DNA from: a plasmid
Length of the DNA: 64,000 nt
Sequence record: NZ_CP014093.1
Strand: one strand, 5' to 3'
The notes beneath the pieces are model-generated. The model was given only the letters and a program-made list of their open reading frames with translations, ran no database searches and was not told the origin of the DNA. The position numbers and the translations under genes were made by a program. How positions within the stretch are numbered: position 1 is the stretch's first letter; the number at the start of each line of letters is the position of its first letter. This document shows, in pieces, positions 1-64,000 of this stretch.

Positions 1-158
1 TGGGTAAAGAAGACCACGCTCTTAAAGTTGAAGATAGCTTGTCAAAACGATACTCAGAAAAAGAGCAACAAAAGCATGATGATGGAATACATGAACTAGA
101 GTCGTTAATGGAAAAGATAGATACCCTTTCAGAACTAACCGATACTCACGATTACTGA
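1..158 (+). CDS. hypothetical protein, C-terminal fragment truncated by window start (frame 3, ends TGA 156-158)
   Basis: Open frame from the window edge, ...LMEKIDTLSELTDTHDY*. Lies immediately upstream of the iteron region, so it could be a replication initiator, but no motif was recognised. Confidence 0.25.
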   Translation, partial: GKEDHALKVEDSLSKRYSEKEQQKHDDGIHELESLMEKIDTLSELTDTHDY

Positions 159-523
159 TAGCTAACAAGTTTTAGGTCATGGGCGCTATAGATGACATTT
201 TTTAGGTTGAAATGAGCTATGTGACACATTTTAGGTATATAAGCGAGAATCCGGCGTGATCATTGACTCGAAAGTAAAAAAAACCGGGCAAGACTTCTAT
301 GCAAGCATCTCACACACCTAAAATATGTCACTCAAGAACATAAACACCTAAAATATGTTATCCAACCACCTGATATATGATCACTTTCACCTAGATTATG
401 TCGCATTAAAGCCTGTAAGAAGATCACAAACACCTAATAAATGATCAATTAAACCTAGATCTTGTTACTTAAAGACCTAAAAAAAGATCTTTAAACGAAT
501 CAAACTTCTTTAATATCAATGAC

Positions 524-564
524 CTATGAGAACTATAGATCTTATAGATCTATAGTTCTCATAG
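524..564. repeat. 18-bp perfect inverted repeat with 5-bp spacer (CTATGAGAACTATAGATC-ttata-GATCTATAGTTCTCATAG)
   Basis: Reverse complement checked by hand. Each arm contains a GATC site. Confidence 0.8.
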
Positions 565-598
565 ATTAATATAGTTAAATATAGATCTTTATAGCGTA

Positions 599-607
599 TG
601 TGGATAA
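599..607 (+). promoter_or_regulatory. consensus DnaA box TGTGGATAA
   Basis: Exact 9-mer TTATCCACA on the complementary strand, adjacent to the iterons. Confidence 0.55.
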
Positions 608-1680
608 CTGGAAAATCAAAGATTTACACAGTTTCCCACATACACAACAAGTTTTTGTTGTTTAGATGAGTGAATGATCCTGGCTATAGACAACTGCGTG
701 TTATAACTAATAGTGGTAGGTCAATTTTCAATCTAACTGATAGATGGACGATGAAAGGTAAATTTGGCAGGCAGAACCGAATTGCGATCGTATTTGTGTG
801 AGTTCTTGACAAAAACACGAATTGACAGGAAATATTAATTACTGGATAGTTGTAAGTGTGCTCTAGAAGCAACAATGTACTTCTAGAGCGACAACGTTGT
901 CTAGCCGAATAGTGCTTGCACTATGGCTGTGACTAACTTGATTAAAGCAATCAAGAGATCAACTAACTTGACCATATCTACCTCTCCAAAGGCTTATGGT
1001 TAAAGACAACGCACAAGGGTTTTTTAATGGCGGCCACCATTGATTGCCCGTATGCACGAAGTGAAGCTTTCTAGCTGCTTCGAGCTTGGTTGGTGATTAC
1101 ATAATTACCTCCAAATTAATTAAAGGTTGGGTTCTTCGAATCCAGCCTTTTTTTATATTCATCACACGATCAAGGTTATGAGGGAACGTTTTGTTCGAAG
1201 CCTTGTTGCGCCTAGTATTTCAGACTCTTAGCTAATTTTGCAAACACCCAAATGGTCTGACTTTCTGTTTAAGGTTTAGGGCATGAAGATTCATAAGTTC
1301 TTGAGCTCTTATTTTTATCAGATAAATCTAACTACTCAAGAAACAGTTTGATATATCAGCGAAAACTATGAGCCTATTCCAATCGTTTTATTAGTATTAC
1401 TCTTCAAGGAATTGGATAATCTTATCCCGTTCAAAATTAAAATGCTTCTCCGAACAACTTATTTTTATTAAATGTATAGGTTTTTTGCGCAATTTGATCT
1501 CAATTCACAAAAAGCCTAAGTGTTGACCACATTAAACTCGACTAATTGACGTTAATTTCAGACGAATGCTCCGGTGTTTCCTCTGAAATTGGCGTCTGTT
1601 TCACTATACCTTTTCCTAATTTTGTCTCCTAGAAAACTGAGAATTTAGGACTAGGTTTCTTACTGTGTCACTTTCTTTTT

Positions 1681-1709
1681 TTGTTAAAAATGCGACAGCT
1701 GTATAATAT
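1681..1709 (+). promoter_or_regulatory. sigma70-like promoter TTGTTA-N17-TATAAT inside a 1.3-kb ORF-free AT-rich region
   Basis: Near-consensus -35/-10 with 17-bp spacing. No plus-strand ORF lies downstream before the stem-loop at 1831-1860, so it may drive a small RNA. Confidence 0.3.
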
Positions 1710-1809
1710 TTTTTTCTTTTTTATTGAAGTTTATACCAAGTTTATATCATTCAGAACGGCTAATGCTTAATTTCAAGTGTTGCAGTTTTTCGTATCCTTA
1801 ATAGTTTAG

Positions 1810-1819
1810 TGTTCGGATT
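1810..1819 (+). promoter_or_regulatory. variant copy of element motif (TGTTCGGATT)
   Basis: 9 of 10 match to TGTTCGGAAT. Confidence 0.3.
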
Positions 1820-1830
1820 AAATATTAAGG

Positions 1831-1860
1831 CGAAAAAAGCTTCGAGTTTCCCGAAGCTTT
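1831..1860 (-). terminator. rho-independent terminator downstream of minus-strand ORF 1896-2129
   Basis: Stem AAAGCTTCG / CGAAGCTTT with 7-nt loop. The A-run on the plus strand gives a U-run on the minus-strand transcript. Confidence 0.55.
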
Positions 1861-1895
1861 CCATTACTTTTATCCCGATAGCTAAACGTATCCGT

Positions 1896-2129
1896 TTATG
1901 CGTAGTGGGTTTTATCATCATCCACTTTGAAAAGAGAAGTATTTAACTTGATCAGTAGCTTATATACTAGGATTCTCCACTTTTTACACAAGTCATTTAG
2001 GTTGTTCTGACCGCTCTTAATTGCATTGGCCAAAGCGAAGTCTAAGACGCCGTTCGAGGTGTTGGTCATGTACTCCTTAACGTCTGCTCGGATTTGGTCG
2101 TGAACTTTTTTACTGTTGTTCTCTGACAT
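1896..2129 (-). CDS. hypothetical small protein, divergent from the early-like operon
   Basis: 77-aa ORF. Divergent arrangement with the motif-bearing intergenic region at 2130-2268. Confidence 0.35.
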   Translation of the reverse strand: MSENNSKKVHDQIRADVKEYMTNTSNGVLDFALANAIKSGQNNLNDLCKKWRILVYKLLIKLNTSLFKVDDDKTHYA

Positions 2130-2253
2130 TTTCTGATTCCTTATATGATTCCGTTTGCCTATTTACTGAGATAAAAATACATCGTTTCGGTTTTTGTATT
2201 AGAGCTTTTTGAATTGTTTTTTAATCGGGTTTATACTGCATTAAAAATATACT

Positions 2254-2263
2254 TGTTCGGAAT
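2254..2263 (+). promoter_or_regulatory. element motif TGTTCGGAAT, 5 bp upstream of ATG 2269
   Basis: Exact 10-mer. One of 12 exact or near-exact copies. Confidence 0.5.
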
Positions 2264-2268
2264 TATTA

Positions 2269-2700
2269 ATGGGTGAGAGGATTTCTGAAATTAAGCGATC
2301 TCAACTGGAACACCGGCAAAGAGAGCGAGACGAAAGCTCACCATCAATCCTGGATACATTCGAGGGCATAGAGCCTACGGACGAACGCGAAGCTCTGGCG
2401 AACCGGTTACAAGATGCCGATGTGACATTGGACGACAAACCGGATCGCTGCCCGACTTGCAATGGCACAGGTTACACCAAGTCGTTATTTAGCAAGTGGG
2501 AGTGCTGTAGCTGTTTTGGGACTGGTTACGACCTTTCCGATCCGGTTGCCGTTATCAAGTGGCAAAAGCTCTGCCTCGATTGGTCAAAGAATCGGTTATA
2601 TGAATATCGCGTTGCATTGATTAAGGGGACTACAACCGAGGAAGAACGACTAGCAAGTGAAGTGGAGAGCTTCTATGAAAATGCGAGACGCAAAGACTAA
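2269..2700 (+). CDS. phage protein with DnaJ-like CxxCxGxG zinc-finger repeats
   Basis: CPTCNGTGYTKS...CCSCFGTGY motif. Confidence 0.5.
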   Translation: MGERISEIKRSQLEHRQRERDESSPSILDTFEGIEPTDEREALANRLQDADVTLDDKPDRCPTCNGTGYTKSLFSKWECCSCFGTGYDLSDPVAVIKWQKLCLDWSKNRLYEYRVALIKGTTTEEERLASEVESFYENARRKD

Positions 2701-2977
2701 ACAGGCCGCTCGAATCCAATCGCTTGAGTATCGACAGCAACGTGCAGCGCGAATCAAGCGAGCGAGACGGCATGCAGATTTAACCATACTCGAAATGAGC
2801 AGGTTAATCGGGTTATCACCAGACACTTATCGAAAAATCGAGAATGGCGAAGTGAACCCAAGGGTGCAAAACCTTGAACTGATAGCGGTCTACACAAGTA
2901 CAGACGTGGGTTATTTGTTCTTTGGTGATGCGATTTCTAACAGAGACGAAGCGGTAAAGAGAGATACCGGAGAATAA
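2657..2977 (+). CDS. HTH transcriptional regulator (XRE/Cro-like)
   Basis: MSRLIGLSPDTYRKIENGEVNPRVQNLELIAVY resembles an XRE-family helix-turn-helix. The basic N-terminus overlaps the upstream gene. Confidence 0.6.
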   Translation: MKWRASMKMRDAKTKQAARIQSLEYRQQRAARIKRARRHADLTILEMSRLIGLSPDTYRKIENGEVNPRVQNLELIAVYTSTDVGYLFFGDAISNRDEAVKRDTGE

Positions 2978-2980
2978 CGA

Positions 2981-3469
2981 ATGGCTTCAAGAGGCATTAA
3001 CAAGGTCATTCTGGTTGGTAACTTGGGGTCAGATCCCGAAATCCGATACCTGCCAAATGCGGCGCAGTAGCGAATATCACGATCGCTACATCCGAAACTT
3101 GGCGCGATAAAGCGACAGGGAGAACCGAGAAAAAACCGAGTGGCATCGAGTGGTGTTGTTCGGCAAGTTGGCCGAAGTAGCGGGGAGTTCCTACGCAAAG
3201 GGTCACAAGTTTACATCGAGGGTCAATTGCAGACTCGCAAATGGAAAGACAAGCAAGGCCAAGACCGTTACAGCACAGAGGTAGTAGTTCAAGGCTTTAA
3301 TGGCGTGATGCAAATGCTTGGCAATAACCGAGCTGGTGGCCAGCAACAACAAGGCGGTTGGGATCAATCTCAACAGCAATACGGCGAGCCACCAATGGAT
3401 TTTGACGATGAAATACCGTTCCAGAACGAGTTTCGTCATTACAAGATGCTGAGTTACGTGGCGGCTTGA
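2981..3469 (+). CDS. ssb: single-stranded DNA-binding protein, interrupted by three -1 frameshifts (each a lost G in a G-run)
   Basis: The N-terminus [26 protein letters not shown] matches SSB. The body continues through frames 2, 1, 0 and 2 ([20 protein letters not shown] / [22 protein letters not shown] / [15 protein letters not shown]...), and the protein ends with the SSB acidic tail [11 protein letters not shown]. Confidence 0.8.
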
Positions 3470-3472
3470 ACG

Positions 3473-3772
3473 GTGAGTAAGCAAAATTTAGCGTTAGCAA
3501 CTCAAGACGACTTACTGATTGTATTGCGTCGAATGACCACTAAAGCGCTTATGGAAATGCGCGAGGCGACAGGCGAAACGGATTTTACGGACACACCAAG
3601 TGCTTTTTATTTCAGTAACCGTGCAATCGCGGCAGAAGTAAACGGGTGTTCGGGTCATGTGGCCGAACTAATCCAAGACAGCTACCTCGACTACGTTCAC
3701 AAAGGTAGCGAAATACTGGTTTGGCTGGATGACTTAGAAGAACGCCTAGAGCGCTTTGCTAACCAAGAATAA
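3473..3772 (+). CDS. hypothetical phage protein
   Basis: 99-aa ORF in operon with ssb. Confidence 0.4.
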   Translation: MSKQNLALATQDDLLIVLRRMTTKALMEMREATGETDFTDTPSAFYFSNRAIAAEVNGCSGHVAELIQDSYLDYVHKGSEILVWLDDLEERLERFANQE

Positions 3773-3897
3773 AACACTTTAACCCTATTCCCTTATCCCA
3801 ATTTTTGAGTAGTAGAGAAATTGCCCGATGAGCGATGTTTTTACTGTAGAGCTTCCTTGGTGCGCCAGCTATCCAAGATGACTCAACCTATTGGGAC

Positions 3898-4242
3898 GTG
3901 CTTGGAACCTTATGGAAAGCGCAAGGCTCGCACCAACATCAATATGTGTGGTCGTCCCTGTTTACGTGCCCGAGACGCAACAAGCACAAGGTTATGAAGT
4001 CGTCAGAGCGCAAGGCGTTCGCCAAGCTACCCAAGGTGATCACTGCCTACCGCGCTATCAATGACGAATCCGAAATCGAAACTGCACTTTGTTGGACGCT
4101 ATCTGAGGACATTGCTAAGCGTGTTTTCTCTCAAGGAGGCCGCCGCAAGGTGGTATCTAAGCAATTCACCAAGGACGAGGTGTTTGCCTACTTCAACCAC
4201 CGTAAGGAGCAAGAGATTTTAGTTGTACAAGGGCTTATCTAG
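3898..4242 (+). CDS. hypothetical protein
   Basis: ORF abutting the VRR-NUC gene. The true start may be an internal Met. Confidence 0.35.
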   Translation: MLGTLWKAQGSHQHQYVWSSLFTCPRRNKHKVMKSSERKAFAKLPKVITAYRAINDESEIETALCWTLSEDIAKRVFSQGGRRKVVSKQFTKDEVFAYFNHRKEQEILVVQGLI

Positions 4243-4244
4243 TT

Positions 4245-4964
4245 ATGGCCAGAGCACCACGATTCGATCACTCTTTTCTCGCAAACCAAGTTGCTAAGCG
4301 CAAGAAGTGGAAAAGCAAAGGCGTGAAAGCTGGCCACGGCGGCGATTTCAATATCGATGCAGCACTTAACGAGATTAACCGTTCTGTTAATCACATCATC
4401 AATCCGGTATCGATAAACGTCCCAAATACTGCGCTGGTGGACAAGTCAGAGCTACCAGCCTGGCTCATTCGTATTCTTGAGAAAGACATTGACGTTGCGC
4501 GCGCTGCGACACAGAAGAAAGTGGAACTGGATTCACCACACAAAACGCGCCTTGCACAAGGGATTAAGCGCCCGAAAGAGTTTAACGACACGAAGCTGGC
4601 AGAACACTGGTTACAGGTGCGTTTGTTCTACACGTTAGAGACGCAGTACAAGGACATTTACCCGCTGGTTTTCTCAATCCCTAATGGTGGCTACCGAACA
4701 CCTAAAGCGGCTTCGATGATGAGCTATGAGGGACAAAAGAAAGGTGTGCCAGATATATTTTTTCCTATCCCGAGAGGGGTGTATCACGGGTTCTTTTTGG
4801 AGGTGAAAACGGAAAAAGGTCGCCCAAGTAAGGAACAACAGGAAAAGATAAAAATTTTCCAAAATCTAGGGTATTACGTGGTTGTGGCCAAGGGTTTGAT
4901 GAGTGCATTTGTCAAATTAATAGCTATCTCCAATTGCCAACATTTGATAACAAAACTAGACTAG
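4245..4964 (+). CDS. VRR-NUC domain nuclease (PD-(D/E)xK)
   Basis: C-terminal GVPDIFFPIPRGVYHGFFLEVKTEKGRPSKEQ matches the VRR-NUC signature (G.PD...G..FEVK...S..Q). Confidence 0.7.
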   Translation: MARAPRFDHSFLANQVAKRKKWKSKGVKAGHGGDFNIDAALNEINRSVNHIINPVSINVPNTALVDKSELPAWLIRILEKDIDVARAATQKKVELDSPHKTRLAQGIKRPKEFNDTKLAEHWLQVRLFYTLETQYKDIYPLVFSIPNGGYRTPKAASMMSYEGQKKGVPDIFFPIPRGVYHGFFLEVKTEKGRPSKEQQEKIKIFQNLGYYVVVAKGLMSAFVKLIAISNCQHLITKLD

Positions 4965-4998
4965 CCGCATAAGTATATAAAAAGGGCTTAGTTATCTC

Positions 4999-5697
4999 AT
5001 GTTAGCGAGTGAATATCACAGCATTGGCCAAAAGCCAGTTGATTTAGACGTGTTAGAAGCAACAAAGGTAGTCCGTAACTTCCTATGCGATTACCTTTAC
5101 TATGACAAGTTGTTGCTAAGCTATGCTCCCGCAGGGGAATTTGGTAGCGCTCAAGCGTATCGCTGGCTTACTGGTGGTCATATTTGTGACTACGATGCTA
5201 CTGGCGACACAATTGCACCAAGAGAGAAGATCAACTATCGAGTCATTAGAATGCTATTCGATGCTGGTCTAATCAAAGTAAAAACCAACATCCGAACGCC
5301 ACATACTCGCTGCGTTATCTTTGAATGGGTTCGAGACATTAAGAAATATCGTCGTGAAATCCTCCGTACTAAAATCTTTGGCGAGAATGTTTACCTCACT
5401 AGCGCAATGATTGATGCTACAGCGGCGCAATATGGTCTGACCGTGACGTTTGTCGGTGCGAGAGGTGTCTTTGAGATATTGGATGGTAATGGCAACTCAA
5501 TCCCGAACGGCCAAGCCAAGAACACCTACATATTCATGAATAGTGTTGGTGAGCCAGTAGGCCGACTACGTGATATGTCCTATTGGGAATGGGAACAATA
5601 CTTATACGACACAGCGACACGCGCCAAGCTGCGCAAAACGCCTCTCAAAGTTCGTGATGGCATGCGCAGCCACTTTTCGGAGTTCAAACGAGCTTAA
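4999..5697 (+). CDS. hypothetical phage protein
   Basis: 232-aa ORF followed by a terminator. Confidence 0.45.
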   Translation: MLASEYHSIGQKPVDLDVLEATKVVRNFLCDYLYYDKLLLSYAPAGEFGSAQAYRWLTGGHICDYDATGDTIAPREKINYRVIRMLFDAGLIKVKTNIRTPHTRCVIFEWVRDIKKYRREILRTKIFGENVYLTSAMIDATAAQYGLTVTFVGARGVFEILDGNGNSIPNGQAKNTYIFMNSVGEPVGRLRDMSYWEWEQYLYDTATRAKLRKTPLKVRDGMRSHFSEFKRA

Positions 5698-5726
5698 CGC
5701 CAATCCTTGATCATCTTTCCACAAAT

Positions 5727-5753
5727 GCCGCCTATATGGGCGGTATTTTTTTG
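5727..5753 (+). terminator. rho-independent terminator
   Basis: CCGCC-tatatg-GGCGG followed by a T7 run. Confidence 0.6.
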
Positions 5754-5771
5754 TATTAAAAACAGAAATCG

Positions 5772-5781
5772 TGTTCGGAAT
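5772..5781 (+). promoter_or_regulatory. element motif TGTTCGGAAT (copy 1 of a tandem pair)
   Basis: GTGTTCGGAAT repeated 20 bp apart. The second copy ends 3 bp before a TATAAT box (5805-5810). The ATG is at 5817, so the transcript is probably leaderless. Confidence 0.55.
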
Positions 5782-5791
5782 ATTTACGGCG

Positions 5792-5801
5792 TGTTCGGAA
5801 T
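5792..5801 (+). promoter_or_regulatory. element motif TGTTCGGAAT (copy 2 of the tandem pair)
   Basis: As above. Confidence 0.55.
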
Positions 5802-5816
5802 GGTTATAATCGTCTC

Positions 5817-6086
5817 ATGGCAGGACGTAAACCCAAGAAAAACGCCTTAACCCCTCAGCAGCGCTGGAATCGTCATCTTGCCAAGATGGCTAGGTTTGAC
5901 ATTAAACGTCAATACTATCGCGCCAGCGCGACACAACGAGAGCAAATTAGGCGACTCCAAATAGAACTTGGCTGTAGCAGTCGAGAAGAACTGGTTCTTT
6001 ATGCCATCAATCTTCTAGGCCAACAGCACGGAATTTATCTGAAAGATATTCAAGAGGACTTAGCGTGTCTAAACAAAAAGCCGTAG
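5817..6086 (+). CDS. hypothetical basic protein
   Basis: 89-aa ORF immediately after a motif/TATAAT promoter. Confidence 0.4.
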   Translation: MAGRKPKKNALTPQQRWNRHLAKMARFDIKRQYYRASATQREQIRRLQIELGCSSREELVLYAINLLGQQHGIYLKDIQEDLACLNKKP

Positions 6087-6388
6087 GTAAGCACGAACTG
6101 ATCTCAGCAATGAAGAAAGAAACGGGCGCATTACGTGAAGAATGCGAGCTGGTTTTTGATGCCTTTATCGAAGAAATCTCAACTCAAACCATGATTGAGG
6201 GCAATGCTGTATTGCTTAGTGGTTTCGGTACGTTCGCACCTCGCCTTAAGAAAGCGCGAGCTGGCCGTAATCCAAAAACGGGAGCACCAGCGATTGTGGC
6301 TGCGCGAGACAAGCTGACTTTTAGTGCATCGGATGTATTCCGCGATGAGCTGGCAAGCAAGGTAAACGAGATCAAGGGGGCACATTAA
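6065..6388 (+). CDS. HU/IHF-family DNA-binding protein
   Basis: LSGFGTFAPRLKKARAGRNPKTGAPAIVAARDKLTFSAS resembles the bacterial histone-like DNA-bending arm. Confidence 0.75.
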   Translation: MSKQKAVGKHELISAMKKETGALREECELVFDAFIEEISTQTMIEGNAVLLSGFGTFAPRLKKARAGRNPKTGAPAIVAARDKLTFSASDVFRDELASKVNEIKGAH

Positions 6389-6684
6389 TGAGCACACGCT
6401 TAAACCGAACTGACATTGAAAGAAACATTTCTAAACGCCTTGGCTTAAAGCTTACTGGTGATGATGCAGAGCTGGTGGGCGATTGTCTGGATGCAATGAT
6501 CAATCACATTCTGGTTGAGATTGCGAAAGGTCGTGAGGTGCAAATTCGAGGCTTTGGCCGTTTCCGTCACATAGAGCGTGAACGCACAACCATTAATCCG
6601 GCGACGAAAGAGCTCTTAGGTGTCAAAACCGAGCACAGCGTATTGTTCTCTGCTTACAAGGGCATGGTACGCGTCCATGAATGA
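6388..6684 (+). CDS. HU/IHF-family DNA-binding protein (second subunit)
   Basis: QIRGFGRFRHIERERTTINPATKELLGVKTEHSVLF. ATGA overlap with the previous gene. Confidence 0.75.
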   Translation: MSTRLNRTDIERNISKRLGLKLTGDDAELVGDCLDAMINHILVEIAKGREVQIRGFGRFRHIERERTTINPATKELLGVKTEHSVLFSAYKGMVRVHE

Positions 6685-6919
6685 TAGCAAGGCAATTGGG
6701 CTACGTGTCTTTATCGGCTCCGTTCGGCTACTGGCTATAACTATTGTGTTAGCGCTGGTGGCTGTTGTCGGTATTGGCACATACAGCTTTTATGGATTGG
6801 TGGTCTATCCAAAGATAGAGCGAGTGAAGATTGATTTGGACGCAGAGCGCATCGAGCGCATTACGGTAGCGGCCAAGAGTGGGGAGAAGTCAGAGAATGG
6901 CGCACCTAGTCAAAAGTAA
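6620..6919 (+). CDS. small membrane protein (real start probably an internal Met near 6680)
   Basis: Single TM helix VRLLAITIVLALVAVVGIGTYSFYGLVV. Confidence 0.35.
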   Translation: MSKPSTAYCSLLTRAWYASMNDSKAIGLRVFIGSVRLLAITIVLALVAVVGIGTYSFYGLVVYPKIERVKIDLDAERIERITVAAKSGEKSENGAPSQK

Positions 6920-7535
6920 GACCGTCGAGGGCGCAAAGAATAAATGGGCGACTCGTTGGGACTGCTTCTTTGATGCTCAATTCCTCTTTCGACGTGATAC
7001 CGGAAAAGAGTTTGTTTTAGACGTGGCCGCCGAGCCACAAACCGCCAAGGTGAACCGCTTCTATGTGGCTCCTGACTGGATTAACGAACAGCCGAGCGGA
7101 TTCCCAAGCCTTAAGCCAAAACACAAGGCCGCTCAGCTCCTAAACCCTGTTTGTGTTGGGTTCGATGGCCTACAAGGCGAATGGGAAGATGGCTGGTGGT
7201 GCAATCCTCCGTTCGACCTTAAGTTTGAGTTTCTGGAAAAGGCGCTAGAACAAGCCAGGAAAGGTCGTGACGGCATGATGCTGTTACCACATGAAGAACT
7301 CACAACGTGGTGGCTGGACTTGGTTGAGGGCTACGCCACGATGATTTACAAGCCGGATGGTCGTTACCCGTTCTATGAGACAGATGGACACACCAAAAAG
7401 CAAGGTGTGAACTTCGGCAGTGCATTAGTGCTCTTTACCGAGAAAGGTCTACAAACACCATCCATGCGCTTTAACCGTAAGGTAGGCAGAACGCACCTTA
7501 CTGATATCTATGAGCAAATCGCTAAAGTGGCTTAA
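6879..7535 (+). CDS. phage N6-adenine DNA methyltransferase (Dam-like, NPPF motif)
   Basis: GWWCNPPFDLKFEFLEKALEQARKG matches the catalytic (D/N)PP(F/Y) motif of the phage N6-adenine methyltransferase family. Confidence 0.7.
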   Translation: MGRSQRMAHLVKSKTVEGAKNKWATRWDCFFDAQFLFRRDTGKEFVLDVAAEPQTAKVNRFYVAPDWINEQPSGFPSLKPKHKAAQLLNPVCVGFDGLQGEWEDGWWCNPPFDLKFEFLEKALEQARKGRDGMMLLPHEELTTWWLDLVEGYATMIYKPDGRYPFYETDGHTKKQGVNFGSALVLFTEKGLQTPSMRFNRKVGRTHLTDIYEQIAKVA

Positions 7536-7549
7536 GGGAGTGAGCTACT

Positions 7550-8035
7550 ATGAGTGTTCAATATCAGGGTCAATCGATGAGCGTGTACCGTCTCGCTCAG
7601 TTAACTGGCTATCCAATGACTTCCCTTTATCGCGCGTATCACAAAGGACTACGAACCGGAGAGGAACTACTGGCCGAGGCTACCAAGCACCTTGTGACCT
7701 ACCAAGGCAAGGTAATGACCGCAAGACAGCTATGCGCCGCTACCGATACCAGTTACCGCCGAGTGCTAAGACGCCTTAAGGCTGGTGTACCCGCTGAAAA
7801 GGCCGTAAAGGACAACGTAGACCGCCGAGGAACGAACTGCGCATCCAAGCTATCCCCTAGCGAAGTTCTACGCATCTACGAGCTCTTATTCACTAAGCAG
7901 GTATGCCAACACACGTTAGCCGAGGAATACGGGGTGCACCAGTCCACGATTAGCGACATATGGCGACATAAACGTTGGGGATGGCTTACTGCTCCGCTTC
8001 GATACCAGTTAGAGGGGAAAGCAAGCTATGAGTAA
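7550..8035 (+). CDS. DNA-binding protein (HTH), possible phage transcription regulator
   Basis: Two HTH-like segments (SVYRLAQLTGYPMTSLYRAY and TLAEEYGVHQSTISDIWRHK). Confidence 0.4.
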   Translation: MSVQYQGQSMSVYRLAQLTGYPMTSLYRAYHKGLRTGEELLAEATKHLVTYQGKVMTARQLCAATDTSYRRVLRRLKAGVPAEKAVKDNVDRRGTNCASKLSPSEVLRIYELLFTKQVCQHTLAEEYGVHQSTISDIWRHKRWGWLTAPLRYQLEGKASYE

Positions 8036-8288
8036 ACCAAGGGTCTATGTATTCACGCTTAAGGTGAAGAAAACGCGCCTAGTGACGGTACTTAGATTCA
8101 AACACCAATGGTTAGCCTACATGGCCATTAAGCATCTGAAAAAGCGATTCTGGTTTGCTGACCTACAGTTTAGGCAAATCACGCCTCTTAATGCGCTCTG
8201 GTACTTCTTTTTGATAAAGATTGGCTACTACGAAACACTCAAGAAAGCCACCAGCAAAAAGCGACAGAAACAATCTTTAAATTGGTAA
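8028..8288 (+). CDS. hypothetical protein
   Basis: 86-aa ORF overlapping the previous stop. Confidence 0.35.
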   Translation: MSKPRVYVFTLKVKKTRLVTVLRFKHQWLAYMAIKHLKKRFWFADLQFRQITPLNALWYFFLIKIGYYETLKKATSKKRQKQSLNW

Positions 8289-8323
8289 AAATCACAAAAT
8301 GAAATGCAAACTAATATTGTGAT

Positions 8324-8333
8324 ATGTTCGGAA
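8324..8333 (+). promoter_or_regulatory. element motif TGTTCGGAAT upstream of a TATTAT -10-like box
   Basis: Exact 10-mer. Confidence 0.5.
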
Positions 8334-8529
8334 TGAGTTTAGTATTATCCCCATAGGACAGTGACGGATACGACTTCCTATACGGTGCGCTTGTTTAATA
8401 AGGTTGTGCAAGCGTTGTAGGGTAAAAACCTACAGGCTCCCAAAGAGGGCAAAGGGTTGATCTTCGAAAGAGGGTTAGCCCTTTGTTCTATCTATCCCCT
8501 ACCAAAGAGCGTCTATATGAGTAGGCACT

Positions 8530-8694
8530 ATGAGAAAAGTCCACGAACTATTCTGGCATCGCAAACACGACCGCATCCTTAAGCGAGAACTGGCCAAGGA
8601 TAAGCTGTACACCAAAGAGCTGGATAACTCCCTACGCAAGATGATTCACGAGATAAACAATCACCTTAAGCAAACTGAAAGTAGTGTTGGCTAG
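8530..8694 (+). CDS. small hypothetical protein (55 aa, below the ORF-track cutoff)
   Basis: ATG..TAG ORF MRKVHELFWHRKHDRILKRELAKDKLYTKELDNSLRKMIHEINNHLKQTESSVG read directly from the sequence. Confidence 0.3.
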   Translation: MRKVHELFWHRKHDRILKRELAKDKLYTKELDNSLRKMIHEINNHLKQTESSVG

Positions 8695-8709
8695 GTGGTT
8701 ATAACAAAG

Positions 8710-8743
8710 TTGACACTTTGAGTCAAAGGTATACAATATTATT
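8710..8743 (+). promoter_or_regulatory. mazEF-like promoter TTGACA-N16/17-TACAAT bracketed by inverted repeat GTTATAACAA...TTGTTATAAC (putative autoregulatory operator)
   Basis: Near-consensus sigma70 boxes. A 10-bp inverted repeat flanks them at 8697-8706 and 8744-8753. Confidence 0.55.
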
Positions 8744-8776
8744 GTTATAACATCGTACTAACATGAGAGGTGGATT

Positions 8777-9031
8777 ATGCGTACTCAAGTGCGAAAAATA
8801 GGGAATAGCCTCGGTAACATCATCCCTGCTGCCTTTATCAAGCAATTAGGGCTAGCGGAGGGGGCGGATATTGAGGTTAAAACTGATGGTGGCAAGATAA
8901 TCATTGAGCCAATCAAGCGCCCAAAAAAAAGCTTTCCATTTAGCGAAAAAGAACTATTGAAAGGTTTAGATGCACATACGGCACACGCCGATGAGCTGGC
9001 AATAGTTTCAGGCAAGGAGTTAGGTGAATAA
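8777..9031 (+). CDS. mazE: MazE/PemI-like antitoxin (AbrB/SpoVT fold)
   Basis: MRTQVRKIGNSLGNIIPAAFIKQLGLAEGADIEVK is a SpoVT/AbrB swapped-hairpin motif. Start overlaps the next gene (ATGG). Confidence 0.75.
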   Translation: MRTQVRKIGNSLGNIIPAAFIKQLGLAEGADIEVKTDGGKIIIEPIKRPKKSFPFSEKELLKGLDAHTAHADELAIVSGKELGE

Positions 9032-9384
9032 TGGCGCAGTTTATTCCTAAACGAAACGATATTATCTGGCTCGACTTTGAGCCAACAAAGGGAAAGGAAA
9101 TTGGCAAGTACCGTCCTGCGCTAGTGCTTTCCAGCAAAGAATATAACCAACAAACAGGATTACTCATTTGCTGCCCTATTAGCACCAGTATTCGCGGCCA
9201 AGCAACGGAAGTTCCCGTAAATAACCTAGATAAACCTTGTGTGGTTGCTTCTAGCTTAATCCAAACCCTGTCTTGGAAAGATCGCAAAGCCAAGAAGATT
9301 GCCACCGCTGAAAGTGGGGTTATGGAGGATGTTTTACTTCGCCTTATACCGCTAATCGGTGCAGACTCCTTGTTTGATGGATAA
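9031..9384 (+). CDS. mazF: MazF/PemK-family endoribonuclease toxin
   Basis: GDIIWLDFEPTKGKEIGKYRPALVLS...LICCPISTS matches the PemK/MazF signature. Confidence 0.8.
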   Translation: MAQFIPKRNDIIWLDFEPTKGKEIGKYRPALVLSSKEYNQQTGLLICCPISTSIRGQATEVPVNNLDKPCVVASSLIQTLSWKDRKAKKIATAESGVMEDVLLRLIPLIGADSLFDG

Positions 9385-9432
9385 CGTGTGCTTTGACTAG
9401 TGCTGATGGATAAAAAAACACTTGAACTACGC

Positions 9433-9442
9433 ATTCCGAACG
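9433..9442 (-). promoter_or_regulatory. element motif, reverse orientation (ATTCCGAACg)
   Basis: 9 of 10 match. Confidence 0.4.
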
Positions 9443-9830
9443 GATAAATTTATTTATACGCGAGTTACATAGTTGCCATTGTGACGACCGTGTTTCCTTT
9501 AAAATCTTAGACAACTGTGCTCAAGCGCCTTTGGTTATTCCATTGGCGCTTTTTTCTTGATTTTTCAGAGTAAGTATCAATATAATTGCCCTGTTTCGTG
9601 TTGAAGTGTAAAGCTTCGACAAGTGATTCAAAGTAGGTTTGCAAAAGAGAGTTAAAGAGCTGGTAGAAATACTGGCTCTTTTTTATGTGTCGCGTTTCAA
9701 CCTATTGAAAAGGCGTTTTTGGTGTCCTATATTTACCTCGCTCGCAAGAAAATGGACGTGGATACTCCAAAATATAGATGGCCAATTGATTGGTTATTGA
9801 ATTACCTGTTATTGACAACTCCTCAAAATC

Positions 9831-9860
9831 AAAAGGCCACGGTAAACGTGGCCTTTTCTT
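9831..9860 (-). terminator. bidirectional stem-loop terminator after minus-strand gene 9859-10395
   Basis: AGGCCACG-gtaaa-CGTGGCCT flanked by A and T runs. Confidence 0.5.
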
Positions 9861-10395
9861 ATGTTAAAAACGTCATTTTTAACAAGTCTATTCGGAATAA
9901 CAAAGGCCGTAAAAAGCCAACTAAAATACATGCTACCGAGAAAATGAATACGCATGTGGTTCGCTGGTGGCTCCCCGAAGCGAATAGATTCAAACAGTAC
10001 TTATCAAATGGGGTAAAAATCGGTACTGGCTGGCGGTTTAGCACATCCCCAAGCCAATGCGAGATACAACCGCATCCAAATCCACACAGAATTGCACCTA
10101 GAATCGTGCTGGTGGCTTTTAACGCCTCAATGAGTACGAATGTATCCCCTATTGCCAAATGATAGCCATAAGCCGTTACAGCGAGCCATAACGAAAGGGT
10201 ATGGGTGTAAGTTCGGTGCGGGATTCTGTCAAATTCAAGCCAGTCTGGTGCGCCCGAACCGCTTAAGCAACCAAGAAATGCCAGGATTGAATGCAATGGT
10301 GTTGTGTCTGCCATTAAGGCGAGAGGAACGGGCGCAAAGCACAGTGCTCCCCACGCGTGTCCGGTTCGGTTCATTCTTCCTCGCAATGAACACAA
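9859..10395 (-). CDS. YdjM-like membrane-bound metal-dependent hydrolase (DUF457)
   Basis: HRTYTHTLSLWLAV and GCISHWLGDVLNRQPVPIFTPF resemble E. coli YdjM (HRGFTHSLLAV, GYLSHILADMLTPAGVPLLWP). The start is probably an internal Met. Confidence 0.5.
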   Translation of the reverse strand: MCSLRGRMNRTGHAWGALCFAPVPLALMADTTPLHSILAFLGCLSGSGAPDWLEFDRIPHRTYTHTLSLWLAVTAYGYHLAIGDTFVLIEALKATSTILGAILCGFGCGCISHWLGDVLNRQPVPIFTPFDKYCLNLFASGSHQRTTCVFIFSVACILVGFLRPLLFRIDLLKMTFLT

Positions 10396-10784
10396 TACGC
10401 ATAGACGATGGCACTCATCGCTATGGTTCGATTGCGGTAGTTGGTGGCCAATTCCTCGAACGTCTTTGCCACTTCGGGATCAATCCAAGGGCTAATTTGG
10501 CGTGTTCCTACAAGGTCGCCCTCTGTCACCTCGGGGTGCTTTTCTGGTAGCTGGTTCGGGTCAGTGTTGTTGATGGCCAATTGATATAGGTCAGTCAGGG
10601 TAATGCCGTTCTGTTCGCATTGTTCGCATGCTTTGGCGTGAGCAAGGCGTGAGATACGCGCTTGCAGTAGTGCTAAACCCTTTTCCCGCTGGCGAGTTCT
10701 AAACGTGGCTTGTCGCGCTTTGGTTTTGGCTTTGTGTCTGAATTTGATGCGCTCGGGTGCTTTCAAGGGTATTCCTTTCATCAC
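10371..10784 (-). CDS. hypothetical basic protein
   Basis: 137-aa ORF co-oriented with the ydjM-like gene. Confidence 0.35.
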   Translation of the reverse strand: MMKGIPLKAPERIKFRHKAKTKARQATFRTRQREKGLALLQARISRLAHAKACEQCEQNGITLTDLYQLAINNTDPNQLPEKHPEVTEGDLVGTRQISPWIDPEVAKTFEELATNYRNRTIAMSAIVYAYCVHCEEE

Positions 10785-11039
10785 GTAGCGCGTTGTCTTG
10801 GGTATGGGGGAAAGGTGGCTAGTGAGATAACGCAGCCAATTACTATATTGTGCCGCAGAATCAATTGTACATAAGTAGCGTTACTCACTAGCTGGCCATG
10901 ATTATATGCAGAAAATCGTTACTGTAAATACTATTTAATGTCGCGTTATTAAATTTTGTCTTTAAAGTCTCATTGACAATCAAATGGTTGTTTCATCTGG
11001 CTTCATCCTTGTTGTGATTGGCTCGATAAACTCTGTATT

Positions 11040-11049
11040 ATTCCGAACG
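11040..11049 (-). promoter_or_regulatory. element motif, reverse orientation (ATTCCGAACg) just after a TATTAT box, 25 bp before the terS-like GTG
   Basis: TTGTGA...TATTAT promoter-like elements at 11010-11036 precede it. Confidence 0.5.
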
Positions 11050-11073
11050 TAACGAAATAAGTGGGGTTTAACC

Positions 11074-12468
11074 GTGTCCGGCAAGATTGACTATCAGGCT
11101 CACCAACAGCAGTTTTGGGAGCAGTTAGAGAAGCAGCCGACTTTGACGCTGGCCGAGTATTGCGAAGCCAACGGACTAAAGTACGGCACCGCTAAGCGAT
11201 ATATAAAACGGCCAGCCAAAACGGGCGGCAAGTTCCAACCGTCCGTTATGCCAAAAATCAAAGCGAAAAAGACCAGTCAGGGCAATGACTGGCATTCCCT
11301 TTTGAAAGAATTTCTCGTGCGTGGCGCTCAAAACCCAACGCTCACGATGGCCGCTTTTGCGAAAGATAAAGGGGTGAACGGTGCGACATTGCGCCGCCAG
11401 TTTAATTCCATGCGATCGCTGCCCGAGTTTGATCGATTATTTGATCTTTACGATGAGCAATTAGCGAAATTTCAAGAAGCGAAAAACGACAAGAAGAAAA
11501 AAAGGGCTGATAAATCAAAGTCCAAAGAAGCGGGGGCAACTGCGCAAGCGCAAAGTGCGCAAGGCGATCGCGCGAAAACAGGAGGTATTGGATCACTGCG
11601 CAAGCCGCGATCAGTTGAGGGACTTTCGCAGTATTCCAGTGCTCAAGTGGGTCGCCCTGTTGTGCATGGTGGTTATGCCCGTAGTGCGGGTATTACTGGC
11701 GAAATCATGGATATTCTCATGGATACCGATCCGCTTTCGGTTTGCAACGAACTGATTATTGCCCGTTCGCAGTATTACCGAATGAATGAGACGTTAGCTA
11801 AACGCCTTAAAGAGATCGATGAAATGGAAGAAAGCGGAGACATTCCGCTCAATGACGAAAACCAGCCAGTAGACATAAACGCCATGCGTGACCGTCTCAT
11901 CTTTGGCTATGGCACCAGATTGCGTGAACTGGAATTGAGTATTTCCACGATGGCCAAACAAGAGGCCAAGCGCTACATCGATTTGCGTAAACAGGAATAC
12001 GCTGAATTGATGATGCCACACTTACTGCCAGCGGAAGAAACCAGCCTAGTAATAGAAATGCTTTCTCTGCGCACTAAGAACAACTGGACAGCCTTAGAGA
12101 CGTGTCAGCAAATCGAGAAGTTAGGTGCACGTCCACCAGCAACGCTATTGCATGAAGCTAAGGTAGAGCTAGCGAACCTAGAACCAGAAGTAGAAGACAC
12201 TGGTATCAGTGAGCAAGAGCTGGATGAGCTGTTTGATGACTACACGTTAGAGCAGATTGAGCAGCAAGATAACTGGCTACCTGCGCGCAAAGAAGAAGTA
12301 AACCGACGAATCAAAGAAGCCGAAGACCTAGAGAACGGCGTAGAACCTACCCTATCCCCATCCCAAATACAAAACGAAGCCGCTAAAGAGCAAGCCTATG
12401 ATGACCTCGATAACGAGGGAGTGTCGGGGTTTGACGATGTAGACAGCTTCGAGGTACTTGGTGGCTAG
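11074..12468 (+). CDS. putative terminase small subunit / DNA-packaging protein with acidic C-terminus
   Basis: N-terminal HTH-like TLAEYCEANGLKYGTAKRYIKRP. Lies directly upstream of the large terminase, and the C-terminus is very acidic. GTG start. Confidence 0.45.
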   Translation: MSGKIDYQAHQQQFWEQLEKQPTLTLAEYCEANGLKYGTAKRYIKRPAKTGGKFQPSVMPKIKAKKTSQGNDWHSLLKEFLVRGAQNPTLTMAAFAKDKGVNGATLRRQFNSMRSLPEFDRLFDLYDEQLAKFQEAKNDKKKKRADKSKSKEAGATAQAQSAQGDRAKTGGIGSLRKPRSVEGLSQYSSAQVGRPVVHGGYARSAGITGEIMDILMDTDPLSVCNELIIARSQYYRMNETLAKRLKEIDEMEESGDIPLNDENQPVDINAMRDRLIFGYGTRLRELELSISTMAKQEAKRYIDLRKQEYAELMMPHLLPAEETSLVIEMLSLRTKNNWTALETCQQIEKLGARPPATLLHEAKVELANLEPEVEDTGISEQELDELFDDYTLEQIEQQDNWLPARKEEVNRRIKEAEDLENGVEPTLSPSQIQNEAAKEQAYDDLDNEGVSGFDDVDSFEVLGG

Positions 12469-12526
12469 ACGAATAAAGAGCGTAACACAAGATCCCGTTA
12501 CCCTGCCCTAGTTAAGCGGTATCGCT

Positions 12527-13955
12527 ATGACTGGAAACGCCTCGCTGTTGAGCTAGTCGGTAAGAAGCCGAGCTGGCAGCAGCGCAAAATCATTGATAGT
12601 GCTCAGCGTATTGGTGCGCGAACGACTGTCAGCTCTGGCCACGGTACAGGCAAGTCAGACATGACCAGTATCATGATCATTGCTTTCATGCTCTGTTTCC
12701 CCAATGCGCGTGTTGTGCTGGTGGCGAACAACGCGAGACAGGTACAAATCGGTGTATGGAAGTACCTAAAATCCAACTGGAACACGCTCTTACAAAAGCA
12801 TGGTTGGTTACAGCAATACTTCACCATTACCGAGACAGCCTTTTTTGAAAACTCAGCAAAAGGTATCTGGCAAACCAGTGCTAAATCGTGCCGTATTGGT
12901 AACGAGGAAGCGCTAGCGGGTGAACACGCTAAACACTTGTTTGTTATTGTCGATGAGGCGTCAGGCGTCTCTGACAAGGCTTTTGGTGTGTTAGCGGGTG
13001 CATTGACCGAGAAAGATAACCGAATGCTGTTATTGAGCCAGCCAACGCGCCCTAGCGGCTATTTCTACGATACGCATCACCGATTAGCCGAGCCTAGTGG
13101 TCGATGGCGAGCCATCCGGCTTAACTCCGAGGAATCGCCGTTCGTAACCGTGGAATTTATCCTCGATAAGCGATTGGAGTATGGCGGTCGAGAGGCACCG
13201 GAATACCTGATTAAAGTACGTGGGGAGTTCCCAAGTTCCATTGCTGGCATGCTGCTTAGTCGGGATGCACTGGACAAAAGCGCAAGGCTCAACCTCGATA
13301 TGCCCGATGGTTGGGGTTGGGCTGCGCTGGTGGACGTGGGTAATGGTCGTGACCGCTCGATACTCAATATCTGCAAGGTTTGGGGTCAACGCATGGAGCG
13401 CATCGTTAAGAGCGTGAAATTGCTTGAACAACCAAGCACGGTCGATCCGGTTCGGTTCGCTGACATTATCCATGCAGAGTGTAGTGAGGACTTGTACCCA
13501 AACATCACGATAGCAGTGGATAGTGACGGTGTAGGTTATGACACGGCGACTTGCTTAGAACGCTACGGACGGCGCGTACAGCGCATTCGTTGGGGTAAGA
13601 AGATGCACTCCACCAGCGATAAGCAGCGTTTCTTTAACCAGCGTGCGTATGCCAATGTTATGGCTCGGGATGCGATAAACCAAGGCCGCATGCAGATAGA
13701 TAAGAACGTCAAGACGGCAGAACAAGGCAGTAAAATACCTTGTGCAATCAACGAGTCAGGCCAATGGGTAATGATGCCAAAACCGATGATGAAAGAGAAA
13801 ATGAACATCCATCACCTGACCGTTGGGATACATACTGTTTTTCTCAATTGGTAGATTATGTGCCGCACGAAATGGAAGTAACAGAGAGCATGCTAGAGTC
13901 TCGCAGTTCCGTAGAACAATGGGTACTGGAAGCGCTTGAATCGGACGATGCTTAA
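12527..13955 (+). CDS. terL: terminase large subunit, with at least two -1 frameshifts and an ambiguous start
   Basis: Walker A [13 protein letters not shown] and Walker B LFVIVDEASGV are present. The frame is open from 12469 (just after the upstream TAG) with no ATG, GTG or TTG before 12661. The ATG at 12527 lies in the -1 frame, consistent with a lost G in CTGG. The C-terminus probably continues in ORF 13740-13955 after another shift. Confidence 0.7.
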
Positions 13956-13974
13956 TTCCGTTGGTGCCAACATA

Positions 13975-14009
13975 TAAAAGTAATATGAAAAGGTGGCGAT
14001 ACCGTTAAA
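13975..14009 (-). terminator. rho-independent terminator for minus-strand gene 14064-14969
   Basis: GGTGGCGATA-ccgttaaa-TATCGCCACC with a U-run on the minus strand. Confidence 0.6.
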
Positions 14010-14063
14010 TATCGCCACCAAATCACCAATCAAAGCGGAACAACAATAATATAGCTTAAAACC

Positions 14064-14969
14064 TTAGTTCACTAATCCATCGAACTGCGAACGTGCTTTG
14101 CTTTCGTTCTTGCTTCTAAGCTCTTTTCTGGCTTCACGAATAGCGTCAACTTCGCTTTCTATATACATATTAGCGTTAGGGTACAGTACCGACTTAAAAG
14201 CATTCGCTTCATCGAATATCGAACGTCCCTCAGTGGTATTGTTCGTGATTAGCACATCGTGATCTTTACAAGAGCGATGCCTAATTAGAACAAGGCCACC
14301 AGCGTTAACGTGAACCTTTTTAGCTACGCGAGAAATGCCACCATTGTTGCCATCATAGGTATGGATGATAGCTACAATGTCATTGTGTTCTTGACCGCGC
14401 TTTCTAAACTCAACGTCTGCATTGTCTTTGAAGTATTTCAATTCATTCAATGCAGTGTTTTTATTGTTAGTGAGCTGCTCTTTCTCATCTTCTGGAAGAT
14501 CGTAGGAGAGTTTACGGTCGAGGTCGCGTAGGTATGCTTCAAGTCTTTTGGCTAGACGTGCGCCAGTGACTTTCTGGCTGCTAGCTGCTTTATTAATTGT
14601 GATGTTAACGCGACGGACGTTCTCAATTACGGTCGTCTCTTTAAATGAGTTAGATGAGCTGTTGAAGTATTGAGGTGCGCGCTCTAAAAGCTCTTTATTG
14701 GCTGATTTCGCGGCCTCAATATACTCAAGTAAACGAGTGGTCGGATTACCACGTTTTACTACAGCTACGATGCGTTCATTGAATAGTCCACTATCTTCCT
14801 TGCCATCTATTTGTTCGGAAAAAGTCGCGCGGTGCTTCAAGGCACGTTTTAGGCGCGCATCTGCCGTTTGTTTGTTTGCAAGTAATTGATTAAGTGTTTC
14901 TATATCAATAGCTTTTAAATCTTTAATTTCAGTATTTTTTTTATTAATCATGGTGAACGGTTGCTCCAA
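14064..14969 (-). CDS. hypothetical protein in an AT-rich island, coiled-coil N-terminus, possible HEPN-like R-x4-H motif (RSCKDH)
   Basis: 301-aa ORF whose AT content is much higher than the flanking terminase region. The motif LIRHRSCKDHD fits R-x4-6-H. No confident family assignment. Confidence 0.5.
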   Translation of the reverse strand: MEQPFTMINKKNTEIKDLKAIDIETLNQLLANKQTADARLKRALKHRATFSEQIDGKEDSGLFNERIVAVVKRGNPTTRLLEYIEAAKSANKELLERAPQYFNSSSNSFKETTVIENVRRVNITINKAASSQKVTGARLAKRLEAYLRDLDRKLSYDLPEDEKEQLTNNKNTALNELKYFKDNADVEFRKRGQEHNDIVAIIHTYDGNNGGISRVAKKVHVNAGGLVLIRHRSCKDHDVLITNNTTEGRSIFDEANAFKSVLYPNANMYIESEVDAIREARKELRSKNESKARSQFDGLVN

Positions 14970-15065
14970 ATTACATTGGAGGATAAAGGTTACACTCCAT
15001 CCCTGAGCGTATGCGAGTAACGAAAAACCCTACCTTTATCCTTGATGCGTAGCATACCGTTTTTG

Positions 15066-15075
15066 TGTTCGGAAT
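15066..15075 (+). promoter_or_regulatory. element motif TGTTCGGAAT between two minus-strand island genes
   Basis: Exact 10-mer. Confidence 0.45.
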
Positions 15076-15116
15076 TAAATAAAAAACGAACAGAAGAACG
15101 TTATAAGTGTTGCTTT

Positions 15117-15359
15117 TTAAGCGGAGAAGTGATCTCGAACGAAGTTTAATACGTCATCACGATTAATAGATGAATTGCATAGTGCGTTCGGATGCGATTG
15201 GATAAGATGCATCATGCAAATGTCGGTCGCGTCATCGAGGAACGAGCTGCTAAATACATCTAGGGACAGGTCACATTTATCTAGTATTTCGATTGGAATT
15301 AATTGATTCAACGTGCAGTGCATATCTATATCTCTTAAGCCAATTGACTGGATAGCCAA
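15117..15359 (-). CDS. hypothetical protein
   Basis: 80-aa ORF in the same AT-rich island. Confidence 0.35.
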   Translation of the reverse strand: MAIQSIGLRDIDMHCTLNQLIPIEILDKCDLSLDVFSSSFLDDATDICMMHLIQSHPNALCNSSINRDDVLNFVRDHFSA

Positions 15360-15906
15360 TACGTATATAGCTCTGATTTGGAAAGAGTTTAGGGGATTCT
15401 CGCCAGCCGAGCTTATGTTCGCGGAGTATTATGAGACTGTGATCTTTGATTGTCTAGATATGCAAAATAATGCAAACATATCGTTACTAGCAGTTAGGTT
15501 TTGAGAACGTGACCTATACCGCATAATAATTGAGGATATGTATATTTGTTCGTGTCACGTGACGACGTAACACCGTGATTATATTTCAAAATACGGGTAA
15601 TTGTCGTGGCGAGTTTCAAAAAACCTATTTTAGTTTCAGTTCTATACAGAACTGAAACTAAATTATTCAATGTTTTGTCGCTGGTCATTTCCTCTTAAAT
15701 ACAAAAAATATAATAAAAACAATAACTTATACATTGTGTGGGGTTGTTTTCTAATCCTGGCGCTTTGTGTGAAAAAACCTAAATATTCCATAGGAATATT
15801 GATAAAAAATGGCTTCTTGCTGGTGGAGTTTTGAGCACTGTTGCGTTGTTTGTCAAAGGTTGATTAATCGGTCACTTTTGGAACTCTTTGTACTTTCAAT
15901 GGAATC

Positions 15907-15916
15907 ATTCCGAACA
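15907..15916 (-). promoter_or_regulatory. element motif ATTCCGAACA
   Basis: Exact 10-mer. A variant ATTCCGAGCA at 15951-15960 follows a TATATTAT box. Confidence 0.5.
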
Positions 15917-15995
15917 GAGTTGAAAAGGATATTCCTTTAGAATATATTATATTCCGAGCAAACACTGGAATTTTACTAAAAAAGGATCAGCAAAA

Positions 15996-16454
15996 ATGTT
16001 TAAAAAAAATGAATTGGTGTCGCTTTCGGATGAGTGGTCGAGCAAACGCAGTGCCATCCAAGAGCGCCACCACGACCTTATTTTTATCTCTTTGGATGAG
16101 CTAATTAATGAATGTGGAGGCCAAGAACAAGCCGCCGCCGTCATTCGCAATTTCTACGGCTTCCCTTGTGTGCAAGGCACGATCAGCAAGGCTCGAAAAG
16201 GTAATAATGCGCTAAAGATTCGCTCTCAACTTCGCTTTGCCATAAACACAATTAAAGAAGCTCAAAGCATCCAAGCACAAACCAAGATGATCAACCACTT
16301 TGGCCGCTTACCTGTTCACCACGACTTCGTGCGTGTCGATGGCGAACTAGGCTTATTCTTGGGATTTGGCTTGTTATCCCGAACCCTACAAATTCAAGTG
16401 TTCGTTGGTGGCGAGTTTAAAACGGTTAATGCTAATCACGTGGAGTTGATCTAA
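15996..16454 (+). CDS. hypothetical protein upstream of the integrase catalytic fragment
   Basis: 152-aa ORF with TAATG overlap to the next gene. Confidence 0.4.
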   Translation: MFKKNELVSLSDEWSSKRSAIQERHHDLIFISLDELINECGGQEQAAAVIRNFYGFPCVQGTISKARKGNNALKIRSQLRFAINTIKEAQSIQAQTKMINHFGRLPVHHDFVRVDGELGLFLGFGLLSRTLQIQVFVGGEFKTVNANHVELI

Positions 16455-17082
16455 TGGCTGCTTTCCCTGCGCGTGACTTAGACGAGTTGGAAAAAATAAT
16501 CCGTTTAATGGATGACATTAACCCGCTTATCTCTATGATGATTGAAATGGAGGTTCGTACAGGTTTACGTTATTGCGACATTTCGAAGCTAAAATTCAGC
16601 GATGTGATGATAAATGGCGTGATCCGGTCGTCATTTAGCATTGTTCAATCAAAAGGTTTAAAGGCCGTATGACCCGAGGTAAGAGCGAAAAAGCCGCTAA
16701 AGAGGCCGCTCGAATCACCATTCACGTTAATGCCGAACTGGAAGAACTGATTAAACGTATCTACTTACACAATGGGCATAATGAGTTGATGTTTCAATCT
16801 AATCACCACTTGGCCAAAAAGGGCAATGCGATCAGCATCCAGTATATCAACCGAGCGTATAAGCGCATAGCAATGGAGTTGAGATTGCCATATCAGCTAT
16901 CAACACATTCGATGCGAAAAATGTACGCCATGCTCCTGCTTGAAAAGAAAGCCTCTTTGAAAGTGATTAAGGACGCGCTTGGTCACTCTAGTGTTGCCGT
17001 GACTGACCACTACTTAAGAACGTTCCACGACGAAGCGAAAGAGTACACAACAGGCATTTCATTAAAACCAAAGGCAGAATAG
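16454..17082 (+). pseudogene. tyrosine recombinase catalytic domain, split by a -1 frameshift at about 16670
   Basis: Box I R in MEVRTGLRYCDISKLKFSDV. HxxR in STHSMRKMYA. LGHSSVAVTDHYL supplies the His and the Tyr nucleophile. No N-terminal SAM-like domain in the same reading unit. Confidence 0.65.
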
Positions 17083-17096
17083 AGGGAGGGGAAATT

Positions 17097-17297
17097 ATGT
17101 GTAAGGCTCTAATGAACGCGAACTTACGAGTAAACGAATTTAAACTTCGACAACAGGAACTTTCCCGAACCTCAATTCCGAATGACCTTAAACCAAAGGT
17201 AAGAGAATTAATGAAAAAAGGGTTCAGCAAAAAGGCAATCAAGCTGGTGCTTGGTTGCAGTTATGACGACCTAAAGACTATCAATCTGTCGCATTAA
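17097..17297 (+). CDS. small basic protein (possible excisionase-like)
   Basis: 66-aa ORF directly after the integrase fragment. Confidence 0.3.
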   Translation: MCKALMNANLRVNEFKLRQQELSRTSIPNDLKPKVRELMKKGFSKKAIKLVLGCSYDDLKTINLSH

Positions 17298-17392
17298 TTA
17301 GGAATATAAGAAAACATAGTTACACTGTAACGTTATCCATTTGGCCAAGAAAGGGCAACAATGGCCAGCCAAATCCAACCGAAAGGAATTAC

Positions 17393-17913
17393 ATGTTTTG
17401 TTTATTTGAGGGTTATAGAGTGTCAGAGTGTCGTAACGCTTATGCTTATTTCGTATCTAACACAGGCTATCGATTCATCACCAAGAAAAAGACCTGTTAT
17501 GCCGTTAGTGTGCCTAAGCCGGAAGGGGGCTATATTCGTCGCTCTGTCGGGTTTGTTCGCATTGGTGAAAAGAAAGGTCTACGCAAGGCAACCAAAATAC
17601 GCAACCAAATCGGCAAGGAACTATGGGGCGTTGTTGGGATCGCGTTCGTAAGCAATTCAACTTGCTGGCGCGCTTGCCGAAAAGTCTTGAACCACGGTTA
17701 ACTACCATCGATGGTAAGCAATACTACGTAGCGCGGTACACCAAGTACGATGAGAACAACCAGAAGCATGAGCATTCCATTAAGGTAAGTGTGAACGCTT
17801 ATGGGAAATTGGCGGCATGGACGATTGCTAAGAGAAAGTTACTCAAGGCTCACAGCGATGTAATGGACGTATTGTTACACATTGAAAAAGTTAGTAGTGT
17901 ACGGTTAAAGTAA
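17393..17913 (+). pseudogene. integrase arm-type / AP2-like N-terminal DNA-binding domain-like protein, -1 frameshift near 17640
   Basis: GYRFITKKKTCYAVSVPKPEGGYIRRSVGFVRIGEKKGLRKATKI, then in the -1 frame KQYYVARYTKYDENNQKHEHSIKVSVNAYGKLAAWTIAKRK. Resembles phage integrase N-terminal DNA-binding domains, but lies downstream of the catalytic fragment, not upstream. Confidence 0.4.
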
Positions 17914-17923
17914 TATTCTATTC

Positions 17924-17933
17924 ATTTATAATA
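17924..17933 (-). promoter_or_regulatory. element motif ATTCCGAACA directly after a TATAAT box
   Basis: Exact 10-mer at the edge of the integrase block. Confidence 0.5.
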
Positions 17934-18170
17934 ATTCCGAACACTAGTTCCTAATATACTAATATTCATTAGTTAGTGACAATGCGATGAGGGGGCCCAT
18001 AGAGACATATATGAAAGTACGTATTCTCGGTCAAATGTTTGCGGCTACTGTAATTGTGCAACTTAGGCTTTATAAGTCCAATTTCATAAGAAGTTAAACA
18101 TCTTCAATGGTAACGGGTATCACGATTTGTGAAAACAGTGTAAATTATTAATCTGTTGTGTTTTTTGTAT

Positions 18171-19541
18171 TTAGAATTGGCCCATTAAGTATTCTAAAAT
18201 GGTCCTCTTTCCGGTTATTATGTCAACTGATGTTGTCATTCCTGGAATGATTGGTAGATCTTTATCACCGAGATCAGTTTTATCAGTACGTATACGTACT
18301 ACATAAAAGTCGTTACCTTCTTCATCCTGGATTGTGTCTGCACTAATATGTTCTAACTCCCCTTTTAAACCACCGTACTTACTAAAATCATAAGCGGTAA
18401 GCTTGACAATAACAGGTAGCTCAGGACGTAAAAATGCAATATCTTTTGGTGCTATTTTTGCCTCTATCAGTAGAGCGTCTTCGGTTGGCACAATTTCAAC
18501 GATATCCATACCTGGTTGAATAACTCCACCAACTGTATTTATGCTCAACGTTTTAATTTTTCCCGTTACTGGTGAGTAAACCACGGTTCTATTGACTTTA
18601 TCTTCTAAGTTAACTGTAGACTTTACCAAAGAAGATAGTTGATCTTGGGTGCTATTAAGTTTTTCTTGTTGTTCAGATCGGAATTGTAGCGCGACCTCTA
18701 TTCGTTTAAGCATGAACTCTTGAATTAATGACTCTAATACGGGAATTTTAAGCTTGCTAGATGTCATTTCACGCCTGCTATCATTGGCTTGTCGTTGTAA
18801 TTTAAGTAATTCAATGCGTGGAACTATACCTTCGTCAGCTAGAGGTTTGGTAATATCCAGTTCCTTTTTTGCATATTGATAACTCCTACGTAAGTTTTCT
18901 ACTCGTGCTTTTATTTCAATCAAATCCTGTTGTTTCTGTATGACTTGCTGATCAATCACTGATAGCTGGTTGCGTATATTATTTAAGTTTTCTAGATACT
19001 CAGCTTTTTGACGTAGGATTAGTTCAGGTTGAGTTTCTTCTAAAAATGATGGGAACATTAGCTGGTCATAGTTTAGTGTGACATTTTGTCGCCAATCTTT
19101 AATGTCAAAGTCATTGTTAACTTGAACGCTATTTATCGAGGCTGTCAATTGTAATACAGATGCACTCAAGTTAGCGACTTGTTGTTCATGCTCACGAAAA
19201 TCTGAACGAAAGAGCGTGTCATCGATGAGAATTAATGGTTGACCTTTTTCGACTAATTGACCTTCTTTTACTAAAATTTCTTTAATTAACCCACCTTCCA
19301 AGTTTTGTATAACTTGAACCTGTGAGGAAGGAATGACTTTCCCTAAACCGACAATGACTTTATCTATCTCAGAAAAAGATGCCCAACCAACCATCACAAT
19401 TGAAAGACTCACCATTATCCAGAGCAACAAACGAGCACTCCTAGGACTTGTTAGGAGTAAGGCTGCGACCTTGTCATTAACAAACTCTAATTCTTCATCG
19501 TTAAGTTTGTTGTAGTTCTTTTGTTTCATGTTTGCGCTCAT
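18171..19541 (-). CDS. HlyD-family type I secretion periplasmic adaptor, orphan (no ABC transporter adjacent)
   Basis: N-terminal TM helix, long coiled-coil and C-terminal beta-barrel (IVPTEDALLIEAKIAPKDIAFL) resemble T1SS membrane-fusion proteins. AT-rich. Confidence 0.65.
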   Translation of the reverse strand: MSANMKQKNYNKLNDEELEFVNDKVAALLLTSPRSARLLLWIMVSLSIVMVGWASFSEIDKVIVGLGKVIPSSQVQVIQNLEGGLIKEILVKEGQLVEKGQPLILIDDTLFRSDFREHEQQVANLSASVLQLTASINSVQVNNDFDIKDWRQNVTLNYDQLMFPSFLEETQPELILRQKAEYLENLNNIRNQLSVIDQQVIQKQQDLIEIKARVENLRRSYQYAKKELDITKPLADEGIVPRIELLKLQRQANDSRREMTSSKLKIPVLESLIQEFMLKRIEVALQFRSEQQEKLNSTQDQLSSLVKSTVNLEDKVNRTVVYSPVTGKIKTLSINTVGGVIQPGMDIVEIVPTEDALLIEAKIAPKDIAFLRPELPVIVKLTAYDFSKYGGLKGELEHISADTIQDEEGNDFYVVRIRTDKTDLGDKDLPIIPGMTTSVDIITGKRTILEYLMGQF

Positions 19542-19837
19542 TTATAATAATTTAGTTTTAGTATACCAACTTTAACACCTTGAAGACTGAAACGACCTAA
19601 TATGAAAAAATCAGTACGATAGACCGAGTACAGAAAACGGCCTTTTAACTCATATAGGTTGCTCTATGATTATAGTAGGATGAGAAGGAACAATGCTCCT
19701 CTTGGGTGTCAAAATGTTGCTTAAAGCATTCTATAGCGGCTCATATGGCGCGCTTTCGGGTCTGTAACGTGCATTATTAGTATAAAAATAGAAAATAAAG
19801 CTATCTTTAATTTTTGAAACGTGTATAGTTGATTTTG

Positions 19838-19992
19838 CTCTGACGAAGAGTTGTTTGAAGATAAAAAATATAAAGTAAGTTTTCCAGTGTCATCCCTAGC
19901 AAGTTTTTCTCTGTATCTCCCTTAATTCTATATCCTTAAAATAATACTTATGTTCAGTGCACCTTAATTTTAATTTATATAAGGGGCATAAT
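19838..19992 (+). promoter_or_regulatory. cspA-type long 5' leader, copy 1 of a tandem duplication
   Basis: About 155 nt that is roughly 80% identical to 20258-20407. Both copies end in AAGGGGCAT-ATG. Confidence 0.5.
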
Positions 19993-20202
19993 ATGTCTAA
20001 TCAAGTAATTGGTACAGTAAAGTGGTTTAATGAAGCTAAAGGCTTCGGTTTCATTTCTCAAAATAACGGCGACGACCTATTCGTTCACTTCCGCAACATC
20101 GTTGGGGATGGATTTAAAAAACTTATTGAAGGCGACAAGGTTTCTTTTACCGTAGGTAAAGGTCCTAAAGGGCTTCAAGCAGAAAATGTAACGACGTTGT
20201 AA
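19993..20202 (+). CDS. csp: cold-shock protein CspA family
   Basis: [33 protein letters not shown] contains the RNP1/RNP2 motifs. Confidence 0.9.
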
Positions 20203-20257
20203 TAGTCTTACAAAACTTAGCTTCCTTATCGCTTGTAATCCAGTGGTAAGGAAGTAG

Positions 20258-20407
20258 TAGCTCTGATCAATAGTTGTTTCAGATAAAAAAGTATAAAGTC
20301 AGTTTTCCCAGCGTCATCCTTAATAAGTTTCTCTGTAAGCTCCCTTCATTCTATATCATAAAATAACGCATGTTCAGTACACCCTAATCATTAAGTAAGG
20401 GGCATTG
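20258..20407 (+). promoter_or_regulatory. cspA-type leader, copy 2
   Basis: Duplicate of 19838-19992. Confidence 0.5.
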
Positions 20408-20557
20408 TATGTCTAATAAAATCATTGATTTAATAAATGTATCTAATAATAAAAAAATCAGTAAAAAGAAAAAATCAAATAGTCAAAAATCAAAACTTGA
20501 CCTACTTCAAAGAATAACAAGTGGCCAAAGTGGTGTGGTTTTGGAGGTTTTATTTTG
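20408..20557 (+). CDS. small lysine/serine-rich peptide (49 aa) driven by the duplicated csp leader
   Basis: ATG sits in the same context as the csp ATG (GGGGCATTGTATGTCTAAT). Translation: MSNKIIDLINVSNNKKISKKKKSNSQKSKLDLLQRITSGQSGVVLEVLF. Confidence 0.35.
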
Positions 20558-21165
20558 AAGAATAATGGTAGAAAGAAAATTTGGTTTAAATTAAGAAATA
20601 AAAATAAAATTTTTGAAAGCCAAACTCATAATTAATTTTTCTTAACGTATTTTATCTTATCAATAGTAACTATTGACTCTGGAGTGGTACGTTAACGAAC
20701 ATCGCCAGTTTTTGAGCCATTTGCTCATCAACAAGACTATTCTAATAGCTCAATCCAAACACCATTGAAAGGCGAAATAGCTCGGTGAAGTAGTCTGCTA
20801 CCTCACTACATTAACCAAATGTCAGGTAACGGATTAAGCTTTACCCGTAGTGCCTTGTGGACACCGGTAAAGAACACAGTAAAACGTTGATAATAACTGA
20901 CTCATTATCCGACTAATCCTAATCTTCTTGAGCAGTTTATTCCATTTCTTGGACGAGACTGAACTTGTCCATTACTTTCTCTAAACGCTCTGTCGAAAAC
21001 CTTGCTCAGATCATCAATCTTGTCGCGCCGTTTTTTCTTGTAGGCGATGTCGCAGCCGGTAATTGGCGGGTTAGTTTCTGTTCTGTAAGAAGTGAAACTA
21101 AATTGACTAGATTCCTGACGAGGCACTATTTCAGTAACTCGGCCCAACCGAACTACTGGAATAAG

Positions 21166-21654
21166 TTATTTAATGTTGATACCTAATCGAACTGATATGC
21201 CTAGAACGTTGGCCAGCCCGATAAGTGACGATAAAGAAGGGTTGTCGCGCGGGTGTAAGGTGTTATCCATACCTTTGGCCTTGGTAACGGTAGCTAAGGC
21301 TTCTGCAATGATCTCGGGCTCGCCAGTGCTTGCCGCTTCATCAATATAGGCTTGGATAGTCTGTTGGTTGGTTAAGTATTCGGATGGCTCTAACTCTTTT
21401 AATTGAGAGGTCACATGATCACTCTCTTTCACAATAAGACCACTCACCTGATTAACTTGCTGTATCGCGGTTTGAACGGCTTCGCCGTATGAGTCAGTTT
21501 CTCGGTCGAAATCGATACGAATATCGCTGCCAGATGCAGATACGGTGCAATCATTGGCACCAACCCCAACGAGCGCATTAGATAGCTCGCAAAGCGTGTC
21601 TGCGTTCATGTCGCCTTGGAACCTGGCCATCAGTGCAAAATCAAACTCTTTCAA
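21166..21654 (-). CDS. protein with C-terminal addiction-module antidote-like HTH domain (HigA-like), unique 100-aa N-terminal extension
   Basis: C-terminus EPEIIAEALATVTKAKGMDNTLHPRDNPSLSSLIGLANVLGISVRLGI resembles addiction-module antidote HTH proteins. Last gene of a 4-gene minus-strand operon. Confidence 0.5.
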   Translation of the reverse strand: MKEFDFALMARFQGDMNADTLCELSNALVGVGANDCTVSASGSDIRIDFDRETDSYGEAVQTAIQQVNQVSGLIVKESDHVTSQLKELEPSEYLTNQQTIQAYIDEAASTGEPEIIAEALATVTKAKGMDNTLHPRDNPSLSSLIGLANVLGISVRLGINIK

Positions 21655-21727
21655 TCATCAATCCTCTCTTTAAGCAATTAGTGGCATTTTAGCCTTAACC
21701 ATAAGCCACCGTGCTGGTGGCTTATGG

Positions 21728-22390
21728 TTAGCTTCGTAACTCGTTTTCTCGATATTGCTCTATTGATTGCTCCAAATGCTCTGCGTTCTTGGGTGAGCTC
21801 ATCAAGTGATCAGTTTCCGATAGGATTTCTTCCCAATCCGGTTCTTCCAACGTTGGCCACAACATCAAATCATCGATGTCAACGTCCTTAAAACCAATCT
21901 TTGAGTAGTAGCCTTTAAGCGTCTCTACGCTTTCCTCGGAGCGATCTTCTAACGGGAACGCCTTTAGACCAATAATGTCGTAAATCGACGTGAATCGCGC
22001 AATAAAGTCCTCAATTAAGGCTTTAGAATACTTGTTGCCTCGATGCTCTTTCTTCACTTTCAGTTCGTGGATGACAATAAGGCGATCTGGTTCTGGACAG
22101 ACTCCCCAACGCATTTCTACGTTGCGTTCTTCAATGCTTGCTTTTAGCAAATAATTATCACCAAGGACTTGAACAAAGTGATAGATGCTACCGTCCACAT
22201 CCAGTAAATCGTGACAGTTTGTAATGTTTGATGCTCTGGCCAAGTCCACGATGTAGAAATCACAAGTAGCAACTTCGGTTTCAGCTCCACTCTCTTTATC
22301 AAGAGCAAACATGCTTGCCGTCATAACGTTGATACATGACTCAACATCATCTGAATAAGGCGCGGTACTTAAGGCGTAGTTAATGATCAT
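21728..22390 (-). CDS. GNAT-family acetyltransferase (start taken at MIINY)
   Basis: IHELKVKKEHRGNKYSKALIEDFIARF matches GNAT motif A. The C-terminus has LKGYYSKIGFKDV. Stop lies 6 bp after the KAP NTPase gene. Confidence 0.55.
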   Translation of the reverse strand: MIINYALSTAPYSDDVESCINVMTASMFALDKESGAETEVATCDFYIVDLARASNITNCHDLLDVDGSIYHFVQVLGDNYLLKASIEERNVEMRWGVCPEPDRLIVIHELKVKKEHRGNKYSKALIEDFIARFTSIYDIIGLKAFPLEDRSEESVETLKGYYSKIGFKDVDIDDLMLWPTLEEPDWEEILSETDHLMSSPKNAEHLEQSIEQYRENELRS

Positions 22391-22468
22391 TGTTCTGTTC
22401 CTTATCTGGTGCTGGTGGCTTAATGAGGGTCGATGGCAATTGAAGAGAACTGGCCACACCATCCTTTG

Positions 22469-24244
22469 TCAAGACGAACCGGACACCCCTGACTTTAACT
22501 CCAAATTACCGCCAAGCCGCTCATGAATTGAGGATATTTTAGATGCGAGCTCAGTTAAAACTCCTAATTTAGCCCCGTAAGGTAATCTTTCTCTTTCATT
22601 CTCGATGCACTCACAAAGCAGGGCTAGAGCGTCAAGCTCTTCCGAAAGAAAATCCTCAATATTGCTAAAGTCATAACGTCGATACATGAAACTAGAAAAA
22701 TCATAAAGCTCCCCGCTTGACCAATTTGTTAACATCTGATCAAAATCTTTCTTCTGGAGGTGTTGTAGGAAAGGTTTGGAGCCGTACTTTTGTTCAGTAG
22801 CTTCGACACAGCTGTGCCAAGACTGCACTAACTGCTCTTTGTAGACTGCCATTTCACTCGCCTGCATACCAGTAGCTTTATCGCATAAAAATTCAGATAT
22901 TACGTTTAGCAAACGACTGTTTTGTACATAGTACCCTATATCTCTACCAAGCATATTCACATACGCTGCTGACTCAAATATGAATTTATCAAAAATTTTC
23001 TTGATATTAGAAACAAACTCGTCGAAATCATATTCTATATATCTGTGTTCTATCATAAAAGAATAGGCACTACAGGCTCTGCACCAATTGACAAAATCCG
23101 TTGGTTTTGGGTTGTCTATGTATTGCTTAAATCTTGACAACCGCTCTGACAACCACAAGTCGTCATGTCTACGAAACTGATAATCCAATATTTCTTGAAT
23201 GTCATCAGTTGCTACAGGCAACTTCATCTCGGTTTCTAAATCTTTAAACCTGTTATCATAGGCTGCTATATATCTTACGTGGCTATCGGTGGTGTGAGGC
23301 CTAAGAGGATGGATTAAACTTCTGAGCAACTCTATCCTTTTATCTTGTTCAGTTTCCCCCTTTGTTTTCCTATGGATGAGTGGATTTTCATGTAGGGCTT
23401 GCAAGACCTCGTCCAAGGAAAATTCATGATGGAAGATAGCGAAGCATGTCGCTAGTGATGTAATAAGATTGTGTTCATCGATTTGTCTGTAGTCCAATTC
23501 ATCCTTTCGAATAAATAGATTACTTATGGCATAAAAACGATCTACAGCGCGCCTAATTATGCGAATATTATCTACCTCATACTTGCGAAGCATGTCTTCA
23601 ATAATTTGCTTCGCCTCATTTGATAAGGTCTTTTCTTCAATATAGATTTGATCGATAACTGACATTAAATCGGTAGGAGTTCGACTTAAGTGCACTATGT
23701 CACTAAACACTTTTTCGATGTCTGCCTTCTTCTCTATCTTTCCCTGATTTCCAATGACAACGATTTTTATATTCTTATTTTCACATAGATTTAGGCATTC
23801 GCCCAATATCTCTGACTTTACATTCTCGTTAGAAAGGCGCTCTAGATCGTCAATGAATAATACTCGATCATTCAACTGATTAAAGTAATGTTGCTTTACA
23901 ATTGAACCAACATTACCAAGCGCTTTCCCTACTCCTCTAGTTCCCTCTAGTGTTTGCATGGCAAAATCGCCTACACCACTATAGCGCTTTGCGAACCACC
24001 CTGTTTGTTCATTACGACTGTACACAAGAGAAAGCAGCCGAGTTTTAAAATCATCCAGATCCGAAACACCGTATAAAGAGAGGTAATGCCCCTTATGTGT
24101 GGCTTTGTACTTATGCGTCAAATAGGGCATCAAGGTCTGCTTTACAAAATACGTTTTACCAACTCCCCAGTGCCCATCTAACAAAACTATGCTTGGAAAG
24201 CTAGATTCTTGGAGCAACTTATAAATACGTTCCTCAATTTTCAT
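22469..24244 (-). CDS. KAP-family P-loop NTPase
   Basis: Walker A LLDGHWGVGKTYF (the G.WG.GKT form typical of KAP NTPases). Walker B LFIDDLER. Long helical C-terminal region. Start taken at MKIEER (ATG 24244, AAGG RBS). The ORF track shows a longer GTG-initiated version reaching 24286. Confidence 0.65.
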   Translation of the reverse strand: MKIEERIYKLLQESSFPSIVLLDGHWGVGKTYFVKQTLMPYLTHKYKATHKGHYLSLYGVSDLDDFKTRLLSLVYSRNEQTGWFAKRYSGVGDFAMQTLEGTRGVGKALGNVGSIVKQHYFNQLNDRVLFIDDLERLSNENVKSEILGECLNLCENKNIKIVVIGNQGKIEKKADIEKVFSDIVHLSRTPTDLMSVIDQIYIEEKTLSNEAKQIIEDMLRKYEVDNIRIIRRAVDRFYAISNLFIRKDELDYRQIDEHNLITSLATCFAIFHHEFSLDEVLQALHENPLIHRKTKGETEQDKRIELLRSLIHPLRPHTTDSHVRYIAAYDNRFKDLETEMKLPVATDDIQEILDYQFRRHDDLWLSERLSRFKQYIDNPKPTDFVNWCRACSAYSFMIEHRYIEYDFDEFVSNIKKIFDKFIFESAAYVNMLGRDIGYYVQNSRLLNVISEFLCDKATGMQASEMAVYKEQLVQSWHSCVEATEQKYGSKPFLQHLQKKDFDQMLTNWSSGELYDFSSFMYRRYDFSNIEDFLSEELDALALLCECIENERERLPYGAKLGVLTELASKISSIHERLGGNLELKSGVSGSS

Positions 24245-24323
24245 TATCAACCTTGTAAAATTAGAGCTATTCGTAGATCTAACCACAGATAGATAATTCT
24301 AGATATGCAGTTGATAACATTTA

Positions 24324-24674
24324 TCAACTAAATTTCATAATAGATAGAATCGAGCCACCAACATCGTGGGTTTCTTGCGTTTGGCCGCTATCCAAAATCA
24401 AAGAGTGAATAAGCACATCCCAATCAATGCCCTCTTTCTCGATCAAGTAAACCGTATCAGCTAGATAAGTTAAAAATTGATATTGGGAATCAATATCTGT
24501 GTAGCTTTCTTTGGCTTTGTAAGTAATCTCATCAAAATAAGCACAGAGTGAACCCCAAAACTTAACACTGCTACTTGCTGTCGCTTTCATCTCATAAATA
24601 TGATCAACACGTAGCTTGATGTCAGTGAAAAATCGCTTTATCTGGTGGGCGTATGTGCCTCTCTGCATTAGCAC
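24324..24674 (-). CDS. hypothetical protein, first gene of the KAP/GNAT operon
   Basis: 116-aa ORF, 37 bp upstream of the KAP gene on the same strand. Confidence 0.4.
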   Translation of the reverse strand: MLMQRGTYAHQIKRFFTDIKLRVDHIYEMKATASSSVKFWGSLCAYFDEITYKAKESYTDIDSQYQFLTYLADTVYLIEKEGIDWDVLIHSLILDSGQTQETHDVGGSILSIMKFS

Positions 24675-24789
24675 TATACCAGGGTTAATTAATGGGTTTT
24701 ACCGAAAAATCCATGAATTAAATTCATTTCTTAAATGGCTCCGATTGAGCGTAATCTAATCCTACCCCAGGATTATGGTAATCCTTTTT

Positions 24790-24799
24790 ATTCCGAACA
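24790..24799 (-). promoter_or_regulatory. element motif ATTCCGAACA
   Basis: Exact 10-mer in the divergent intergenic region 24675-24920. Confidence 0.5.
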
Positions 24800-24890
24800 T
24801 GTAAATTTATATCAATGTATGTTTTTTTGATATTAAGGGCTAAATTAGTTATTGCATATGTTATTTTTGATATGGTAGTCTCACCACCCC

Positions 24891-24900
24891 ATTCCGAACA
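24891..24900 (-). promoter_or_regulatory. element motif ATTCCGAACA, 20 bp upstream of ATG 24921
   Basis: Exact 10-mer. Confidence 0.5.
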
Positions 24901-24920
24901 CACTTAATTCTTTGTAGAAA

Positions 24921-25280
24921 ATGACCATAAAAACGTTCAATACCAGCAAAGGCACTATTGCCCTGTCTAACCACGGAGCAACAGTATCGATGGCCATTAA
25001 CCGCAACACTGGCGCGGTAGCGAACGTGTGTGTGAGTTGGGTGTTAGGGAGTGCAGATGAGGCGAAAGCCTTTATTGAGGGCGCAGACGAAAAAGCGATA
25101 CGAAATGAAATGCCTCGCTTTTCCATGTGCGCTGATGTGGTTAAACAACTAGACAAGGCGCTGGCCAATGGCAATTCCAAAAAACCAGTTGAGCCTACTC
25201 ATAGAGCTTATGGAAGCTCTACCGCTAGATGGAACGGTCTACGAAATGCCACTACAAGTAGAGTTTATCCCGCACGATGA
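24921..25280 (+). CDS. hypothetical protein
   Basis: 119-aa ORF. Overlaps the next ORF out of frame, so boundaries are uncertain. Confidence 0.35.
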   Translation: MTIKTFNTSKGTIALSNHGATVSMAINRNTGAVANVCVSWVLGSADEAKAFIEGADEKAIRNEMPRFSMCADVVKQLDKALANGNSKKPVEPTHRAYGSSTARWNGLRNATTSRVYPAR

Positions 25281-25626
25281 AATCTACATCGGCTATTTCG
25301 ATACGACCGTCATTGACCGCATGCAAGGGCTAGGAATTATCACGTTACTTGGGGTGCATGATGATGAGCGACAAGCTATCAAACTCAATGAGCGTGACGA
25401 TTTTCTAGCAAGCTGGTCGGCGGGAGTGAGTGAGGCTCGCAATGGCTCAGATCTGCATTATGCAGACTACAACAACAACCAATATGCGTTTACTGCCGGA
25501 TACGAGCACTGGCATAACCGCAACAAAAAGGCGTTAAAGGGAAGACTTACGCATTACTCAACAAGTAGAGAGTATCTATGTCATGGATTTATTGACGAGG
25601 ATACGGGTGAAATTTGGCATCAATAA
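25168..25626 (+). CDS. hypothetical protein (start uncertain)
   Basis: 152-aa ORF. Confidence 0.35.
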   Translation: MAIPKNQLSLLIELMEALPLDGTVYEMPLQVEFIPHDEIYIGYFDTTVIDRMQGLGIITLLGVHDDERQAIKLNERDDFLASWSAGVSEARNGSDLHYADYNNNQYAFTAGYEHWHNRNKKALKGRLTHYSTSREYLCHGFIDEDTGEIWHQ

Positions 25627-25642
25627 CAAAAGGTAACTAACT

Positions 25643-26176
25643 ATGACTTTGGGTAATCTACTTCTAGCAATTCTTGAGCAGAGAACACAAACAGGCTATG
25701 ACCTAACAAACCGAACAATGCCTGAATCTGGCGCATGGCAAGCCAGCCACCAGCAAGTGTACCGCGAACTTGGTCGCATGACGGAAAAGGGTTTAGTGTC
25801 ACACGAAATTGAAGCGCAAGACGGTAAACCAGACCGCAAGAATTACAGCTTAACTCAAGACGGCGAGCATGTTCTTAACCTTTTACGCAACGAATCTACA
25901 TGCGATGGCCTGTCTATCATTCGTAGTCCTGCATCGGTGATGCTGGAAATCGGCAGCGAGGTTTACTTCAAGTCGTACATTGAAAAACTCAATCAAGAAA
26001 TAACGCAACTTAAAGAGAAGCTGAACGCGCACCAGAAAGAGAAAGGTGTGTTCTGTGACAACTTCACACTGCATGTAGAGCGCGACATTGATATGCGCAA
26101 AGCAGAGCTTAAGTTTGCCGAACGTTCACTATTTATGATCACTTCCTCAAACATTGCTACGGAGAATGCTGCGTGA
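25643..26176 (+). CDS. PadR-family winged-helix transcriptional regulator with C-terminal coiled coil
   Basis: TQTGYDLTNRT...SHQQVYRELGRMTEKGLVSHEIEAQDGKPDRKNYSLTQDGEHVL matches the PadR signature. Confidence 0.65.
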   Translation: MTLGNLLLAILEQRTQTGYDLTNRTMPESGAWQASHQQVYRELGRMTEKGLVSHEIEAQDGKPDRKNYSLTQDGEHVLNLLRNESTCDGLSIIRSPASVMLEIGSEVYFKSYIEKLNQEITQLKEKLNAHQKEKGVFCDNFTLHVERDIDMRKAELKFAERSLFMITSSNIATENAA

Positions 26177-26361
26177 AACCTCGCAAAGCCGTTTATCTTT
26201 TAGTTGGCTCGCCAGCGCTTAAACGAGCCAAAGAGTGTTTAACTCGAAATCAGCCTTGGGACTACGAGGGCAAGCTCATGAAGATCGTCAGTTTGGGGCA
26301 ACGTATGCGTAACGATGACGGCAAGCCATGCCATCGAGTTTTAATTGAGAGTTACTTCTGA
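26173..26361 (+). CDS. hypothetical small protein
   Basis: 62-aa ORF followed by a strong terminator. Confidence 0.35.
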   Translation: MKPRKAVYLLVGSPALKRAKECLTRNQPWDYEGKLMKIVSLGQRMRNDDGKPCHRVLIESYF

Positions 26362-26368
26362 TAGGTAC

Positions 26369-26398
26369 AAAAAAACCGCGAATAAACGCGGTTTTTTT
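26369..26398. terminator. bidirectional rho-independent terminator
   Basis: AAAAAAACCGCG-aataaa-CGCGGTTTTTTT. Confidence 0.75.
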
Positions 26399-26496
26399 GC
26401 GGCTGGCCTTAGCAAACAGTTCGAATCAGCAAATTCGAGTTACCAGCCTTTTCATGTTCCACCAGCAAATGTGAAACAAGAGCAAGCAAATAGTAG

Positions 26497-27171
26497 GTGT
26501 TTTTAATGGCTTTGACAATAGCAGAGAAACTTCAAAGACAACGAGAGAAGCAAAAACAATCAATGGAACGGGCGCGAGCAAAGCAAATCGCCAAAATGAA
26601 CGATCCCGAGGAACGGCAGAAACGCTTCAAAAAGCAATTACAGCAGCAAGAGCGTCAGCGCCAGCGACAAATCGAGCGCTTAAATGATCCCGAATACCAG
26701 AAAAAGCAGCGTGACAAACAGCAACAGCGCATCGAGCGCCAAAAAGCGAAGCCTGTAGCGAAGAAACCGACCAAAAAGATCGCCAGTAAGGGATTGAAAG
26801 GCCGAACGCCCACGGCAGAGGAAAGGCGCATCATGGATGCCATTGGCCGCTTACCATGTATTGCGTGTTGGCTGCATGGCCGAGAGAATCCGGTGATTTC
26901 CTTGCATCATGTGTTTGGTCGTGTTGGAGAACGGGCGCATGCGTATGTATTACCCTTGTGTTGTTATCACCACGACACGCTACTAGAAGCGGAGAAGCGC
27001 GCTCAGTATCCCGATATGATACCTATCCACGCAAAAGGGAAGTACGGCGGGAAAGCGCAATGGAAGATCCACAACGGTACAGAGATAGAGCTGTTGTTTA
27101 AGGTCTATAATCTGGCGGGATTGCCACTTGAATTGCTCGAAAACATTTACCCTCAACATTCCGAACATTAA
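26497..27171 (+). CDS. Ref-like HNH endonuclease-fold protein (DUF968-like) with repetitive basic N-terminus
   Basis: C-terminal GRLPCIACWLHG...ISLHHVFGRVGERAHAYVLPLCCYHHD has Cys/His zinc-binding motifs like phage P1 Ref. The N-terminus has internal repeats (MNDPEERQKRFKKQLQQQERQRQRQIERLNDPEYQKKQRDKQQQRIERQ). Confidence 0.5.
   Translation: MFLMALTIAEKLQRQREKQKQSMERARAKQIAKMNDPEERQKRFKKQLQQQERQRQRQIERLNDPEYQKKQRDKQQQRIERQKAKPVAKKPTKKIASKGLKGRTPTAEERRIMDAIGRLPCIACWLHGRENPVISLHHVFGRVGERAHAYVLPLCCYHHDTLLEAEKRAQYPDMIPIHAKGKYGGKAQWKIHNGTEIELLFKVYNLAGLPLELLENIYPQHSEH
27158..27167 (-). promoter_or_regulatory. element motif ATTCCGAACA at the 3' end of the Ref-like gene
   Basis: Exact 10-mer. Confidence 0.45.
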
Positions 27172-27268
27172 TTAATATAAACACCATTAACAGGGCTGAA
27201 AAGCTTGGTTAATAGTGTTAAACTGACCAAGACTCCCCATCTTAAAAAGCGCGCTTAGAGGTCACAAC

Positions 27269-27901
27269 ATGGCACGAACGCGCATAGCTGTACTTACTCT
27301 ATCATCTGGCCAGCCACGACTTATGCTTGCTGGTGTAGATGATGGTCAACTCCATATCATCGAATGCCAACAATTAGAGCGCTCATTGATGAGCCTTAAG
27401 CTGACTTTGCCCGAGAAGTTAGAAAAGCTCAAAAAAGGCGGTTTTATTGTGCTGGTGGACGAGGTTACGCCCTACTTTTCGAAGTATGGGCGCGCCGTTC
27501 GCCTGTCCGAACTGGACGCAAAAGGCAGACCGATCATTGTGTCGGCAATGGAAGCCTATAACTATCTCACATCCCTAAGTGCTATCACCTACCCGCCTAA
27601 CGCTGGTGGCCGCTTCGAAGTGTCGCCGTCCATCGTAGAAGAAGTTCGGGGAACGGATGGTAAACCAACGTACAACATTGACTGGTCAGAACTGCGCCCT
27701 GATACCTACGCGCTCATGTTTGTGGTCTATGCAGCTACACAAGACAGTATCGGCGACACGGTAACGCTTAAGAGCTTGTTTGGCCTGTTACGTAAGCCCA
27801 AGAAAGAGCCAGGAATGGCCTCGCGCGCAATGGGATTGTTCAAGGCAAAAACGGGGCTAATCGCAGACGGTAAGTATCGTATGGGGGGTGATCATGAGTA
27901 A
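27269..27901 (+). CDS. hypothetical phage protein
   Basis: 210-aa ORF. Confidence 0.4.
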   Translation: MARTRIAVLTLSSGQPRLMLAGVDDGQLHIIECQQLERSLMSLKLTLPEKLEKLKKGGFIVLVDEVTPYFSKYGRAVRLSELDAKGRPIIVSAMEAYNYLTSLSAITYPPNAGGRFEVSPSIVEEVRGTDGKPTYNIDWSELRPDTYALMFVVYAATQDSIGDTVTLKSLFGLLRKPKKEPGMASRAMGLFKAKTGLIADGKYRMGGDHE

Positions 27902-28217
27902 GTTATCCCGCCTCTCAGCAGAGAACATCGAGGACGATATTCTACGGGCGCATTTCTTTGCCATCGTCATGGAATACGTCAACCGTTCGGGCAATACCGA
28001 TCTGTTTGAGTACACCATTCGACTTGATGAGGTTTATCGTGCGGATCTTGTCTCTTACAGAGCTTACGCCACGGTTGAGCTTGATTGGCTGGTAAGTCTG
28101 GTCTGTGACGTAGACGACCCAATGAATCCGCTACCTGTTGGCGAAACCATCAAACTGCCACCAGCATCTTGGGTGCGTCGTTCCATGCGTCAATTCATGG
28201 ACGAAATGGGGCTGTAA
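27888..28217 (+). CDS. hypothetical phage protein
   Basis: 109-aa ORF overlapping its neighbours by a few nt. Confidence 0.4.
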   Translation: MIMSKLSRLSAENIEDDILRAHFFAIVMEYVNRSGNTDLFEYTIRLDEVYRADLVSYRAYATVELDWLVSLVCDVDDPMNPLPVGETIKLPPASWVRRSMRQFMDEMGL

Positions 28218-28220
28218 CTT

Positions 28221-29372
28221 ATGCCGAAGAAGTTTGAAGCGGAGAAACGGGATAACGGCTCATTTGCCAGCCTTGGCCTCAATGAGAGACAGTTCAACCA
28301 GCTATTCAACAAGATTGAACGGGCGCAAAAGAAAAACCGCCGCAATGCCAAGCGAACGCTGACCGCCTCAACGCTGGCCAAGCCAACTAATAAGGCATTA
28401 AAAGCGCTAGGCGAAAAGGCTAAAGGGCAACGGTTTACCAAAGAAGACCTGATCAAGTTCGACAAGGCTCGCCAGCGACACAAAGAGGTCTATGACAGTA
28501 AGACAGCGGGTATCACCTACGCCTTTTTGGTGAAGAACTCGCGTCAAATTGACATAGACCGCGCTAACAACCGTGTCGATGACGGTACGGGTATTCACAA
28601 GGCCACGTTGATCGGCATTAAGAACAATATCGTGCTTATTCGTGTCCGAGCCTCAAGCGTGTCTAGACATGAAGAACACCGAGTAAAAGTGCGTCTTGAG
28701 CAGTGGGATGAACTACTACACGAATCGCCTAATGGGGATTACAACCAAGCGGTGCAACTGGCGTGTGCTGGCCGTATTTCCTTTGATTGCGACTGCGGAC
28801 GTCACCAGTATTGGTATCGATACTTGGCCACTATGGGTAACTACTGTATAGCGCCACCTAAAGAGTTTGCATTCCCGAAAATCCGAAACCCTGAATTGTC
28901 CGGTGTGGCATGTAAACACGTCCTTAAGGCAACAACCATGCTGCAATCACTGGCATGGCAACGCATCTTGGCCAACCAAATGAAACAGCAAGCGCGCCGT
29001 GTTGGTTTTGGCTCAGATAACAAAACGTACTTGCTCAACGAGAAAGAGAAGAAAGCCGCCGCTCGCAACCGTAAAACAATGGTGGATAAGGCCGCAGCTA
29101 CGCGCGAACACGCGAAATATCTACGTGCTCAGAACGCAATGGAAAAACAGATCGCCAAACAGAAACGGGAAAGCGAAACTATTAAGCGCCAAGCGCGCAA
29201 ACTGCGTCAGGAGTCCAACGAGAAGAAAGGTTATATCGATATGATTAAGGTCGGCTTCCAGAACTTCCATGACGGCTACAAGCTGCAAGGAAAGACTAAG
29301 AGTGAAGCTCTGACCAACTTCGCAAAATTGATGAACGTAACACCAAGCAGATTAGAGAGAATCATCAAATGA
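28221..29372 (+). CDS. SWIM-type zinc-finger protein with basic coiled-coil tails
   Basis: FDCDCGRHQYWYRY...GVACKHVLKA fits the SWIM pattern C-x-C-x(n)-C-x-H. Confidence 0.45.
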   Translation: MPKKFEAEKRDNGSFASLGLNERQFNQLFNKIERAQKKNRRNAKRTLTASTLAKPTNKALKALGEKAKGQRFTKEDLIKFDKARQRHKEVYDSKTAGITYAFLVKNSRQIDIDRANNRVDDGTGIHKATLIGIKNNIVLIRVRASSVSRHEEHRVKVRLEQWDELLHESPNGDYNQAVQLACAGRISFDCDCGRHQYWYRYLATMGNYCIAPPKEFAFPKIRNPELSGVACKHVLKATTMLQSLAWQRILANQMKQQARRVGFGSDNKTYLLNEKEKKAAARNRKTMVDKAAATREHAKYLRAQNAMEKQIAKQKRESETIKRQARKLRQESNEKKGYIDMIKVGFQNFHDGYKLQGKTKSEALTNFAKLMNVTPSRLERIIK

Positions 29373-29881
29373 GTGACGCAGTTAAACCTGTAGTAAGAAA
29401 GGCTCGATACCAAGGCCATGTGCCCTTTAACCGTGTTTTAAGGGATGATTGGATTAAGGCCATCAAACTATCACCTGATCACTTTGAAGCGTCCCTTTAT
29501 CGCCCTGCGGATCCAGAACTGGAACCAACGGATGATAATTACCAAAGCGAGTCAGTGTTAGAGCTAGAAACCAACCAAGACACGCTTACTTATCGTGAGC
29601 CAGAGCTGGTGGCTTTATTAGCTTGTCCAGATGAGCAAGAGAACTTTTTCATGATGGACGATGGCGACGAAAACCTTGGCGAGTCCTTAGAACCGCTAAT
29701 GCTGCGTATTGCTTCGCACCATGTTCCTATTGGTAGTGTACTGGAATGGGATGAAGAAAACGCCGAGGGATTACGAACCGTGTGGTGGTACGTACATAAA
29801 GCCGTTGGCTATGGCACAGCGAATGTGGGCGTGATTTATATCTGCATACCAATGCGTGATTTTAACAAATTACTTAAGTAG
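29369..29881 (+). CDS. hypothetical acidic protein, last gene of the phage-like block
   Basis: 170-aa ORF with ATGA overlap to the SWIM gene. Confidence 0.4.
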   Translation: MSDAVKPVVRKARYQGHVPFNRVLRDDWIKAIKLSPDHFEASLYRPADPELEPTDDNYQSESVLELETNQDTLTYREPELVALLACPDEQENFFMMDDGDENLGESLEPLMLRIASHHVPIGSVLEWDEENAEGLRTVWWYVHKAVGYGTANVGVIYICIPMRDFNKLLK

Positions 29882-29892
29882 AAAATTCACCA

Positions 29893-29985
29893 CATAATGC
29901 AGCACCACCTTTAATGGCTAGGGTGCTCCCTGCAAAAGAGCAGAGAGGGGAATACAACATCTTAATATATAACATTTGCGATGTT
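29893..29985 (+). repeat. degenerate attC-like site at the junction of the phage-like block and the cassette-like region
   Basis: TAATGCAGCACCACCTTTAA ... GGGGAATACAACATCTTAA resembles the left and right halves of the cassette repeats further downstream. Confidence 0.3.
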
Positions 29986-31469
29986 ATTTAATTTTCTATC
30001 CAATAAAGCAATGGGGATTGGACGACTTAAATAGAACCCTTGAACTAGCTCACAATCTAACTCTTCTAGAACACACAACTGTTCAAGGGTCTCTACCCCT
30101 TCAGCAACGACTTGAATACCAAATCCCTTTGCGATGTTGACGATGCCGGAAGTGATCGCTCTTGAGCGATAATCAATAGCGATGTTTTTAATGAAGCTTC
30201 GATCTATTTTTATTTCATCGACATCCAACTTGTTGAATATTGCAAATGAGGTATAGCCAACACCGAAGTCATCAATAGAGAACTTTACACCAGATTTCTT
30301 GAGTTCTCTGACTAGACTTGCGCATTGATCAACATCGTTTAACGTTGCTGTCTCTGTGATTTCCAAGCAGAGGTATTGTGCAAAATCAAGATCTTTTTTT
30401 AAGTAATTTTCGATACGATGCATATCTTCAATGCTATTTAGCTCAGTAGCAGAAAGGTTCACTGATACCTCTTGAATGGCTCGTCCTAGAAGCTGAGTTT
30501 CTCTAAGTTGCTTTGATGCTTGCTTGAGGACTAGTTCTGTTAGAGCGCTGCAGAGATTGTTCTCTTCTGCCAGTGTGATAAATACTGCAGGAGATATATC
30601 TCCATATTCGGGGTGTTTCCATCGAGAGAGCACTTCAACTCCAGCGACTCTCTTATCTTTAAGGCAATACTTTGGTTGAAAAACAATCTGTATTTGGTTT
30701 TCTCGTATTGCGTTACGTAAGTCTGAAGTCATCTGCTGTCTCTGGAGCTCATGTTTAGCGAGCTCTTTGTCGTGGTAGCAGACAGTATTTTTCGTGATTT
30801 TTGCTTGAGCAAGTGCATATTTAGCTGACGACATGAGCTGTTTTACACTTTCCCCATCAAATGGATAAAGCGCAACACCAATGGAGCATGTCAAATCAAT
30901 ACCATGACGTTTTGAGTTCTGCTTAAACTGCCTTTGAATAAGTGCTAAGTGCATATCAACTTGACTTTCGCTTTCCATACGAATCAAACAAGCAAATCCA
31001 TCAGAATGCACCCTTGAAGAGAAAAGTGGAGAAACGGTAGAAGAGTTAATCGATTGTGCGATATCTTTTAGAAACAGATTACTCTTTACAAAACCGATTC
31101 GGTCGGAAACGGGCTTAAAATTGTCTATATCGAGAAGAAATAAAACATAATGTTCATCCTTTTTTGTATTACGAAACTTTTGTTCCAAATAGCGAAAAAA
31201 GACGTAGGGGCTATGTAAACCGGTTACATAGTCAATGTCATTGGCTCGTTCAATATACCTGTTGTTCTTTTTTATCAGCCCCATAGCAAGAAAGAGGTGA
31301 TCACAACAAATAGCATTCCTTTTAGTGACTGAACCGAGGTGTATACTTGTTGATTGTTAGATAGGAGCTCTACCGCTTTGTCTGAGAACAATACCCACAT
31401 TGACGCGAATGCAAAGTAGGACAAAACGATCTTAGCGGAGCTGAGAAAGTTTTTTTTCATATAAACCAC
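29962..31469 (-). CDS. membrane-anchored degenerate-GGDEF / EAL protein (c-di-GMP phosphodiesterase), -1 frameshift near 31280
   Basis: EAL signature GVEVLSRW and DDFGVGYTSF. Degenerate GGDEF (SDGFACL). The N-terminal TM segment is encoded in a separate frame (31275-31469). Confidence 0.7.
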
Positions 31470-31843
31470 AAAATACTCGTGTACTGCCCAAGGTTAAGAG
31501 CATACTTAAATAAGTAAACTATCACCACATTGCATATCAAGCTAGCAATATATCAATTAGATTTTCAAAACAACATATTAAACACATGCTTTTACGGATT
31601 AAGTTGACGTTTCGTCGTAACAAGAACCTCTAATTGCCCCCATCCTAATATTGTTCAGGTCTAGAGCTTAGTTGCTGTATGTTTACCATCTATGTTGCTT
31701 ATATGAGTTTCAAGAAATATATAAGCTAATAAGGAAGTTGCATATCAAACATGGCTGAACTGTCAAATCTGTTCAAACTGGATTTAATCGATTTACAGTT
31801 ACGAGTAGAATCACTTTTAATAGACCAATGGATGACTTAATTT

Positions 31844-33433
31844 ATGGAATACCTGGGTGAATCAAAGCGGCTGAGAGATAAGTTAAATTTAAGACAACTG
31901 ATACTATTTTTAAGCATCTTTAGTATGATGGTCACCCTTCTAAACGCTTTTTACTCCATATATCATGTTCAACGTGAACTAACTGTCACTAACACCATTG
32001 AATCCAATCGTGTTTATGCTGAAAAAATGGCCAGAATGACGGACACTTTCATTGAATCAGCACTATCACAATTGGAGTACAGCGCACTTATGCTTAGAAG
32101 CAAGGTGCGAGATACAGATGAGTTGCAACAAGAAGTGGATCGGTTGAGGCTCCAAACCAATGCCTTTAACTCTGTAGTCATCGTCAATGCGAAGGGAATT
32201 ATTGTTGCCGTTTCACCTGAAGCAATACAAGTGAAAGGTGTCCAATTAACAAGTGAAAGTTCGCTACAATCATTGAAAGCTAAGTCTCCAATCGTGACTG
32301 ATCCCTTCGTATCTCCTGCAGGTAATTATCTGATAAGTATTTCCCACCCTATTTTCTCCGAACAAAAAGAGTATTTAGGATATGTCAGTGGCTCTATTTA
32401 TCTCGATAAGAAGAACATGTTAATGAGCATACTTGGGCAACATAGCTATAGAGATGGGTCATACCTCTACGTTGTGGATAAGAATCAGACATTGATCTAT
32501 CACCCTGATCGGCAAAGAGTGGGAGAAGTCATTGTTAATAATGACGCGATAAATGATGTTATTCAGGGAAATAAAGGTGGTAAAGCCATCATTAACTCCA
32601 AGGGTATTGATATGCTTACTGGGTACGCACCAGTTAATGCTTCAGGTTGGGGGATAGTTGCACAGAAATCAGAAGGCTTAACTTTTTCTGTACTTAACGA
32701 CCAAATGTGGGATGTGCTTGTAGAAACTTTTCCAATTGGAGCCATCACGCTTTTAGTTATTTGGATATCTGCGGCTTTTATCTCAAAACCGTTGTGGCAG
32801 CTAGCTAATGTAGTCAAAAGCTTTGAAAACCGTACTTCTGCTATACGAGACTTAAATGAAGTTAAACCTTGGTATTTTGAAGCTTCACATCTAAAGTGTT
32901 CATTTCTCAGCGCATTCAACATTGTATCCAACACCATTGACCAACTGCATATCGATACTTTAACGGATTCAATGACTGGGCTGTTAAACCGTCGAGGTTT
33001 AGATAAAGCCATTGATAACTTGCGTATACAAAACACTCCATTTTCTGTGCTCGCTCTGGATGTTGACTATTTCAAAAAAGTCAATGATACCTTTGGCCAT
33101 GATGCCGGTGATGCCTTACTTGTCAGTGTGGCAAATATTATCAAGGCTCAGGCGAGAGAGATGGATATTGTCTGCCGCTCTGGCGGAGAGGAGTTTATGG
33201 TCTTTTTAGTTAAAACTGACATACGTCAAGCTGAATACGTTGCTGAGAGAATCCGAAAAGCCATTGATTCAAACGAGTTTGATGTTGTAGGTCACGTGAC
33301 TATTTCTATCGGCATGTCTCAATGGTTTGCAGAAAGAGAACCGATCAACGCTATTCTTAAAGGTGCTGATGATGCGCTTTACCAGGCAAAACATAACGGT
33401 AGAAATAGAACTGAGGTGCATAAGGTCAACTGA
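31844..33433 (+). CDS. sensor diguanylate cyclase (periplasmic Cache-like domain + GGDEF)
   Basis: Two TM helices flank a Cache-like sensor. C-terminal GGDEF domain with RSGGEEF active-site motif and a DxLT...RxGxD-type region. Confidence 0.8.
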   Translation: MEYLGESKRLRDKLNLRQLILFLSIFSMMVTLLNAFYSIYHVQRELTVTNTIESNRVYAEKMARMTDTFIESALSQLEYSALMLRSKVRDTDELQQEVDRLRLQTNAFNSVVIVNAKGIIVAVSPEAIQVKGVQLTSESSLQSLKAKSPIVTDPFVSPAGNYLISISHPIFSEQKEYLGYVSGSIYLDKKNMLMSILGQHSYRDGSYLYVVDKNQTLIYHPDRQRVGEVIVNNDAINDVIQGNKGGKAIINSKGIDMLTGYAPVNASGWGIVAQKSEGLTFSVLNDQMWDVLVETFPIGAITLLVIWISAAFISKPLWQLANVVKSFENRTSAIRDLNEVKPWYFEASHLKCSFLSAFNIVSNTIDQLHIDTLTDSMTGLLNRRGLDKAIDNLRIQNTPFSVLALDVDYFKKVNDTFGHDAGDALLVSVANIIKAQAREMDIVCRSGGEEFMVFLVKTDIRQAEYVAERIRKAIDSNEFDVVGHVTISIGMSQWFAEREPINAILKGADDALYQAKHNGRNRTEVHKVN

Positions 33434-33776
33434 CTCGATCAATTTAATGTGTCATTTACTTTAGGTTCGTTGTAACTTAATTCAGACTTAGCGAACATAT
33501 AAAGTTCACAACTTCAAGATACCTTTACTCTTAAAATTCAAGTGTATTAGGTTGAGCTGTTTCATAAGAATTTTTTTGTCAAGTCAAGCAAGCGAAACTT
33601 GTTACCAAGCTTCGTCTATCTCGTAATCCAACATGTAAGTAGTCTCGATGTAAAAAACATAATCTTTTACAGGTTAGCTCATTTCTCGTTCCTCAAGTTG
33701 CGAGTAGTAAGAAATGCTATCTGCTTCTAAAGCTTTATTTTACTGGATTGAGCTCGAACCCAATTTTAAGAGTAAG

Positions 33777-33862
33777 TAACGTAATATTGCAGCACCTTAA
33801 TTATAAACATCAAACGCATATTGAAATTGCCGCGTGTGCCGAATCATTCTTGAGCGATTAAT
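33777..33862 (+). repeat. degenerate attC-like cassette repeat
   Basis: TAACGTAATATTGCAGCACCTTAA...CAAACGCATATTGAAATTGCCGCGTGTGCCGAATCATTCTTGAGCGATTA aligns with the downstream attC family. Confidence 0.4.
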
Positions 33863-33894
33863 TTTACGAACAAAACAAACCTTAGCAATATGAT

Positions 33895-34191
33895 TTATAT
33901 GAACTTATCTCGCTCATCCAAACATTCATCTGAAGCCATTTCAAACTCGCGACATATCCAAGGACGATTTTCATAAATTTTGCACATTAAGCTATCTCTA
34001 TCTAAAGCAGCACACCAACCATCACTTAGACGCAGCATTGCCTCACTACCATACTGATCACGTTTGATGAATTGTTCTGGTACTCCCGTATCAGAAATGA
34101 TCATTACTTCAAGCCGACAACAGCATGCTTTACAGTTAGAACAAGATATATTTGAGGAATAAGCTGGTGTAGAAAAGGTGGGTATGTTCAT
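33895..34191 (-). CDS. YkgJ-family cysteine-cluster protein (CxxCxxCC)
   Basis: CSNCKACCC and a later C-x-C cluster resemble the YkgJ zinc/iron-chelating domain. Confidence 0.55.
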   Translation of the reverse strand: MNIPTFSTPAYSSNISCSNCKACCCRLEVMIISDTGVPEQFIKRDQYGSEAMLRLSDGWCAALDRDSLMCKIYENRPWICREFEMASDECLDERDKFI

Positions 34192-34277
34192 AAGTAGCTA
34201 CATTTTGATTAATTACACATAATACCGTAATTTAGTACAAACTACCTTACTTCTGATGTTCGCTACCTTGTGGATCA

Positions 34278-34397
34278 TAATGCCCTGTAAAGGTATCAAC
34301 CACGCTAATACCTTAGTTAAACAATTGTGTCATAAACACTAAACTGGCTTGGAGTGAAAGCGCCAAGTGTTACGAAGCCATCTCGAACAGTTTGTTA
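34278..34397 (+). repeat. attC site (cassette recombination site)
   Basis: TAATGCCCTGTAAAGG...AAACACTAAACTGGCTTGGAGTGAAAGCGCCAAGTGTTACGAAGCCATCTCGAACAGTTTGTTA. Confidence 0.55.
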
Positions 34398-34454
34398 TAT
34401 GCTTGTATTGCACCTATAATTTATGCGCACACACAATACGCACAGGTTACTATC

Positions 34455-34700
34455 ATGAGAAACGCATATAGTACGCAAGCACCAAAGAAAGCTACAAACT
34501 TAAGCTTAAACAGTGAGTTACTTGCGGAGGCTAAACGCTTAAATATAAACCTTTCGGCAACAATGGAAAAGGCACTTGAAAAAGAAGTACGTCAACGCCT
34601 TAAAGCTGAATGGTTAAAGCAAAATTCTGAGGCCATTAATGCTTGTAACGAGCTAACTGAAAATCACGGACTATTTTCTGATTCTTACCGAGTATTCTAA
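34455..34700 (+). CDS. ccdA: CcdA antitoxin
   Basis: NLSLNSELLAEAKRLNINLSATMEKALEKEVRQRLKAEWLKQNSEAINACNELTENHGLFSDSYRVF aligns with F-plasmid CcdA. Start taken at MRNAY. Confidence 0.75.
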   Translation: MRNAYSTQAPKKATNLSLNSELLAEAKRLNINLSATMEKALEKEVRQRLKAEWLKQNSEAINACNELTENHGLFSDSYRVF

Positions 34701-35017
34701 TGTCACAATTCTCGCTATACAAAAACAACGATAAAAACACTGCAACCGCATATCCATACTTTGTTGACGTTCAAAGTGGATTGCTGGATACATTGAACAC
34801 TCGGTTAGTTATTCCGTTGACGCCTATTGAGCTGTTAGAGAAAAAAGCACCCAGTCATCTATGCCCCATAATCCATATTGATGAAGGTGACTTCGTAATT
34901 CTGACGCATCAAATGGCAAGTGTACCAACCAAAATTCTAAGAGAACCTGTAAGCAATCTAAGCACTTTTAGAGACGAGATCATCTCTGCTATCGACTTTC
35001 TTATTACGGGCATATAA
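34700..35017 (+). CDS. ccdB: CcdB toxin (gyrase poison)
   Basis: MSQFSLYKN...YPYFVDVQSGLLDTLNTRLVIPL...VPTKILREPVSNLSTFRDEIISAIDFLITGI closely parallels E. coli CcdB. Confidence 0.85.
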   Translation: MSQFSLYKNNDKNTATAYPYFVDVQSGLLDTLNTRLVIPLTPIELLEKKAPSHLCPIIHIDEGDFVILTHQMASVPTKILREPVSNLSTFRDEIISAIDFLITGI

Positions 35018-35120
35018 CGCCAGCCACGCAATCACGACACTTAACTTGGACGCCGTAAACACTAAACTTGACCCAAACTAAAAATGCCAAGCGTGGGGAA
35101 TCACTCTTAAATGCTTTCAT
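35015..35120 (+). repeat. attC site
   Basis: TAACGCCAGCCACGC...AAAAATGCCAAGCGTGGGGAATCACTCTTAAATGCTT. Confidence 0.55.
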
Positions 35121-35193
35121 TTCTATCCCCTAAAATTGCCAGAATGGTAAGTTAAATATCCACCCCATAACAGTAAACGCTGTTAGCAGTAGA

Positions 35194-35379
35194 CTAAAAA
35201 GAAATCCCAGTAAGCCGCCATTGTATCACTTGTTTCAGCATGACAAATTCAGGGATACTCGCAGCGACAGTGCTCATACAAAACGCTAATGTCGTACTAA
35301 TGGGAAGACCATTTCTCAGTAGACTCTCCATGATAGGAATCACCCCCGTCGCATTAGAATACAGAGGGATACCAATCAA
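35194..35379 (-). pseudogene. C-terminal remnant of a membrane permease, truncated by the IS200/IS605 insertion
   Basis: 61-aa hydrophobic fragment ending at the IS end. Confidence 0.35.
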
Positions 35380-35504
35380 TACTGAAACTGGAACCGACCA
35401 CCACTGACCTGCGCCTAATTGACATCCTCCCCTAGCTGATTCGCTAGGGGATTCCCATTACATGGGCGCACGCTAAATTGCTTTAGGTGCAAGTTCCTGA
35501 TTCA

Positions 35505-36683
35505 TCAAGCGGCTAACGCCGACTCTCCACAGGCTAACAAGCGGTGTCCCCGCTCTAAAATATTTAATGCGCCAACAATATCTGCATTGTTGGTGTAACC
35601 ACACTTAATACACTCAAAATGAGATTGAGTTTTACGGTTATCTTTCGATACATGACTGCAACAAGGGCAGGTTTGGCTTGTGTATTGCGCTGGCACAGCG
35701 ACAACTAAACCACCATTCCATAATTGCTTGTACTCTAGTTGTCTTCTGAACTCATACCAACCCTGATCAAGTATTGATTTGTTCAGCCCTGACTTAGCTT
35801 TCACGTTTTTACCGTGCTTTTCTGCATTGCCTTTTGCTGACTTAGACATGTTTGATACACGTAAGTCCTCAATCACTATCATCGCGTGGTTCTTGCTGAT
35901 TTGATGTGAGGCTTTATGTAAGTAGTCCTTGCGACAATTCGCAATGAGAGTGTGTAGCTTTTGAATTTTGGCTTTCTGTTTCTGCCAGTTAGCAGAAAAC
36001 TTAACCTTTCTTGATAGCTTGCGCTGTTCGACAGCTAAGCGCTTTTCATGCTTACGGAATGCGTTAAGCGGTTTTAGATATGAGCCGTCTGACAATGTGA
36101 CTAACTTGGCAACACCCATATCAATACCAACGGCAGAGCTAGAGGTATGCTTAGGTTCATCAATTTCTTGCTCAACTTGGAACGAGATATACCAGTGACC
36201 AGACTTAAAACTAACAGTACAGTTCTTAATGTTGCCTTGTACTTCTTGTGATTTGCGAAACTTCAGCCAGCCAAGCTTGCTCGGTAGCTTTACACGCTTA
36301 CCATCTAGTTCGCAGTATTTGTTGAAGTTAACAAAGCGCACTGAATCTTGGTTTTTGCCTTTATTTTTAAATCTAGGCTTATCAGCAGCTAATGACTTGT
36401 CGAAGCATCGCATCCAAGCCGTATGAAGGTCTTTGAGCTTTTGCTGTAGATTGTCAGTGTATGCCTCTTTGAGCCAAGCAAGATCGTCTTCTTTCTTCCA
36501 TTGCGTGAGTTGCTTACACAGTTCAGCGTAGTTCGGGATCTTCTCGCCAGAGTCCAACTTGTTTAAGCAGTGGCGCAAGCCTTGATTCCACACAAATCGA
36601 GCATGACCGCAAAGCACAGCAAGTCTAGCCGCTTGGGTAGCGGTAGGCTCTAACCGAAATTTGTATGCTTTGCGTATTAACAT
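35505..36683 (-). CDS. tnpB: TnpB (IS605 OrfB-family RNA-guided endonuclease)
   Basis: RuvC-like segments and a C-terminal zinc finger CPCCSHVSKDNRKTQSHFECIKCGYTNNADIVGALNI. Confidence 0.85.
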   Translation of the reverse strand: MLIRKAYKFRLEPTATQAARLAVLCGHARFVWNQGLRHCLNKLDSGEKIPNYAELCKQLTQWKKEDDLAWLKEAYTDNLQQKLKDLHTAWMRCFDKSLAADKPRFKNKGKNQDSVRFVNFNKYCELDGKRVKLPSKLGWLKFRKSQEVQGNIKNCTVSFKSGHWYISFQVEQEIDEPKHTSSSAVGIDMGVAKLVTLSDGSYLKPLNAFRKHEKRLAVEQRKLSRKVKFSANWQKQKAKIQKLHTLIANCRKDYLHKASHQISKNHAMIVIEDLRVSNMSKSAKGNAEKHGKNVKAKSGLNKSILDQGWYEFRRQLEYKQLWNGGLVVAVPAQYTSQTCPCCSHVSKDNRKTQSHFECIKCGYTNNADIVGALNILERGHRLLACGESALAA

Positions 36684-37158
36684 GACAATCAGTGTGAATC
36701 TTGATAATGTATTTATATTATCAACTTACATACAAAAGACAATATCAGTGTGCGATAATTTTAATAAGGGCAGGCATAGTTGTTATTCACTGCATTTACA
36801 TATCGTTTTCGTGACAAAATACAGAAAGAAAGTGTTTGGAGATTTGCATCTACAAAGTCTTGAGGCGACTTTCAGGGAGCTTTGTTTGGGCTTTGATGCG
36901 GAGCTAAAGGAATTTAACGGAGAGCCTGACCATGTTCATTTGCTAATATCAACATCTCCGAATACACCTAGCGTTGCAAAATTGGTGAACTCGTTAAAAG
37001 CAACCAGTTCACGCAGGATTCGCAGGGAATTTAATGATGTAGCAGGAGCGTTTGGTAAGAATGTGCTTTGGAGTCGGTCTTACTTTGCTGGAACATGTGG
37101 AGGTGCGCCACTAACTGTTATTCGTCAGTACATCGAGCAACAGGATAGACCGCATTAA
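36661..37158 (+). CDS. tnpA: IS200-family Y1 (HUH) transposase TnpA (N-terminus and start codon uncertain)
   Basis: HLHIVFVTKYRKKVF...HVHLLIS matches HUH/Y1 transposase motifs. Confidence 0.75.
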   Translation: MYALRINMTISVNLDNVFILSTYIQKTISVCDNFNKGRHSCYSLHLHIVFVTKYRKKVFGDLHLQSLEATFRELCLGFDAELKEFNGEPDHVHLLISTSPNTPSVAKLVNSLKATSSRRIRREFNDVAGAFGKNVLWSRSYFAGTCGGAPLTVIRQYIEQQDRPH

Positions 37159-37277
37159 GGCGCTATCGCACCTTTGGCTATTCCCCTCCCTGTTCTTTCG
37201 CAGGGAGCACCTAGCCATTAAAGGTGGTACTACTATGCGGAACACATCCATAGGTAACTCGATGATCAGAGTAACTT

Positions 37278-37721
37278 TTATGTGGTGAAGCACTGCTGGT
37301 TTGGGTTACGTAGTTCAATGATGGTATTACTTTGATCAACACGGTTAAATGCCTCATCACTTATATTTGCGTGATCAAAATCAGTACGAAATAGATCCGC
37401 ACGATACAAATCGACCTTACTCATTTGTGCATAACTCATGTCTGCGTTTCTCAAATCCGCATCGCGGAACGTTGCGTTGTTCAGGTTAGCGTGACTGAAA
37501 TTGGCATAAGTAATGTCAGCCTCATTCATATTCGTACCTGATAAATTGGCGCCACTGAAGTTGGTGCGGGTGAGATTGGCGCAACGCAAATCAGCATTTT
37601 TAATTGTACGATTGCTTAGGTCGGCATTACATAATTGTGCACGCTCACCGCCTTGCTTGTCTAACCACAGTTTGTGTTGCTCAAGAACTGAATCAAGCTC
37701 TTGTTGAGTGTATGTATTCAT
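37278..37721 (-). CDS. pentapeptide-repeat protein (Qnr-like fold, 147 aa)
   Basis: Tandem A(D/N)LxxA(N/D)L pentapeptides over about 100 residues. Confidence 0.75.
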   Translation of the reverse strand: MNTYTQQELDSVLEQHKLWLDKQGGERAQLCNADLSNRTIKNADLRCANLTRTNFSGANLSGTNMNEADITYANFSHANLNNATFRDADLRNADMSYAQMSKVDLYRADLFRTDFDHANISDEAFNRVDQSNTIIELRNPNQQCFTT

Positions 37722-37777
37722 ACTTCACACCTCTATTCTCATAGGGGATACCAATATTAGGCCCCCTTTATCTTGAT

Positions 37778-38170
37778 TTAGCTAATCTTGCTGTGCCATA
37801 TCTCGCTATCTGGGCCAATAACACATTCGCCGTCTACTCTCATTGATAACCGAATAAGACAGCGTTTGGCCACTTCCTTGAAATCGTCTTCGGGTAAATG
37901 TCTTACCGAGTCGACCAAGGCTTGACAATGCGGGGCGGTTTGCTCTTTTAAAGTGTAGAAAACCCATTTCCCCTTTTTCTCGTGGTTCAGGAGGCCAGCT
38001 TTGTAAAGTATTTTAAGATTACGAGATACGTTGTATTGAGTTTCACCAATGATGTCCATTGCTTCAGCTACTGCCATGCATTCATCAACATGCAGGAACA
38101 ACCAGAACAATCGCAATCGATTTGGTTCTGATAAGGCTTTTAACGAATCAATGTATTTTTCATCCATCAT
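37778..38170 (-). CDS. ArsR-family metalloregulator
   Basis: LSEPNRLRLFWLF..VAEAMDIIGETQYNVSRNLKILYKAGLL resembles the ArsR/SmtB HTH. Confidence 0.7.
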   Translation of the reverse strand: MMDEKYIDSLKALSEPNRLRLFWLFLHVDECMAVAEAMDIIGETQYNVSRNLKILYKAGLLNHEKKGKWVFYTLKEQTAPHCQALVDSVRHLPEDDFKEVAKRCLIRLSMRVDGECVIGPDSEIWHSKIS

Positions 38171-38245
38171 GGTTTTACCCTTTCAACTGATTGGCGCCAC
38201 TCTCGATGAGTGGCGCGAGTTTTATATTGTTCAGAGTAACCGATT

Positions 38246-39217
38246 TTACACAACGTATTGGAAGATAGCGCCCCCAATGATCGCTGTCGTTAAGACTATC
38301 CCTACAAACGCGATTACTGCTTTTCTTTTTAGAACTGCAGATACTAACGCGATTTCAGGCAAACTGGCACCTGTACCGCCAATAATTAGTGCCAATGCGG
38401 CCCCTAAGCCCATTCCTTTAGCTATTAACACGTTAAGTAGCGGGATCGCCATCTCGATACGTAGGTAAAGCGGGATACCAATAAATGAAGCCACCACGAT
38501 AGATTGGAAGCTATCACCACCCACATATTTATCTACTAAGTCCGCTGGTAGGTAAACCGCAGAGAATCCGCTGATCGCTGCACCTAACAATACGTATGGG
38601 ATTATTCGTTTGAATAAAGACCAAGCTCCAGCCATTGCATTGCGCGGTCTTGAGGTAGAAGAAAGTGCTGCGCCACAAGTAGAAGTGTTGCTGCCGCATC
38701 CTTTACTTTTGTTGTCTTCTAATTCATCGGCACGCTTGATTTCATTTTTCCAAGGCGACTTGGAGATCACGTAGCCACCCAATACCGCAGCGGTGAACGT
38801 CACCAAGAAGTACACCACAGTGATCTTTAATCCGAAAGTGGCATACACCATCGCTAATACAATGAAGTTACACAATGGTGCAGAAATAATGAAGCTCATT
38901 ACTGTACCCAAGGATGCGCCCATTGATGCCATTGCCATGGTTACAGGAACAACCGCAGCACTACAAAATGGGGTTAACATGCCAAACAGTGCACCCAAAA
39001 GGGTTCCCCATTTATCGTGTTTGGTCAGCGCTGATTGGAGTTTTTTTTGGGGGATGTATTCGCGCATGATGCCGGTTAAAAGTGACACGATGGCGATGAT
39101 AAGAACTAAGCCTTTCGCTACATAAAAGAACTCGTTGAACGCAATAAGTAATTTAGTATCCAAAATTGTAATCTCTAGCAAGTAAAAAGAGATTTTGGAT
39201 AATATCCATACATGCAC
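38246..39217 (-). CDS. permease (DUF318/YraQ-like, Cys-containing)
   Basis: 8 to 10 TM helices plus a Cys cluster (PFCSAAVVP, SKGCGSNTSTCGA). Confidence 0.55.
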   Translation of the reverse strand: MHVWILSKISFYLLEITILDTKLLIAFNEFFYVAKGLVLIIAIVSLLTGIMREYIPQKKLQSALTKHDKWGTLLGALFGMLTPFCSAAVVPVTMAMASMGASLGTVMSFIISAPLCNFIVLAMVYATFGLKITVVYFLVTFTAAVLGGYVISKSPWKNEIKRADELEDNKSKGCGSNTSTCGAALSSTSRPRNAMAGAWSLFKRIIPYVLLGAAISGFSAVYLPADLVDKYVGGDSFQSIVVASFIGIPLYLRIEMAIPLLNVLIAKGMGLGAALALIIGGTGASLPEIALVSAVLKRKAVIAFVGIVLTTAIIGGAIFQYVV

Positions 39218-39659
39218 GATTGTGCAAGTGTGTATATTATTTTATTAGTCGTTAGAGATCGATAGGCTTGCTTATGACCTATAGTTTATTGTCGAAAGAT
39301 ATTTATTAAGTATTGGAAAAAGTATGGGCGTTTCAGATCACGGCATGCTCAATATTTGCCCATAGAAAGACCTTGTCTTCAATAGATAATCCCTAAACAC
39401 AGTCTACACCAACGACATGTCTGGACAGGGCATCATATCTTGAAGAGAGCGGCATTGAGTTGTTAAAACAATGGTGGGCGATGACAAATGTCAGTCATAG
39501 TGCGCGTTGGTATGTGGATTTGGAGAGTACAGCGAGAGTCGATCAGCATCATAATATTGAAAGGCGGAGAAGTAGACTTTGCGTTCATATTTCTTGATAA
39601 TCAGCTGCTTGGTTAGTCAGTTTGATCCCAGAAGGCGAAGTTAGTTAGAACGCTCAGGC

Positions 39660-39929
39660 ATGAAAAAGTGCTATATTGAATACATCACATCTTCACGCCC
39701 CCACAAAAGGAATTATACTATGCCGACCTACCAGGTCACTTACTTCAACGCGAAACACGCCGTAATGGATAGCGAATCTATATTCATGAAAAGTCTAACC
39801 AACGCAAAGCGTTCCGCAGAGCATCATGCACCAGAGGGTACTGACCAAATTGAAATCAAAGATTTAATGGATAAAGTTCTGACTCGATTGATGCTTGAAC
39901 AAGGCTGGGTTGATAACATCGAAGACTGA
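39660..39929 (+). CDS. hypothetical protein
   Basis: ORF. Probable start at MPTYQ (39720). Confidence 0.3.
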   Translation: MKKCYIEYITSSRPHKRNYTMPTYQVTYFNAKHAVMDSESIFMKSLTNAKRSAEHHAPEGTDQIEIKDLMDKVLTRLMLEQGWVDNIED

Positions 39930-39942
39930 TATTGCCGAGCAA

Positions 39943-40478
39943 TCACGGTTCGTTTGGAGTGTCATCAATAAATACACAGGCTTGCTTAGTTTTTCGTACT
40001 AGCCTTTGACAAAATTTAATTTGTTTGTCTGTCAAAGCTTGTTCACGGTTGAGTTGGTCGAGTAAACCTGAAAGCATGTCTCTTTCCAAGTTACTCAGTT
40101 TTTCAGAATGCATGAGGAGTGTCGTATTGATAAGTTCAGAGAGGTTTCTTGAACTCACAATCCCCATTCCTTATTCCACTTCTTTTGTTCCTCAATATCT
40201 TCTGTTCGTTTGCGGACATCCTTTCTCTTAAGCTCTTCTGGTATCCATTTAATCCTTTTTCCTTTCGGATTAAGACCAAGTTGTTTCTGCTTTTGTGTCG
40301 GGTTAGGTAATTTGCTCACATATAATCCTATTTTTTGATGGTTTACTGAATTTCGCACCGCATCCACGTTGGCTATGAAATAAACAATGATACTACACAA
40401 GTCAGCATAAAATAGACAAAAGTGAGTAGCACTAGTTAAATTAGCATTGTAAGTATCGCAAAAACTAGCTAGTTGCAA
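39943..40478 (-). CDS. two small hypothetical proteins (39943-40167 and 40155-40478), overlapping ends
   Basis: ORF track only. Confidence 0.25.
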
Positions 40479-40793
40479 CTTCGGCTATTTGCTCGCAGTC
40501 GGCATAAAGTCGTTTTTTGTTAGCGAATGCATTGGAAACTTACTAATGCTTTTTAAAATCATAACCTTACAGCCAAATTAAAATATGACCGAAGACTAAA
40601 CTAACTATTTTCAATTTAAGACTTATACTTAAAGTAGCTCCGCGAATTTGAGTTATTTTTTCATTATAAAACAAGTTTCCTTTCACAGTTATTTTCGAAA
40701 TTTTTCGTTTAACTTCTGCGACAGCCCTCTTGAGTGACTATGAAATAGCTCTAGTTACCAGAGCCTTAACCTATAGGATTAGTCGAGGTATAT

Positions 40794-41006
40794 ATGTCTG
40801 ACAGAGAAACTGGATCAGTAAAATGGTTTAACGAGAATAAAGGCTTTGGATTTATCACCAAAGATAGTGATGGCAAGGATATTTTTGTCCATTTCCGTTC
40901 GATTTCGTCTGATGGGTTTAAGACCCTGTTGGAAGGGCAAAAAGTAAGTTTTGAAGTTGAACCAGGTGAGAAAGGACCGCACGCAACAAACGTGGCTCTC
41001 ATCTAG
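40794..41006 (+). CDS. csp: cold-shock protein CspA family
   Basis: [28 protein letters not shown]. Confidence 0.9.
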
Positions 41007-41014
41007 ATACGGCT

Positions 41015-41052
41015 GAAGGCATAGCAATCAAAAGCTTTGCCTTCATTTTTTG
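41015..41052 (+). terminator. rho-independent terminator after csp
   Basis: GAAGGCA...TGCCTTC followed by ATTTTTTG. Confidence 0.6.
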
Positions 41053-41250
41053 TCTAGTTATTGTTTGATGGTAAAAGTCCATTCCAACTTCTTCCTTCTT
41101 TTCGAAATTCAACTCTGGTCCTTTCAGGTTATAGATTTTCAGCTGATCAAAGCTATTTGGATATGGGAAATATAAAAGTGTCCCAGAAAACAGTCTATGA
41201 CAAGGAGGTGCCTTTTATAAAGGTCAACCATCATTGAAAGGAAACAAATC

Positions 41251-43973
41251 ATGATACCCACCAACGAGAAAACATGGCGCCAAACATATCTAAGTTCACT
41301 GAATTTAAAAGGTACAGAATACAGATACTGGTCATTAAAAAAACTTGCCCAAGATTATCAAGTAAACCTGTCCAAAATTCCCGTAACTAAACGTCTGCTT
41401 ATTGAAAATGTAATGCGACAAACCTCTGATTTAAAAGAGTCATCTCAAATTATTGAAGCATTGCTCTTTAAAAATAAGGCTCTCGACTCAGAGAGCAACG
41501 GTAATTCATCAGAATTAAGTTTCTATCCTAGTAGAGTACTGATGCAGGACTATACTGGGATACCTGCTTTAGTCGATTTAGCCGCAATAAGAGATGCAGT
41601 AGCTCAAGAAGGCGGAGATCCGAGTTATGTAACGCCTAAATGTCCGGTTGATCTTGTCATAGACCATTCGTTAATTGTTTATCAATCAGGTTCAGAATCT
41701 TCGATACAAACAAATCGCGCACATGAAATGGCACGAAATAGAGAGCGTTATACATTTCTAAAATGGGCACAAAAGAACTTCCGTAACTTGACAGTGATCC
41801 CTCCCGGTAAGGGGATATGCCATCAAGTTAATCTGGAATATCTATCTCAAGTTGTGCGCGAAGACGAAAAAAGAGTGTTAACACCAGACACGGTAATAGG
41901 AACCGATAGCCACACCACTATGATAAACGGGTTAGGCGTGTTGGGTTGGGGAGTGGGAGGCATAGAAGCCGAAGCTGCAATGCTTGGTCAGCCACTAAAT
42001 ATCGCCATCCCACGAGTTGTCGGAGTACGTCTTGATGGGCAATTGCGTCCCGGTGTGACTGCGACCGATTTGGTTTTGACGATCACAGAAAGGTTAAGGT
42101 CTCATGGCGTGGTTGGTAAGTTCGTTGAGTACTATGGTGACGGCTTAGCAACTCTATCGGTGGCAGACCGAGCAACGCTTGCCAATATGGCACCAGAGTA
42201 TGGAGCCACTTGCGGATTTTTCCCAATTGATGAAAATACTATCGCCTATTTAACCCTGACAAACCGCCCTTCTTCACTGATTGATAGAGTGCGGGCGTAC
42301 GCTCTAGAGCAAGATCTATGGTGGGATACAAACCGCCCTTCACCAGAGTATGACGAAAATGTTGTAGTCGATTTATCTGCTATCGGTACCTCAATAGCAG
42401 GGCCCAAACGACCTCAAGACAGACTTAATATCAGCGCCATTAAGCAAGCGACTCTTGACCAATGTGCTATTGAAGGTGCCGCAAACTCAAGCCAGCCAGG
42501 CTCATCCAGACCCTTACATAATGGTGATGTCGTCATTGCAGCTATCACCTCGTGCACTAACACGTCAAACCCCGCTGTTATGCTGACTGCGGGTTTGGTG
42601 GCTAAGGCAGCAGTTAAAAAAGGGTTAACCATTCCTAGCTACGTCAAAACTTCTCTCGCCCCCGGTTCATTAGCTGTCGCTCGATATCTCAATGATACGG
42701 GTTTGCAAGACTACCTCGACCTATTGGGATTTCATCGAGTTGGATACGGTTGCACAACATGCATTGGTAACTCTGGCCCATTAAAAAACAATCTTGAAAC
42801 TGAGATCTTGGAAAACAGCCTGAATGTATCGGCGGTATTATCAGGTAATCGCAACTTTGAAGGTAGAGTACACCCCTCTGTTAGCCTAAACTGGCTTGCC
42901 TCGCCACCTTTAGTCGTCGCATTTGCGTTAGCGGGTACGACCTGTATTGACTTAGAAATAGACCCAATTGCGCTCAATACTAACAACGAGCCCGTCTATC
43001 TAAAAGATCTGTGGCCAAGCCAAGCCATGCTAGATGAAATGCTAAATCAAGTCCATGAGAGCCACTTTAGATTGAGTTACAGCGACATTACTGAAGGTGA
43101 TGAAGAGTGGGAGCAATTGTCAATGAAAGATAGCCCCTGCTACCCTTGGGACGAAGGCTCCACTTACATACAACGCCCTCCTTTTTTGGAAGTACCACCG
43201 CCGACTTTTCCTGTTGAATCAGCGCGTGTATTAGCCATTTTGGGGGATTCAATTACGACCGACCATATTTCACCAGCAGGCCGCATTTCAGAGCATAGTC
43301 CGGCGGGTCAATATCTACTTTCAAAAAACATCACACCCGAAGAGTTTAATAGTTATGGTTCACGCCGAGGAAATCATCACATCATGGTTCGTGGACTTTT
43401 TCAAATGTACGTTTGGAAAACAAAATCGCCTTACCGACGATAGGCGGTGTCACGCGATGTTATGGCGATACCAAACTGGATGACTGTAACATGTCAACCA
43501 CTGAGAAAGCTCCTCCCATCATTCCTATTTACGACGCCAGCAGGAGGTCAATCGAACTTAACGTTCCGTTGGTAATATTTGCTGGCAAAGACTATGGTTC
43601 AGGCTCTAGTCGTGACTGGGCGGCAAAAGGTTGTTTGTTATTGAATGTGAAAGCGGTCATCGCGGAATCGTTTGAGCGAATTCATCGTAGTAATTTAGTC
43701 GGTATGGGCATACTGCCTCTTCAACTGATGCGACCAGATGAATTAAATTCACTGACTTTAGAGGGTAATGAGACTGTTTTTATTGCCCCCCACGAACCTA
43801 TTAAGCCGTTATTGGAGCTCAATATTATCGTAGTAACAGCGCAAGGTGCTGAGCTCACCATACCTGTTACTGCTCGTATAGATAACCCTAAGGAACTGGA
43901 GTATTTTAACTCGGGGGGTATTCTTCAATATGTTCTGAAGCAGCTGACAGCTAATATTCCTAAAATGTCATAG
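41251..43973 (+). CDS. acnA: aconitate hydratase A, -1 frameshift at about 43395 (lost A in A-run)
   Basis: Aconitase-family sequence throughout. C-terminal part GSGSSRDWAAKG...ESFERIHRSNLVGMGILPLQ is in the -1 frame. Restoring CAAAATGTA gives FQNVRLENKIALP. Confidence 0.85.
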
Positions 43974-44049
43974 TGAAGTCTCGCGTCTTAGATTACGGGG
44001 TAGCAGTCTGCGGTAGTTTTTCACCGCAGACTGTCTATACATTTCAGAT

Positions 44050-45402
44050 TCAGATGTTGTTCTGTTTTTCTCTTACAGAGAAATACCGTAAAAAAGTGAG
44101 ACCGAGTAAAGCTGAACAGATGGAAGCTGAGAAAATTCCAAGTTTTGCTGCATTAATTTGATCAGGGCTATAGGCTAACTCTGAGATAAACAAGGCCATC
44201 GTAAAGCCAATGCCAGCCAACATCCCACCCCCCAAAATCATTCCCCAATTCATATTTTCTGGAAGCATGGCTAACCGGAGTCTTACGGATATCCAACTGA
44301 ACAGCACAATACCTATAGGCTTGCCAAAAACAAAACCCAAAAAGACAGCAAAAGTAATTGGAGAAGTCGCGTTCGTACTGGTTAGTGAAATCCCAGCATT
44401 AGCAAAGGCGAATAGTGGTAAAATGATAAACCCGACCCAAGGATGAAGTAACATTTCTAAGCGCTCGACCGGTGAAAGCGTTTCACGGGCCGCCGCCGCA
44501 GCTGTCCTTAAAGTCTCTCCTTCAATCTTATCTCCGCTCCATTGCTTCATAGGAGATGATGCCACTATTGAGTCCACAATAGTGGAGAGGTGTTGCTTGC
44601 TGACCCACTTATTTGTGGGGGTTAATAAGCCTAGAATCACACCAGTAATTGTCGGATGTATACCAGACATGTCGACCGACAACCATATCATTCCTCCAAC
44701 AAGAGAGAAGAGTACAATACTGCGAACTCCCAAGAAGCTCATACCTCGAACAATAATAAAACCTATCAATGCATAAACCACGGGCCGCCATTCAATGTCA
44801 TTACCATAACCAATAGCCACAACAAAGATTGCGCCAATATCATCGACTACGGCCATTGATAACATGAATATTCGTAAGCTACTCGGAATACTTCGTCCTA
44901 AGAGTGCTAGGCACCCGATTACAAATGCGGTATCCGTCGCCATCACAGTCCCCCAACCATGATGCCCTGGCTCACCAAATTGGATAAATAAATAGAAAAG
45001 AGGAGGTAACAACATCCCACCAAGAGCGGCAGCAATGGAAAGTACAGCTAATTTTGGATTACGAAGTTCACCCAGCACCAACTCACGCTTAAGTTCTAAG
45101 GCAATGAGAAAGAAAAACAAAGTCATTCCAGCATCGTTTATCCATTTGTGTAAAGAACGCTCAAAGACTAAATCACCGAAAGTAATCCCTACCGAAATCT
45201 GCCAAAAATGAGCAAACTCTTCACTTAGATTTGAATTGGCAAGTAAAACAGCAAGTACTGCTGAAACAAATAGAACAATGCCTGCTGCGGATTCAATATG
45301 TATAAAACGGTTTACTGGTTGAGCAACCCAATCAATGTACTCTTTTGGTAATCGAGTCGGATTAGTTGGTACTATTGGGATTTTTTTACTCATTGTTTTC
45401 AA
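44050..45402 (-). CDS. nhaA: Na+/H+ antiporter NhaA
   Basis: WINDAGMTLFFFLIALELKRE and ATDTAFVIGCLALLG match NhaA signature regions. About 12 TM helices. Confidence 0.8.
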   Translation of the reverse strand: MKTMSKKIPIVPTNPTRLPKEYIDWVAQPVNRFIHIESAAGIVLFVSAVLAVLLANSNLSEEFAHFWQISVGITFGDLVFERSLHKWINDAGMTLFFFLIALELKRELVLGELRNPKLAVLSIAAALGGMLLPPLFYLFIQFGEPGHHGWGTVMATDTAFVIGCLALLGRSIPSSLRIFMLSMAVVDDIGAIFVVAIGYGNDIEWRPVVYALIGFIIVRGMSFLGVRSIVLFSLVGGMIWLSVDMSGIHPTITGVILGLLTPTNKWVSKQHLSTIVDSIVASSPMKQWSGDKIEGETLRTAAAAARETLSPVERLEMLLHPWVGFIILPLFAFANAGISLTSTNATSPITFAVFLGFVFGKPIGIVLFSWISVRLRLAMLPENMNWGMILGGGMLAGIGFTMALFISELAYSPDQINAAKLGIFSASICSALLGLTFLRYFSVREKQNNI

Positions 45403-46378
45403 CTGTAGGTATTAAGTTACCTTCAATGCTATTGAGAAACCTGAATATGTCACTGTTAGTAGATAAAACAAGCGTTGTATTTTCTGAAATGATAGTTGAG
45501 TAAGACTGCATTGTTCGCGTGAACTCATAAAGGTCTCTCGCTTGAGGGCTTTTATTGTAAGCTAACGAATAAATTTCGGCGGCTTTGGCATCAGCTTGTC
45601 CGCGAATCTCTTCGACTTCACGATAGGCTTCAGACTGGATTTTATTCAAATCTCTGATGCGGTCACCACGAATCCTCGCTGCTTCCCCATTCCCTTCGGA
45701 TAAAAAACGTTCCGCGATTTGCCGACGTTCACTAATCATTCGTTCGTAAATTTTAGGGCGAACACTTTCATTGTAATTAATACGTTTGAAGCGAATATCG
45801 AGCAATTCAATACCAAATATCTTTATTTTTTCTGACGCAGCAGAGAATATTTCTTGTTCTACTAGTTGACGCCCTTTTTTAATAGGAACAAGGGTGCCAA
45901 TTTTTAACTCTCCGTCACTGTCACTTAATAAGGCATCTCGTAACGGTTTTCTGTTTTTGTTGGTACGAATTATTTCGATTAGTTCATGCTTTGCGACAGC
46001 ATTTCGCGTCTCACTTCCTAAAATATCGTCAAGACGAGATTGTGCACTACGCTCATCTTTGATTCTTAAAAAGTATTGAAGTGGGTCGGTTATTCGCCAT
46101 CGAGCGAATAAATCAACTGAAATATACAGCTTATCTTTTGTGGGCATATCGGAAGGGTTGCCATCCCACTCCAACACTCTTTTGTCTATAGTGTTAATCT
46201 CATGAATGAATGGCATTTTTATCTTTAACCCGGCATCCACAACAGGTTCTCCTATTGGCTTCCCAAACTGAGTAATAATGACCTGTTGTACTTCACTCAC
46301 GGTGTAAAGTGCGTTGTATATACCAAGAGAGACACATAAAACTAATGCGGTTATGACTCCTATTTTTTTCGGTTTCAT
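45386..46378 (-). CDS. hflC: HflC-like SPFH/band-7 protein
   Basis: N-terminal TM followed by an SPFH domain. Confidence 0.7.
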   Translation of the reverse strand: MKPKKIGVITALVLCVSLGIYNALYTVSEVQQVIITQFGKPIGEPVVDAGLKIKMPFIHEINTIDKRVLEWDGNPSDMPTKDKLYISVDLFARWRITDPLQYFLRIKDERSAQSRLDDILGSETRNAVAKHELIEIIRTNKNRKPLRDALLSDSDGELKIGTLVPIKKGRQLVEQEIFSAASEKIKIFGIELLDIRFKRINYNESVRPKIYERMISERRQIAERFLSEGNGEAARIRGDRIRDLNKIQSEAYREVEEIRGQADAKAAEIYSLAYNKSPQARDLYEFTRTMQSYSTIISENTTLVLSTNSDIFRFLNSIEGNLIPTVENNE

Positions 46379-47438
46379 TGTGCATCTCCTTGTGTCTTAT
46401 TGAGATTAAGTAAAGGTAAGATATTGTTTGCTCGCTCATCAATGATAATTTTGGCCCGAATATTCGGTAATACAGCTTGCATGGTTTCTAAGTAGATTCT
46501 TCGTTTGGTCACTTCTGGAGCTTTAACGTACTCAAACAATAGTGCATTAAATCGCGCTGTATCCCCCTCGGCTTCATTCACTCTTTTTAAACGATAACCA
46601 TCAGCCTCTCTGATCCTTTGATCTTTTTCTCCTAAAGCTAAAGGGATCACTTTGTTGTAATCTCGACGAGCTTCATTAATAAGCTTTTCTTTTTCCTGTT
46701 GGGCTTGGTTCACTTCGTTAAATGATGCCTGAACAGGTTGAGGAGGGTTGATGTTTTTCAATTGCACTTGGTCAATACTGATTCCTAAGGCATATTTCGT
46801 TGAGAGCGCCTGCATTTTTGAAAGCGCTTCATATTCAATTTCTTGTCGGCCTATTGTGATCACTTCATCCACAGTTCTATCCCCGACAACTTCACGCATT
46901 ACGGACTCAGAAACATATCGAAGCGTTTCACTAGGTTCCCGGACTTCGAACAAAAACTTAATAGGTTCAGAAATTCGATATTGAACCACCCACTCCACAA
47001 GGCAGCATTTAAATCACCAGTGACCATTTGTGTCTCTTGGCGACGATCGTTCACTCTGGGACTTTGGTGAGGATCATTAGCTCCTGGCGTCGTAAAACCA
47101 AACTCTTGTTTCAGCTGACGTTTAACTGGAACTATTTTTACCGTGTCAATACCAAGTGGAACCTTGATATGGAGCCCCGCAGGAACATTATTTACATACT
47201 TACCAAAGCGTTGTATGACAGCGACAGAATCACTTGGAACGGTATAAAATGTTGACCATAAAATGAGAACTAAAAATAAAATAATAAATGGAGAAAAAAA
47301 GCTCGACGGTCCGCCACCGATAAGAATTTTCTTGAAGTGCTGAAGAATAGTATGAAAAGCTTTTTTCAAATGTGGAGGATCTTGCTGACCTCCGCCCCAG
47401 GGGTTTCCTGAAGAATTGTTACTTGGGAGCATGAGCAT
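46375..47438 (-). CDS. hflK: HflK-like SPFH/band-7 protein, -1 frameshift at about 46960 (lost G)
   Basis: TGDLNAAL | VEWVVQYRISEP is restored by one G in TTGGTGGAG. ATGA overlap with hflC. Confidence 0.7.
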
Positions 47439-47848
47439 GCCCTCCGGCTATAGGTAAGGAATTTGACCTATGCAAAATTGAATGAGGTAGGTAGCGCTTA
47501 ATCAACTAGAGTAAATTGTGTGCAGTTTACGATTAGTTACTAAGTGTTGCCTTAGGATAGGGACGGTCTATTTAAACTTCTAATATAATCAGAAATTATT
47601 AGCTTGTATGATTTCTAACTATATCTCAGCTCTACAGTAACCCCTAATTACTAGGCTCTTTTTATCACTAGCGTTATGCGACGTGTAGTTATGTGAGAGC
47701 ATACATCTTTAACTATTAGTATAGGTTATTTATGTCCGCATAAGGACAGATTTGGTAGTTTTTCTACAACGGAACGAGCCTTGTAGAGAAGTATGAAACC
47801 AGAGGCGTAATAGAACATCTAGCCATTGTTGCTACCGGGGTCAGGTTT

Positions 47849-48043
47849 ATGATGAATGGAAGGTCAACTGAAAGAAAACGTAAAATCTGGCGCAAGTTAC
47901 ATTTAGTCGTAGACACCAGCACAAACGAAAGGGCACATGGAGATCCTCGCATTGCTAGAAGCTCTACGGTTCAAATAGGAAGTGGAAAAAGCGCTATGGT
48001 TATGGCAAGTGCTCACTCTCCGAAACAGCCATGTATCAAGTGA
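47849..48043 (+). pseudogene. IS5-family transposase fragment
   Basis: WRKLHLVVDTSTNERAHGDPR resembles the DDE region of IS5-family transposases. Confidence 0.4.
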
Positions 48044-48485
48044 AGTAGTTGCTGGGGGAGAAACTAAGCTCAAGAAACTTGCTCAAGTTGGTAAAACCTA
48101 GGCCATGATAAAAGTGCTCAACAACCCCGCCTCTCTTACGTAACTTTATGTTCAACACCAGTGTAACACTTAAGACATCAATACTAAAAGAGGTAAGAGA
48201 GGTCGTAATTCTTAGTAGAAAAAGTTTGGGTAAATTTGATATAGAGTAGACGAAACTATTTCAAATGGTTAATTTTTATTAATATATCGTTCAGCATTTG
48301 AAAATAATTTATCGCATAACTTATTTTGAACCATATATTCTTTTGAACCTACTTCCATAGATTCTAGAGTTTCTTTAGCTTCTTGATATTCTTTTACCAT
48401 CATAGAAAATCGTTCTTCGAAGTTGTTTTTCTGCGTTTTTTTTATCGATTTCTTTCTTACTGGTTTTCTCATATAACTACTTACC

Positions 48486-48713
48486 TTATAAATCCCAAAG
48501 TTTTTTTTCTTCTCGTTCTAACAATATATCTTCAATTTTTTTTCTAATTTTATGAATACTATTATAATTATCATTTGTACTAGAGCTTTTATTTTTTACC
48601 ACTCTTGAGTTACTCTTAATCGATGGTTTTTTCAAAGGATAGCCTCCTTCTTTGATATGAGTACAAAAATGCCTCCGAAACCTCACGTATGAATCTTTGA
48701 TTTTCAAGTTCAC
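48486..48713 (-). CDS. small K/S-rich protein downstream of a csp gene
   Basis: KKPSIKSNSRVVKNKSSSTNDNYNS. Compare the K/S-rich peptide at 20408-20557, also 3' of a csp gene. Confidence 0.3.
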   Translation of the reverse strand: MNLKIKDSYVRFRRHFCTHIKEGGYPLKKPSIKSNSRVVKNKSSSTNDNYNSIHKIRKKIEDILLEREEKKLWDL

Positions 48714-48913
48714 AAAATGAAAATAGAGGTCAAAGAAGCTGGTATTTTACCTAGTAAGAACATGGTTTTTTAGTACATCATTTTTTACCTATTTTCTGGT
48801 AACAGACCAAGAAATACCAATATTATTTTAGATTATTTTTTAGAGTCATCGGGCTGATTATTAAAATTAAACAAAAAAGACCTCGACTAACGAAGAGATC
48901 TTTTAAATAATTC

Positions 48914-49126
48914 TTATACTAAAGTAACGTTGTCAGCTTGTGGGCCTTTGTTACCTTGTTCAACATTAAAAGAAACCTTTTGGCCTTCAGATAATGTTTT
49001 GAAACCTTCTTCAACAATTGATCTGAAATGAACGAATAGGTCAGTACCACCGTCATCTGGAGTGATGAATCCAAAACCTTTAGTTTCATTAAACCATTTT
49101 ACTGATCCAGTTGTTTTATTTGACAT
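48914..49126 (-). CDS. csp: cold-shock protein CspA family
   Basis: [34 protein letters not shown]. Confidence 0.9.
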
Positions 49127-49686
49127 AATATATCTCGACACATTGAATTAATAAAAAAGAAAGCTACTAAATAAGGAATGAAGAAAAAGGTATCGCAGGA
49201 TAGATATGACGAACTTAATCGAATAAAAACTGAGAAGATCTTGAACTAAATGTATTATCAATAGCTCACTGTTTGAGCTTCAGATACTATACACTATGTG
49301 TAAATAATAGATATGCATTTCTTGATTAAAATTTTATTATCTATTAAATCAATCACTTACAGGTAGGGGCATAGTAAAAAAATGGTACGTCAGATTAAAA
49401 TCTACGGTATCATTAGAGTAATTATTGCAAACAGATATTCGATACAACAATGAAGCCTGTTTTTAACTTTGAAAGAGGCATAAACAAGTCAACACGATAA
49501 AGGAAAAGAGTTCGGATGAAAATAAGGAAGTGACAAAGGCCATAATTGACAGAACTGTTTTCAAAAAAAACCATAATCAGGAATAATAGAAGGAAAGTAA
49601 CAGCTAGCACCGTAGTGATCAACTAAACTGTAATAGTTCAGACATGATCTGACAGTTACCCACTTTTCGACTCAGTGCCTGTCAAA

Positions 49687-49865
49687 TTACGTCTGGGCTA
49701 GATTCTTTTCAGTCCAGATTGATTTCCCATCCTCTAATGTTTCTATTGGCATTCTGCCACAGCACATTTTTCCTTGATAAGTACGATGATTTTTGTAGTC
49801 CATCCATTCGTCCAGATCTTTTTGTAACTCCTCCATCGAACCATACAGTTTTTTCTGAACGTTAT
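49687..49865 (-). pseudogene. IS481-family transposase C-terminal fragment (3' exon context of the group II intron)
   Basis: DEWMDYKNHRTYQGKMCCGRMPIETLED resembles the C-terminus of IS481/IS3-type integrase cores. Confidence 0.4.
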
Positions 49866-52013
49866 TTGTCGGATAGGCGACACCTGTTACCAGATGCCGC
49901 CCTCCTAAGAACCGTACGTGCAACTTTCACTGCATACGGCTCAAGCCTCCACTAAGGCGTTATTGTAACCCAGCAACTCACAAAGCAGTGGCGACAGGGT
50001 CAAACCATGAGTTACGACCTGTGTTTTTCACCTTACGTTCATTGAGAAAACCTTCCCAAAAAGGATCGAACGGGTTCGCTTGACTCATGATTTTTACATG
50101 TCGCTTAATTGGCATCTGACCGATTTGAAACAGTCGGATCACGCCATACAGTCCATCCTTTTTAAACCAGCCATGGAAAATCCATTGCCCTTGATAGTTT
50201 AGAAAGTACTTATGTGCGATCCATTTGCGCCCCTTGTTTGGGTGACGCCTGACTGACCATCGCCATAACGCTAGAAACATCTGGTGGCCAACATAGCCGA
50301 AGGTTTGTTTAGCAACACAATGGCGATAGTAATTCGCCCATCCTCGTAGTTTCGGATTCATCATCTTGATGAGATCGGCTACTGGGATTGTTGCGTGTTT
50401 TCTAATGAGGTCACGCATGTTTCGTAAGAATGATAATACGTTGGACTTGCTCGGTTTAATGAGCAATTTCCCTTTGTACTTTCTGGCGTTAAAACCAAGA
50501 AAGTCAAAGCCATCATTGATATGAGTCACATGCGTTTTCTCTTCAGAAAGCGTTAAGCCTCTTTCTTGTAAGAAAGCCATCAGTTGCGGCTTAATGTCAT
50601 TCATAAGGGCTTCCTTTGAAGATCCTGTGATAACAAAGTCGTCAGCATAACCTATAAAGTTTACTCTGCTGCCTGTTTTGCGAGCGATAGACTTAGTTAA
50701 CTTTTCTAGTCCGACAAGAGTAAGCAACATCAGGGTGGGTGAAATTATCCCGCCTTGTGGTGTTCCCTCTGCCGTTTTGTAGAACAGCCCCTTGTCTATA
50801 TAGCCACATCCCAGCCATTGCTTGAGCATCCTTTTGTCTGTCGGGATATTATCCAAGTAGCCACTGGTGACCTATCTTGTCAAAACAAGCTTTGATATCC
50901 CCTCAAGAACCCATTGTGCTGCTCCCTTTTTGCATAGGCATTTGAAGCACTGCTGTATTGCATCGGCTGCGCTTCGATTGGGTCTAAAACCATAGCTGTT
51001 AGGGTCGGCAATTGTTTCAGATATAGGTTCTAGTGCTAGAAGATGTAACGCTTGTTGCGCTCGGTCTATCATACACGGGATACCTAATGGTCTAAGCTTG
51101 CCGTTTTTCTTTGGGATATAGATTCTTCTGAGCGGTTTGGCCCGATAGCCTTTTCTGCTCAGTAAACTGACTGCCGCCATTCGACGTGCATCGGTGTTCC
51201 AGGTGTCGCCGTCAATTCCTGGCGTTTTACTGCCTTTGTTTTGTGATACTCGACGAACAGCGAGAAGCTTTGCTGTTTTCGAGTGAGTCAGTATCCACTG
51301 TAGTGCTTTCGCCTTACCGTGTTTACCTTCTCGGATTGCTTTTGCAATGCGCATCTGGATGCCTTAACACATGGCGCTCAACCGCTTTCCAGTCGATGGA
51401 TTGCCATTGGGCGCTGCCAGAAGGGGCACTCACTTCATGAGAAGAGATCATCTGCGTTCCTTCTTAAATAAAGTTTTCCAAATCATCTTGCAATGGGAGA
51501 CCAGTTGGAAGTGGGCACACTTTCGTGTCAGACATCCGTCTGTATCTGCAGCATTCGCTTTTTCCAACCTCCGTTACCAGCACCGCTATCGGCTCTCTTC
51601 ACAGACAGCTTTCCCGAAGGAACGATACTGGCTTACCGTGTTCCGCATGTCGCGCAATATCAGGGTAGATGTCCACTATAATGCGGGGAGCCTGTCGATC
51701 ACGAAAGAGCACTGTCCAACCTCTTTCCTACTCCCTTAGCCGTTTGGCTACAGCGTATTAACCACTTCCGCTGCTTCACGCATAACGCACCTTACATGGA
51801 TTCACTTTCATTCATCATACTGATTCTCTAGCACTCACCCAATTCGTGGTTATCAGGAGGAGCATCCCCTCACGGTTTTGCTCCCGTTTGGCACAATTCC
51901 AAACTTCGTTACATTGTCAGGCTCGCTGCTTTATTCAGAGCCTTAGGGTCGTCTGGTGATACAAACGGTTCACTCTTATCGCGGTGAACAGAGCTTCATG
52001 CGACTTCACGTCG
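49866..52013 (-). mobile_element. bacterial group II intron with intron-encoded reverse transcriptase/maturase
   Basis: Domain V GAGCCGTATGCAGTGAAAGTTGCACGTACGGTTCT lies on the minus strand at about 49905-49940. A GTGCGAC 5' consensus lies at 52007-52013 (minus). Boundaries are approximate. Confidence 0.7.
49978..51354 (-). CDS. group II intron reverse transcriptase/maturase (frameshifted at 50856-50875)
   Basis: RT motifs include PKKNGKLRPLGIP, GYADDFVI (YADD) and a maturase X region. Split into ORFs 50872-51354 and 49978-50856, with the GDIKACFDKIGHQWLLG segment in a third frame. Confidence 0.8.
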
Positions 52014-52641
52014 CACGGACAGAAACGTGTCATGCGTTTCGCTAAATTAGCAGCACATAAATTACTTGAAGTATTGCGTATCTTGCAAACCTGTTAGCCC
52101 AATTACCTCATGCTCGACACTAACTCAATCATGAAACCACGCTAGATGCTTGGTCACGCGACCGTTTAATCAAAACAACATCTCTAGATGTTCGATTATT
52201 GATAGCTGATAATCTATTAAAAACCTCTAGATGCGGATGGGTATGACTCAATAAACGAGGTGCGATCATCATACACAACTAACTCCGTCCCCCTAAATAG
52301 GTGTCCGCTGTTGGCAACACCTATTTTTTTCAACGTCAGAGCACCCGCCGAAAATAACTAAAGTTGTACGCGAAGATTTATATTAAAAATAGTGTACCTA
52401 AGCCTAAAATTCGACGAAACCAACCACATCCGTTACTGTAGTCAATATGACAGAAACTGATAATGCAGGGTCGATTTTTAGCGTATCTCAAATAACAGGG
52501 ATAAAGATACCAGCGAGTGAAGCACTTATTATGTTTGTCACAATGGCCATCCTATGACGCTCCCCAACGTCATACTGTCAAACCAAAGACCCGTGATAAC
52601 GCCAGTGACAATAGCCCAGAGTACATCATTCAGCACTCCCT

Positions 52642-53124
52642 TTAAACTCGTTTGTATATTGCTCTAACCATGAACTCTTTGTCTTCAAAGCTCTGCTCAA
52701 CTACAAAGCCCAAACTTAAATATAATTTTTTCGCTCTCGGGTTATTTCTTTCAACTTCAAGTCGTAAGCACTTGTTTTCACTTTTTGAATGATTAATAAG
52801 ATGCCGAAGTATCAAACTTCCCAATCCTATGCCTTGATACTCTGGCAGTAATTGTATACCACCTAGGAACAACTCGTTTTCTTCTTCGACCAAACGGAGT
52901 CGGCCGACGCTCTCACCAAGGTATTCTATTATGTAAGTTTTGCTGTTAGGAATAAGTCCATTTATTTCATTTAACACTCTGTTTCTTAACCTATTCATTG
53001 CTTCAAGGCTATCATCACCTTTACTTGAGGCAGACAAGGCATTGACTAGCGCTTGCACATCTTTTCGCTCTGCAATTCTTAAAGAAAACTCTTTCATTTT
53101 CGCATTCCTATCAGCAAGTAACAT
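52642..53124 (-). CDS. GNAT-family N-acetyltransferase
   Basis: LLPEYQGIGLGSLILRHLI and KKLYLSLGFV motifs. Confidence 0.7.
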   Translation of the reverse strand: MLLADRNAKMKEFSLRIAERKDVQALVNALSASSKGDDSLEAMNRLRNRVLNEINGLIPNSKTYIIEYLGESVGRLRLVEEENELFLGGIQLLPEYQGIGLGSLILRHLINHSKSENKCLRLEVERNNPRAKKLYLSLGFVVEQSFEDKEFMVRAIYKRV

Positions 53125-53527
53125 TATCTCAGGGAGAATACCGACATTTGTAGGAAGTTCAACCAGCTAATCACAGATGAAGACAGTAGAGGAGTGATAT
53201 AACGCTTATTAGCCGCCTAACTGTGGTTTCACCTCCTTAAAATGCAGTTTTTCTCATTTGGTTTAATTAATAGTCAATAGGTTAAGTCAGGTGAACGAAC
53301 ATTAGTTTGCAAGATAGGCTTAATCAGGGGATGTTAATTTATCAGCTCGTTCGGATAATTTTTGGTAGGGGAAACGCACGTTAACAAGCATGTTATGAGC
53401 TTTTACTCTAAGAAGCTTTGGGGCAAAGGTGTGTTTGCGAAGCTCTGCACCCGTACGTCTTTGGACTGAACCTTGTCAGGTATATTACTAAAGTAGGATA
53501 TAGCTGATTGGCTGAAACATGGAAAAG

Positions 53528-53648
53528 TAACGCCACATTAAGGTGTGAGCAACGCAATACCGATGCCGCCGCATACCACCTTAAAAACTAAAACCAACGC
53601 ATAGTGAAAATGCCACGCGTTGCAAATCACTCTTGAACAGTTTATTAG
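53528..53648 (+). repeat. attC site
   Basis: TAACGCCACATTAAGGTGTGAGCAACGCAATACCGATGCCGCCGCATACCACC...AATGCCACGCGTTGCAAATCACTCTTGAACAGTTTATTA. Confidence 0.65.
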
Positions 53649-54052
53649 TTGCAATTTTTACCCACTTCAGCTGAACAAGTGATATCGATCGTAGGGCTCA
53701 ACATAAGACAAACATGACAATGCTTTTCCACCGCTTCTTGAGCTGCTCGCAAAATGTCAGACTCCTTAAAACCACTGCCATTTACTGTAAAGTGTAAGTT
53801 TGCCGATTTATATAAACGAGGTTCTGATTCCGTTAGGGCGAAAGTAACCGTATTTTCTAGGCCTTTAACTTCAAAACCTTGATCTTGCAGTAACAAGACG
53901 ACATCCGTAGCACTGCATGAACCTAAAGCCGACAATAGAACTTCCGTTGGGCAAGGGGCTTTCTCAGTTGTAGCGTCAACATTAAACGTAAATCCGTCTT
54001 CAGTTGACACTTTAAAACGACAATCACCATCCCACTTTACATTAATACTCAT
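53645..54052 (-). CDS. OsmC/Ohr-family protein
   Basis: 135 aa with two conserved Cys (GSCSATDVVL, HCHVCLML) typical of OsmC. Confidence 0.6.
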   Translation of the reverse strand: MSINVKWDGDCRFKVSTEDGFTFNVDATTEKAPCPTEVLLSALGSCSATDVVLLLQDQGFEVKGLENTVTFALTESEPRLYKSANLHFTVNGSGFKESDILRAAQEAVEKHCHVCLMLSPTIDITCSAEVGKNCN

Positions 54053-54091
54053 ACTTCCCTACTTTTTGATGTCACTATTGTTGATTGCACT

Positions 54092-54212
54092 TAACGCCCA
54101 ATTAAGGTGTAAAGTACGCGACCACGGTACTTCATTTTACCACCGTAAACACTTAGCTAAACCCAAACCAAAAATGCCAAGCGTGCTGAATCACTCTTAA
54201 ATTGTTTGTTAG
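54092..54212 (+). repeat. attC site
   Basis: TAACGCCCAATTAAGGTG...AAAAATGCCAAGCGTGCTGAATCACTCTTAAATTGTTTGTTA. Confidence 0.65.
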
Positions 54213-54299
54213 TTTGCGTGCCAAAGTGACACAGAGATTGCTTATTGCACGCTTTAAGACCATAATACACATGTGACATTTTGACACAATAGGAGATAA

Positions 54300-54575
54300 C
54301 ATTATGGCTACTACTTTGCCTCGCATCACCGCTAGAGTTGATGTCGATACACAAGACTTACTGACTAAGGCTGCCGCGATAGCCGCATGTCTAGCATCAA
54401 CTCGTTTGTTCTAAGCGCTGCAATCGAAAAAGCTAAACAAGTCATCGAACGTGAGCAGGCTTTTAAACTGAGCCAAGCAGATGCGATGTTGCTCATGGAA
54501 GCTTTAGACCGTCCTGAAACACAGAACTCAAAACTAAAAGCTGCTGCTGATCGATACGAGAGCAAGATTCAATGA
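54300..54575 (+). CDS. DUF1778 (TacA-like RHH) antitoxin, -1 frameshift at about 54388 (lost G in CCGG)
   Basis: MATTLPRITARVDVDTQDLLTKAAAIA | MSSINSFVLSAAIEKAKQVIEREQAFKLS. Confidence 0.7.
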
Positions 54576-55069
54576 TGAATACGGTACTTCTAGATAAAGC
54601 TAAACACGATAGAAACCGATTCAACTGTGGCATCGAAGCTCTCAATAATTACTTAAAAGTAATGGCGAGTCAGCAAGCAAAGAAGGACAACACCAGAACG
54701 TTTGTTTTGGAAGATGATAACGACAACTCACATGTCATAGGCTTTTACACGCTTACAATGACGCCAATTGAATTAAAGGCATTGCCCGATAAGTTACAAA
54801 AAAAGCACCAATCATCCACCTCTGGTGGTCTGATTGCCCGTCTTGCTGTCGATGACCGATACAAAGGGAAAGGCTTTGGGGAGTGGCTGCTTATCGACGC
54901 ACTCAGAAAGCTATTAGCCGCTAGTGATAGCGTTGCATTTCCAGTTGTTATCGTTGATGCCAAAGATGGAGCAAAACATTTCTATGAACGCTATGGTTTT
55001 CAAGCATTTCAAGATGCTGAAAACAAACTCTTCATCACCATTGCAGATGTGAGAGCAAGCTTAGGCTAG
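54572..55069 (+). CDS. GNAT-family acetyltransferase toxin (TacT/KacT-like partner of DUF1778)
   Basis: ATGA overlap with the antitoxin. GNAT motif LAVDDRYKGKGFGEWLLIDAL. Confidence 0.7.
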   Translation: MMNTVLLDKAKHDRNRFNCGIEALNNYLKVMASQQAKKDNTRTFVLEDDNDNSHVIGFYTLTMTPIELKALPDKLQKKHQSSTSGGLIARLAVDDRYKGKGFGEWLLIDALRKLLAASDSVAFPVVIVDAKDGAKHFYERYGFQAFQDAENKLFITIADVRASLG

Positions 55070-55092
55070 TTAACCGCTAGCCTTTAGCAAAC

Positions 55093-55213
55093 TAACGCCG
55101 CATTAAGTGGTGAACAACGCCACCACCAGACCTAAAGCATTGTGCCATAAATACTAAACTCACTTGAAGTGAAGGCGCCGAGCGTTGTGAATCACTCTTA
55201 AGTTTATTGTTAT
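55093..55213 (+). repeat. attC site
   Basis: TAACGCCGCATTAAGTGGTGAACAACGCC...GTTGTGAATCACTCTTAAGTTTATTGTTA. Confidence 0.65.
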
Positions 55214-55221
55214 ATGCAATT

Positions 55222-55720
55222 TCACACGCCTAGCTTTTCAGTTAGTTCGGCGAAAGCTATTTCAATACTTTTACCTGTCGTGTCTATTTTGATTACATCG
55301 GCTTTCCAAGCTTCATAATGACGGTTCTGCACTTGTTTCCAGTCAGGTAATTTTAGGTTTGTTACTTCACTTCTACGAGTGATGACTCTTTGTTCGTGTT
55401 CACTGCTATCTGAGCAACTAATTTCAATATTGATGAATTTAGCCCCACACTTTCTGCGACTTCCTGCCATTCGCGTCGCGTAAGCTCGATAGGATTACAA
55501 GAGTCTGAGATACAGCTAATCCCAAGCTCTAAATTGTCTCTGATTATACGATAGCTTAAACGATACCCTTCACCTTCAACTTTGAAGTTACAAAGATCTC
55601 GAAGCCCTTGCTCTACTGTATCAATGCGAACATACGTAGCACCCACTTTAGCCGCCAACAGCTTAGCAAGAGTCGATTTACCTGAAGCTGGGAGACCCGA
55701 AAATATGTATAAAATAGGAT
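55222..55720 (-). CDS. P-loop kinase (AAA/zeta-toxin-like fold), -1 frameshift at about 55440
   Basis: Walker A IFSGLPASGKSTLAKLL. Start taken at MYIFSG. ORFs 55362-55778 and 55222-55470 overlap out of frame. Confidence 0.5.
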
Positions 55721-55748
55721 AATTCAATTGACCTCCGTTCCTTGCATA

Positions 55749-55869
55749 TAACGCTCTGTTAAGGTGTGAGCAACGCAATACCGATGCCGCCGCATACCAC
55801 CCTAAACACTAAAACCAACGCATAGTAAAAATGCCACGCGTTACGAATCACTCTTAAACGCTTTGTATG
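55749..55869 (+). repeat. attC site
   Basis: TAACGCTCTGTTAAGGTGTGAGCAACGCAATACCGATGCC...ACGCGTTACGAATCACTCTTAAACGCTTTGTAT. Confidence 0.65.
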
Positions 55870-55870
55870 G

Positions 55871-56787
55871 ATAATAAGTACTCCAATCGGGTAAGGTGAG
55901 ACCCAGACTTTAGCTGCAACTAAAGTTCTTCTATCTGGTAGTTCGATTAAATGTTGGCTCCTCTATCGAGAGACCGGTAACAAGTACGAACGCCAGATAG
56001 AACTCCAAGCACCACACTCGAATAGTCTTCTGGGTCTCGAGCCCGCATTTGCAAGCAAGAGTTAGCTTATTATGAATACAAACACACTTCAAAACATTAA
56101 TGTCGGCGTTGATACTGGTAAGTCACAACTAGACATCTACATCCGCCCACTCGATATTCACTTCACTGTCCCGAACACAGAAAAAGGCATCAGCGATGCC
56201 ATAAAAACCATTAAGAAACACAAACCTCAACGTGTCGTCATCGAAGCTACAGGTCGATTAGAAATGCCTTTTATACTCGCCTGTGACAAAGCCAAATTAC
56301 CTTATGTTATTGCCAACCCACTACGTATTAAAAGGTTTGCTGGTGCCATTGGTCAACGAGCTAAGAACGACCGTTTAGATGCCGCTCTCATCGCACATTA
56401 TGCCGAACGTGTTCAGCCAGAACTGACCAAACTAAAAAGCGAAAACATACGTCTTATGAGTGACTTAGTCACAAGGCGTAACCAACTACTCACCATGCAA
56501 ACCATGGAAAGAAACCGACTACAAATATTACCTAAGAATATCTCGTCTACGATTACCCTATCCTTACCGCCTTGAAAAATCAGATGGAAAAAGTAGAAGC
56601 AAAGATAGCGAAGCTGATTGAGAGCTGTCCTGAGTATCAAGCCAAAAATACTATTCTCCAAAGCATGCCTGGTGTTGGCAAAGTCCTTGCTGCCTCCCTA
56701 ATTAGTAATGTACCCGAGCTGGGCTTTATCACTAACAAACAAGCTTCTTCTCTCATTGGTGTCGCACCCTTAGTATCAAGTTTGAAG
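55871..56787 (+). mobile_element. IS110-family IS, 5' part (transposase N-terminal DEDD domain, frameshifted at 56575), interrupted by IS30 copy 1
   Basis: ORFs 56072-56575 and 56572-56814: MNTNTLQNINVGVDTGKSQLDIYIRP...VVIEATGRLEMPF. The C-terminal HhH region ends at SLIGVAP, where the IS30 sequence begins. Confidence 0.65.
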
Positions 56788-57873
56788 TGCGACACTTTTT
56801 ACAGATGCGCATGAATATACTCCGTTGGTGTCCTATACCCAAGTCTTTTGCGTGGGCGCGTATTTAATTTGTGTGCAATTTCATTGCAGAGCTTCTGTGT
56901 CACGTGTGACATAGAAGTTCGTTTTGGTAAGTATTGTCGTATCAAGCCATTGGTGTTTTCATTAGTCCCTCGCTCCCATGAGTGGTATGGATTTGCAAAG
57001 TAAAACAGACAGTTATGGTGTTTCTCTAGTTGTGCGTAACCATGAAATTCAGTGCTATTATCCGCAGTTATCGTCTTAAAAGGTAAGTCAGAGCGGGTCA
57101 TGATTTTGCTCATTCTTACGTTGAGCGACTCGCTTGTTCTATCGTCCATTTGCCCAATAAAAGTGTAGCCAGTCATTCTGTCGACTAAAGTCACGATACA
57201 GTGCTTGGTTCCGCGGCCAACGACGGTATCAATTTCCCAGTGACCAGGCTCTTTTCGATGCTCAGCTTTTGCAGGTCTTTCGGTAATATGGCGCTTTGTT
57301 GCTAGCCGCCCTCGGCTGTCTTTTGAGTTATACCTTTTACGTCTTTTCTTGGTGGATTGTCGTAGGTGTTTCCATAGTGTTCCACCGAGAGTTTTGTCGT
57401 TCCAAACATGCTGATAAATGAGCTCGTGACTCATTGTTGGGTAGCCTCTTACGTTTAGGTATCCGACGATTTGGTCAGGGCTCCAATCCAGTCTTAACAA
57501 GGCTTCAGGTAACCTAAAGTCGATTTCGCTATAGCGCTTATTTCTGCGCGATCGGCTCAATCGGTTGCGAGCCATTTGTTGGGCTCTCCATGCCTGATAG
57601 GAGTACCTTTTAAAGTGTCTGTTATATCGGGAGTTGCGTTCAATTTCTCGATAGATAGTGGCTTTGTGACGACCCAGTTGTTTAGCTATTTTAGCGGTAC
57701 TAATTCCTTGCTTTCTGAGTGCAGAAATCATATACCTTTCGTTCTCAGTGAGGTGTGTGTATTTCATGTTTTTTACTTCTTGGCGGGAGCAAACTTCATG
57801 ATTATCGCATCTCACTGTTTTTATGTTCAGAGGTGTCGCACTTCGTACTTGAATCCAAGACACATAACAAACT
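56788..57873 (-). mobile_element. IS30-family IS, copy 1 (transposase 56799-57767 minus)
   Basis: Transposase [45 protein letters not shown]...DDE. Imperfect terminal IRs GAGGTGTCGCACTTCGTACTTGAATCCAAGACACATAAC and CTTAGTATCAAGTTTGAAGTGCGACAC. The nucleotide sequence matches copy 2. Confidence 0.8.
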
Positions 57874-57985
57874 GTTTAACAGTGATTCGCAACGCGTGGC
57901 ATTTTTACTGTGCGTTGCTTTTAGTGTTTAAGGTGGTATGCGGAAGCATCGGTATTGCGTTGCTCACACCTTAACAGGGCGTTGT
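57865..57985 (-). repeat. attC site in inverted orientation
   Basis: Reverse complement of the family consensus (TAACAAACTGTTTAACAGTGATTCGCAACGCGTGGCATTTTTAC...CCTTAACAGGGCGTTG). The IS30 left IR overlaps its GTTAT core. Confidence 0.65.
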
Positions 57986-58008
57986 ACACAATTATTGGAG
58001 TATGGAAT

Positions 58009-58653
58009 ATGTATGAAGAATTAGTCCAAGCATTTGAAACTAAGGGTGAACGTTCCGCTATGGCGGGTATTAAGGATTTCCCTGAAACTTTATTTTGGAC
58101 AACGGTTTCTTCTGGTGGGCATAGCAAATTTGTACTCTATGAATTTCCGCTTGGTTCACAATACCGAGCTGATTTTGTCGTTGTCTGGTCGTGTTCTGGT
58201 AAATGGGAAATTACCTTCATTGAGTGCGAAAATACAGATGACAAACTAATCAATAAAAATGGGACGCCAACTCAACGATTAAACCAAGCGATATCCCAAC
58301 TAGGTGATTGGCGTCATTATATTGCAAACAATAAGCTTCAAGTTCAGCAAGACCTCGCTAAATGGTGTGCCACTAAAGATATACTGGGCTTCACTTCTGG
58401 AAAGTTTGTAGTAAATGATAGTGGTCAGTATCTTTCTGATATGGACACTGTTGTTGATTTTAAATTCAAAGTTATTATGGGGCGCAGGAATACTTATTCT
58501 CCGGAGGCTCGTAGGAAAATTGCTCAACTTGAGAGTACAAGCGGGTTTAGCTTCTCAACTTATGATCGGCTATTGTCATCTGCGCTGGAGCACGATAAAC
58601 ATGAAAATGATCGTATGGCTAGGGTCAACTTAGGTGCACCAAATTGTGTATAA
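58009..58653 (+). CDS. hypothetical cassette protein with possible PD-(D/E)xK-like nuclease motif
   Basis: RADFVVVWSCSGKWEITFIECENTDDK contains a D...E-x-E/K-like pattern. Start taken at MYEEL. The longer ORF runs through the attC. Confidence 0.4.
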   Translation: MYEELVQAFETKGERSAMAGIKDFPETLFWTTVSSGGHSKFVLYEFPLGSQYRADFVVVWSCSGKWEITFIECENTDDKLINKNGTPTQRLNQAISQLGDWRHYIANNKLQVQQDLAKWCATKDILGFTSGKFVVNDSGQYLSDMDTVVDFKFKVIMGRRNTYSPEARRKIAQLESTSGFSFSTYDRLLSSALEHDKHENDRMARVNLGAPNCV

Positions 58654-58774
58654 CAAAGCGTTTAAGACAGATTCCCAACGCTTGGCATTTTCAGTTTGAG
58701 TCCGCTTTAGTGTTTAAGGTGGCAAGGTTTTAGGTTAGGTGGCAGACGTTGCTCACTACTTAACGCGGCGTTAG
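58651..58774 (-). repeat. attC site in inverted orientation
   Basis: TAACAAAGCGTTTAAGACAGATTCCCAACGCTTGGCATTTTCAG...CTTAACGCGGCGTTA. Confidence 0.6.
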
Positions 58775-58796
58775 GTTTTTCAATGGAGATCGAGAC

Positions 58797-59525
58797 ATGA
58801 TAAAGAAAGCTTTCTTGGATAAGCAGGCTGTTAAAGCTCAAAATGAGCAAAGAACTCCTGATTTTCTACGTAGGTTATGTTTTACCGTAGTTGAGAGCGC
58901 GTTGATACAGCATTATTCTGACTCATATCCTATGCGATGCCTGCAAGCTTCAATTGCAATATCTTCAATTTTGAAAAGGGTGGGTATCAAGTCGAAAACC
59001 TGTGTAGGAGAAGTATGTGTGTCGCAAGTATTTTGCGACAGCAAGCTTGCCCCAAACTGGAACGGCTTTTGGGGAGACGACCACCATGTTTGGTTAATGA
59101 CTGAGTTTGGCGAACTTGTTGACCTCACTATTAAGTATTTACACCTTCACCCTGTGACCAAAGGTAATAGCCAACTCGAAATGCCGGCCATTTGGTGGAG
59201 TGATGCCTCTAGATGGCCTCATGTAATAAAGTACCTTCCTCAAGGACCAATTTCGGTAAAATTACCTAATGAAGAAATGATTGATCTAGACGCTTTTCAG
59301 GCAAAGGTAGACCAAGAATTAAGCCAGTTCTTGAAATCTAATTCGGTACAGCAAGTGGTGTTCCCCCCAGTATTGCATGGACCTGAATCAATGAATGACC
59401 TTTATTCCCAAGGAAACCAATGGCTAGTTAAGAGCGCAGAGCTTCAAGATGGCAAACTTCCTTATCCTCAAAGGGTTGTAGAACGTGAACGAGAACTTTT
59501 AGCATCGTGTAAAAAAGAAACCTAA
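58797..59525 (+). CDS. hypothetical cassette protein
   Basis: 242-aa ORF. Confidence 0.45.
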   Translation: MIKKAFLDKQAVKAQNEQRTPDFLRRLCFTVVESALIQHYSDSYPMRCLQASIAISSILKRVGIKSKTCVGEVCVSQVFCDSKLAPNWNGFWGDDHHVWLMTEFGELVDLTIKYLHLHPVTKGNSQLEMPAIWWSDASRWPHVIKYLPQGPISVKLPNEEMIDLDAFQAKVDQELSQFLKSNSVQQVVFPPVLHGPESMNDLYSQGNQWLVKSAELQDGKLPYPQRVVERERELLASCKKET

Positions 59526-60900
<1,375 letters not shown>

Positions 60901-60943
60901 CGTATTTATCATCCAAAGTTCATAGATTTGGAAAGGTTTTCAT

Positions 60944-61456
60944 ATGTTTACACCAGATGAACTATCAGCTTACGCAACGAGTATAGCCGCCTTAGCCGCA
61001 TTGCTATCTGCATTTGCGGCATTTAAAGCAAACAGTACCGCAAAAAGTGCAATCAAACTACAGCAACAACTAGAAAACAGTAAACTCAGTTTTATCAAAC
61101 ACCGAGAGAGCCTAAAATTACTTCAATCCATAATTTCATCTTTCGCTGAAATAGAAGCTCTCGCAAAATCAGAACGTTGTGACAAGAACAGACAAAGAAT
61201 CGATGACGTCATTTCTCGGTTCCAAAGTAATATTGAAATACTAAAGGCGATCAACTCTGAAATTGGAGCCCTGATCTACAGCTGGGAAATTGAGCGTGAA
61301 GTGGGAAGCGACTCCATACCAAGAGTGGTTTACTACATAATAGGAAACCAACGTGCGATCATTGGCGATAACTACGATGAATTTTTCAAAGCAAAGAAAC
61401 TTGAGCTAAGTAATATCCAAGAACAACTGTTTAAATCCATCGCCAAGTTTGACTAA
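60944..61456 (+). CDS. hypothetical cassette protein (N-terminal TM helix, coiled coil)
   Basis: 170-aa ORF followed by an attC. Confidence 0.45.
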   Translation: MFTPDELSAYATSIAALAALLSAFAAFKANSTAKSAIKLQQQLENSKLSFIKHRESLKLLQSIISSFAEIEALAKSERCDKNRQRIDDVISRFQSNIEILKAINSEIGALIYSWEIEREVGSDSIPRVVYYIIGNQRAIIGDNYDEFFKAKKLELSNIQEQLFKSIAKFD

Positions 61457-61462
61457 TACGTT

Positions 61463-61581
61463 TAACGCCCAGTTAAGGGGTGAAGCACGCCATGACCAAG
61501 CGACTGCATGGCACTTCAACACCGAAACCACCGCATACCAAAAATGCCACGCGTGCTGAATCCCTCTTAAACTGTTTGTTA
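61463..61581 (+). repeat. attC site
   Basis: TAACGCCCAGTTAAGGGGTGAAGCACGCC...AAAAATGCCACGCGTGCTGAATCCCTCTTAAACTGTTTGTTA. Confidence 0.65.
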
Positions 61582-61588
61582 TGTGAAT

Positions 61589-61876
61589 TTATTTCGTCTG
61601 ATAGAAAGACCTTGAGCCTACCTTTTTAAAACTCACACGATTTTGATCTTGTAGATGTCGAGCTAATGTTGCAAAAAACCAACCTGTACGATTATCAGTT
61701 TTATTCCCCTGAGGATATGCGTTTTTTACAAGATCGAGTTGTTCCTTTATGAATGCAGCTGGAACCCACTTTTCTGGAAATGCATCTTCAGACTTAAGGA
61801 TAAAATCAAATAGCTCATCCGCCATTTGATGGAACAAGACGTCGATTCTTTCTTTATGACTCATTAAAATCTCCAT
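61589..61876 (-). CDS. hypothetical cassette protein
   Basis: 95-aa ORF between two attC sites. Confidence 0.45.
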   Translation of the reverse strand: MEILMSHKERIDVLFHQMADELFDFILKSEDAFPEKWVPAAFIKEQLDLVKNAYPQGNKTDNRTGWFFATLARHLQDQNRVSFKKVGSRSFYQTK

Positions 61877-61880
61877 TCAC

Positions 61881-61994
61881 ATAACGCCCGCTTAAGTGGT
61901 GAGCAATGCGATGCTTCAGCACACCACCTAAATCACAAAAATCAACGCATGGTGAAAATGCCACGCGTTGCGAATCCGTCTTGAAGCGTTTGTT
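61881..61994 (+). repeat. attC site
   Basis: TAACGCCCGCTTAAGTGGTGAGCAATGCG...AAAATGCCACGCGTTGCGAATCCGTCTTGAAGCGTTTGTTA. Confidence 0.65.
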
Positions 61995-62021
61995 AGGTGA
62001 AGCCTTGCCTCGAAATTCATA

Positions 62022-62651
62022 CTACGCAAAAATCTCACGACGTTCTTCTGCAGTTAGCAACTTGACTTGATCATATTTGAAATTTTTCTTTAAAATCAAT
62101 TCACTTTCTCGAGATTGACCATAACACAACACTTCTGAATCATTAATTTTGATAGCAAATATAGGGCGTTCATCCACTTCGATAGATGACGCTTGAGCAT
62201 AATTTCTTAGACCAGCATAATCTGTAGCCCATGAGTTTCCGATGCTTTCAACACTTTCACCCACTCGACCGATTCGATATAGATCCAACTTTTTACCATT
62301 TGGGCTATATGTCTGCTCAAACTTAGAAAGATCAAAATGAAAGCAATCATAATTGCCAGAGATTACATCTGATGTATATAACTTAAGCAGAATTTCTTTT
62401 TTATTAGGATCTTGCCAAATCACCTGGACATCCTCTTTATGACAGGACAAGAAGTGAAGTAAAACTTCTAGGTTTTCGCCATGTTCATCAGAGTAAAATT
62501 CACCCTGGAAGTCTTCGATAGATTTCAACGCTGTACTGAGATATTGCATTTCATCTGACGTCAAGTAACCAGTCAAATACTCAGTATCAATACCAATGAC
62601 ATTAAAAAGCTCTTTCAAAAATGGGGTCATATCATTCACTACATCGTTCAA
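62022..62651 (-). CDS. hypothetical cassette protein
   Basis: 209-aa ORF between attC sites. Confidence 0.45.
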   Translation of the reverse strand: MNDVVNDMTPFLKELFNVIGIDTEYLTGYLTSDEMQYLSTALKSIEDFQGEFYSDEHGENLEVLLHFLSCHKEDVQVIWQDPNKKEILLKLYTSDVISGNYDCFHFDLSKFEQTYSPNGKKLDLYRIGRVGESVESIGNSWATDYAGLRNYAQASSIEVDERPIFAIKINDSEVLCYGQSRESELILKKNFKYDQVKLLTAEERREIFA

Positions 62652-62690
62652 TAATTACTAATTGATTATCTCGATTTTAATTGGCTCACC

Positions 62691-62810
62691 TAACGCCCTG
62701 TTAAGGTGTGAGCAACGCAATACCGATGCCGCTGCATACCACCTTAATCACTAAATTCAACGCATAGTAAAAATGCCACGCGTTGCGAATCACTCTTAAA
62801 CAGTTTGTTA
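62691..62810 (+). repeat. attC site
   Basis: TAACGCCCTGTTAAGGTGTGAGCAACGCAATACCGATGCCGCTGCATACCACC...AATCACTCTTAAACAGTTTGTTA. Confidence 0.7.
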
Positions 62811-62818
62811 GGGCGGTG

Positions 62819-63319
62819 CTAAATGGTGCACTTTTTCCATGCTTCTAGCACGCGATTGTATTCTTTATTTAATCCAGCTACACCTTGTACACTCTTAGCT
62901 GGGGCAGTTGGAGGTGTACCTAATATTGATTCATTCCAATCAACCCACTTTACTCCAGATGAAATAGTTTGCGCGTAGTTAAATGCATTTGGTGACTGTA
63001 ATTGGTAACTTTCATTTGCATCAAGATTAACTTGGCAAATTCCGCGAACGATCGTTCCTTCGATACCAACGACAAGATCACCCTTTTTCATTGAGAAAAG
63101 AGACCACATTACCTTAGATGCATGACCTTCTTCACCATAAGCCAACTTGTTTAAGGCATTAACCGTTTCTAGGAACTCATTTTTATAATTGTTAGTAACT
63201 AACGGTAGCAACAAAGACAAATCGCCAAGTTTCGGCCAACCTTGAGCCACAACTTTTCGATATTTAAGCTCTTCATAAGACGTGTAATCTCGATCAATTG
63301 CTAACCACCAAATATTCAT
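62819..63319 (-). CDS. hypothetical cassette protein (start at MNIWW)
   Basis: ORF. The longer track version runs into the next attC. Confidence 0.45.
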   Translation of the reverse strand: MNIWWLAIDRDYTSYEELKYRKVVAQGWPKLGDLSLLLPLVTNNYKNEFLETVNALNKLAYGEEGHASKVMWSLFSMKKGDLVVGIEGTIVRGICQVNLDANESYQLQSPNAFNYAQTISSGVKWVDWNESILGTPPTAPAKSVQGVAGLNKEYNRVLEAWKKCTI

Positions 63320-63347
63320 ATTATTAACCTTTATCTTTGTAAGCCCT

Positions 63348-63466
63348 AACGCCCTGTTAAGGGGTGAGCAACGCAATACAGAAGCCACCGCAAACCACCT
63401 TAAACACTAAAACCAACGCATAGTGAAAATGCCACGCGTTGCGAATCACTCTTAAACAGTTTGTTA
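63348..63466 (+). repeat. attC site
   Basis: TAACGCCCTGTTAAGGGGTGAGCAACGCAATACAGAAGCCACCGC...AATCACTCTTAAACAGTTTGTTA. Confidence 0.7.
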
Positions 63467-63479
63467 TAACACAGTTTTA

Positions 63480-63763
63480 CACGTCATCTTCCGATAAAAT
63501 TTGACGACAATTACGAACTGTTAGTACGCGAATTTCGTGACTTAAACTGTAGATAATACGATAGTGACCAAAGATGATTTCACGATAATTCGTATGGGGC
63601 ATTTCAGGAACAAACCGCCCATTTCAGGCATACTTCCAAGGAGTTCAGTTTTATCAAAAACTTCATTTACCCACCTCTCTGCCGCAGGTGGATTATCCAA
63701 AGAAATAAACTCCGCGGCATCACCTAGTTTCTGAAGTGCTAATGGAGACCAGACTACTTTCAT
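63480..63763 (-). CDS. parE: ParE/RelE-family toxin, -1 frameshift at about 63605 (lost C in GGCC)
   Basis: MKVVWSPLALQKLGDAAEFI...MPEMGG then in the -1 frame RFVPEMPHTNYREIIFGHYRIIYSL. Confidence 0.7.
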
Positions 63764-64000
63764 TTCTTAATGCGCCCAAGTACTTGAGCACGCGCATCAT
63801 CATTGGAAACACCGAGACCAGAAGCTAACTGAGCTTCTGCTGTGCGCATTTCTTCCAGTAATTCGATTTTCTCTTGCATTGCTTCATACTCAGCAACATC
63901 GAGAACAACAGCAACACCTTTGCCACGTTGCGTAATAACCAATGGACGACGAGTCTCATTGATTTGTTTGATGTATGAAGCTACACCGGCACGAAACTCA
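63760..64000 (-). CDS. Phd/YefM-family antitoxin (N-terminus beyond the window end)
   Basis: ...RRPLVITQRGKGVAVVLDVAEYEAMQEKIELLE. Overlaps the toxin by 4 nt. Confidence 0.7.
   Translation of the reverse strand, partial: EFRAGVASYIKQINETRRPLVITQRGKGVAVVLDVAEYEAMQEKIELLEEMRTAEAQLASGLGVSNDDARAQVLGRIKK

Follow-up and report, generated by a model that had tools for sequence, protein, structure and literature searches.

The window analysed here is a 64,000-nt stretch (one strand) of the plasmid record NZ_CP014093.1. Close to its start lies a cluster of short repeats, which raises the question of whether the plasmid is replicated from this site and to which kind of replicon the site belongs. A first-pass annotation had read the region as an iteron-type, GATC-dense, plasmid-like origin with a DnaA box and with its initiator directly upstream. 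We computed the sequence anatomy of the locus, its conservation, the initiator family and the co-variation of iterons and Rep. The earlier reading was borne out, in that rep, the repeats and the DnaA box recur in relatives. Judged from these features, window positions ~160–660 very probably serve a Rep_3 iteron replicon as its vegetative (plasmid-maintenance) origin, by which a ~120–140 kb Vibrio phage-plasmid is kept extrachromosomal. The origin is otherwise ordinary; its main oddity is the presence of conserved Dam sites (GATC) in four of the seven phased iterons.

The candidate initiator is the open reading frame that is truncated by the window start. It had been placed at 1–158, but is actually read in frame 3.

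3..158, plus strand: 3' end of rep, the gene for a 358-aa Rep_3 initiator (last 51 codons and stop; 51/51 identity)

The identity refers to the C-terminus of the 358-aa Rep in three close relatives (L005, L018 and L019), in which the protein ends exactly where this reading frame ends. The search for an initiator gene upstream was made in closely related records, and a Rep_3 initiator was present there. The window encodes just the last 51 aa of Rep, and the domain calls rest on a full-length orthologue, which matched the Pfam families Rep3_N (E = 3.9e-25; 89 bits, cut-off 22) and Rep3_C (E = 3.6e-7; 31 bits, cut-off 21). When the PDB was searched by sequence alone, using Rep or a 25-member profile, nothing beyond chance matches came up, so a fold search was needed. 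For this, Foldseek compared the PDB with the AlphaFold model (pLDDT 74) of an orthologue, P0001, that is 99% identical. RepE or Pi made up the top 38 matches (E 1e-8 to 4e-6), and the WH1 domain of pPS10 RepA came next; the best E-values were 1e-8 for RepE, 1.6e-6 for Pi and 2e-4 for pPS10 RepA WH1. Domains 2–3 of RctB (5ubf) ranked 40th, with an E-value of 1e-2 against 1e-8 for RepE. The modelled fold of Rep is RepE/Pi-like, with WH1 and WH2 domains, and the model also shows a C-terminal helical extension of ~90 aa (residues ~270–356).

Direct copies of a ACCTAAAATATGT-like repeat start at 316, 346, 368, 389, 411, 432, 453 and 475; successive starts are 30, 22, 21, 22, 21, 21 and 22 bp apart. 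Seven direct repeats at about 21–22 bp and two inverted copies upstream had been described. The seven phased copies stand, but the direct total is eight, with an extra copy at 316, and the inverted copies number three.

165..177, minus strand: inverted iteron 1, ACCTAAAACTTGT (11.4 bits), 7 bp past the rep stop, with an aligned copy in relatives
195..207, minus strand: inverted iteron 2, ACCTAAAAAATGT (17.2 bits)
224..236, minus strand: inverted iteron 3, ACCTAAAATGTGT (16.8 bits), the best conserved of the inverted copies
316..328, plus strand: extra direct iteron, 30 bp ahead of the phased array (19.3 bits)
346..358, plus strand: phased iteron 1, type A (…TGTTAT, without GATC; 24.7 bits)
368..380, plus strand: phased iteron 2, type B (…ATGATCAC), GATC at 379 in 17/17 aligned sequences
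389..401, plus strand: phased iteron 3, type A (…TGTCGC)
411..423, plus strand: phased iteron 4, type B, with a degenerate 5' half (GCCT…AAGATCAC), GATC at 422
432..444, plus strand: phased iteron 5, type B (…ATGATCAA; 25.3 bits), GATC at 443 in 17/17
453..465, plus strand: phased iteron 6, type A (…CTTGTTAC), with an internal GATC of the window clade at 458
475..487, plus strand: phased iteron 7, type B (…AAAGATCT; 22.7 bits), GATC at 486 in 17/17

The clustering is highly significant: nine of the 29 window-wide matches with at most three mismatches fall in 165–487, where 0.15 would be expected (Poisson P about 9e-14). In a position-weight scan, 10 of the 12 matches of at least 10 bits lie in 160–492, the copy at 453 being left unscored at an alignment gap. 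Among the relatives, the type order A-B-A-B-B-A-B is fixed, and the array is free of indels in all but one (L014, with a single 1-bp gap). Iteron 6 retains the motif TGT[CTA]A in 17/17 sequences and its GATC in just 7/17. The extra iteron at 316–328 is clearly conserved in register only in the phage-plasmid clade, and is deleted in pMBL128. Inverted iteron 3 faces a direct copy ~15 bp off in most non-phage plasmids, forming a palindrome that is lost in the window clade. Further iteron copies precede the rep start in most non-phage relatives, at about −87 (minus strand), −55 and −35; they are weak (~11 bits) or incomplete in the window's own phage-plasmid clade, and they were read in relatives only, as the rep promoter is outside the window.

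The region between the array and position 660 holds the other elements expected of an origin of this kind.

514..526, plus strand: degenerate IHF-like site TATCAATGACCTA, one mismatch to WATCAANNNNTTR
524..564, no strand: perfect inverted repeat of 18/19 bp, arms 524–541 and 547–564
535..597, plus strand: candidate DNA-unwinding element, seven ATAG(A/T)T(C/T/A) repeats with a period of 9–10 bp
599..607, minus strand: perfect DnaA box TTATCCACA, invariant in all 16 origin-bearing relatives
614..626, plus strand: IHF consensus AATCAAAGATTTA (WATCAANNNNTTR), in 16/16 relatives at the same offset
622..640, plus strand: two DnaA-box-like 9-mers read from the sequence, ATTTACACA (622–630) and TTTCCCACA (632–640)

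The consensus DnaA box that had been noted at 599–607 proved to be a perfect one, and only one other is found in the 64 kb. The site at 614–626 is the sole IHF consensus match in 1–2300; at the equivalent of 514–526 (−85 or −84 from the DnaA box), a perfect consensus occurs in 8/16 relatives. Each of the 9-mers at 622–640 is one mismatch off TTWTNCACA, the first being invariant and the second largely conserved. The module of DnaA box, IHF site and DnaA-like sites is invariant across relatives, and homology between plasmid clades stops near 660.

The ATAG repeats start at 535, 544, 552, 561, 571, 581 and 591, and six to eight copies are found at the same positions in relatives. The candidate unwinding element has a GC content of 0.22, and the least stable 60-bp duplex of the first 3 kb is at 534–593 (−59.2 kcal/mol, against a mean of −76.8 and sd of 6.1). 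It contains three GATC sites, of which the one at 584 is invariant, that at 538 mostly conserved and that at 547 variable. The 18-bp perfect inverted repeat recorded earlier is real, and can be extended to 19 bp with a 3-nt loop. However, it is peculiar to the present sequence: relatives have perfect inverted repeats no longer than 4–10 bp in the corresponding region, so the repeat at 524–564 is a by-product of the ATAG/CTAT repeats and no conserved element.

Downstream of the origin, 1.3 kb of ORF-free, AT-rich DNA had been described. Indeed, 660–1895 contains no ORF longer than 63 aa and has a GC content of 0.36, compared with 0.42 window-wide; but 857–1157 (GC 0.41) is probably a structured RNA gene of ~300 nt. 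An Rfam scan of 1–2400 gave nothing significant, and a tRNA scan of the window found none.

We then consider how far the locus is shared. About nine Vibrio plasmids of 93–217 kb match the whole stretch, the majority with phage genes, and more than 60 further Vibrionaceae plasmids carry the same 358-aa rep followed by the same origin; homologous DNA was found in 83 plasmid records (Vibrio, Photobacterium and Aliivibrio). The same rep was followed by the same origin at 16 of the 17 loci compared, the exception (L007) having rep and lacking the downstream origin. The anatomy is kept among sequences whose DNA is about 75% identical overall. Both ParAB and genes for portal, terminase and baseplate are carried by the relatives, which are complete circular plasmids. 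The origin had been placed at the start of the phage-like element, but it is internal, with portal and head genes upstream of rep. In relatives with 50–60% Rep identity, the specificity half of the iteron is ACACTAAA, ATACCA, AAGTTTGC or ACACCG. In these relatives the phasing is still 21 bp, GATC still ends the iteron and an AT-rich stretch of ATAG/CTAT is retained; three of the four have a perfect DnaA box, with a near-match in the fourth. This co-variation lends indirect support to the view that Rep binds the iterons.

Several described replicons were considered as relatives. Marine RNA-based (MRB) origins such as that of pB1067 have no Rep gene and no iterons but two RNAs (PMC3035462). MRB plasmids are likewise widespread and restricted to marine Vibrionaceae, but the more than 60 Vibrio plasmid matches at 346–641 are not RNA-primed MRB plasmids, because all have the 358-aa rep; the origin here, with both a Rep gene and iterons, has no relation to them. 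The RepB origin of Pseudoalteromonas pMBL6842, which is compared with P1 in PMC7848731, was rejected as a characterised relative, since its iterons (GTGTAG, TTTGTA) and its location upstream of repB differ. The same holds for pVT1, whose paper reports no iterons and a different Rep family. On the question of whether the shrimp-pathogen plasmid pVA1 shares the replicon, the record considered was pLA16-3, and no toxin genes were present in the half examined. In the searchable literature we found no experimental work on this replicon, and string searches with the iteron and DnaA-module sequences returned nothing relevant.

The GATC sites deserve separate attention. Eight had been counted within 230 bp; they in fact fall within 212 bp (379–587), where 0.59 would be expected (P about 2e-7). 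No other 230-bp stretch of the window is as rich in GATC, and a ninth site lies at 258. The GATC is present in 17/17 aligned sequences in all four type B iterons. Some distant family members have GATC in every iteron. The element also encodes a methyltransferase of its own, in agreement with the earlier annotation.

6879..7535, plus strand: Dam-family N6-adenine methyltransferase (PF05869 Dam, E = 7e-16; phrog_111 DNA methyltransferase, E = 1e-32)

This enzyme may be a modulator of the origin. However, the proposed tie between the GATCs and the element's own Dam is weak, as pFORC54 has the same pattern and no annotated adenine methyltransferase; by this comparison the enzyme appears unnecessary to account for the origin GATCs. 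Methylation control of the origin as such is a reasonable inference. A different explanation is that the locus is a Rep_3 iteron origin whose GATCs have no regulatory role: TGATCA would be part of the Rep recognition sequence, and methylation would be irrelevant. This is possible, although we consider it somewhat unlikely. The GATC never changes ends within the iteron, type A iterons carry TGTCA in its place and so differ by 2 nt, as one would expect of a protein contact, and family plasmids without their own adenine methyltransferase retain the pattern. However, in iteron 4 GATCA is invariant (17/17) while the ACCT half degenerates and varies, and GATC also occurs outside the iterons in the unwinding element, including the invariant site at 584. 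Moreover, distant relatives keep GATC in 21-bp iterons whose other half has changed entirely with Rep. In Vibrio chromosome 2, GATC-bearing iterons are methylation-dependent: at V. cholerae ori2, the initiator needs methylated sites in order to bind, and the origin undergoes sequestration by SeqA (PMC4551981, PMC6090056).

A further question is whether the array is the origin itself. It could instead act in copy control or incompatibility, or as a partition centromere, with the true origin elsewhere on the plasmid. Iteron clusters outside origins do exist, P1 incA being one, and parA directly follows the repeats in two distant relatives. GC skew does not single out the site in the window; in a complete relative, a shallow local minimum plateau surrounds the origin, and the global extreme tracks gene orientation. 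Nevertheless, we consider this explanation very unlikely, because the array forms one continuous block with the least stable DNA, the perfect DnaA box and the IHF site, all invariant, neither the 64-kb window nor the flanks of relatives contain a second iteron cluster, and ParAB is ~13 kb from the origin in a close relative. That the repeats are arm-type integrase sites of an attP region, or a lytic phage origin, is more improbable still and can be dismissed for the att sites: although the element encodes a tyrosine recombinase and phage genes, the recombinase is ~16 kb from the origin in a close relative, the same repeats are found beside the same rep in ordinary plasmids of 32–118 kb in which no phage genes were seen, and the repeat sequence shifts with Rep in distant relatives.

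For the Rep_3 iteron origin, we infer replication activity, protein binding and any methylation dependence, and these could be combined as follows. Monomers of the 358-aa Rep would bind the seven helically phased 21–22-bp iterons (346–487), which point towards the ATAG unwinding element (535–597). Host IHF would bend the DNA at 614–626, and possibly also at 514–526, and host DnaA would occupy the perfect box and the weaker boxes at 622–640. Rep, IHF and DnaA would then jointly melt the ATAG element and load DnaB. The three inverted iterons by the rep stop, together with the iteron-like inverted pair before rep in relatives, may serve Rep-dimer binding, copy control and autorepression. Because conserved GATCs occur in four of the seven phased iterons and in the unwinding element, initiation is most likely coupled to the Dam/SeqA cycle of the host. 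Each round of replication would leave a hemimethylated origin that is then sequestered, and Rep binding to GATC-bearing iterons may also require full methylation.

This arrangement resembles the Rep_3 theta replicons of mini-F (RepE/ori2), R6K (Pi/gamma ori), pPS10 (RepA) and pSC101 (RepA). They share a WH1 + WH2 initiator with a RepE/Pi-like fold, tandem same-orientation iterons of about two helical turns beside rep (about 17–22 bp), inverted partial iterons at the rep promoter (here, in relatives), and an AT-rich unwinding element with a predicted DnaA box and IHF site adjoining the iterons. In pSC101 the order is DnaA box, AT-rich/IHF region and iterons, as here. However, although rep here lies on the iteron side, its transcription runs towards the origin, which leaves 1.1 kb between the rep operator and the array. 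Other distinctive features are the three inverted iterons right beside the rep stop codon, the C-terminal extension of Rep, and two alternating iteron flavours, one of them bearing GATC. In sequence, the iterons bear no relation to those of F, R6K and pSC101.

P1 is also a phage-plasmid. Its oriR consists of DnaA boxes, an AT-rich region with short GATC repeats, and iterons; it uses RepA and is Dam-dependent, as Abeles and Austin reportedly described in 1987. The same order is found here. Possible counterparts of the P1 GATC repeats are seven ATAG(A/T)TC-like repeats, three of them with GATC and about two of these conserved. In L022, a distant family member, DnaA box, AT-rich region, iterons, rep and parAB follow one another exactly as in P1, and the element studied here shares with P1 a Dam-family methyltransferase and a Ref-family gene. 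The differences are that the initiator here is Rep_3 by Pfam classification, that GATC is inside the iterons as well as the AT-rich repeats, and that three inverted copies take the place of a large incA-like iteron cluster. The origin of V. cholerae chromosome 2 (ori2/oriCII) belongs to the same host family. Compared with ori2, the initiator here is a 358-aa RepE-like protein and not the four-domain RctB, GATC occurs in just four of seven phased iterons, and the AT-rich region has the DnaA box on its opposite side. Many Dam sites are reported from the V. ordalii pMJ101 origin (Bidinost and colleagues, 1999).

For this replicon, current databases give only "replication initiation protein" or a rep_cluster number. 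Our analysis provides a base-level origin map (iterons, unwinding element, DnaA and IHF sites) for a replicon serving many Vibrionaceae plasmids, which is useful for spotting phage-plasmids and predicting their incompatibility. It would also mean that a large vibriophage genome is kept by an ordinary, widely shared plasmid replicon and ParAB. An extended reading, which we think unlikely, is that a marine Rep_3 clade (Vibrio, Photobacterium, Pseudoalteromonas and Motilimonas) has methylation-gated iterons like those of Vibrio chromosome 2. Rep would bind GATC iterons only when fully methylated, SeqA would hold them after replication, and the element's own Dam, on induction, would shorten or abolish the eclipse and turn once-per-cycle replication into runaway replication. 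Because GATC is conserved in the iterons while the specificity half changes freely, whether the Dam/SeqA-gated iterons of Vibrio chromosome 2 also exist in plasmids of the same hosts is a question that becomes testable in a small, non-essential replicon.

The truncated ORF at the left end of the window, proposed in the first-pass annotation as the candidate initiator, proved to be the end of a 358-aa Rep protein with Rep3_N and Rep3_C domains (E = 3.9e-25 and 3.6e-7, respectively). This ORF shares its exact end point with a 358-aa 'replication initiation protein' of close relatives, and the 51 residues encoded in the window were identical (51/51) to those of three such proteins. The rep gene lies beyond the window, and the properties of Rep were read from orthologues of 99-100% identity. 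The AlphaFold model of one of them (P0001, 99% identical, pLDDT 74) matched RepE of F (E = 1e-8), Pi of R6K (1.6e-6) and pPS10 RepA-WH1 (2e-4). The RctB system was rejected, because the model matched RctB domains 2-3 only at E = 1e-2. Classical Rep_3 proteins lack the long helices seen at residues ~270-356 of the model; part of this segment is encoded in the window.

Window 1-2300 matched about nine Vibrio plasmids of 93-217 kb (eight from V. alginolyticus, one from Vibrio sp.) at 87-93% identity, and 346-641 matched more than 60 further plasmids of Vibrio, Photobacterium and Aliivibrio at ~75% identity. The close relatives are plasmids, complete and circular, in which ParAB is accompanied by portal, head, terminase and baseplate genes; thus, the element is a phage-plasmid, and the remainder of the window also finds its matches in this plasmid family. 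The origin had been placed at the start of a phage-like element; it is in fact internal: rep is preceded by portal and head genes. The ~2270-9000 block after the origin, also found in the close relative L019, encodes an HTH regulator, SSB, a VRR-NUC nuclease, two HU proteins, Dam and MazEF, and is devoted to DNA metabolism and stability. Farther along, a Ref-family protein and CcdAB are encoded. In its Ref and Dam genes the element recalls P1.

Every element listed in the first-pass annotation was found in the sequence, and the origin is arranged as follows.

Features of the origin (window coordinates)
165-177, 195-207, 224-236: inverted iteron copies
316, 346, 368, 389, 411, 432, 453, 475 (starts): direct iterons, ACCTAAAATATGT-like; the copy at 411 is degenerate
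514-526: second IHF consensus, 85 bp upstream, with one mismatch in the window; present in 8/16 relatives
535, 544, 552, 561, 571, 581, 591 (starts): ATAG repeats, GC 0.22
599-607: perfect DnaA box, in the host-factor module
614-626: IHF consensus, kept in 16/16 relatives
622-630: DnaA-like 9-mer, within the module
632-640: further DnaA-like 9-mer, after the module

The direct array stands, with eight copies spaced by 30, 22, 21, 22, 21, 21 and 22 bp; inverted copies number three, where two had been counted. Repeat matches with up to three mismatches showed no excess over the window as a whole (29 vs. 29.6 in shuffles), but nine of them fell in 165-487, where 0.15 were expected (P ~9e-14). A weight-matrix scan gave 12 hits that reached 10 bits, 10 of them within 160-492, and it revealed no second iteron cluster in the 64 kb. 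The high GATC density was confirmed: 379-587, the densest stretch of the window, holds eight sites where 0.59 would be expected (P ~2e-7). The DnaA box is one of two perfect consensus boxes in the window. The 18-bp inverted repeat at 524-564 is perfect, as described, but unique to the window sequence (relatives reach 4-10 bp), and is a by-product of the ATAG/CTAT repeats. GC skew was uninformative on the origin.

The window was aligned with 18 loci taken from plasmids, genomes and viral contigs (Rep identity 79-100%), over a region that starts 60 bp ahead of the rep stop and runs to ~640 bp past it. Sixteen distinct sequences besides the window share the origin features. The exception is L007 (V. 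owensii DY05 contig_32), which has an orthologous rep with operator-like copies upstream; its downstream DNA is unrelated and GC-richer, the origin is absent downstream of rep, and this replicon may be rearranged or defective.

The seven phased iterons aligned without gaps except for 1 bp in one relative, and they occur in two flavours in the fixed order A-B-A-B-B-A-B, in which A ends with TGTCA or TGTTA and B with GATCA. The GATC of the four B iterons (379, 422, 443, 486) was kept in 17/17 sequences; in iteron 4, GATCA is invariant despite a degenerate ACCT half. The AT-rich stretch of the relatives contains six to eight ATAG repeats with a 9-10 bp period; its GATC at 584 is invariant, that at 538 mostly conserved and that at 547 variable. 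In the window, this stretch is the least stable 60-bp duplex of the first 3 kb (-59.2 kcal/mol vs. a mean of -76.8, sd 6.1). The host-factor module TGTGGATAACTGGAAAATCAAAGATTTACACAG is identical in 14/16 relatives; in the other two, single substitutions leave the DnaA box and the IHF site intact. Plasmid homology between clades stops near 660.

The inverted iterons sit directly after the rep stop, and the third (224-236) is the best conserved. In most ordinary plasmids it stands opposite a direct copy ~15 bp off, forming a palindrome that is lost in the phage-plasmid clade. The palindrome of L003, L004 and most other non-phage relatives reads TGACACATTTTAGGTG-N15-ACCTAAAATGTGTCA and is found ~60-110 bp past the rep stop, at a position that corresponds to window 222-275; in the phage-plasmid clade its right arm is replaced by unrelated sequence with a GATC at 258. 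Most ordinary plasmids also have an extra inverted iteron ~500-540 bp past the rep stop, which is missing in the window. Before rep, most non-phage relatives carry iteron-like copies at about -87 (minus strand), -55 and -35 from the rep start in an operator-type inverted arrangement; these copies are weak or incomplete in the phage-plasmid clade.

A protein search returned 156 relatives, all Rep_3 (Vibrio, Photobacterium, Pseudoalteromonas, Colwellia, Motilimonas and others), and four members at 50-60% identity were inspected.

Origins of four distant family members
L024, V. breoganii: ACACTAAAT… iterons, ~7 with GATC; ATAG element, identical DnaA/IHF module
L020, Pseudoalteromonas: iterons of 21 bp, ATACCA…TGATCA, five copies, all with GATC; AT-rich stretch, TGTGTATAA; iterons lacking GATC upstream of rep
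L022, V. tubiashii: 21-bp iterons AAGTTTGC…GATCA; order DnaA box, CTAT-rich stretch, iterons, rep, parAB
L030, Motilimonas: 21-bp iterons ACACCG…AGATC; ATAG repeats, tandem DnaA boxes

The 21-bp phasing, the terminal GATC, the AT-rich ATAG/CTAT stretch and the DnaA box (one mismatch in L020) are kept across the four. Their iteron sequences differ; thus, one iteron half co-varies with the initiator, as would be expected of a Rep-binding site.

The DNA to the right of the origin, previously described as ORF-free and AT-rich, is AT-rich only mildly (GC 0.36 vs. 0.42 for the window) and heterogeneous: islands at ~800-900 and 1050-1200 are conserved, 1250-1800 is variable, and the minus strand carries a conserved 77-aa ORF (1896-2129). 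A structured non-coding RNA of ~300 nt is probably encoded at 822-1157 (plus strand), ~200 bp right of the origin. A promoter-like TTGACA-17-GATAGT is located at 822-850 and a terminator hairpin with a T-run at 1122-1157, and the RNA of 855-1160 folds at -107 kcal/mol (z = -8.1; opposite strand, z = -4.4). Identity among phage-plasmid relatives is 75-99%, RNAalifold on eight sequences gave 93 pairs, 15 with compensatory double changes, and the 3' third, including an ACCUCC motif, is invariant. The candidate had no Rfam match and is absent from ordinary plasmids with the same origin. About 85 nt of it (965-1053; 1501-1576 in comparison locus L028) is 87-89% identical to DNA of two lytic Vibrio phages. 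The match falls in a stretch of ~1 kb that has no genes in qdvp001, and underlies an annotated hypothetical protein in IBT_VpB-34; this points to a shared RNA module of phages. The stretch 1250-1800, flanked by the RNA candidate and the 77-aa ORF, is a local replacement hot spot: relatives otherwise 90-99% identical show 35-70% identity here, with indels of 40-245 bp.

In every respect that could be assessed, the replicon conforms to a Rep_3 iteron theta replicon; a literature search found no description of this origin. The outline of working is that of pSC101 and F, and the order of parts is similar in oriR of P1, which likewise serves a phage-plasmid and has GATC repeats in its unwinding region. 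Judging from Rep_3 replicons, Rep monomers would occupy the phased iterons, IHF would bend the DNA and DnaA would bind its boxes, and the ATAG element would melt and DnaB be loaded. Rep dimers on the inverted copies would repress rep or limit copy number. Some 200 bp upstream of the Dam gene are two adjoining HU/IHF-family genes (6065-6388 and 6388-6684, plus strand; PF00216, E = 4e-20 and 2e-11). Because the IHF consensus of the origin is invariant, an element-encoded HU/IHF heterodimer could act there.

The ORF at 6879-7535 does encode a Dam-family methyltransferase (PF05869), but the support that it had been taken to lend to methylation-controlled initiation is weak. The same origin, GATCs included, is found in the plasmid pFORC54 (32.6 kb), for which no adenine methyltransferase is annotated; therefore, the pattern belongs to the replicon, and it presumably relies on host Dam. 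A modulating role of the element's Dam at the origin is possible. The second-densest GATC cluster (11414-11817, eight sites in 404 bp) lies within ORF 11074-12468, the terminase small subunit (phrog_370, E = 2e-69); the large subunit follows shortly after (12661-13854). P1 has a Dam-regulated pac site inside pacA. By analogy, the cluster may be a methylation-sensitive pac site, and would offer the element's Dam another role.

Like this origin, Vibrio ori2 has Dam sites inside phased iterons. There, RctB binding to GATC-bearing phased 12-mers needs methylation, and re-initiation is blocked by SeqA (PMC4551981, PMC6090056). By analogy with ori2 and P1 oriR, the conserved GATCs would couple initiation to Dam methylation and SeqA sequestration. 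If four of the seven iterons were methylation-sensitive, a hemimethylated origin would keep only three usable sites. The family-wide GATC-bearing iterons are the sole feature that we judge worth an experiment.

Follow-up and report, generated by a model that had tools for sequence, protein, structure and literature searches.

The KAP family of P-loop NTPases (Pfam PF07693) reportedly goes back to Aravind et al. in 2004. Many prokaryotic KAP NTPases, although not all, carry transmembrane helices inserted between the Walker A and Walker B motifs. Papers from 2025-2026 showed single-polypeptide KAP NTPases to be anti-phage proteins (PMC13552941, PMC13586616). The members validated in the first of these, EF_KAP of Enterococcus faecalis and three open reading frames (ORFs) from gut metagenomes, are single-gene KAP NTPases that confer phage resistance dependent on Walker B and on the C-terminal region, and EF_KAP defense needs both (PMC13552941). 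Reve, a single-gene ATPase/KAP P-loop system found in E. coli P4 satellite hotspots, is protective as well (PMC13586616).

The window analyzed here, a stretch of 64,000 nucleotides (nt) from sequence record NZ_CP014093.1, belongs to a Vibrio alginolyticus P1-like phage-plasmid of ∼125 kb with a variable cargo hotspot, which is bounded by a cold-shock gene and a PadR gene. It is a phage-like element with a plasmid replicon and with genes for P1-type terminase subunits, a tail protein, Ref, and a C1-like repressor. A first-pass annotation had described four tightly packed minus-strand genes, in an AT-rich insert of the element, as a candidate uncatalogued defense or toxin operon, carried as a phage moron. 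Four co-directional minus-strand ORFs are indeed present within 21166-24674, and the defense-candidate gene among them is cargo of a phage-like element, in agreement with the moron description. With the starts of the first three chosen by homologues and public gene calls, they are p1 (24324..24668, minus strand; 114 amino acids [aa] from ATG 24668, maximal ORF 24324-24674, 116 aa), the gene for a KAP-family P-loop NTPase (22469..24244, minus strand; 591 aa from ATG 24244, maximal ORF 22469-24286, 605 aa), p3, which encodes a divergent GNAT-fold protein (21728..22390, minus strand; 220 aa from ATG 22390, maximal ORF 21728-22462, 244 aa), and p4 (21166..21654, minus strand; 162 aa, TTG start). 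Given the homologue-supported p3 start at ATG 22390, the KAP stop codon lies 78 nt from p3 rather than the 6 bp first reported; of the two other spacings given, 37 and 73 bp, the 73 nt between p3 and p4 stands, and the p1-KAP gap is 79 nt instead. With gaps of 79, 78, and 73 nt, the genes thus neither overlap nor are tightly packed. The insert is AT-rich only in a weak sense, its GC fraction of 0.401 being below the window mean of 0.422 but above that of the left flank (0.352; right flank, 0.475).

Comparison with relatives of the phage-plasmid that lack KAP (loci L090-L093) revealed that the DNA they have in common with the window comprises positions 19900-21704 and 24363-27200. The inserted cargo is 21704-24363 only (2.66 kb) and holds KAP and p3, not the four genes first assigned to it. 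The same block matches a further locus, L094, at 96.6% from exactly 24364 to 21703, where it stands in another gene context. Since the KAP-less relatives hold the whole of p4 and residues 1-102 of p1, these two genes are part of the hotspot framework, and they are found at 77-93% identity in relatives carrying wholly different hotspot cargo. p1 is the first gene of the hotspot, and its residues 1-102 share 77-93% identity with genes in L090-L093, whereas its native C-terminus was replaced by the insertion, codons 103-114 (24324-24362) having come with the KAP module; a p1 tail of 12-13 codons accompanies KAP in L094 and in another KAP locus, L105. A p1 family search in Pfam, PADLOC, NCBIfam, and PHROG gave no match. 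p4 lies wholly within the DNA common to the KAP-less relatives. It joins two genes of 82 aa each that stand apart in relatives, and both split and fused forms were observed. Its N-domain matches PDC-M06B at 1.4e-5 and recurs N-terminally in a PDC-M06B-like excisionase-HTH protein; a neighboring 179-aa protein in L094 matches PDC-M06B at 2e-24. The HigA-like HTH identity proposed for p4 fell short of threshold with both Pfam dnstrm_HI1420 (PF21716; 25.4 versus 27) and NCBIfam TIGR02684 (37.5 versus 53.7), and because these matches are limited to profile positions 2-48 of ∼90, the HTH half is unmatched. phrog_4268 matches at 6.8e-15, with 90 profile positions in 76 residues, indicating that ∼14 residues are missing, and the C-terminal part of p4 is a HI1420/HigA-like remnant. 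HI1419/RelE-ParE-type toxin families were sought in p1, p3, KAP, and the p4 N-domain, and none was found; the upstream 82-aa gene in relatives corresponds to the p4 N-domain and is no RelE-like toxin.

These comparisons bear on the proposal that all four genes form one uncatalogued defense or toxin-antitoxin operon. Their common direction and short gaps (73-79 nt), a hairpin after p3 that has no U-tract and may permit read-through into p4, and the resemblance of p4 to an addiction-module antidote family would all fit such an operon, yet we regard it as extremely improbable, and the comparative data already contradict it: p1 and p4 occur in relatives with entirely different cargo, the insertion truncated p1, p4 is a fusion with the HTH half of the profile unmatched, and no KAP homologue beyond this plasmid lineage has a p1, p3, or p4 partner. 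The expected co-occurrence is not seen, with p1 and p4 in KAP-less relatives, p3 without KAP in L089, L090, and L100, and KAP without p3 both in L105 (84% identity) and at 12 loci with 24-55% identity. As the homologues do not co-occur, KAP is already catalogued, and the GNAT and HigA thresholds are missed, there is no four-gene KAP, GNAT, and HTH system.

The insert itself consists of two independent modules, KAP and p3. DNA common with the KAP-less relatives ends at 24363, the left insert junction lies at 24363/24364, and the similarity to three contexts starts exactly at the edge of a conserved 120-nt KAP leader (24245..24364, minus strand). This leader is 98-100% identical among the window, L094, and L105, despite a difference of ∼8% in the L105 KAP coding sequence, and is probably regulatory; a search for a consensus promoter within it found none. 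The p3 module begins with a 5' edge and leader of its own (22391..22423, minus strand), and it is at 22423 that the p3-only loci L090 and L100 start to resemble the window. This p3 leader has just one arm of a terminator motif, the left one (TAAGCCACCAGCAC, 22409-22422). Exactly two copies of this 14-mer are present in the window, one in the p3 leader and one in a perfect 14-bp hairpin after p3 (21697..21729, minus strand; free energy, −28.3 kcal/mol; z = −6.2) that derives from an intrinsic terminator. The same stem, then followed by TTTTTTG, is found behind different genes in L090, L091, L093, and L094, and the motif is repeated at the ends of cargo modules in relatives. Since the right insert junction (21703/21704) falls at the stem end, the window hairpin has lost its U-tract, and read-through from p3 into p4 is therefore possible in the window plasmid. 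We infer that the terminator copies may act as recombination anchors in cargo swapping; that one terminator sequence reappears where modules end suggests a simple way in which cargo could be shuffled.

The first-pass assignment of the second gene to the KAP P-loop NTPases was confirmed by a match to PF07693 (KAP_NTPase; 33.7 bits, gathering score 20), which spans residues 17-187 and with which public precomputed annotation concurs. Both Walker motifs reported for it (defined here as GxxxxGK[ST] for Walker A and hhhhDDL[DE]R for Walker B) were recovered, Walker A as GHWGVGKT at residues 24-31 and Walker B as DDLER at residues 132-136, within the stretch FIDDLER (residues 130-136), and both are invariant across 27 family members. 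An NTPase domain with lid takes up residues ∼1-245 of the protein, and the C-terminal half (∼250-585) is all-helical. KAP contains no transmembrane helix, the highest 19-residue Kyte-Doolittle mean being 0.97, far under transmembrane values, and residues 83-122, at the usual position of the transmembrane insertion, are modeled, with low confidence, as a soluble helical hairpin. The N-terminal domain is better conserved than the fast-diverging C-terminal half (e.g., 52% versus 28%), dN/dS is ∼0.3, and at least 52 assembly blocks carry the identical protein in intact form. Invariant catalytic motifs, dN/dS, domain conservation, and intact copies support KAP being a functional protein. The C-terminal half has no recognizable fold match and no catalytic motif, and the effector step is therefore conjecture.

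KAP is also not without a catalogue entry. In PADLOC, it matches the models of the single-gene candidate PDC-S49, PDLC05031 at E = 1.6e-31 (107.8 bits), PDLC05029 at 2.6e-22, and PDLC05030 at 1.4e-12, and is by HMM match a member of this family. The best PDLC05031 alignment is confined to residues 34-294, as the C-terminal half has diverged too far to align well; KAP relatives at 29-39% identity match the PDC-S49 model from one end to the other (positions 27-617 of 624). In L105, the 84%-identical KAP has DNA in common with the window from 24364, but the genes behind it, of 208 and 262 aa, are unrelated. Full-length KAP homologues at 24-55% identity occur at 12 loci, none of which has a homologue of p1, p3, or p4 within 6-8 kb and which have no neighbor in common. 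The single-gene organization of PDC-S49 is upheld by the lack of a conserved neighbor at these loci and by an E. coli relative, P0035, that stands alone in the P4 hotspot, as the sole gene between integrase and psu of P4-like satellites. P0035 is likewise a PDC-S49 match, with 26% identity to the window KAP over the full length and only 16% in the C-terminal half. Vibrio relatives of KAP are located in islands with an integrase or a resolvase, next to a PDC-S20 KAP NTPase and an AAA_15/AAA_21 plus HNH gene pair.

All KAP loci examined are on or beside mobile elements, which is what one would also expect if KAP were a selfish or accessory NTPase serving plasmid or phage maintenance, or excluding competing elements in some other way, rather than defense. 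For the KAP-domain protein PifA, restricting phage may not be the primary function (PMC13552941), and in the literature searched we found no paper that mentions the PDC-S49 family. We nevertheless consider this reading, together with a variant in which p3 would be an anti-defense acetyltransferase like AcrVA5, unlikely. Sole-gene occupancy of the P4 int-psu locus, a documented defense hotspot (PMC9122126), is a strong antiviral predictor, six of eight randomly picked loci with no assigned function having protected against phage there (PMC13586616); the family is within the PADLOC candidate set, and the AcrVA5 match of p3 reflects the generic GNAT fold.

The GNAT assignment of p3 did not hold at the level of Pfam scores (Acetyltransf_7, 18.7-19.0 bits versus 27; Acetyltransf_10, 13 versus a cut-off of 23.6) but did hold for the fold, as judged by structure prediction and by GNAT-matching family members, so that p3 is a predicted divergent GNAT by fold and family transitivity. 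Behind the GNAT fold (residues ∼1-183) comes a C-terminal tail of 37 aa with a weak resemblance to the YefM/Phd antitoxin. Motif A, as read from the sequence, is R117-G-N-K-Y-S, in which both glycine/alanine positions of Q/R-x-x-G-x-G/A are replaced; R117 and G118 are invariant or nearly so in the family, and p3 is under purifying selection. With a narrow p3 profile, the best solved-structure match is a weak one to the TacT2 toxin (7ak7, E = 7.8e-4), whereas with a broader profile this affinity gives way to generic GNAT matches. In the window and L094, p3 has KAP as its upstream gene; in L090 and L100, this place is taken by a DUF4262 gene or one of 139 aa, and in L089, by a 38-aa ORF. A p3 homologue stands alone on the V. 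parahaemolyticus chromosome (L089) and behind a DUF4262 gene in L090 and L100, the L100 homologue bearing the tail with no KAP present, and no DUF1778/RHH antitoxin gene lies upstream of p3 in the window, L094, L090, L100, or L089.

In the window, p3 adjoins KAP in the same direction after a 78-nt gap, with no terminator between the two and the terminator-derived hairpin after p3, and the 2.66-kb block has been transferred in one piece between two contexts of the hotspot (window and L094). On this arrangement, KAP and p3 could be a lineage-specific two-gene system, in which KAP would sense infection and control the GNAT, which would acetylate a host or phage target (e.g., aminoacyl-tRNA, as with TacT-type toxins), with the YefM-like p3 tail docking or auto-inhibiting; the TacT2 match and the purifying selection on p3 are in line with this. 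The two contexts are 96.6% identical, however, which indicates recent common ancestry and thus not independent conservation, and the next KAP relative (84%, L105) and all more distant ones lack p3. Tail-bearing p3 occurs without KAP in L100, the p3 module has its own boundary at 22423, the TacT affinity is lost with the broader profile, and the motif A glycines are replaced. We consider such a system quite unlikely, although the adjoining position without a terminator in the window and L094 means that a lineage-specific functional link may exist. The more specific idea that KAP recruited p3 as the regulated effector of a two-gene immune module, the YefM-like tail being an intramolecular inhibitor or a KAP-docking peptide, is more doubtful still. 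If true, the KAP and acetyltransferase module would represent a system of recent assembly, observed as it forms, and would illustrate how shared terminator hairpins let phage-plasmid hotspots build new systems from single-gene modules. p3 is probably an acetyltransferase cargo gene unrelated to KAP and merely cotranscribed with it in this lineage.

We thus favor, with a probability of roughly 70%, the view that the cluster is a mosaic in a cargo hotspot, that the self-contained KAP is most likely a single-polypeptide anti-phage protein of the PDC-S49 type, and that p3 is probably unrelated. The comparisons show that p1 and p4 are resident and that the 2.66-kb insert delivered one module made of KAP with its 120-nt leader and a second made of p3 and ending at the terminator hairpin. 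A soluble ORC/STAND-like NTPase module with intact catalytic motifs could serve as an NTP-driven switch, coupled to the fast-diverging helical C-terminal half, which may recognize a phage-derived cue and/or act as a nonenzymatic effector, for example, by binding or sequestration. This model has a parallel in the validated KAP proteins that need Walker B and the C-terminal region. Defense as the most likely function of KAP is supported by the PDC-S49 match, the place of P0035 in the P4 hotspot, the island setting of the Vibrio relatives, and the protection conferred by single-gene KAP NTPases and by Reve.

The importance of the finding is modest: the window KAP would give the single-polypeptide anti-phage KAP NTPases, a class validated only recently, a transmembrane-less member from a Vibrio phage-plasmid. 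It also ties PDC-S49 to two independent defense hotspots, the int-psu locus of E. coli P4 and the cargo site of Vibrio P1-like phage-plasmids, and this makes the family a sensible candidate for experimental validation. The locus further calls for caution, in that closely spaced, co-directional genes in a mobile-element hotspot can mimic an operon and yet be framework genes plus independently mobile single-gene modules.

Among known systems, the GNAT toxins TacT, AtaT, and KacT have the GNAT fold in common with p3, which differs in its degenerate motif A and in having no DUF1778/RHH antitoxin upstream, and whose homologues stand partnerless in V. parahaemolyticus, unexpectedly for an active toxin. 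PifA (F plasmid, T7 exclusion) and QatA (QatABCD) are, like the window KAP, KAP-family P-loop NTPases, and theirs are linked to phage exclusion (PMC13552941); the window KAP does not match the PADLOC PifA and QatA models even at E ≤ 1, there are no QatBCD homologues near it, and the second KAP protein of L095 matches the two models at 2e-21 and 3.5e-16. The window KAP is also close to PDC-S49 (PADLOC-DB v2.0.0), a bioinformatic candidate that is likewise a single gene for a protein of ∼590 aa. By its description, Reve (PMC13586616) resembles the KAP relative P0035, each occupying the P4 int-psu hotspot as one gene; even if Reve belonged to the P0035 family, the window KAP would have only the 16% C-terminal identity to P0035. 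EF_KAP has two transmembrane helices (PMC13552941) and the window KAP none, and Enterococcus plasmid KAP proteins are similar to the window KAP only over residues 22-199 (∼26% identity), their C-terminal regions being unrelated. The window KAP nevertheless resembles the EF_KAP type in architecture, an N-terminal KAP NTPase followed by ∼320-340 aa of C-terminal sequence without a known domain, and in being encoded by a gene that stands alone on mobile elements (PMC13552941).

The four minus-strand open reading frames (ORFs) at 21166-24674 were confirmed in the sequence at the coordinates given by the first-pass annotation, which had proposed that they form one undescribed defense or toxin operon of a small protein (p1), a KAP-family NTPase (KAP), a GNAT acetyltransferase (p3), and a HigA-like helix-turn-helix (HTH) protein (p4). 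The best-supported reading of this region is instead a mosaic, in which the framework genes p1 and p4 enclose a stand-alone KAP module of the PDC-S49 type (a PADLOC phage defense candidate family) and an independent GNAT module. Gene starts were set from reading of the sequence, public gene calls, and homologue alignments, which place p1 (114 amino acids [aa]) at an ATG at 24668, KAP (591 aa) at an ATG at 24244, p3 (220 aa) at an ATG at 22390, and p4 (162 aa) at a TTG at 21654, all on the minus strand; because of these corrected starts, the gaps between the four genes are 79, 78, and 73 nucleotides (nt). The 6-bp gap between KAP and the GNAT gene claimed earlier holds just for the longest possible p3 ORF, the actual distance being 78 nt. 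An apparent lack of p3 and a shortened p4 in one comparison locus (L001) was due to a gene-calling difference alone, both genes being intact there.

Window positions 19900-21704, which include the whole of p4, and 24363-27200, which include p1 residues 1 to 102, are common to relatives that carry no KAP gene, and because p1 and p4 both sit in this DNA, they are framework genes of a hotspot. The native C terminus of p1 was lost through the insertion, and its last 12 to 13 codons accompany the KAP module in a Vibrio sp. T9 plasmid (L094) and in locus L105; p1 had no PADLOC match. p4 consists of two fused 82-aa genes, which are separate in L094 and in the related loci L090 and L091. At L090 9978-10487, the two genes lie in the same frame with one stop codon and four codons between them, and in L091, they lie in different frames. 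The designation of p4 as a HigA-like HTH protein did not hold, since its HMM scores fall just under the thresholds of the HI1420 "antidote" profiles and the match is restricted to their first half, leaving the HTH half unmatched. On the basis of this profile coverage, p4 may have lost its HTH; a sequence search of solved structures with its C-terminal part returned nothing usable for displaying the missing HTH. PHROGs assigns p4 to a "transcriptional repressor" family, and its N terminus has a weak PADLOC match to another candidate family, PDC-M06B. A neighboring 179-aa protein encoded in the hotspot of relatives (L094 8989-9528; also in L090 and L091) matches PDC-M06B at 2e-24; its N terminus and the p4 N-domain are paralogues, and the C terminus resembles an excisionase/MerR-type HTH.

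The insert itself spans 24364-21703 (2,664 nt); the Vibrio sp. T9 plasmid carries a block of 96.6% identity to it, flanked there by different genes. Judged by its sequence, the insert is a composite of separate modules. L105, which encodes an 84% identical KAP protein, shares DNA with the window from exactly 24364 and then continues into unrelated 208-aa and 262-aa genes, and two loci carrying p3 only (L090 and L100) have DNA in common with the window from exactly 22423. A full copy of a hairpin lies 3' of p3 at 21697-21729 (−28.3 kcal/mol; z = −6.2), and its left arm alone lies at 22409-22422, where this half copy marks the 5' boundary of the p3 module. In relatives, the same stem forms a canonical intrinsic terminator, AAGCCACC-AGCAC-GGTGGCTT followed by TTTTTTG, which closes different cargo genes (L090 ∼8861, L091 ∼3914, L093 ∼3229, and L094 ∼8523). 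The window copy has lost its U-tract, since the right junction lies where the stem ends. Such common terminators could serve as recombination anchors for the exchange of cargo modules. The 120-nt leader of KAP (24245-24364) is 98 to 100% identical across three contexts, with the coding sequence differing by ∼8%, a conservation that argues for a self-contained and self-regulated KAP gene module. The leader contains an inverted repeat, TTGATAA-atg-TTATCAA (∼24311-24327), overlapping the p1 stop codon. The leader gave no match to a consensus promoter, and a scan for promoter and terminator consensus sequences supports no particular promoter, because it gave fewer hits than shuffled sequence did.

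The assignment of KAP to its family was borne out by the Pfam model (PF07693; 33.7 bits against a cutoff of 20), and both motifs were found, a Walker A (GHWGVGKT; residues 24 to 31) and a Walker B (DDLER; residues 132 to 136). In PADLOC, KAP matches the catalogued candidate single-gene family PDC-S49 (E = 1.6e−31); PHROGs gives a full-length match to a family of unknown function. The AF2 model (pLDDT 83.7) comprises a P-loop NTPase with a helical lid (residues ∼1 to 245) and an all-helical half (residues 250 to 585), which would act as a sensor or effector. The catalytic residues are invariant throughout the family, and divergence is faster in the C-terminal half than in the N-terminal domain (e.g., 28% versus 52% identity). 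Both halves are under purifying selection (dN/dS, 0.17 to 0.32), and gene-wide positive selection was ruled out, dN/dS being about 0.3 in each half. Comparison of KAP (22469-24244) with its L105 counterpart (183-1949) gave a dS of 0.10 for the NTPase domain and 0.45 for the C-terminal half (∼4-fold), which suggests intragenic mosaicism, i.e., that recombination may have swapped C-terminal halves. With the C-terminal half as the query, a word-index search of limited sensitivity returned the two closest relatives only. Among the matches listed in a scan of genome contigs, KAP relatives were mostly N-domain only, with full-length relatives at L009 to L016.

p3 scored below the cutoff of every GNAT model (best, 19 versus 27 bits), so that its GNAT assignment failed at the HMM threshold; half of its distant relatives do match GNAT models. 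It had no PADLOC match, is under purifying selection, and has an atypical motif A (R-G-N-K-Y-S). The protein is very rare, with 5 clusters among 5.8 billion proteins and 32 representatives among 1.84 billion. The nearest relatives of p3 stand as solo genes on the V. parahaemolyticus chromosome or, within the same hotspot, lie 3' of a DUF4262 gene. A narrow p3 profile had weak affinity to the TacT2 toxin; a specific relationship to TacT-type GNAT toxins was dropped, as a broader profile returned generic GNATs only. The last 37 residues (184 to 220; 21731-21840), ending in ...ETDHLMSSPKNAEHLEQSIEQYRENELRS, bear a weak, subthreshold likeness to Phd/YefM antitoxins (Pfam, 17.9 versus 29.8 bits; NCBIfam YefM, E = 0.015); the window, L094, and L100 all have this tail, which the V. 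parahaemolyticus homologues lack.

Conservation of the neighborhood was assessed at 12 loci with full-length KAP homologues of 24 to 55% identity, from Vibrio, Pseudoalteromonas, Psychrosphaera, Rheinheimera, Marinomonas, Psychromonas, Serratia, and two metagenome-assembled genomes (an Alteromonadaceae bacterium and a Streptococcus). Homologues of p1, p3, or p4 occurred within 6 to 8 kb of KAP at none of the 12. Because KAP, p3, and the framework genes are found apart, their homologues do not co-occur, the very outcome that the first-pass annotation had named as speaking against a four-gene unit. A KAP-GNAT partnership peculiar to this lineage could exist and is improbable; the literature searched contained no report of KAP NTPases linked with GNATs. 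No neighbor is common to the KAP loci, the sole exception being L095 and L098, which have two neighbors in common. At L095 3326-5495 and L098 7846-9950, in two Vibrio chromosomal islands, no more than ∼1 kb separates a KAP gene of the PDC-S49 type from another, different KAP NTPase (PDC-S20/PifA/QatA type; 58% identity between the loci) and from a 125- to 135-aa protein (32% identity). Gene order differs between the islands; the double-KAP arrangement could be a recurrent pairing or merely clustering in defense islands. The V. campbellii island L095 also contains an AAA_15/AAA_21 ATPase and HNH nuclease pair with recombinase fragments (9741-11678), and L095 and L096 occupy the same chromosomal insertion site, adjoining YgjP-like, methyltransferase, and glutaredoxin genes. 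Sequence comparison establishes where the modules begin and end and that they lack conserved partners, and we infer that the KAP module is likely the anti-phage gene of the cluster.

The window also encodes P1-type small and large terminase subunits, a tail protein, a Ref nuclease, and a C1-like repressor, genes that identify the element as a P1-like phage-plasmid; given this host, the earlier description of the genes as a phage moron, or cargo, is fair. In related plasmids, the interval from the cold-shock gene to the PadR gene is filled with entirely different genes and is therefore a cargo hotspot. The exact KAP protein was found in at least 52 Vibrio (V. alginolyticus) assembly blocks, on contigs of ∼70 to 130 kb with identical context throughout. 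In the plasmid collection, V. alginolyticus plasmids of 93 to 217 kb (replicon cluster 803; predicted nonmobilizable) match the region, although the KAP cassette is absent from every record there; a megablast search of the phage collection gave no match to the 7-kb region. Elsewhere, the window contains two transposase genes (35505-36683 and 56799-57863, both on the minus strand) and a 292-aa reverse transcriptase fragment (49978-50856, minus strand) that matches PADLOC reverse transcriptase and homing endonuclease models (∼1e−14 to 1e−17); this fragment could be what is left of a group II intron.

Diverged KAP relatives match PDC-S49 along their full length. One of them, the 586-aa Escherichia coli protein P0035, is encoded by the sole gene between integrase and psu in P4-like satellites (L101 to L104), and homologous DNA occurs in 19 of 5,426 complete genomes. 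The P4 int-psu locus has been described as an antiviral hotspot (PMC9122126), at which six of eight randomly picked unknown loci were protective against phage in a 2026 study (PMC13586616); one of the protective loci is Reve, a single-gene ATPase/KAP P-loop system (PMC13586616), and the P0035 family may be the Reve system. Single-polypeptide KAP NTPases with uncharacterized C-terminal regions block phages and need both the Walker B motif and the C-terminal region to do so (PMC13552941). Those proteins have transmembrane helices, whereas the window KAP has none, and the resemblance between them and the window KAP is confined to the NTPase domain.
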